Below, in pieces: positions 1-32,280 of a DNA stretch of 32,280 bases; the first letter of the stretch is position 1; each line of letters opens with the position of its first letter. A model generated the notes under the pieces. That model did no database searches, had not been told where the DNA came from, and saw only the letters and a program-made list of their open reading frames with translations. Source of the DNA: Phoronis australis (lineage: Eukaryota > Animalia > Phoronida); NCBI GenBank assembly GCA_002633005.1, contig NMRA01000286.1, forward strand, positions 1 to 32,280. The letters are read 5' to 3'. The position numbers and the translations under genes were made by a program.

Positions 1-2297
1 TCCTCAGTTTTGCCCCACGTTCGAAGATTTACAGGTGTTGGGAGAGTGTCATATATGGAGCCAAGTAAAAAGCCCAATCTGAATTGGTCTGAAGACAGAA
101 GGTCTTTACCAGTTATCCTTCTGCTGTTCACTCCTTCCCATGATGTCCATGCGCCCTGTTTCCTCAGTCCGACTGCTTCAGCATACCTTCTCTCGTTCTC
201 CTGGGATCTAACTTCGTCCAAAACCAGTTTGCGCCTCTCTTTGTCCGTTGACAACTTCCACCTCTTCCCCGGAACCATTCCCAATCCCTGTCTTCCATGG
301 CGGACGGTTCCCACGATATCTTTATGCCGTAACCTGCTCTCTGCCTCCTCCACTGCTACAGCAGCCTTCCACTTTCTTCCAGAATCTACAGATAATTCAC
401 TCTCTCTGATCATCTCATCTCTCGAGTTCCGCAGAGTCAATAATGTTCTGCACTTTATCACCTGGAACTCCTCCACAATCGATGTCACAGGCAGAGAAAC
501 TGCGCCTCTTTTGATGTATAAGCCGAGTCTTGCAAAACTTGTTGGGACACCCAACCACTTTCTTAACCATCTGCTCACCATCTTTTCCATTTTCTCTGCA
601 GTTGAAATTGAGAAATCGTACATTGTCAGTGGCCACATAACTTTAGGGAAAAGTCCAAACTGGTAGCACCAGACTTTGAATCTGCCCGGGAGACCGCTCT
701 TCTCAATCTTGATCAAATTGTCACTCAGCTCTTTGATGGCTGCCTTTACATGCTCCACATCTTTCAAAGACCCGCTGTAGAACTTCCCAAAGTACTTAAC
801 TGGTTTCCTGCTCACAGATGGAATGGCCTCTGAACCTATCTTGAACGTATGATGTGGGTTGACTTTTCCCTTAACAATGAGAAGGCTACGGGACTTCTCC
901 ACCTTGAAACTCATACGTGCCCAATTAGCCAGCTCGCCCAGTGTCTTGACCACCCAAGCGGCACCTACGGCAAACCCTGTCGTAATCGTCAAATCATCCA
1001 CAAATGCTCTGCAAGGTGGCATCCTTTTACCCTGCAACAAAGGTCCTCTACACTCTTTACTAGCCCGCTTGATGATGACATTCATAGCCATGATGAAAAG
1101 GATGATCGATATGGTGCACCCTGTCATTATCCCCTTCTCGAGAGGCTGCCAACCTGTAGTGAAGTCGTTGACTGTGAACCTCATATACATGTAAGTCCCA
1201 CAAAAGTAACTTGTAATGAGATATCGAAGTTCTCTAGGGATATGGTAGGTCTCCATTGCCAATTCAATTAGTGCATGAGGCATCGATCCATAGGCATTTG
1301 CCATGTCCAAGCATACCACTGCTAAATCAGCCTTGTTTCGCTTAGCATCTTTAATGAGCTCTGTTATGGCGCTATTATGCTCCAGACTTACCACTGCTAA
1401 ATCAGTCTTGTTTCGCTTAGCATCTTTAATGAGCTCTGTTATGGCGCTATTATGCTACACCCTGCATATCCAGGAATTCCACCCTTCTGTACTGTTGGAT
1501 CCACAAACTTGTTGCTCAGGAGATAACTGATCGTCATCCTGGCTGAAATGACTGCAAAAAAAGATCTTCCCTTCCACATCTAAAAGCGAAATGGGGTGAA
1601 AATCACCGATCCTGATGGCTTCCTTCACCTTCGGGATATACACTCCTTCTGCTTTACCCCAAGTGTGAGGCAGAATCTTCTGTTTCCATATAACTCTCAG
1701 AAGCTTCCACAGACGTTTCAACAGCCTTGGACACTTCTTATACACTTTATAAGGCAGACCCGACGGCCCTGGGGCTGACCCTGATCTTGACTTTTCTATG
1801 ACATTCTTCACCTCTGAGAACTTGATGTCCCCCATTTCCAAGGCTACACTTGGTGCATCCTCAACATCCAGCCAATCGAAGTCCGCCAACTGTGCATTCC
1901 TGGCCCCGTCACTGTGCACGTCCTTCAGACGGTTTTCCAGCTCCTCCTGTGTACACTTCAGACGCCCACAGGCCTCCTTCCCCAGAATGCCCTTTACAAA
2001 CTTGAAAGGGGTAGCCATAAACCTCTCTCTTGTGCGTGTACGCTCGGCTGTCTTCTTCCTCAGACGTTCAGCTTTGCTTAATCTCAAAAGCCTAGACCTT
2101 AACTCGAACCGAAGCTGTGCCAAACCTTCTTTCTCCTGCTGAACAGCCTTCTTCCACAACTTCTTCATATGTCGCAATTCCTGCCTGATTTGAGAAATCT
2201 CTATCTGTCTTCTACTTGGGCCTGCTGGTTCTCTGGGTTTTCTCCTCTCCTCTTCCCCAAATCTCTCTTTGCAAATGGAGTAAACCAACCTAAACAT
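1..2297 (-). mobile_element. Degenerate 5'-truncated non-LTR retrotransposon (Hero-like), RT region; 3' part lies outside the window
   Basis: Minus-strand translation gives SAPGPSGLPYKVYKKCP, AEGVYIPK, PISLLDVEGKIFF, LDMANAYGSMPH, GIMTGCTIS, CRAFVDD (RT catalytic motif), GRKWKAAVAVEEAESRLRHKDIVG and SIYDTLPTPVNL. Frameshifts near 1555 and 1456 and a 75-bp internal duplication. Similarity to the second element ends near 2297, followed by AT-rich flank. Confidence 0.9.
1314..1456. repeat. Tandem duplication with a 75-bp period inside the RT
   Basis: TACCACTGCTAAATCAG...GCGCTATTATGCT occurs at 1314 and 1389 with one mismatch. Confidence 0.9.
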
Positions 2298-2903
2298 GTG
2301 TATATTATGTAAGTTGAGGTATTTATATATTCTGATGCGCAGCATTTACAGATGTGTATTTTTTAACAGATCTCACTTTGTCCCTAGGTTCTCAATATTA
2401 TTTTTTATAAACTAGAGTATTGTACAGTCATGTTTATTTTCTGGGTAAAATTGTTTCCTTTTTCCTATTATATCTATTTGTATGCATGTTTTAAAAATAA
2501 AAACTTGTGTGATTAGATATATTGCTTATCTTTCATATTACTTCAATTATGTAAAATAATTGCAATGTAAGTGCAACCAACCTATTGGGATGTATCGTTT
2601 CTACAAAATTCGTTCTCAGCCAATGTAACTACCGTATAAGAGGTTTCTGGTTCCTCCACATGAAAATCCAGGTCAAAAAGAAGGTCACAAGTAGTCCTAT
2701 TCAGTTGGAGAATTTTATGATGCCATCTTAACTGAGGCAGGCCAGCCAGCTGGCTCTCTATTGTGTTGGCAGGGAATGGGGTAATTGAAACTTGCGCTTC
2801 AGTTAACAATTCTAATTGGGTTTTGGCTTGAATTTTCAGCAGGAATAGATTCGTCATGAGTGATGCATTCCACCTGGTATCAGCAAATCATTTCTTTCAT
2901 AAG

Positions 2904-3229
2904 TGTTGTCTGGCAGCCATGTCCTACGGGCACCTATAGTGCTCAGCAGAAGTTATCCAATGAAATGGTGGTTATTACTGCGACCAGATCAACTTTACAA
3001 TTGTGTGTGGTGAATGCAGCCGTGGCTACTACTGCACACTCGGCTCAGACACAGCTACGCCGGACGTCAACAGCAAAGGGACTTCTGGACCATGCCCAGC
3101 TGGTCATTACTGTCCAAAGAGGACGACGACCCCACTGCCTTGTCCAGTCGGGACATTTAGTGACGACACAAAGCACCAATTGCAGCCTAGGAATGTATTG
3201 TGGTACAGGGGGACTCACTGAGCCGACTG
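2904..3229 (+). pseudogene. Cys-rich exon A (frameshifted)
   Basis: WQPCPTGTYS, CGECSRGYYCTLGSDTATPD..GPCPAGHYCP and CSLGMYCGTGGLTEPT are split over different frames. Donor GTAAGT at 3230. The 5' edge is approximate. Confidence 0.7.
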
Positions 3230-3948
3230 GTAAGTGGGATCAGCCAATCAGCATTTAGTGACCTATGACCTAAACAAGGGGAGCTGTGAGGACATGTAGA
3301 CTCTTTGCTTTTAGTTTTGTTTTTTCCAGAAATTAGCTGTACTCCAGAATCAAATCTACTAGTTCTGCAATGAGCTAAATGCTGTGTTGCTGAGCCAAGT
3401 CCAACTGATGAATAGCAGAGAATGTTAAGTGTGTGCAAATTGTTAAGACATCCGCCTTAGTTATAGCAAATGTCTGACAAGAACTGGTGATTTGTAATAA
3501 AAACACACAAATACTACGGCCCTAAAACGAATTATTAGTGTTCCTTTAAGATATCAGCATGCCTGTTGCATAACCCATTTTTTCTTTATTTATGAAAAAT
3601 CTCCTTGACAAGAGTGAACAACTATTTTGTTTAATAAACTAGAAGTTAAGCATGTGCCAAGTCTGCACCATTTATACTTTTCGTCATTTCCCTGATGTCT
3701 CCACAGTGTGCTGTTCTTCTTTGGACACAAATCAATCTCAAAAATAATGCTGATTTTGTTTTGTTGCTTACCTGTTTTTGCAGCAATTTTAGAAACTTTT
3801 TTCCGTACTTTTTATTACAGTTTTGCCTACTATGATTGTACATTTTGCCTACTATGATTGTACAATTGGCTGTCCTTTCAGTGTTATACAAATAAGGCTT
3901 GATCCAACTATTTCACACAGTTGATTACTTCCTTTTCTACTATTGCAG

Positions 3949-4263
3949 GTCCATGCTGGGGCGGCTTCTACTGTCTTGAGGGTGCTGGTGCACCCAATAA
4001 TCCCACACTGGACTCTACGAGAGGACCCTGTCCAATTGATCACTACTGTCCAAATGGAACATCGTATCCCTTGGGATGTCAGCAGGTATACCTACAACCC
4101 ATCAACAGGTCTTGCCGAGTGCATCACCTGTCCCACTGGATACTACTGCCTGGAGAACTCCACAGATTTTTCAGGCACCTCGTGTTTCACTGGACACTAC
4201 TGCCCTCTGGGGACTAAGTATGGAAACGAGTTCCTTTGTGATAAAGGTTCAACAATGTGACAG
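3949..4263 (+). pseudogene. Cys-rich exon B (frameshifted)
   Basis: Acceptor ttgcag at 3948. GPCWGGFYCLEG..CPIDHYCPNGT then shifts frame to CITCPTGYYCLENST..GHYCPLGTK. Donor GTTAGT at 4264. Confidence 0.8.
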
Positions 4264-4442
4264 GTTAGTATGGTGTGCTTTCTAAGCTCTATGGTGCGTA
4301 TTGCTATGATCTCAATCTGGGCAGACATTCAGCTTTCACCTCAATATCTCCTAAATGCCTTGAAGGATTGTCATTTCGTTTGTAAAATGTAATTTTAACA
4401 TTTTGTCCAACATGATATTAATTGTTAAAGAATTTGTAAGTA

Positions 4443-6880
4443 CCGTAAACGTTCGGGTTAACGCCCTGGGCGGTTAAATTGGCAAACCCAAAAAATCTGG
4501 GGTGGGCGGTTAACCAGACATGGGCGCTTAAACGTGAAATTTCACGAAATCCAGGGTGGGCGGTTAACCGAACATGGGCGCTTATTACGACAGGCAACTG
4601 CCCTGGGCGGTTAATCTTACCTCACAGTCCCCACACCACACACGCACTCGGAACGCGTAGCACTTTTCAAAGAGCGTTATCGTCACGTCGCCACATGACG
4701 GGAAAATGTCATAACAGCGGATGATCCCAACAAAGGTTCTCTTGCCCTCAGATTAGTTATACACTATTAAATTTACAGAATTGCTGAGTAATAGCCCCAT
4801 GCCGTCCTGCGGTCTTGTTACTTTGCCCTGCGCAGCGCAGACGACCAGAGACCACGCAGCCTCTACTTGGATTGCAAATATTTCAACACGTGACCTTGCT
4901 AAAGTGCGCGCGTGCAAGCTTCACTTGTTGCAGAGGTCATAGCAGACACCAAATTTATGGTTACAGGCTCGTACTAGCTGCCAAGTTCATAGTCAGAGAG
5001 CAGTTTTAAAATTAGTTGTAATAAAAGTTTGATAAACTTAACTCAGATGTTTTTTGTGTTTGGGATATCGACAATCCGTGACTCAATGACATTTTCAGCG
5101 TATGGTTCTGCGGCTAGCTTTTTTATCTCGACCGCCTGGCATTGTTCACTTGCCGTTGTGCCAAACATGCTCGGCAAAGAAGTAGGCCTAAGACAAGAAT
5201 CGGGGTGAGCCACTCGTCAATCAACAATAAAATTTCGAGCCACAGCATAAATATGTGATAAAATGCCACAAAACAGCGATGTTTAAATTCATTCTTAAAC
5301 GATCACCTTACCAAACTTCGTGGTGGAAAAACATTTATTTTTCATGCAGGATGTCCAGATTATCCTATTTATATCACTTGCAAAATCGCATTGCGGCACT
5401 GTTCGGTCAGGCTGTTAGCGCGCAATGTCTCAGTCGGCTGACAATCGTGATTTATAAATGCCGTCAAGTAATATAACGGCCTCTTTCGATATATGCACCT
5501 CGTTTTTTTATGGCAAAAGATAGCGGCGGGATTCAGCACGCACGTAGGGCCTACGTGTGAGTCACCTGTCAATCACATGTTGGTGTCAAGGTAACATGCA
5601 CTCCAAAGTGTGGGAACTTGCGCACGTGCACCACAACAAAGTCGCCAAAGAGAATAGCGACAGTCCTAAGTATCAAAAACGGGCGTGACTATGTACTTTT
5701 AAGCTGTTGCTACAAAAGACCCAATTCTTTACGATGTTCCTCCATTGCCAATGTTCCCCAAAACTGCGATGTCAAGTCAATTCCGATATTTCCCGGCTCG
5801 ATGTTCCCTAAGCCCATGCCCGTAGCTAGCTGCGTGCATCTCTTACCCACTATCGCCAATTTTCAGTCAGTCTACGTCGTAGATATTTCAGACTAGAATG
5901 GTAAGAATTTTTGTTCAGGCTGAAACTGGCCAATGTATAAACAAAATTATTCTGGATGGCTAAAAAGGGGATGTGGAAACGATAATTCACACAGTCACGC
6001 TTACGTGGGGGCTGACGCAAGAAATAGTAAACAGCCAGCGACATTAGTTAAATCTGCTAACGCCAGTTTGACTGAGATGCAATACGCGAAAAACAAAATT
6101 TGACTAGCAGTTTTTTATTACCTCAAGATCATACACAAACGTACATTATTGTCAACCTTTGAATTCAGAAATCGATAGGCAGCAACGAAATCGGTAACCC
6201 AGTAAGGCACTTGTACTGTCCCTTCGATCGCCACACATCCTCTATAACCCGGCAGTTACATTCATCAAAATATTGAGAATTTGACCTCTTTCCGTGAGTT
6301 GTGCGATTTGTTCAAAATACGAGAGCTTCCCACCTTAATAGAATTTGGAGGGTTGGCAAAACCATGGTCACATTTCTCTGGCCTGATTTTTTCGAATATA
6401 TGTTTTATCTTGTGCACTACAGATGGAAACTCAGCGCGGCAGACAAAGTCGCTGAAAGCGGAGGTTTTGACGCCGGCGGCGTTCTTAAACTTTGCAAACA
6501 TGGGAAGAAAATAAAGTGACAAAAACGTTCAAGTATTACATTTTGAAGTGAGTCCATGACCCAAGACAATAACTCGTTACTTGAATTGTAATTCACATTG
6601 CTAAACCACCGTCTTGGAAGCCCGGCATCGTTGCGCTCTTTGTGATCATCGATCTTTTTCTAAAAGTCGGGAAATCACACGTTTCCTTAGCACTGGGCGC
6701 TAAATCTTCATTCTTTAAAAATCGGGGATGGGCGCTTAACCGAGAGGTGGGCGCTTAACTGGAAATCTTCAAAAATCGTGGGGGGCACTTAACCGAGCAG
6801 TGGGCGGTTAAATCGAAAATCCACCTAAAGTAGGGGGTGGGCGGTTAACTGAGCATGGGCGTTTACCCGAACGTTTACGG
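4443..6880. mobile_element. Non-autonomous Tc1/mariner (Tc2/pogo-like) DNA transposon, about 2.4 kb
   Basis: TIRs CCGTAAACGTTCGGGTTAACGCCC / GGGCGTTTACCCGAACGTTTACGG (one mismatch). TA on both sides (4441-4442, 6881-6882). GGGCGGTTAA/GGGCGCTTAA subterminal repeats at both ends. No recognisable transposase ORF. Confidence 0.85.
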
Positions 6881-7182
6881 TATGTTAACACTTGCTGTGA
6901 TGCGTGCTTATATCATGCAGTAGTTAATTGTTACATTAATGGATGTTTTACTTGTCAGTGGAGAAACATTGAAAGTGCTAGCACATTTTGACTTTTCCTG
7001 GGAAAAAAGCTTCAAAGTGTATCAACTTTCTTTTGGTTCCAGTCTGCATGCTCGTGATATCTCATAATTGAACACTGCAATTTGTTGCCTCAGGTGAGGT
7101 ATGTTGACTGACTGCATAATTATCTTTATCTTAAGAGAGCTCTGCGGCATTTGTGAGAATGCTTTTGAACTTGCACTTGCAG

Positions 7183-7452
7183 GAAAACAGAGTAGCTCTG
7201 ACTGCATGCTCTGTCCACCTGGCTGTTACTGCGCCACGCCTGGCCTCACCAATCCTACTGGCCCGTGTGCTGAAGGCTGGTACTGTGTGCGTGGTGCCTG
7301 GGCTGCACAACCCACTGATATTGGCAACATCACATATTCTAATGCATCGGTCACAAATAACTGCTACTGTTCAGTGAATGCCACTGGGGGGCAGTGTCAG
7401 CCCGGACAATACTGCCCAGAAGGATCCAATGAGCCTGTACCCTGTACTACAG
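7183..7452 (+). pseudogene. Cys-rich exon C (open, 270 nt)
   Basis: Acceptor ttgcag. Encodes CMLCPPGCYCATPGLTNPTGPCAEGWYC...CQPGQYCPEGSNEPVPCTT. Donor GTAATA at 7453. Confidence 0.85.
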
Positions 7453-8023
7453 GTAATAAAACAGTGATATTGAACTACCTATTTGGGTTTAATATCTTAG
7501 CAGTGATATCTTTTTGATTTGTCATCTTTTGTGAAGTTGTCTTCCTTTTCATCAAAGAACTTATTAAATTAACCATTATCTTTGGACTCATCATGTCATG
7601 AACACATCCACTAAAACAAGAAACTGTAGGAACACCCCATTTATCCACCATCACTCTTATCAGGCTTCTATTGTGAGTCAGCATGCGTGAATAATTGGCT
7701 GATAAGCCACCTCTGGAACTACTTTTGGCTGAATGGATGACCAGGCCATAAAATGATAATTAGCCAAGACCAGTTAGTATAATGCAACAAAGAATAATGT
7801 CTTGCATCACCTAACCTTGGTGGAAAGCTGTATACTGTATTGGCTCAAACAAACGCTTAGAAAAATTCATTTCACGGGGAGGGGACGCTTATTGTAGTGA
7901 GCCTACAGTAGTTGAAACCCGGTTTCCCAAACGGGTAAAATCGGAAGCTAGGATTCATCAAATTTACGCTCTGTGACGTATTTGTAGCCTATGACAGCCT
8001 TTCTACAAAATTGTGGTGCATTG

Positions 8024-8595
8024 NNNNNNNNNNNNNNNNNNNNNNNNNNNNNNNNNNNNNNNNNNNNNNNNNNNNNNNNNNNNNNNNNNNNNNNNNNNNN
8101 NNNNNNNNNNNNNNNNNNNNNNNNNNNNNNNNNNNNNNNNNNNNNNNNNNNNNNNNNNNNNNNNNNNNNNNNNNNNNNNNNNNNNNNNNNNNNNNNNNNN
8201 NNNNNNNNNNNNNNNNNNNNNNNNNNNNNNNNNNNNNNNNNNNNNNNNNNNNNNNNNNNNNNNNNNNNNNNNNNNNNNNNNNNNNNNNNNNNNNNNNNNN
8301 NNNNNNNNNNNNNNNNNNNNNNNNNNNNNNNNNNNNNNNNNNNNNNNNNNNNNNNNNNNNNNNNNNNNNNNNNNNNNNNNNNNNNNNNNNNNNNNNNNNN
8401 NNNNNNNNNNNNNNNNNNNNNNNNNNNNNNNNNNNNNNNNNNNNNNNNNNNNNNNNNNNNNNNNNNNNNNNNNNNNNNNNNNNNNNNNNNNNNNNNNNNN
8501 NNNNNNNNNNNNNNNNNNNNNNNNNNNNNNNNNNNNNNNNNNNNNNNNNNNNNNNNNNNNNNNNNNNNNNNNNNNNNNNNNNNNNNNNNNNNNNN
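8024..8595. other. Assembly gap (N run)
   Basis: Continuous Ns. Confidence 1.
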
Positions 8596-9224
8596 TTTTG
8601 AATATTGCAATGCATGTGTTCCAAAATCTAAATAACTTGGGTCCTATATTTTTGTATTAGTGCGCGCCGAATGAAAGTAATCGTGAGTGTTGCTGTGTTG
8701 CAAAATCTCTTATCCTGGGCCGATTTGAAAAATTCAAAGTTGTACTCATATTTGTTTTCGCTCCTCTTTTCAAATATTACAGTAAAAACTACGTAAAACT
8801 CTCTCCATAAAAAGTACAGTCTGCTAGCTAGATTGTAATCAGCTGATCATATCCGCATGAGCGAAGCCAATTATCCTCGCTCGTGATTCGATGACTAGAG
8901 CAGCTTGGCGGCATCCCTTTGATCGTGAGCCGAGCGCGACTCAGCCAAGGTGGATAAATACGGTCTAGTTCAATTTTCCATACCCCACCGTTTACCTTAA
9001 CCACTGGGGTTAGAACCAATCTTATTTAGTGGGAATGTTCATAGCATGATCAAGTTACATAGTTTATGAATTCTCAATGCCTGAAAAAAATCTGAACTCG
9101 TGTCTTACAACATGACGTGGTGGCTATTTTTTGTGAAAAATGGAAAGTAGACTTCATGTTTAATTATTCTTGGGACTTTACATACAGATTAGTGTCTCAG
9201 ATGATTGCTTTACCCTCATATAAC

Positions 9225-9725
9225 CAGGGCTTGGAATTTTCCGCGGAAACGCGGATTTCCGCTTTTTTCAAATGTGCTTTCCGCTTTTTTATAATATTTC
9301 CGCGTAAAAAAATCGGATTTGATATAAAATTTCGGCGGCAAATTCCTTTGTTACCGCGGCGTTGCAGACTACGTTCACCTCGAAAAGCGGAAGTTGCTCT
9401 TTATGTTTCGGAGGAACGTAAATTGTCAACATTGCCGGGGCATCGGAGACAGCTTGGGGGGATTTTCAATGGCGTCTCGTGTTATTGTTAAGCGCGGCGA
9501 CAAATACCACCGCTGTGCAGCAAAAATGTGTGGGTTGGGAGCGGACGGGGTGAACTAAAAGGACGCAGACGCATGCTACTGATGGTGGTAACGTTTTTTT
9601 TTTTTTTAGTCCTCCTGATTTTTGTCGGGGAAAGGTTCACATTGACCATTTCAAGGCTGGTTATCGGGCATGATTTGGGCCGTAAAAGTTTCCGCGTTTT
9701 TTGTCATTGGTCATTCCAAGCCCTG
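9225..9725. mobile_element. MITE of about 500 bp with hAT-like termini and a 6-bp TSD
   Basis: 13-bp TIR CAGGGCTTGGAAT / ATTCCAAGCCCTG. TATAAC directly flanks both ends (9219-9224 and 9726-9731). Confidence 0.8.
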
Positions 9726-10197
9726 TATAACACATACCAGCCATCGAAGCGCCTCTTTAAAAACATCCCAAGTCTTCATGTTTTCTTTGTTTGAAGGAAA
9801 ATTAAAAAATCTTGAAATACTCTTTCTTAGGCCATAGACTATGAATTTAGCATGGAAAATTTAATTTGAGTTCATTCAGGGCTGAAGAGAAATCATTGTT
9901 TTAAAGCTTTTAAAATCCAGATACAAATTTGCCACGTAATTGAAATCAATTGATGTTGTCTCAAGCAACTTGTTTATTTGGTCCAGAAGTATTGCGATTT
10001 AAGAAAAGCTAATATGTCAACATTTCATTGTTGAAAATGTCCATTAAGGCTGATCACAACTCTGTTGTGTACATTCATTAATTTGCAGCCTTTTCATTTT
10101 TTCAATTATCGTATTTGTAGACTGAAGTGTTCACTAACAAACAAATTTGTAAAATTGCTACTCAAAACGTCATGAAATATTTTAGATGACATGTTGA

Positions 10198-11609
10198 CGG
10201 GTGAGAAACAATATGACCACCCGTCCTCTAAACAGGACCTCCGGGGATCAAATGGGACCGCCGCACCAGAAAATGGGACTGACGCACCTAAAAACATGGA
10301 CCGCCCCACCACAAAACAGGACCGCCGGGGACTAAAACTGCAATGACTAACAGGCTAAGATTTATTACCGTTAGGCCTACACAGATCATACAATGGTGCT
10401 ATATACGTATGCATATGCAGGTCTTGTGCCGATTAATCCACCGAAATCTTTTGTGAGCAACAGACGACACTTCGCTTTGTAATACGCGGCGCTTTTGAGT
10501 TTTACTCATCACCATGTTACCAGCTGCGGTATGTAACTTATAAACAGTTGAAAGGTCAACAGTTAATAAATCTAACACAAAACAACCTCGTTGTACGATT
10601 TTGAGCTAAATAATTATGATTTTATCCAATGCGTAAGTTTTAGAACAAAATGAAAATCATTTTCTCCAATTTGATGTTTAAAGTTAGTCAAGTAAAAAAA
10701 CGGGCGTTGTCGGGTGAAGCATCATCGTACTAACTGCCTTTGTGTGGCAAAGCTGTATACTAAATATACAGCTTTGCTGTATACTAAATATACAGCTTTG
10801 TGCCGATGTGGGTAAAAAAACTGAACATGTAAAATCTTCTTCCGGCGAATTTGTGTTATTAACGACACTCTTCCTTGAGTAAATTAAATTATTTCATCGG
10901 CGCTCGAGAAAAATTGTTGTTCTGTCGTTATTCTGCGTTCTCTTAAGTTGGCTTACATTGGCCGGTTCCTTTCCCCCCGATTCTTCAGTCAACTGTTCTT
11001 CTACAAGGTTGCGTATCTGGCACAAAAAATTATCGAAACTGGTTTCATTTCGTTATAAGTTTTTAGTATTTTGATACCAGCAAACCGAATTTCATAACAA
11101 ATCTTGTTGCTGCCAAGTTGTCATCATCTTTCGAAAGATGTCGCAAAATTTTTCTGAGGAAATGGCGCGTGCACATGTCACGAGGGCGACAGACTTATTG
11201 TTACAACAGTTCATTAGATTGTTTTTCACTCGAGCGGTTGCAAACTGTAAGGTGAGTGTTGGTTGACGCCTAGATTTTGCATGCGCTTGCGTCGGTCGCG
11301 CGCTCTACTACATGTTGATGTAAGTTTCACGACAAGGTGACGAGCAGAACTACCTAGGCTGTGGGAAATTTCGGGGATGTAATGGAGCTCAATAACGCAA
11401 AGCTGTCAAGCTTTATTTTGGCGATAGTCTTTACACAGCTATATGACCGGTTACGTCATAGCCCGCAGTATCACACAAAGGCCTTAACTACTCAGTCCCC
11501 GGCAGTCCTGTTTTGTGGTGGGGCGGTCGTGTTTTTGGGTACGTCAGTCCTGGTTTGGGTGAGTCAGTCCGATTTGGAGGACCGGCGGTCATGTTGTTTC
11601 TCACCCATG
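10198..11609. mobile_element. Non-autonomous DNA transposon of about 1.4 kb with a 7-bp TSD (P-element-like or hAT-like)
   Basis: TIR GGGTGAGAAACAATATGACC / GGTCATGTTGTTTCTCACCC(ATG). ATGTTGA at 10191-10197 and 11610-11616. GGACCGCC-type subterminal repeats. The left terminus appears to lack 2 nt. Confidence 0.75.
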
Positions 11610-12625
11610 ATGTTGAAATACTTTGTCTTGTTTGCTTGCATGCTAAATAAAGCAAGTCAATAGATATGCACTGTCATTAGAAGGACAATCACAACCACGC
11701 TCATTTGATACCAAGTTTGTCTCCTATTAGTAGAGTTTTTGCAAGTTGTTTGGCAGGTTTTCTTTATTTTTGAATAAATTCAAATGCATAGGCTTTCCCA
11801 TCAAACTCCGAGGCTTTGTGGATAGGCACTGATATCTTGTCAATTGTCTCCATCTCATCTTCCGTTCAATGTACTCAAAATACGTCTTAAATTTTCAAAT
11901 TTCCAAATTTCGAACCAAGAATCCGACCTGAAGGCCACTCGCTCGTTGGCTGAATTTCTCAGTTAGACTAGAACTAAAATCGCACATTGTGTTAGGATGA
12001 AGTATGTGTCAACTCAGCCCTTTAGTGTAACTCATTCCATCTCAACTTTAAGTAAAGAAAGACTTTGTAATGCGGACAAGGTCAGATAAAATCTGTATTT
12101 TTTCAACAGATAACCAATTTTTGTATCAATTAAGTTAGTGGTGAATAGTCACAGTGAATGAAGGAAATTTAATCTTCACTGCATACGCCTTTATGGTTTT
12201 AGGCTATTGAAAAAACATGTCCAGTACTTTAAAATTCTGAGGAAGGTCCCAGTTGGCACCAAAAAAAGTGTCTCTCTAGCTATACCTATATATAGATATA
12301 TCGTCGTACGGAAAATGCCAAATATTGTATCTAATGAGTGTCATCACGACTGTGAGGTGACATGCTATTTAGAAGTGTTAAACCATGTTAAATAGTGTTC
12401 TCTTAAAACATTTTCAAAATAAATGGTTTTCCACAGTGCTGCTTTGTTAGTGAGGGAAAATTTTCACAAGATTTCGTTGCAATTTGTTTTATCTATGTTA
12501 CACAGGGTATAAGTTGGAATGGTTTAGATTATGCTACACCTGACAACATTATACACTGAAAGCTTGCAGATGAGACATGTGCTGTGAGGTTACGTTTGAG
12601 TAATTAAATTTTCTTCATGACAGCC

Positions 12626-12859
12626 GATCTTACTGCGAGACATATGGCCTAGCCAAGGTCTCTGGACCTTGTGACCAGGGCTATTACTGCACATTGGGTG
12701 CATTGACTGCAAGACCAACAGATAGCACCACTGGAGACGAGTGCACCAGAGGTCACTACTGTCCACAAGGCACTGGCAAACCTGAGCTATGTCCTGCAGG
12801 TTACTTCTCAAACGCCACAGGCAACGTGGCATTTGGAGACTGCCAACTCTGCACTACAG
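12626..12859 (+). pseudogene. Cys-rich exon D
   Basis: Encodes SYCETYGLAKVSGPCDQGYYCTLG...ECTRGHYCPQGTGKPELCPAGYFSNATG...CQLCTT. Donor GT at 12860. The nearest acceptor AG (12623) is out of phase with exon C. Confidence 0.8.
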
Positions 12860-13866
12860 GTTTGTGATTACAATCATGTGTTGATTATTATCATTACGAT
12901 TATTATTATTATTAATGTAAGATATGATTATTGTAAACAAATACAAAATGCAAGCTCACATTGATCTGCGTCTATCAAAATGATTGAGAATTCTAAAGTC
13001 GCTATCAACCATGTTCTGGTGTTGAAACTTTCTTCGTTGGCGCATTTACTGTTCTGAAACAATTCTACAGCACTCATATATCCTCTGTTTGACTTGAAAT
13101 TGGTTTAATTAATTTGCCTGAAATTCCTGACATCACCATACTGCCTTGGCGACTGAAGCTAAATCCGACAAGCAACTGAACTGGACCTGGTCGAAATGAT
13201 AATGACCAGCCAGTTCTGCTCAAGTCTCAAAGTCATTTCACAACTGGATGAAGGTATTTTAGGCCTTGGATTAGTCATTGATACAGTTTAGCTTCTACAT
13301 ATGGCTGGGGTTGGGTAGCCCAGCTGTAGAGACGTAGGGAACAAGTTATTAATCATGAAAATATCTCTCCAAGAAAATTGGGGAATCTTTATTTTGGTAA
13401 AGGTAAAATCAGAAACATTGTTTTGGCTTCTTACTCAGTGACAGCTAATCAGTTCTCAGTATTAATTTTCTGTTTCACTGAAAATTTCTAAAACCACTGA
13501 AAGAATTTAAAAGAAACTTTTTGAGTTAAGGTGGATTCATAAAGAAGTGATTTTTTATTTAATTTGTTGCCAATTTTCTGGACTCATTTTGTATGGCTCT
13601 AACTATGTCTAATTATATGTCTACGCTTAGGCTCCAAAATGGGTAGGTAGAATTCTGACTAGTGCCAGATATGACAAAAAATTCAAGACTATTTGGCAGT
13701 CCCTCTGTGGCATTTTAAATGACCGGTAAGAATTGAAATGTCAGACTCTTGTACAACATGAAAGTAATTGTGACCCCTAGTAGCTCACCTGTTCCAATTT
13801 GCACTATTTCACTTGCAAGTAGTTACTCAGTCACTTGATTAACCAGACCACATCAATTTTATGTAG

Positions 13867-14054
13867 GATCCTACTGCCAACTATCTGGGCTAACACAGTC
13901 GTCTGGCCTGTGTTCTGCTGGTTACTATTGTCCAGAAGGTCAGAATGTCAGTTCCCCTGCTGACTATCAGTGTACCCCTGGACACTACTGCCCTATAGGG
14001 ACTCCCACACAGATAGCCTGTCTGTCTGGCACTTACCAAGATGAATTTGTACAG
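13867..14054 (+). pseudogene. Cys-rich exon E (open)
   Basis: Acceptor tgtag. Encodes SYCQLSGLTQSSGLCSAGYYCPEGQ...CTPGHYCPIGT...GTYQDEFVQ. Donor GTGAGT. Confidence 0.85.
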
Positions 14055-14150
14055 GTGAGTTATGTGAAGGTGGTGAATTTTATTTATAGCTTGGCATGGG
14101 CAAAGGAGATGAATTCACTTAGAGAAGCAGTTGGTTCCCTGTCATCTACT

Positions 14151-14321
14151 GGGCTCCATTTCATGAAACTATGATTTAAATCTTAGCTTATTTAAGTCTT
14201 AAATTAACCAAAATAACAAAGCTGTCATTCTGTCACATGTAATGTTGCGCCTGTTGAACAATGCTGGTGACATCATGCCAACTATTGAGCGCGAGACTTT
14301 AACTTTCATGAAACTGTGCCT
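14151..14321. mobile_element. Possible short degenerate MITE (PIF/Harbinger-like ends)
   Basis: Imperfect inverted ends GGGCTCCATTTCATGAAA / TTTCATGAAACTGTGCC. No clear TSD. Confidence 0.35.
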
Positions 14322-14903
14322 TGGATTTTCCTTAATTCATTGAAGGTGTTCCATGTTTGTGTATGACAACTTGTCTAGTAGCTCATCTAGACCATTTAAA
14401 GTGACATCATCAGTGAGAAAAGGGTTTTTGAGACAATCCCGGTAATAAATTTCACAACTTCACTTATTGCAGCCCAGTGTATTGCTGGCTCATTTATTGG
14501 CTGAGGATAGTGTGTTCAACTAGTATGGCCTTGATTTCAGCGAATAGTTGGCAAACAACGGCAAAAAGTGGTGATTCGTAATAAAATTACCAAAACAAGG
14601 AATTTTGTAGCTTCCTACCTCTGGTCAAAAGTAATAACTTCACAAAGTCTATGCTATCCAACATTAATACCAAAATGTGTTCTTTGATACTGTTGTAAAA
14701 CTGATTATGTCCCTTTAATGTGTTGAACTTTGAAAAGGTCAACACAGTTTCCTTGCATGAACAATTCTGGGATAAATAAGGAAAGGGTTAACCTGTGGGT
14801 CATATCACTTGTTCATGCATTGGACGTGGTTGGGAAGTAGGTGACCTGTATTGTTTCATTGACAAATATTGTTGGACAATGGAGTCACACATAAGTGGGG
14901 GCC

Positions 14904-14960
14904 TTGTTGTTGTTGTTGTTGTTGTTGCTGTTGTTGTAGTTGTAGTTGTTGTTGTTGTTG
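14904..14960. repeat. (GTT)n microsatellite
   Basis: Imperfect trinucleotide run. It explains the poly-V and poly-T ORFs in the track. Confidence 0.95.
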
Positions 14961-16774
14961 AAATTAAGCTTACAGCCTGGAGCACTTACCAAGTTACAGA
15001 TGGATTGTATAGCAACTGCTAACCATGCAGCACTCAAGAGTGTAGCCCGGTCTTGTTCTTTTTTCAGCCTCGCATTTAATGGGCAAAATTATATAGGGGT
15101 GTACATTTAACTCAGGCAAAAGTCAGCCATTTTAGGTACCAGCTGAGGTGTACTGATTCATTTGGAATTAGTTTTTGTCCTTCTTGAAACAGAGGCTTCC
15201 TCTGATGGTCGTATGTTTGACATGGATGGTTTTGTTCAAATTACATAATTGGGCATTATAATTATGGTAATTAGAACTGCGTCTGGCACATTTGAAGGCA
15301 GCAGCTACTTACTGAGAGTGGAAACCACAGAAAAGTTCTGTTTGGATTGCAATCTTTGATTCTGTTGTCAGTTGATATTTTGTGTTCATCCAACATGAAG
15401 AGCTCCGGCTTGTCAGTCTAGACTAGAGTGTGTCATCTGTGTGGTAGATTTAAATGTTCAGTAAAGTGTGTTGCCAGAGATGTCTAGTAAAGGAAATCGA
15501 TCTTGATGCTAAGGATTGCCTGTTCTGTAATTATTATGAAGTTCCAAAACTTGTAAAATTGGCTTTTCATAACAGCATTGTTTGGCACAGTTTTGATGTC
15601 ATTCAGTTTTCATAAAGAGGATATCTCTGGTGGTGTTTGGTACTTGGTGTTTGGTACTTGGTGTTTGTATTTTCTGGCATAATGTTTTTGTATGACACTG
15701 TTTATCAAATATCATTAGGTATTATTTAGCTGGTTTAATGTAATATAATTTCTGAAACTTATCTGTTTTGCTTCACAGACGAGCATAGTAAGTCAAGCAA
15801 ACCAATCACTATGTTTCATTTGTTAATCACCTGCTTCTTGCTGCACTGTGGTCAACTGGTAAATTGGTCAACTGGTCACTTCTCATTGTTATGCACTGTG
15901 ACACTGGTGATGGGCTGCACTATTGTGTTTACTTGTTAAAGCTGCCANCCACACTGGACACCATATATTAAATGCCATGGTCAATCCAACTTATTAATCC
16001 TGGTTTTGAGCAATATTGAACTGTCAGTTCTTTCTAAAACCCAGAAATCTTTCTAATCATAGTAAGGAGTAGGTTGAGGCATGTTTTTAACAGTCAAATG
16101 TCTAAATCAAGAGTAAGGCCAAACTGTGTTTTTAAGTGAGGTAGGTTTATCACCTTAAAAGTACACACGACTCCTCAGAAAGGACATGAAATGACATAGT
16201 AATTGCATTTTTTCTTAAATTTCAAGTTACTAGAATTGTATTTACAGCTTGGTCTTGGGAAATTAGCTTTAAATTGGCATTAAATCCATGCTTTGTTAAA
16301 AAATGTGACGCATGCACTGAGGGCCTTATAACTATGGGTATTGGTGATGTGTTAATGACATATTAAAGATATTCAAATTTATTTTTGGAAGAATCTCTTG
16401 TATCATTTAAAATATTTATTGAGACTGTATTTCTGTTACGTCGCATTTCTACCTACACAATTAATTCAACAGTTAAAAGTCTTTGAAAATTTGATATAAC
16501 TTTAGGAAGTAAACTGTTTTAAATTGATATTTGGTTTCGATAGATAATTTCTGACGGTTCTTGTTAATATCCCTGTTGTCTATTTTCCAGTAGAAATTTG
16601 AATTGTTTAAGAAACATCAAATGCATCTCTGTAATTGGTCTCCTCTTATTTATTTATTTGTGTATTGATGTATTGATGTATTTCTTAGACTTGTGTTTGT
16701 GGTCCACAAGTAAATATTTCCTGTGAAGAATAAATTAACATACACTCATTAACATGGCAATGTATCACTTTTAG

Positions 16775-16941
16775 CTGGATTGTAAAGAATGCCCTGAGGG
16801 TTACTATTGTGATGCCTCCATACAGAACGACACCGTCTGCTCTCACGGTGTTCAAAACCCTCAGCCGTGTCCTGTGGGCCACTACTGTCTCAATGGTACC
16901 AAGTATGCACTGGAGTTTGGCTGTCCTAATGGAACTTATAG
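16775..16941 (+). pseudogene. Cys-rich exon F (open)
   Basis: Acceptor ttttag. Encodes LDCKECPEGYYCDAS...QPCPVGHYCLNGTKYALEFGCPNGTY. Donor GTGAGA. Phases fit exons E and G. Confidence 0.85.
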
Positions 16942-17083
16942 GTGAGAATGTAATGTAAATAACTCGCTCTAGAATTTGAACTAAAATCAAACCTTTTGCA
17001 AAAATTATTTAAAGGCAACAGTTCATCTTCATGTGGCTATTCTGAGACTGATCAATTCCCAGTACTAACATTTGAGTTAGATC

Positions 17084-17109
17084 TGATTGATTGATTGATT
17101 GATTGATTG
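17084..17109. repeat. (TGAT)n microsatellite
   Basis: About 6 copies of TGAT. Confidence 0.9.
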
Positions 17110-17544
17110 GTTATTTAATTTCTTCTTGGTCATTTAATTTTTAAAGGAAAAGATAACTAATTCTTGAATTAGCATAGACTGTCCTAATTCCTTAATTTTG
17201 TACAACCTAATCATTTTTAGTCGGTTTCTAAGAAAAAAATCAACCACGATGTACAACTAGTGAGAAACTGTGGACATTACAACAGTGTTAGAAGCCTAGT
17301 TTTGGTAATTATTTTTGTCCAAAGATTGTGAGGTTATGCCACATGCCACTTTTAATTGACCATTTATTTATTAGTACACCTTTGTTTGTGTGGTATGTTC
17401 ACTGAAAAGTTGACTTAAATAATTCGAAGTTAGCAATCCAAATAAATGTTTACAAAGTCATCAAGGGGCCTAGCTGTGAGGTCTAGGGGAGTGGGGGGAA
17501 ACTGTTCTTGAACTTTTAAAAACCTTCCCCTTTTTCTCTTTTAG

Positions 17545-17778
17545 TGACCGTACACAACTGAAGCAGGCATCTGATTGCACACCTTACCCAGGAGGTCAGT
17601 ACTGTGGCCAGGAGGGTCTGTCTAGTCCATCTGGTGGCTGTGTGGCTGGCTACATGTGCATGGACAAACAGACCGACAGATGGTACCACCAGTGACATCT
17701 ATAGTGCTTGCCGTTACTGTCCAGCTGGCTCCAACGACACCACTGACTGTCCACCTGGCTCATACACGCCAAACACAG
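17545..17778 (+). pseudogene. Cys-rich exon G (frameshifted, Cys>Tyr changes)
   Basis: DCTPYPGGQYCGQEGLSSPSGGCVAGYMC shifts frame near 17660 to RPTDGTTSDIYSACRYCPAGSNDTTDCPPGSY. Donor GTATGA. Confidence 0.8.
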
Positions 17779-18187
17779 GTATGATGGTTCAGGTGTTGAA
17801 ATTCAAAATGTTCTGTGGAATTAAAAATTGGTGTGATATCAATAATGCTTTGAAATTTTTTTGTGTATTTATAAATGGATGCTAGATTATTGATTTGAAA
17901 TTATGCTAAGTTGGTGAATTTTCCCATGAACTCCATTCAGTTCATGGTTTTATCACGTGTAATTTGAAATGTTAACTCACTGCATTAATGATCAAAAACA
18001 AAGGGTTCCACCTTAAAGTATGAACTGGTCTAAAGGTGGTGCTGCATGGTGCTATACGTCATCTTGCCTATAATCCTTTATGGTTTAACTGGAGTTGAAA
18101 ACCTTTGACCTATCCGAATACCCAGACTTGATATTTATTACATATTATTCACTTTCTGTGATTATACTCATGATAATCCATTTACAG

Positions 18188-18451
18188 GACTACAGTCTGA
18201 GGCCCAGTGTACGTCATGTGACCCGGGCAAGTACTGCGCCAACTATGGTAACGCGTTTCCAACGGGTAACTGCACTGAAGGATATTAGTGTAGTGGTAAC
18301 GCTTTTTTGGCTGCACCAACAGATGGTGTCACTGGAAACAAGTGCCCTGTCGGCCACTACTGTAAGGCTGGCTCTGGTGCACCTGTATTGTGTGAGCCTG
18401 GCACCTTCACTAATGCCGAGATCACAATCTCATGTCTTCAATGTACACCAG
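18188..18451 (+). pseudogene. Cys-rich exon H with premature stop
   Basis: Reads CTSCDPGKYC...NCTEGY*CSG with TAG at 18286-18288 where a Tyr is expected. Continues NKCPVGHYCKAG...CEPGTF. Confidence 0.85.
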
Positions 18452-18794
18452 GTTCGTAATGTTGGGCAATATTTTCATAGGTACTCTGTTGCATCCTTTC
18501 TGCTTTTTTGCAGTAGTTTATTGTTTGTTTTATAGTTTAGTGAACTTTGTAACTGTTAAGATCTGTTAAATTTTTATTGTCACTAGACAAAAAAAGAAGA
18601 TACACGAAATGGCTTGACAATATCTGATTTATTTATTTAGTGCTTCTGTTGTATTCTTGATTGACTGATGTAATTCAAATCCATGTTCCTAATGTGCTGC
18701 TTATATGACAAATTAAATGAATTCAAATTTTTTTCATCTTGTGTTCTTCACATTATACAGCCAATTTTCACGTGATCACTTTTGTCTTTCCCAA

Positions 18795-19005
18795 GGCATT
18801 ACTGCACCAATGGTTCTCACCCTCAACCCTGTCCTGCTGGCCTCTACTGTCCTAAGGGGACAGGATACGTGTGGCAGCCTTGCCCTGCTGGAACATTCAG
18901 TCCCCATACAGGACTAGCCAACGTATCCCAGTGTACTCAGTGTACAGGGGGCTACTACTGCAGTGGTGTGAATGGTACATCAGAGACTGGGGAGTGTGGA
19001 TCTGG
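18795..19005 (+). pseudogene. Cys-rich exon I
   Basis: Encodes HYCTNGSHPQPCPAGLYCPKGTGYVWQPCPAGTF...CTQCTGGYYCSG. The in-phase acceptor reads CCAA instead of CCAG. Donor GTAGGT. Confidence 0.8.
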
Positions 19006-19120
19006 GTAGGTTGTGTTTATGACTAAAACACTATACACACACACAGTATTGTTAATGGTACATCAGAGACTGGGAAGTGTGGATCTGGATGGGTTGTGTT
19101 TATGACTAAAACATTATACA
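18971..19120. repeat. Tandem duplication (83-bp period) of the exon I 3' end and donor site
   Basis: AATGGTACATCAGAGACTGGG...TTGTGTTTATGACTAAAACA occurs at 18971 and 19054. Confidence 0.85.
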
Positions 19121-19692
19121 TCCGCATTTACATTAAACAGAAAACTGCCATGAGAAGCTAGACTTCCACGAAGGCACTGATGCCCAGTTTTGCCTTGAGT
19201 TGAAGCAGAAATCTTGATTGTCTTTGCCATGGTTTATGGCTAAAATTTTATGTGATAATTAACTTTTTATTTAATATAAATATATTTGCAACAAGTTATT
19301 GGAGATATATAGCTGAAAATGACTACTGATTACAATGCTCTGAAAACTGATTTGGAAATGAATTTTCATGTGAAAAACCATTTCTTGCTGACATTCAGAA
19401 ATAATCTAAAAGTTCCCAAAATGAAATTATAGCGCCTTAAAATATGTATCCTGACACGGGCAATTTAGTTACTCTGTGACAAATGCTTGTAATTTTTTTA
19501 ATTCGTCATTATTCATTAACTACTGTCTACATACAATCATTTTATAAGATGGCTGGAAGGATGTGAATGTGAGCCTGGATACGATGCATAAGTAATTGAT
19601 GTGAGTATGGTGCATTTAGACAAAGAGCACGCGATACATTTAGTTAAACAGTGATCTTTTTATGGCTCTTGATAAGTGTTATCTTGCCTTAG

Positions 19693-19982
19693 GTATTATT
19701 GCCGCACTGGATCAGATGCTCAACGGCCATCTGGTTCTGGCACTGGAGATGCTGGCCCATGTCCTGTTGGCTATTACTGCTCTCAAAAGACCCAGGATCC
19801 TGTTGCCTGCCAGGCTGGAACATTCAACAACCAAACAGGACTGACAACACTGGCCCAGTGCCAGGACTGCTTGCCGGGCTATGCCTGCGAGACCCCTGGA
19901 CTAGGCTCACCATCAGCTCCTTGTGATGCTGGGTACTACTGTAGTATGGGCTCCAATACAACACAGCCTGACAGTGGCACAG
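19693..19982 (+). pseudogene. Cys-rich exon J (open)
   Basis: Encodes YYCRTGSD...GPCPVGYYCSQKTQDPVACQAGTFNNQTG...CQDCLPGYACETPG...CDAGYYC. Bounded by AG and GT. Confidence 0.85.
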
Positions 19983-20129
19983 GTGATTCATTGATGCCTG
20001 TCTCTTGTAAACTAATTGTAGTTGAGCTGATCACGTGACATGAAAGAGGCTTGTGTCAACACAAGCAGCTTTCATCGTAGTGTGTGCAACCAGTGTAGTT
20101 CCGAAAGGATAATTAAGCTGTATTTTCAG

Positions 20130-20247
20130 GTGGTCCTTGCCCAGCTGGTTCCTACTGCCCCTTGGGCTCCAGTCAACCCAAGCTGTGTCCAGCTGGCTTC
20201 TACAGTAGAGACGACAAGTATTCCATCTGCGATGATTGTCCTGTGAG
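20130..20247 (+). pseudogene. Cys-rich exon K
   Basis: Acceptor ttttcag. Encodes GPCPAGSYCPLGSSQPKLCPAGFYSRDDKYSICDDCP. The 3' edge is uncertain. Confidence 0.75.
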
Positions 20248-20743
20248 GAAGGAAGCTCAAACATAACTGGATGTCCAAAAGGTGTGCAGGGGACTTTTGT
20301 TTATTGGGTTTTTTGTTCTTGGCTGGTCCTGCTTCCAAGAGGAGCTTGTAGATAATGAAGCAATGTTCAGTTCACTTCAGTTGTGAAAGCTTATTTTACT
20401 AGGTGCTGAATGCTGTGGTGTAGTAACATAATTACTAAAACCCAGTAGTCTGTTTATTGCAACCCTTAATCTTTTCCTATTGATATAGTATTTATCATTG
20501 ATCACCATGAATGTACCACGTCTTTGAACTATTGAACACCTCAAAATGGTCAGAGAATGACTGACGGAAATGTGCTAAAATGTAAATAGCATAGACCAAT
20601 AGATTTTAAAAATGTTCATAGTATGTGTTTTGTACAATTATGTCACTTTTTGTCTGTGGCATCATTTCAGAAGGAACTGCTACTTTTCACTATGAAATTC
20701 ATATTTCGGTACATACACTTACTTTAAACACTTGATGGAACTG

Positions 20744-20840
20744 TGCTCAACCGTCATCTTCAGTTGGTCTCCTACTGTCCTTAATGGTTTCGTCCCTAAA
20801 CCAAGACCATCTCTAGTAGGCGGGACAACAGAGTTGATCA
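20744..20840 (-). ncRNA. Candidate permuted hammerhead ribozyme with a kink-turn in the retrotransposon 3' UTR
   Basis: Minus strand: UGA UCAACUCUGUU GUCCC G CCUACU AGA GAUGGUC^UUGGUUU A GGGAC GAAACCAUU AAG GAC AGUAGG AGACCAA CUGAAGA U GACGGUUGA. CUGANGA, GAAA and GUC are all present, with correctly registered stems I, II and III. Confidence 0.7.
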
Positions 20841-23469
20841 GGCTCTGCCTGACGGTTGTTGATGGTATTGCTGTTGGTGCTTCATCCATATCCAACAAGA
20901 TGCCTGTTCAGCTTTGGTGGCCACGTCGCGTAGAAGAACCTTCTTTCCTGTCGCAGAGACGCCTAGAGACCTTGCCAGAGCAGTAACCGAGCTGGCCGGA
21001 AAACCACGGCAACCAACCTCCACAGAAAAACTCCAACACCTCCAGCCGTTAACGTGGCAGTCACTCCTCAGTTCAGTATATTTCAGGTTCTTCCGCTCAT
21101 GTGCCTCTTCTACCTTACTCCCCCACGGAATGGTGAGCTCGATCAGGATGATCTGATGGGAACTATCCGAATAAAGAATCAAGTCAGGGCGCTGTGTAGT
21201 CTGGACAATGTGCTGTGGGAAGGATGACTGGTGACCGGCAAGATCAACCCACAATTTCCAGTCGTTGGCTGTGTGAAGGATGCCTTTTTGCGCTGGTGTC
21301 TTCTTCTTACTTGCCTCATCGCCACTTCCTCTGAAACTGATAAATTCGATCCGGTGGCTTCTTGACTTTGGTTTACTCTTGACTTCGTCAACCAACACCC
21401 TTGCGAAAACTTTCAGTACCTGGTTGTGTCCTGATGCCAAAGACACGCTGCAATATGACAGAATGTGTTCTAAAGAACATCTGCGTCCACACTGAATACA
21501 GCTCGGGTTGTCAGTAAGACCCCAAATAGCAAGGCTGCTGGGAGTAGGCAGTACATCATAAACAGATCTGATGAGAAACTTTGCTTTCAAAGGCGACATC
21601 TTCCACAAGTCCGCCCACTTTATTTCCCTTTGCAAGACTTTGTCCCACTGCGTCCACGCCCCCTGCTGACCCATCTGAACTGCTCGGGCATACCTTCCTT
21701 CGTTCTCTGACAATCTAACTTCTCTGATTAATCTGTCTCTGTCTGGGTTTTTAAGTCTCTTCCTTGCTGGATTCCCGGTCTTGTAGCCCAGTCCTTGCCT
21801 ACCCTGGCAAGCACTTCCTATTAGTTGCTTGTGCCTCAGCCGGCTTTCTGCTTCGCTGATTGCCGACGTGGTGGACCACTTACTGCCGGTACGTGACTGG
21901 GTGATGCAACCACTGATAGCCTGGTCAGATGTATTCCGCAGAGTGATACTGGCTCGCACTTTGGTAACTTTACATTCCTCCACCACAGATGAGACCGGTA
22001 GAACGAGTTTCGATGACTTGCAGTACAGCCCGACGTTGCTGAATGATGCAGGTAGACCAAGCCACCTTCGAATGAACCGGCTCGCTGCTCTTTCCATTTC
22101 CTCAGCTGAAGACGACGTGACGTCGTAGATTAACAGTGGCCACATAAGTTTCGGGAGCAAGATGAACTGGTAGCACCAAAGCTTGAATCTTCCGGGTATG
22201 CCGTCTTTGTCGATCTTCTCAAGCCAAACCTTGAGCTGGGCTTTCACATCCTTGACACGGGATGTGTCTCGTAGGCTGCTATCATAGTACTTGCCAAGGC
22301 ACTTGACTGGTTGTTCACTTATTGTTGGAATTCTGCATCCTGCTATCGAAAACGTCTGTCTCTTGAGCAACACGCCTCTGTTGATAATTAGTGATCTGGA
22401 CTTCTCTGCCTTGAATGACATACGGGCCCATTTAGTGAGCTCTTCTAGGCAACGGAGAATTGTTCTGGCTCCCACTGGTGACTCTGTCACAATTGTAATG
22501 TCGTCAACAAAAGCTCTACATGACGGCTGTCTGACTTCATCTAGCTTGGGACCTCTTCGCTCAGATTGGGCTCTCTTCAGCAGGACATTCATTGCCATGA
22601 TAAACAGGATGACTGAAATGGTACAGCCCGTCATAATTCCTTTTTCAAGGTGTTGCCACTTCGTAGTGAAGTTGCCGACTGTGAAACGCATCACACAGGA
22701 GCTATAGTATGACTTCACTATATTCTTGACTTTCTCAGGAATGTGGTAGATGTCCATGGCACGATAAACTAATACATGTGGTACCGAACCGTACGCATTT
22801 GCCATGTCGAGCCACACCATAGACAGATTCTTCTTGCCCTTCTTCGCTCGGTGTATGAGTTCACTTATGATAGAATTATGTTCCAGGCATCCAGAAAAGC
22901 CTGGTACCCCGCCTTTCTGTGAAGATGTGTCAATATACTTGTTCTTGATCATGAAGTCTGTCATTCTGCCGGATAGGATTGCTAAGTAGATCTTTCCTTC
23001 CACGCTGAGCAGTGAAATTGGTCAAAACTGGCTAATCTGCTTCGAGCCTTCTTTTTTCGGAACATAAACTCCTTCAGCTCGCCCCCACTGGGTTGGAACT
23101 ACGCCCTTCCTCCAGAGGATCTTAAACTGCTTCCAGAGCCTTTCTCTCAACTTGGGACACATCTTATAGACCTTGTAGGAAATTCTACTTGGAGCAGGGG
23201 CTGACCCCGATCGGGCTTTCTTCACAGTGCTATCCACTTCTGACTTCTTTATGTCCCCCAGATCAAAACCTTTGTCTGGTAGATCTTCAGCCTCTAGACC
23301 TGGAAAGTCGCCAAGGGGAGTATCTTTCAACTCATCGCTGTGAATTTTGGCAAGGTGATCCTCCAAGTCTGCCCGGTTGCAGGTAAGTGTTCTGCTTTTG
23401 CTCTTGCCTAAAAGCCTTGAAGCATACTGATAGGGGTTCCTAATGAATTCCTCTCTCTGCCTTGACCGT
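20838..23469 (-). pseudogene. RT-RLE ORF, 3' assembled copy (in-frame stop at 23022-23024)
   Basis: The 721-aa ORF 20838-23003 continues upstream in frame through a TGA. The duplicate copy has CGA at that codon. Confidence 0.85.
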
Positions 23470-23470
23470 N

Positions 23471-25923
23471 CTGTCTGGGTTTTTAAGTCTCTTCCTTGCT
23501 GGATTCCCGGTCTTGTAGCCCAGTCCTTGCCTACCCTGGCAAGCACTTCCTATTAGTTGCTTGTGCCTCAGCCGGCTTTCTGCTTCGCTGATTGCTGACG
23601 TGGTGGACCACTTACTGCCAGTACGTGACTGGGTGATGCAACCACTGATAGCCTGGTCAGATGTATTCTGCAGAGTGATACTGGCTCGCACTTTGGTAAC
23701 TTTATATTCCTCCACCACAGATGAGACCGGAAGAACGAGTTTCGATGACTTGCAGTACAGCCCGACGTTGCTGAATGATGCAGGTAGACCAAGCCACCTT
23801 CGAATGAACTGGCTCGCTGCTCTTTCCATTTCCTTAGCTGAAGACGACGTGACGTCGTAGATTAACAGTGGCCACATAAGCTTCGGGAGCAAGATGAACT
23901 GGTAGCACCAATGCTTGAATCTTCCGGGTATGCCGTCTTTGTCGATCTTCTCAAGCCAAACCTTGAGCTGGGCTTTCACATCCTTGACACGGGATGTGTC
24001 TCGTAGGCTGCTATCATAGTACTTGCCAAGGCACTTGACTGGTTGTTCACTTATTGTTGGAATTCTGCAATCTGCTATCGAAAACGTATGTCTCTTGAGC
24101 AAAACGCCTCTGTTGATAATTAGTGATCTGGACTTCTCTGCCTTGAATGACATACGGGCCCATTTAGTGAGCTCTTCTAGGCAATGGAGAATTGTTCTGG
24201 CTCCCACTGGTGACTCTGTCACAATTGTAATGTCGTCAACAAAAGCTCTACATGACGGCTGTCTGACTTCATCTAGCTTGGGACCTCTTCGCTCAGATTG
24301 GGCTCTCTTCAGCAGGACATTCATTGCCATGATAAACAGGATGACTGAAATGGTACAGCCCGTCATAATTCCTTTTTCAAGGTGTTGCCACTTCGTAGTG
24401 AAGTTGCCGACTGTGAAACGCATCACACAGGAGCTATAGTATGACTTCACTATACTCTTGACTTTCTCAGGAATGTGGTAGATGTCCATGGCACGATAAA
24501 CTAATACATGTGGTACCGAACCGTACGCATTTGCCATGTCGAGCCACACCATAGACAGATTCTTCTTGCCCTTCTTCGCTCGGTGTATGAGTTCACTTAT
24601 GATAGAATTATGTTCCAGGCATCCAGAAAAGCCTGGTACCCCGCCTTTCTGTGAAGATGTGTCAATATACTTGTTCTTGATCATGAAGTCTGTCATTCTG
24701 CCGGATAGGATTGCTAAGTAGATCTTTCCTTCCACGCTAAGCAGTGAAATTGGTCGAAACTGGCTAATCTGCTTCGAGCCTTCTTCTTTCGGAACATAAA
24801 CTCCTTCAGCTCGCCCCCACTGGGCTGGAACTACGCCCTTCCTCCAGAGAATCTTAAACAGCTTCCAGAGCCTTTCTCTCAACTTGGGACACATCTTATA
24901 GACCTTGTAGGAAATTCTACTTGGACCAGGGGCTGACCCCGATCGGGCTTTCTTCACAATGCTATCCACTTCTGACTTCTTAATGTCCCCCAGATCAAAA
25001 CCTTCGTCCGGTAGATCTTCAGCCTCTAGATCTGGGAAGTCGCCAAGGGGAGTATCTTTCAACTCATCACTGTGAATTTTGGCAAGGTGATCCTCCAAGT
25101 CTGCCCGGGTGCAGGTAAGTGTTCCGCTTTTGCTCTTGCCTAAAAGCCTTGAAGCATACTGGTAGGGGTTCCTAATGAATTTCTCTCTCTGCCTTGACCG
25201 TTTCTTCCTATTTTGTGCACCTCGTTCTGCTTTGCGGAGGGGCAATAGTCGCTTGGGGGCCTCAGATGTCAGGTGAGTTATTCCTGCTTTTTCGTGCTCA
25301 GCTGCACTCTTCCACAGGCGACGGAGTTCTCTAAGCTCTCTGCGGATAGTCACTATTTCCCGTTGTCGTCTGTTTGGTCCTCGTGGGTTTCATGTTTCCT
25401 TTCTTTTCTCTACTGTTCCAAAGCGGTCCACACTGACTTGGTAAACAATCCTAGTCATAGCCTCAATCTTTGTCTCTGCTGGACCTCGAAGAGTGACACG
25501 TAAGATGCTATCCAGATCATTGTCTAAGGCTGACCACGCCTTCTTATCAGCTGCTGATGGCCACTTGATTCGATCCTTCTTTGCAGTATCTGGTGGACCT
25601 GCTGAACTGGCTGGAACTGGATTCTGAAATACTTCAGCTTCTACTACTAATGCTTTCATCTGATGCGTAGCTGGGAGGTCTTCTGCACTGTGGTTTGAGA
25701 CCTGGCTCAATCCCTTCCCCGTCTCGCTGGACGTGGCGCCCAAGCGTTGCCTTGCGACCTGACGTAAGCACTTCATCTTTCCTTGGTGGATCTTCAACCC
25801 TCTTAAATTCTTCAGAATCTTTCCACACACACAGGTTCTTGATGCTAAATCGGTGTTCGTAATCGTAGTCCTATTTGGTCCGGTTGTTGCCGTTTGAGGT
25901 CTGTCGTTGGACTCTTCTTGCAT
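23471..25923 (-). pseudogene. Zinc finger-RT ORF, 5' assembled copy (in-frame stop at 25390-25392)
   Basis: ORFs 25390-25923 and 23440-25353 are in the same frame, separated by one TGA (...KET*NPRGPNRRQREIV...). The copy breaks at the single N at 23470. Confidence 0.85.
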
Positions 25924-26165
25924 CCTCCCTCTCGGAGAGTCCTGAGGTTGTCTTTCTGGTAATTTGGACGTAGCAATATGTATGTATGGTAGATTCGATC
26001 TTATTTGCTTTTGATCTTAAATCATCATCAGTGAGCACCACAAAACATCATCTAAACATGAAACACGCAGTATATTTCATGTTCAAATGTATGGTTGGAT
26101 TTAGTGCCCAATCATGTAGTTGTTTGTTCTTGATTCTGTAGTGTCAAAGTTGTTTATTGGTGCAG

Positions 26166-26239
26166 GATCATTAGCCCATTGGTCACTATTGTCCTGAAGG
26201 AAGTGCTGAACCAATCCCGTGTGCTGCTGGAACATACAG
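26166..26239 (+). pseudogene. Cys-rich exon L (short, damaged 5' part)
   Basis: Encodes PIGHYCPEGSAEPIPCAAGTY, preceded in frame by TAG where a Cys is expected. Donor GTATAT. Confidence 0.7.
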
Positions 26240-26802
26240 GTATATGTCTGACTTGACACTCAGCTCCTTACACTCTTAGTTTTTGATGTTGACTATGTAA
26301 TACTGATAGTTCTCAAATTTCCCCAAAAAGTCATACTTATCTAAATGAGCGATTAAGGTTATATTTTTCAAGTATGATGAGTAGATGGTATTTTGTTGGA
26401 TAAATCAGTTAATTAGTGTGAACATGAGCTTGTTGTTGTTGTTTAACATTTGTGTTTGTAACTACATTTCTCTAATCTCATGTTTTACTTCATGTTTTCG
26501 TTACGCATTTACTGACATGAGCAAGGTTGTGACAGAAGGTTTTTGCTTATTTTGTGATATTGGCTGAATTATTGTTTCTCTGGAATTTTATCTTTCATCA
26601 AGCTGACTTACTGAAACTTGTTGTGTACCTACTAAAATAAATACAATTATGCTGCTTTAACTCTTGCAGAATTTCATAATTGTTTTCTTTTCTCTCATTG
26701 TTTGCATCAAATTTGACTGTCACTTTAAAATCATATGCCCAGTCAGACAACTGTATCTTCAGCTCACATGCATTTACGTCTTGTTGTATGATTCCTTTTT
26801 AG

Positions 26803-27031
26803 TGACAGCCTTGAGCAGCCAGTGTGCACTGCCCGGCCTGCCCTGCTGGCTACTACTGCCTTGAGAACTCAACAGAGTACGCTAGTCAGCTGTGTCCATC
26901 TGGTCACTACTGCCCTCTAGGGACTAAACGGTCGGATGAGTACCCATGTCCAAAAGGCACCTACAACCCAGTGAATGGAAGCAATGGTTATGAAGACTGC
27001 CCGAGCTGTTTGGCTGGAGAATATTGTGAAA
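26803..27031 (+). pseudogene. Cys-rich exon M (frameshift near 26845)
   Basis: DSLEQPVCTA then a frame change to CPAGYYCLENSTEYASQLCPSGHYCPLGTK...CPKGTYNP...CLAGEYCE. Donor GTGAGC. Confidence 0.8.
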
Positions 27032-27421
27032 GTGAGCAGATGCACTAAAAACCCTCTATCGCTGCGGCCTCTCAGTCATGCATAGCAGTTTCCATAATCA
27101 AAACATTTGTACGTCATTCATTCGACTTCACACTAACACCCTAATTTTCCTAGTTATGGCTATTTAATGCCGATGTTCGGGTTTTACGGCCACTCTTAAA
27201 ACCTTTATATATATACCTGAAACCATGTTTTATTAAATAAATATGTCCGTATAAATTTTGCTCCCAGCATATTTTTGGACAGGATAGTAAAACTTTCGCT
27301 AAGATTTTTAAAACCTAAGTACTGATAAATCGTAAGAAGAGAATTTTAAATCCTATGAAGTGAAAGTCATTAATCATTCTTTTTCTTTACTAACAGATAA
27401 TAAATTGTATTTCAATTTCAG

Positions 27422-27548
27422 GTGATGGCATGAGTGCCACCAGTGGTAACTGTACTGCAGGCTACTACTGCACAGGTGGGTCATACGTGGCTGAACCTGT
27501 CACAACAGGAAATGTCACCAACTTACCTGATTGTAGTTGTCCTCTTGG
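27422..27548 (+). pseudogene. Cys-rich exon N
   Basis: Acceptor tttcag. Encodes DGMSATSGNCTAGYYCTGGSYVAEP...DCSCPL. The putative donor reads ATGAGT (GT>AT). Confidence 0.75.
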
Positions 27549-27620
27549 ATGAGTCCAATCAGTAACCAGATTAATCTAAACCTCCAAATCATGAAGTTGT
27601 TGATCCATTTCTTTTTCCAG

Positions 27621-27854
27621 GCCTTACAATTCCCACAGACCAGTGTGATGCTGGGTATGCCTGTGTGTCTGGCTCAAATTCCTCCCAGCCTACAGATGGC
27701 GTAACTGGCTATGAGTGTGTTCCAGGCTATTACTGTCCCAAAGGTTCAGACCAGGCGACCAAGTGTCCACAGGGCATGTATGATAATGGCTATGGCTTGG
27801 AGAATATAACAGAGTGTAATGCATGCACACCGGGAATGTTTTGTCTTGTGGAAG
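27621..27854 (+). pseudogene. Cys-rich exon O
   Basis: Acceptor tttccag. Encodes LTIPTDQCDAGYACVSG...ECVPGYYCPKGS...CPQGMY...CNACTPGMFC. The 3' edge is uncertain. Confidence 0.8.
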
Positions 27855-28820
27855 ATTTGTAATTGTATCATGCCCTAACAATTTAACTAATTAAATTGAT
27901 AAATCTAAATTTGTCCCTTCATGAGCCATAATGTAAAAATTGCATCCATCTTAATATGTTTGAGATTTTCAAAGCCCCGGCCTTACCAACCATTTGTTTC
28001 ATATGTAAATGAACTAAACAATTGATTCACTTAATTTTTTCATTTTGCTTCTAAAACATACTTGCTTAAAATGGAATACTGTTTTACACAAAAGAAAAAA
28101 GGTAACAAGAAGATGATAAATTGGTAAAACAATTAAGAGCTTCTAGACGTGTCATACTTGCACACTTCTTCAGTGGCAAGTAGTTGTAAGCAATAGAGTA
28201 CAGCACAGTAAAACAACTCAATAAGACAGTACCTTTTGCAAGAAAGGGGGAGTAAATTAGGGTATGGGTAATTGGCAGCAAATCCCACAGTACAGCTGAG
28301 ATTGTGGATATGGATTTGATAGCTGATAATGCATTTAACTTTCTACTTCCTACAAGAGTACCACCTGTGAAATTATCCTATGAATGGAAACACGAGTCGA
28401 AATGTTTGCTTACCGGCATCCTAGTATTTGCTATTCGAAGAGCGCTGGAGGTCTCCCCAAAATACTACTAGCTCTAATATACCAGGCTCATTTTGGAACC
28501 TGTGCCACACCCATTTTAGCAAAGTTCCTTTTTTAAAACCTTCACATTGACATCAAAACTAGTTTTTTTAATAGAAGCAGTTAGTAACTCAACGTCAATC
28601 AGGTTTTGAATTGTTAGTGGTGCAGTTGTGTGTGAAGGCATCTACCAGCCTACGGACCCAAACCAGTATGCTTTGGCTTAATTACAAAGTTACTCCCCCT
28701 GAATTAAAATATGTTTTTCCATGCGTCTGTTCTGTTTTTGATGGAGTAATCCCATTCCTTAAAACATTTTGTTTTAGTTTATGTAGTTTGAAATGTCATT
28801 TATTTTCTTTTTTCTCCCAG

Positions 28821-29072
28821 GCTTGACTGCTCCCAATGGCAGCTGCCATGCTGGCTATTACTGCACATCTGGGGCCATCAATCCTGACCCTGTTGGCCAG
28901 ACATATGGTGACATCTGTCTTGTTGGTCACTACTGTCCCGAGCAGACAGGCACGCCCATTAAGTGTCCAGTAGGTACTTACCTGCCCAATACCACCAATG
29001 ATGAGATGACGGACGGTCTGGACTGTCCACCCGGTAAATACTGCGACACACCTGGACAGACTTCTTACACAG
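28821..29072 (+). pseudogene. Cys-rich exon P (open)
   Basis: Acceptor ctcccag. Encodes LTAPNGSCHAGYYCTSG...ICLVGHYCPEQT...CPVGTY...DCPPGKYCDTPGQ. Donor GTATG. Confidence 0.85.
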
Positions 29073-29249
29073 GTATGNTCCGTCCGTCCGTCCGTCCGTC
29101 CGTCCGTCCGTCCGGGCGGCGTCCGTCCGGCGTCCGGCGTCTGGCGTCCGGCGTCCGCTGCTCTATCTGCAAAACCCTTTGACATACGTTCATGAAATTA
29201 GGCACATATGTTCCATTCATGAATGGGACGGCATGTGCGAACTTTCGGA

Positions 29250-30420
29250 CGGATCCGACTACCGGTGTGCCCCCTAGTGGCACTTTTAGTTTTTTACGCT
29301 TACCTTTGTATCTTCAAAAGTCTTGAACGGATTTTCATGAAATTTGGTATGTAGGCACCTAGTAGTGAGATGACGCTATCCTGCCGTTTTCGGATGGATT
29401 CGACATAGTTTGCGCCACTTAGTGGCCATTTTTAGTGTTTTCGATTCTGTTTTTCTGCTTCCACCCCTCTATCAACCAAACCGCTCAAAGGATGATTGTG
29501 AAAATTGGCATGTATGTGCTTACTATGTAGAGGACGGTTGACGATGATTTTCCGACGATTTCGACTACTGTGGCGCCTCCTAATGGCTGTATCTCCTAAA
29601 CCGTTCGCAGGATCTTTACGAAATTGTGTAAGTATATTTATATGATGTTAACAACGGAAGATGACGACTTTTGGTCGGATCCGACTACCGGTGTGCCCCC
29701 TAGTGGCAATTTATATTTTTTTTACGCTTACCTTTGTATGTTCACAAGTCCTTATTGGATTTTCATGAAATTTGGTATGTAGGCACCTATTAGTGAGATG
29801 ACGCTATTTTGCCGTTTTCAGATGGATTCGACATAGTTTGCGCCACCTAGTGGCCATTTNCTAGTGGCCATTTTTAGTGTTTTCGAGTCTGTTTTTGTGC
29901 GTCCACCCCTCTATCAACCAAACTGCTCAAAGGATGGTTTTGAAAATTGGCATGTATATGCTTACTATGTAGAGGACGGTTGACGATGATTTTCCGACGA
30001 TTTCGTCTACTGTGGCGCCTCCTAGTGGCAGTTTTGTTTTTTTGCGCCTATGGCTGTATCTCCTAAACCTTTCACAGGATCTTTACGAAATTGTGTAAGT
30101 ATATTTATATGATGTTAACAACGGAAGATGACAACTTTTTGACGGATCTGACTACCGGTGTGCCCCCTAGTGGCAATTTTAGTTTTTTACGCTTACCTTT
30201 GTATCTTCAAAAGTCCTGAACGGATTTTCGTGAAATTTGGTATGTAGGCACCTATTAGTGAGATGACGCTATCCTCACGTTTTCAGACGGATTTGACATA
30301 GTTTGCGCCACCTAGTGGCCATTTTTACTGTTTTCGAGTCTGTATTTTGCGTCCACCCCTCTATCAACCAAACCGCTCAAAGGATGATTGTGAAAATTGC
30401 CGTGTATGTGCTTACTATAA
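29250..30420. repeat. Tandem array with a unit of about 430-470 bp built from about 145-bp subunits
   Basis: CGGATC(C/T)GACTACCGGTGTGCCCCCTAGTGGCA occurs at about 29250, 29677 and 30143. CTAGTGGC-like motifs recur roughly every 145-160 bp. Confidence 0.85.
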
Positions 30421-30438
30421 GGAAGACAGCTGACAATA

Positions 30439-30803
30439 CGCCTAAGCGCTACGTCGGGCGTGCCTGCGCCGCCTTCGGCAGCTTGGCTGGGGCCCGCCTA
30501 ACTGCTACGTCGGGCGTGCCTGCGCCGCCTTCGGCAGCTTGGCTGGGGCCCGCCTAAGTGCTACGTCGGGCGTGCCTGCGCCGCCCTCGACAGCTTGGCT
30601 GGGGCCCGCCTAATTGCTACTTCGGGCGTTCCTGCGCCGCCTTCGGAGCTTGGCTGGGGCCCGCCTAAGTGCTACGTCGGGCGTGCCTACGCCGCCTTCG
30701 GCAGCTTGGCTGGGGCTTGCCTAAGCAGTGCTACGTCGGGCGTGCCTGCGCTGTCTTCGGCAGCATGCCATCGGCTGGGGCGGCCCGCCTAAGTGTTACG
30801 TCG
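30439..30803. repeat. GC-rich 56-bp minisatellite, about 6.3 copies
   Basis: Unit CGCCTAAGTGCTACGTCGGGCGTGCCTGCGCCGCCTTCGGCAGCTTGGCTGGGGCC starts at 30439, 30495, 30551, 30607, 30662, about 30718 and 30786. Confidence 0.92.
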
Positions 30804-31153
30804 ATCCTAGCCAGCCAGCTAGCTGTATGAAGACTTTCGTCAAAATACATACATTATTGACGGCCACCTTTATATTCAAAGGACTATGAAGTTGATCTTC
30901 CTTAGTTTACTCTGACTATATTTTACTTGAAGGACTCTAACTTCTTGGTTAATCCAAACTCATGTTTAACAGTTTTATCTCAAGTTTTGCACACGGTTAT
31001 TCCTATACAAGTGAGTTTTATTTCTGTCCTTCACTAGACATTGAGTAAGGTGAAAAGGAAGAGGATGTTGCGCCAGTTATTAGTTTGTTATTGTTGTGGC
31101 ACATACGTTTGTGTGGTCCCTGTCGAGACGTCTGCTTCTCCGTCCATTGTATT

Positions 31154-31465
31154 CCCATACCAAAAAAAGCCTTCCCGCAAACACTTGCCGCAAGCTTGCC
31201 GCAAAGTTGCGGCAAGCTTGCTGCAAAAGTTTCTGCAAACCAGTCGCAAACACGTAGAATCAACTCTGACCAAAGAGTGGATGCAAATTTCCTGCAACCC
31301 AGCCGCAAACATTGCCGCAAGCTTGCGGCATGCTTGCCGCAAACATGCAGCAAACTTTTACCATGCAAATGAAGTTTGCCGCAAGCTTGCAGCAAACATC
31401 TCTATGGATATGGAACAGTTCCTGCAACCCAGCCGCACACATTGCTGCAAGCTTGCCGCAAACAT
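31154..31465. mobile_element. Probable left end of a DNA transposon (CCC terminus) with a palindromic subterminal repeat array
   Basis: CCCATACCAAAAAAAG is followed by many GCCGCAAGCTTGCGGC / GCAAGCTTGC palindromes. No matching right end was found in the window. Confidence 0.5.
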
Positions 31466-32280
31466 CTTCATGGGGTTATATAGAAGTTTCTGCGAACCAC
31501 CAGAAAAAAATATTGGATGCAAGACTACAACATACTTGAATTGTGGCATGAATAATTTATTGTAGAAATGCCAGCTGAAAAATACATAATTTTTATTGCA
31601 TGCCCGCTTCTTAAAGCAAGAAAATACACAATCAGCTGCACACTGGATTTAACATGATAATTTTCAATCTGATGTATANATTACTATTTTTGCTTCCCAA
31701 TATGGTTTCATGATACATCAGTCTACTGAATGGGTTATCATTGAACTTGTAGGCCTATGTTGAAATTTGCATTATTTCGACTATAGCTATATCATCCAAT
31801 AACATCATTCATTTATCTAAGGCATCAACCATAAATTATACCTTTCTATTCTACAATATTACCATGGTGTTGAAAAGAACAACTACAGAGGTTATCCAGT
31901 TATTACCATTCTAGTGGACGTTCTAAACACATTCTACTCCAGACTAATCTGCATTACAGCAATCGGAGGTGTTCCATAGGGTACAAATGGGATGATCGCT
32001 AGTGTTTTCATCCATGTTTGTTCGACCCAACCTTGAGATGCTGTGTACGCCATTTGTTCCGGTGTTTTCAACTCAAACTTGTTGCCTCGTAACCTCTGCA
32101 GTGTCTCTGGCTTTCATCAAGTACATTACGTCACTCAATATTCACAAACCTAAAATATGAATGCCATTTCACTTTCCTCAAAAAGGCATTTGTGATAGCA
32201 TTATTAGAATCTCCATTACGTTTTAAGTCGAACTTTTGCTCTTCTGCTCATGTATGAACAGACAGTTAAACTTGTGTTCA

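Follow-up and report, generated by a model that had tools for sequence, protein, structure and literature searches.

A conserved hammerhead-type RNA fold with a permuted strand order at the 3' end of HERO-like LINEs

Results

The element and its open reading frame

The window analysed here is a 32,280-nucleotide stretch of Phoronis australis DNA (contig NMRA01000286.1), whose minus strand carries a HERO-like element (Table 1). In the single ORF of the element, a reverse transcriptase (RT) is followed by a zinc knuckle and then by a restriction-like endonuclease, with no APE domain, as in the restriction-like endonuclease (RLE) group of non-LTR retrotransposons. The ORF matches Pfam RVT_1 at E 2e-20 and, weakly, zf-RVT at E 0.00045; the best PDB matches of its protein are R2 proteins. 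It also contains an RPD..ELT.PW..K motif, which we take to be that of the restriction-like endonuclease. The 130 database relatives of the protein include named ones from fish, lancelet, molluscs and ctenophores. Protein P0001 (aa 58-1232) maps to 25980-20844, and the N-terminal reading frame and the RT frame are broken near 25390 in this copy. A direct duplication of 1731 bp lies inside the element (21739-23469 and 23471-25201, 98% identical, with a single N at 23470), and possibly reflects two copies joined in assembly instead of a true duplication.

We infer that the clade is likely HERO, because copies in same-species reads and contigs are dispersed and HERO elements are described, in the accessible literature, as largely non-specific in insertion. 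Presumably the host range argues for the same assignment. A second HERO-like element, of another family, occupies positions 1-2345 of the same strand, with its 3' end beyond the window; it shows about 69% DNA identity in RT patches and 49% protein identity to P0001. Imperfect repeat arrays are found at 29240-30803, with units of about 56 nt at 30439-30803 and longer duplications at 29240-30437.

Table 1. Features of the element and of the motif at its 3' end (window coordinates; L numbers denote related loci)
Feature	Position	Strand	Basis or remark
Whole HERO-like element	20717..26016	(-)	5' end approximate
C-terminal 727-codon open part of the single ORF	20838..23021	(-)	RT, CCHC-type zinc knuckle region, restriction-like endonuclease
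P0, 5' strand CAACCGUCA	20858-20850	(-)	in last ORF codons; true closing helix
Hairpin H GGCAGAG/CUCUGUU	20849-20843/20833-20827 (20827..20849)	(-)	stop codon in loop; adjoins P0 and G10.1
ORF stop codon	20840-20838	(-)	sequence
Stem II, 5' strand	20822..20826	(-)	begins at G10.1 (20826)
Helix X, 5' strand	20815..20820	(-)	counterpart of SGC 'I' helix
Predicted kink-turn GA, non-bulged strand	20812..20813	(-)	consensus match
Stem III, 5' strand, and C17	20805..20811	(-)	predicted cut 20805/20804
Stem I, 5' strand, and one-A link to stem II	20797..20804	(-)	sequence
Stem II, 3' strand; GAAA (G12-A15.1); stem III, 3' strand	20783..20796	(-)	sequence
Bulged strand of predicted kink-turn (AAG as 3-nt bulge, followed by GA and C)	20777..20782	(-)	consensus match
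Helix X, 3' strand	20771..20776	(-)	covariation
Stem I, 3' strand, and core CUGAAGA (C3-A9)	20757..20770	(-)	sequence, conservation
P0, 3' strand UGACGGUUG	20756-20748	(-)	begins directly after A9
Terminal hairpin GCAC 20746-43/GUGU 20731-28 and element 3' end near 20717	20717..20746	(-)	only 4 bp here
Loci with GUGAC..GGAAAGAC repeats past the core	L002, L007-L012, L016, L017, L021, L031, L036, L044, L051		downstream of core

The predicted fold

Comparative sequence evidence shows that the RNA of this LINE ends in a conserved fold of hammerhead type, in the strand order P0-H-II-X-III-site-I-II-GAAA-III-X-I-CUGANGA-P0. The first-pass annotation had recognised its centre correctly: the core CUGAAGA (20763-20757), GAAA (20791-20788) and GUC (20807-20805) lie where it placed them, as do stem I (7 bp, one G-U), stem II (5 bp, with the G10.1-C11.1 pair), stem III (6 bp, one G-U), an extra helix of 6 bp, here named X, and the single A that links stem I to stem II. 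Its proposal of a non-classical strand order, opened between A9 and G10.1, also stands, since this order is kept and covaries across divergent relatives. It rightly located the stop codon, from which it had the motif start, but the motif begins 18 nt inside the ORF. The closing helix it proposed, UCAA..CUGUU with GACGGUUGA, had to be given up: in a fold extended to 20860, CUGUU/GACGG pairs at a probability of 0.0, and the helix is replaced by P0, whose 9 bp have pair probabilities of 0.76-1.0. In the same fold stem II is also highly probable, and six of the seven pairs of hairpin H reach 0.74-0.92, with 0.27 for the junction pair.

P0 follows A9 directly, its partner strand adjoins H, and H adjoins G10.1; the link between A9 and G10.1 is thus replaced by a gap-free four-way junction (core/P0/H/II). 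This junction, hairpin H and the kink-turn described below are absent from the earlier description. Cleavage is predicted between 20805 and 20804, after GUC. The GCA..UGU terminal hairpin is present in many relatives and is a possible RT recognition element. When the interval 20744-20840 is folded as a single sequence, it does no better than shuffles (z = -0.02). Such an unremarkable single-sequence fold is to be expected of a doubly pseudoknotted motif, and support for it is therefore comparative.

Covariation, catalytic positions and the kink-turn

Forty-six non-redundant sequences were chosen by hand from 66 parsed ones, with near-duplicates and broken or truncated copies dropped, and aligned with MAFFT without structure (mean identity 49%, maximum 87.5%). 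All 7021 column pairs were scored by a G-test with background correction against our own tree-based null, modelled on R-scape. The 20 top-scoring pairs are without exception predicted pairs and cover all six helices. Thirteen pairs have E<0.05 (three in stem I, three in II, one in III, two in X, three in P0 and one in H); those with E<0.01 comprise three in stem II, two in helix X and three core-proximal ones in stem I. Misalignment by the variable linker leaves the four distal pairs of stem I unsupported in this alignment, and the count of 36 pairs excludes them. Over these 36, 88.5% of cells are paired, compared with 33-43% when partners are slid by 1-3 columns, and 34 of the pairs show changes on both sides, with double changes in all nine pairs of P0, all seven of H and all six of X. 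Stems I, II and III adjoin the core with covariation support, stem I being tested for its three core-proximal pairs only, and the helix joining distal stems I and II is the covarying helix X. The four-way junction is gap-free in 38 of the 46 sequences. Covariation of the helices had been put forward in the first-pass annotation as a check on the model, and under this null it is found in all six.

The hammerhead core is found complete, with C3 U4 G5 A6 N7 G8 A9, G12 A13 A14 A15.1, U16.1 and H17. C3, U4, G5, A6, G8, A9, A13, A14 and A15.1 are present in 46/46 sequences and G12 in 45/46, and N7 takes all four bases. In the 66 parses, which placed no constraint on base 17, this position is U in 24, C in 23, A in 19 and G in none; on the protein tree it changes at least 18 times, never to G. 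Invariant core letters, a free N7 and an excluded G17 together make up the hammerhead rule set.

A kink-turn consists of a 3-nt bulge followed by tandem G-A/A-G pairs between two helices. Such a bulge with tandem GA lies between stem III and helix X in 31 of the 46 sequences and is absent in 15, whereas shuffles give it in 0.76 sequences on average and in 4 at most; other bulge sizes occur in 1-9 of the 46. We predict from this consensus that a kink-turn joins stem III to helix X.

Occurrence among relatives

Alignment of the C-terminal region yielded 84 related loci, namely 80 metagenome loci (the best 80 of 324) and four in prokaryote genome bins. A strict descriptor matches the sense strand of 48 of the 84 and the antisense strand of none; it has no match in 1480 dinucleotide shuffles of downstream regions, nor in the window when shuffled 20 times. 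Its second match in the window, with a core at 10988, has no support from the covariance model, which matches once within the window. Full-length matches to this model occur in 64 of the 84 loci, although 45 matched loci built the model and so match by construction. Eight further loci have the motif cut off by the contig end, two of these matches being weak (E 0.015 and 0.043), and one being an upstream copy. As the first-pass annotation had expected, the Rfam hammerhead models overlook the motif, with no match at E<=10 in 19500-22000 and none at the gathering score in eight loci.

Most of the 12 loci not matched by the covariance model are short: seven have less than 150 nt downstream, and two end too early, their kin families carrying the motif 660-760 nt downstream. 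L074 carries the motif when read by hand (L074:1790-1930), in a variant where a 10-bp hairpin has been added between helix X and stem III and replaces the kink-turn, and where the site reads AUA. No motif was found in the 334 nt downstream of L029. The most divergent relative (L083:1140-1260, 32% identity) has GUU, GAAA and CUGAUGA in the order S-G-C about 400 nt past the ORF, followed by a (TAG)n run; its 3-bp stem II may directly follow A9, which would make it an uninterrupted type SGC hammerhead, in a single sequence with an ambiguous parse. A quick protein tree served only to place the loci that have no motif.

In most parses the predicted site lies 32-73 nt after the stop codon, and P0 and H overlap the stop in about half of them; in L023 and L026 the stop is followed by the motif only after 600-700 nt. 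The sequences place the motif, as far as the present sample goes, throughout a widespread family of animal retrotransposons, with a median of 46% protein identity across families. HERO-like elements in prokaryote genome bins (L084/L085 on contig C16 of G001, and L081-L083) are likely contamination from eukaryotic hosts, the 12 kb around L084 having 37% GC. No relative of the ORF protein was found in viral contigs. Scans of viral sequences for the core pattern, with two variants of stem II, gave 36 loci, none with the site block; the one that matched the model, at 30 bits after preselection by pattern (L091), is a phage-like coding sequence.

Copy ends, tandems and RNA reads

Same-species reads and contigs place the 3' end of the element at 20717, 88 nt past the predicted cut, next to many different flanks. 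The sequence after 20717 is heterogeneous in the species (agreement 0.44-0.62) and is not one tandem junction. Loose-end consensus strings from all six read sets start with the same three letters after the element end, which suggests either that the window copy stops a few bases short of most others or that copies share a target preference. Family pairs have just 14-17 nt in common beyond the terminal CUGU before diverging, and by these comparisons this is where copies end (ungapped comparison).

Genomic copies keep both halves of the motif (64 full-length) and have no poly(A), a run of A8 following the copy end in 1 of 58. The 5' UTR repeat of a next copy lies 45-130 nt after the core in 14 of the 58 copies, and an N-terminal ORF follows the motif in 15 loci. 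Intact halves, missing poly(A) and head-to-tail copies suggest a nicked or circular template. The window copy has no upstream tail at its 5' end. The 5' UTR starts with imperfect repeats of about 20 nt (GUGAC..GGAAAGAC) that are common to several families and are possibly protein-binding or targeting sites. On one contig, L016 is followed head-to-tail by L005, of a family only 70% identical; this is the only tandem with both 3' ends, and a hint that the 5' start of one copy may serve as an insertion site for another. L052, a candidate for a second mixed tandem, is an old copy with internal deletion and is ambiguous. An 11-nt deletion in L056 falls between 7-nt repeats which, in the related L012, stand on either side of the site; it is a single event that simple slippage would explain as well as an event at the cut site.

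The depth of raw RNA reads of the same species does not fall at 20805, and read ends do not accumulate there; these libraries appear to be unstranded, their reads derive mostly from diverged copies, and cleavage is compatible with this absence of ends. Among the ends of DNA contigs and read groups listed, no loose end lies at the cut site; the contig ends near it (L013 ends at GUC, and one X1 contig starts at 20805) are compatible with chance.

Discussion

We describe here a hammerhead-type motif that, in view of its catalytic letters, very probably cleaves itself. A ribozyme of this form would contradict the assumption, made in print, that stem II and the CUGANGA block are inseparable. Non-circularly permuted ribozymes, known from anonymous contigs of metatranscriptomes, would then also populate animal genomes at high copy number, unnoticed by standard descriptors and by Rfam. 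Cutting within the very template that a LINE has to copy poses a paradox, whose solution bears on how RLE elements define their ends and form tandem arrays. RLE elements are under development for gene insertion. With about 130 nt, the RNA can be tested directly at the bench.

In the fold, the four-way junction would allow two stacks, one of stem II on the A9-G12 pair and the other of P0 on H, and the kink-turn would fold helix X back, clamping stems I and II. We favour, stopping a little short of calling it probable, the idea that the ribozyme cuts head-to-tail read-through RNA into units with paired ends, which are copied as a nicked or re-ligated circle. Read-through transcripts of tandems would be cut after GUC into unit-length RNAs, and the cut products would stay joined by the 26 bp of P0, II, X and III. 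A unit from two successive cuts would carry the terminal hairpin near its 5' end, with the ORF behind it. Since RT starting at this hairpin would begin so close to the 5' end of the cut unit, it would have to cross the cut, by re-ligation or a template jump, for a complete copy; running on past one unit, it would give tandems. Covariation, the catalytic signature, copies with both halves, tandems, the cleavage of SGC ribozymes, the L056 deletion, though a single event, and the precedent of Penelope-like elements and retrozymes all speak for this account. On the other side stand the L016/L005 tandem, whose partners are 70% identical and cannot come from a single circle, the possibility that tandems in short-read metagenome contigs are assembly collapses, the heterogeneous flanks, a window copy with no tail at its 5' end, the finding that PAc needs no cleavage to insert in vitro, and the RNA and DNA data, with no ends at the site. 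The broader claim, that an entire LINE clade uses an active hammerhead of new topology to cut and re-close its own RNA, with internal initiation on a circle in place of a polyadenylated linear template, is one we put forward only tentatively.

A rather unlikely alternative that still deserves attention is that the active ribozyme processes the 5' end of the next copy, with elements inserting at the 5' start of another copy or next to it. A cut by the upstream tail, about 100 nt before the next element, would then give that element a defined, uncapped, structured 5' end, as the HDV-like ribozyme of R2 does, perhaps for cap-independent translation, while uncut RNA, guarded by a ribosome or by bound RT, would be the template. 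This would account for a tandem of two families with 70% identity and for the fixed short spacing to the next 5' UTR, and translation could melt P0 and H in the parses where these overlap the stop. The Penelope-like element PAc, as far as the accessible account goes, uses uncut RNA as its substrate, and self-cleavage alone can drive cap-independent translation (PMC13725137). However, a downstream copy would lose its tail to its own ribozyme unless this were switched off, the distance from stop to motif in L023 and L026 does not suit this role, and 44 of the 58 copies have no copy following them.

It is improbable, in our view, that the active ribozyme serves as an attenuator, in which a cut between the stop and the 3' tail destroys untranslated or read-through transcripts and so limits the element. 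The short distance from stop to site in most parses and the hammerhead proposed for the Clec2 3' UTR, as seen in the accessible text, would suit such a role, which accounts for selection on catalysis and for intact copies without circles. Yet it leaves the tandems and the missing poly(A) unexplained, destruction has no need of 26 bp that hold the products together, and near-universal retention at a median protein identity of 46% is much for a self-limiting trait.

Distinctly improbable, too, is a hammerhead-derived scaffold, catalytically silent or negligible, kept as a binding platform for RT. RNA reads without ends at the site agree with it; structures in the R2 3' UTR bind RT, and the core, which other insertions are reported to have impaired, could suffer from the insertion of two helices at A9|G10.1. 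Against this, only the catalytic positions are invariant, N7 varies freely and G17 never occurs, just as selection for cleavage would have it. Chance resemblance or an alignment artefact has next to no probability: although the single-sequence fold is unremarkable and a loose descriptor can match by chance, as at 10988 in the window and in the phage coding sequence of L091, structure-blind covariation in all six helices, strand-specific occurrence and the null results in shuffles speak against it.

Comparison with known systems

Hammerheads of types I, II and III have the circular order C-G-S around a three-way junction, while the motif described here has the order S-G-C. Its closest counterparts are the type SGC hammerheads (HRIMA-1 and variants; Eckert et al. 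2023, PMC10085705), which, by the accessible text of that paper, cleave in vitro and need all four helices, come from metatranscriptomes, and occur in no known genome apart from one GCS candidate. In that text, block C (the stem I strand, CUGAnGA and the stem II strand) is assumed to be uninterrupted. Both have the order site, GAAA, CUGANGA, a short linker between I and II, a further helix that connects the remaining strands of these two stems, two pseudoknots and the same core letters. In contrast to type SGC as described there, the motif has its stem II and X strands upstream, P0 after A9, a four-way junction with P0 and H at A9|G10.1, and a kink-turn consensus joining III and X; the last would give a concrete answer to the question raised in the SGC paper of how distal stem III connects to the I-II helix. 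Judged from sequence and against that published part, the motif is a circular permutation of the known non-circular SGC connectivity, opened inside block C, and, though wired like SGC, falls outside the type by its interrupted block C. The first-pass annotation knew of no description of the fold. The S-G-C wiring was in fact published in 2023 (PMC10085705, accessible text), but the opened form was not found in the open full-text literature, and in the same literature no hammerhead was found in HERO or other RLE LINEs.

The earlier view that ribozymes of non-LTR elements are HDV-like and 5' located proved too narrow, as hammerheads are known, from the accessible literature, in Penelope-like elements, schistosome SINE-like elements and retrozymes. 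The type I hammerheads of Penelope-like elements and non-LTR retrozymes (PMC6765202, PMC11167929, bioRxiv 2026.07.22.740005) resemble the motif in placing the same core in a tandem retroelement. For these, the accessible parts of the reports propose the processing of multimers and circles, show internal RT initiation for PAc, and find cleavage dispensable for PAc insertion in vitro. As described there, their folds are classical, often minimal type I, and lie in the pseudo-LTRs of GIY-YIG elements or in non-coding repeats, whereas the motif is non-circularly permuted and belongs to a LINE with RT and a restriction-like endonuclease.

The HDV-like 5' ribozymes of R2, L1Tc, RTE and other LINEs (PMC6765202, PMC13708176, accessible text) likewise bring a self-cleaving class into an autonomous non-LTR element, and in tandems the motif sits just upstream of the next 5' UTR. 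Unlike them, it is of another ribozyme class and lies at the 3' end, with its predicted cut inside the element rather than at the 5' boundary. The discontinuous hammerhead of the Clec2 3' UTR (PMC6765202) has its site between stop codon and 3' end, as predicted here, but by the accessible description it belongs to a host gene and combines classical order with a long insertion, with neither a pseudoknotted permutation nor a four-way junction. Set beside these systems, the motif is a real new form of a ribozyme class that was already known, occurs where that class had not been found in the genome, and is likely active.
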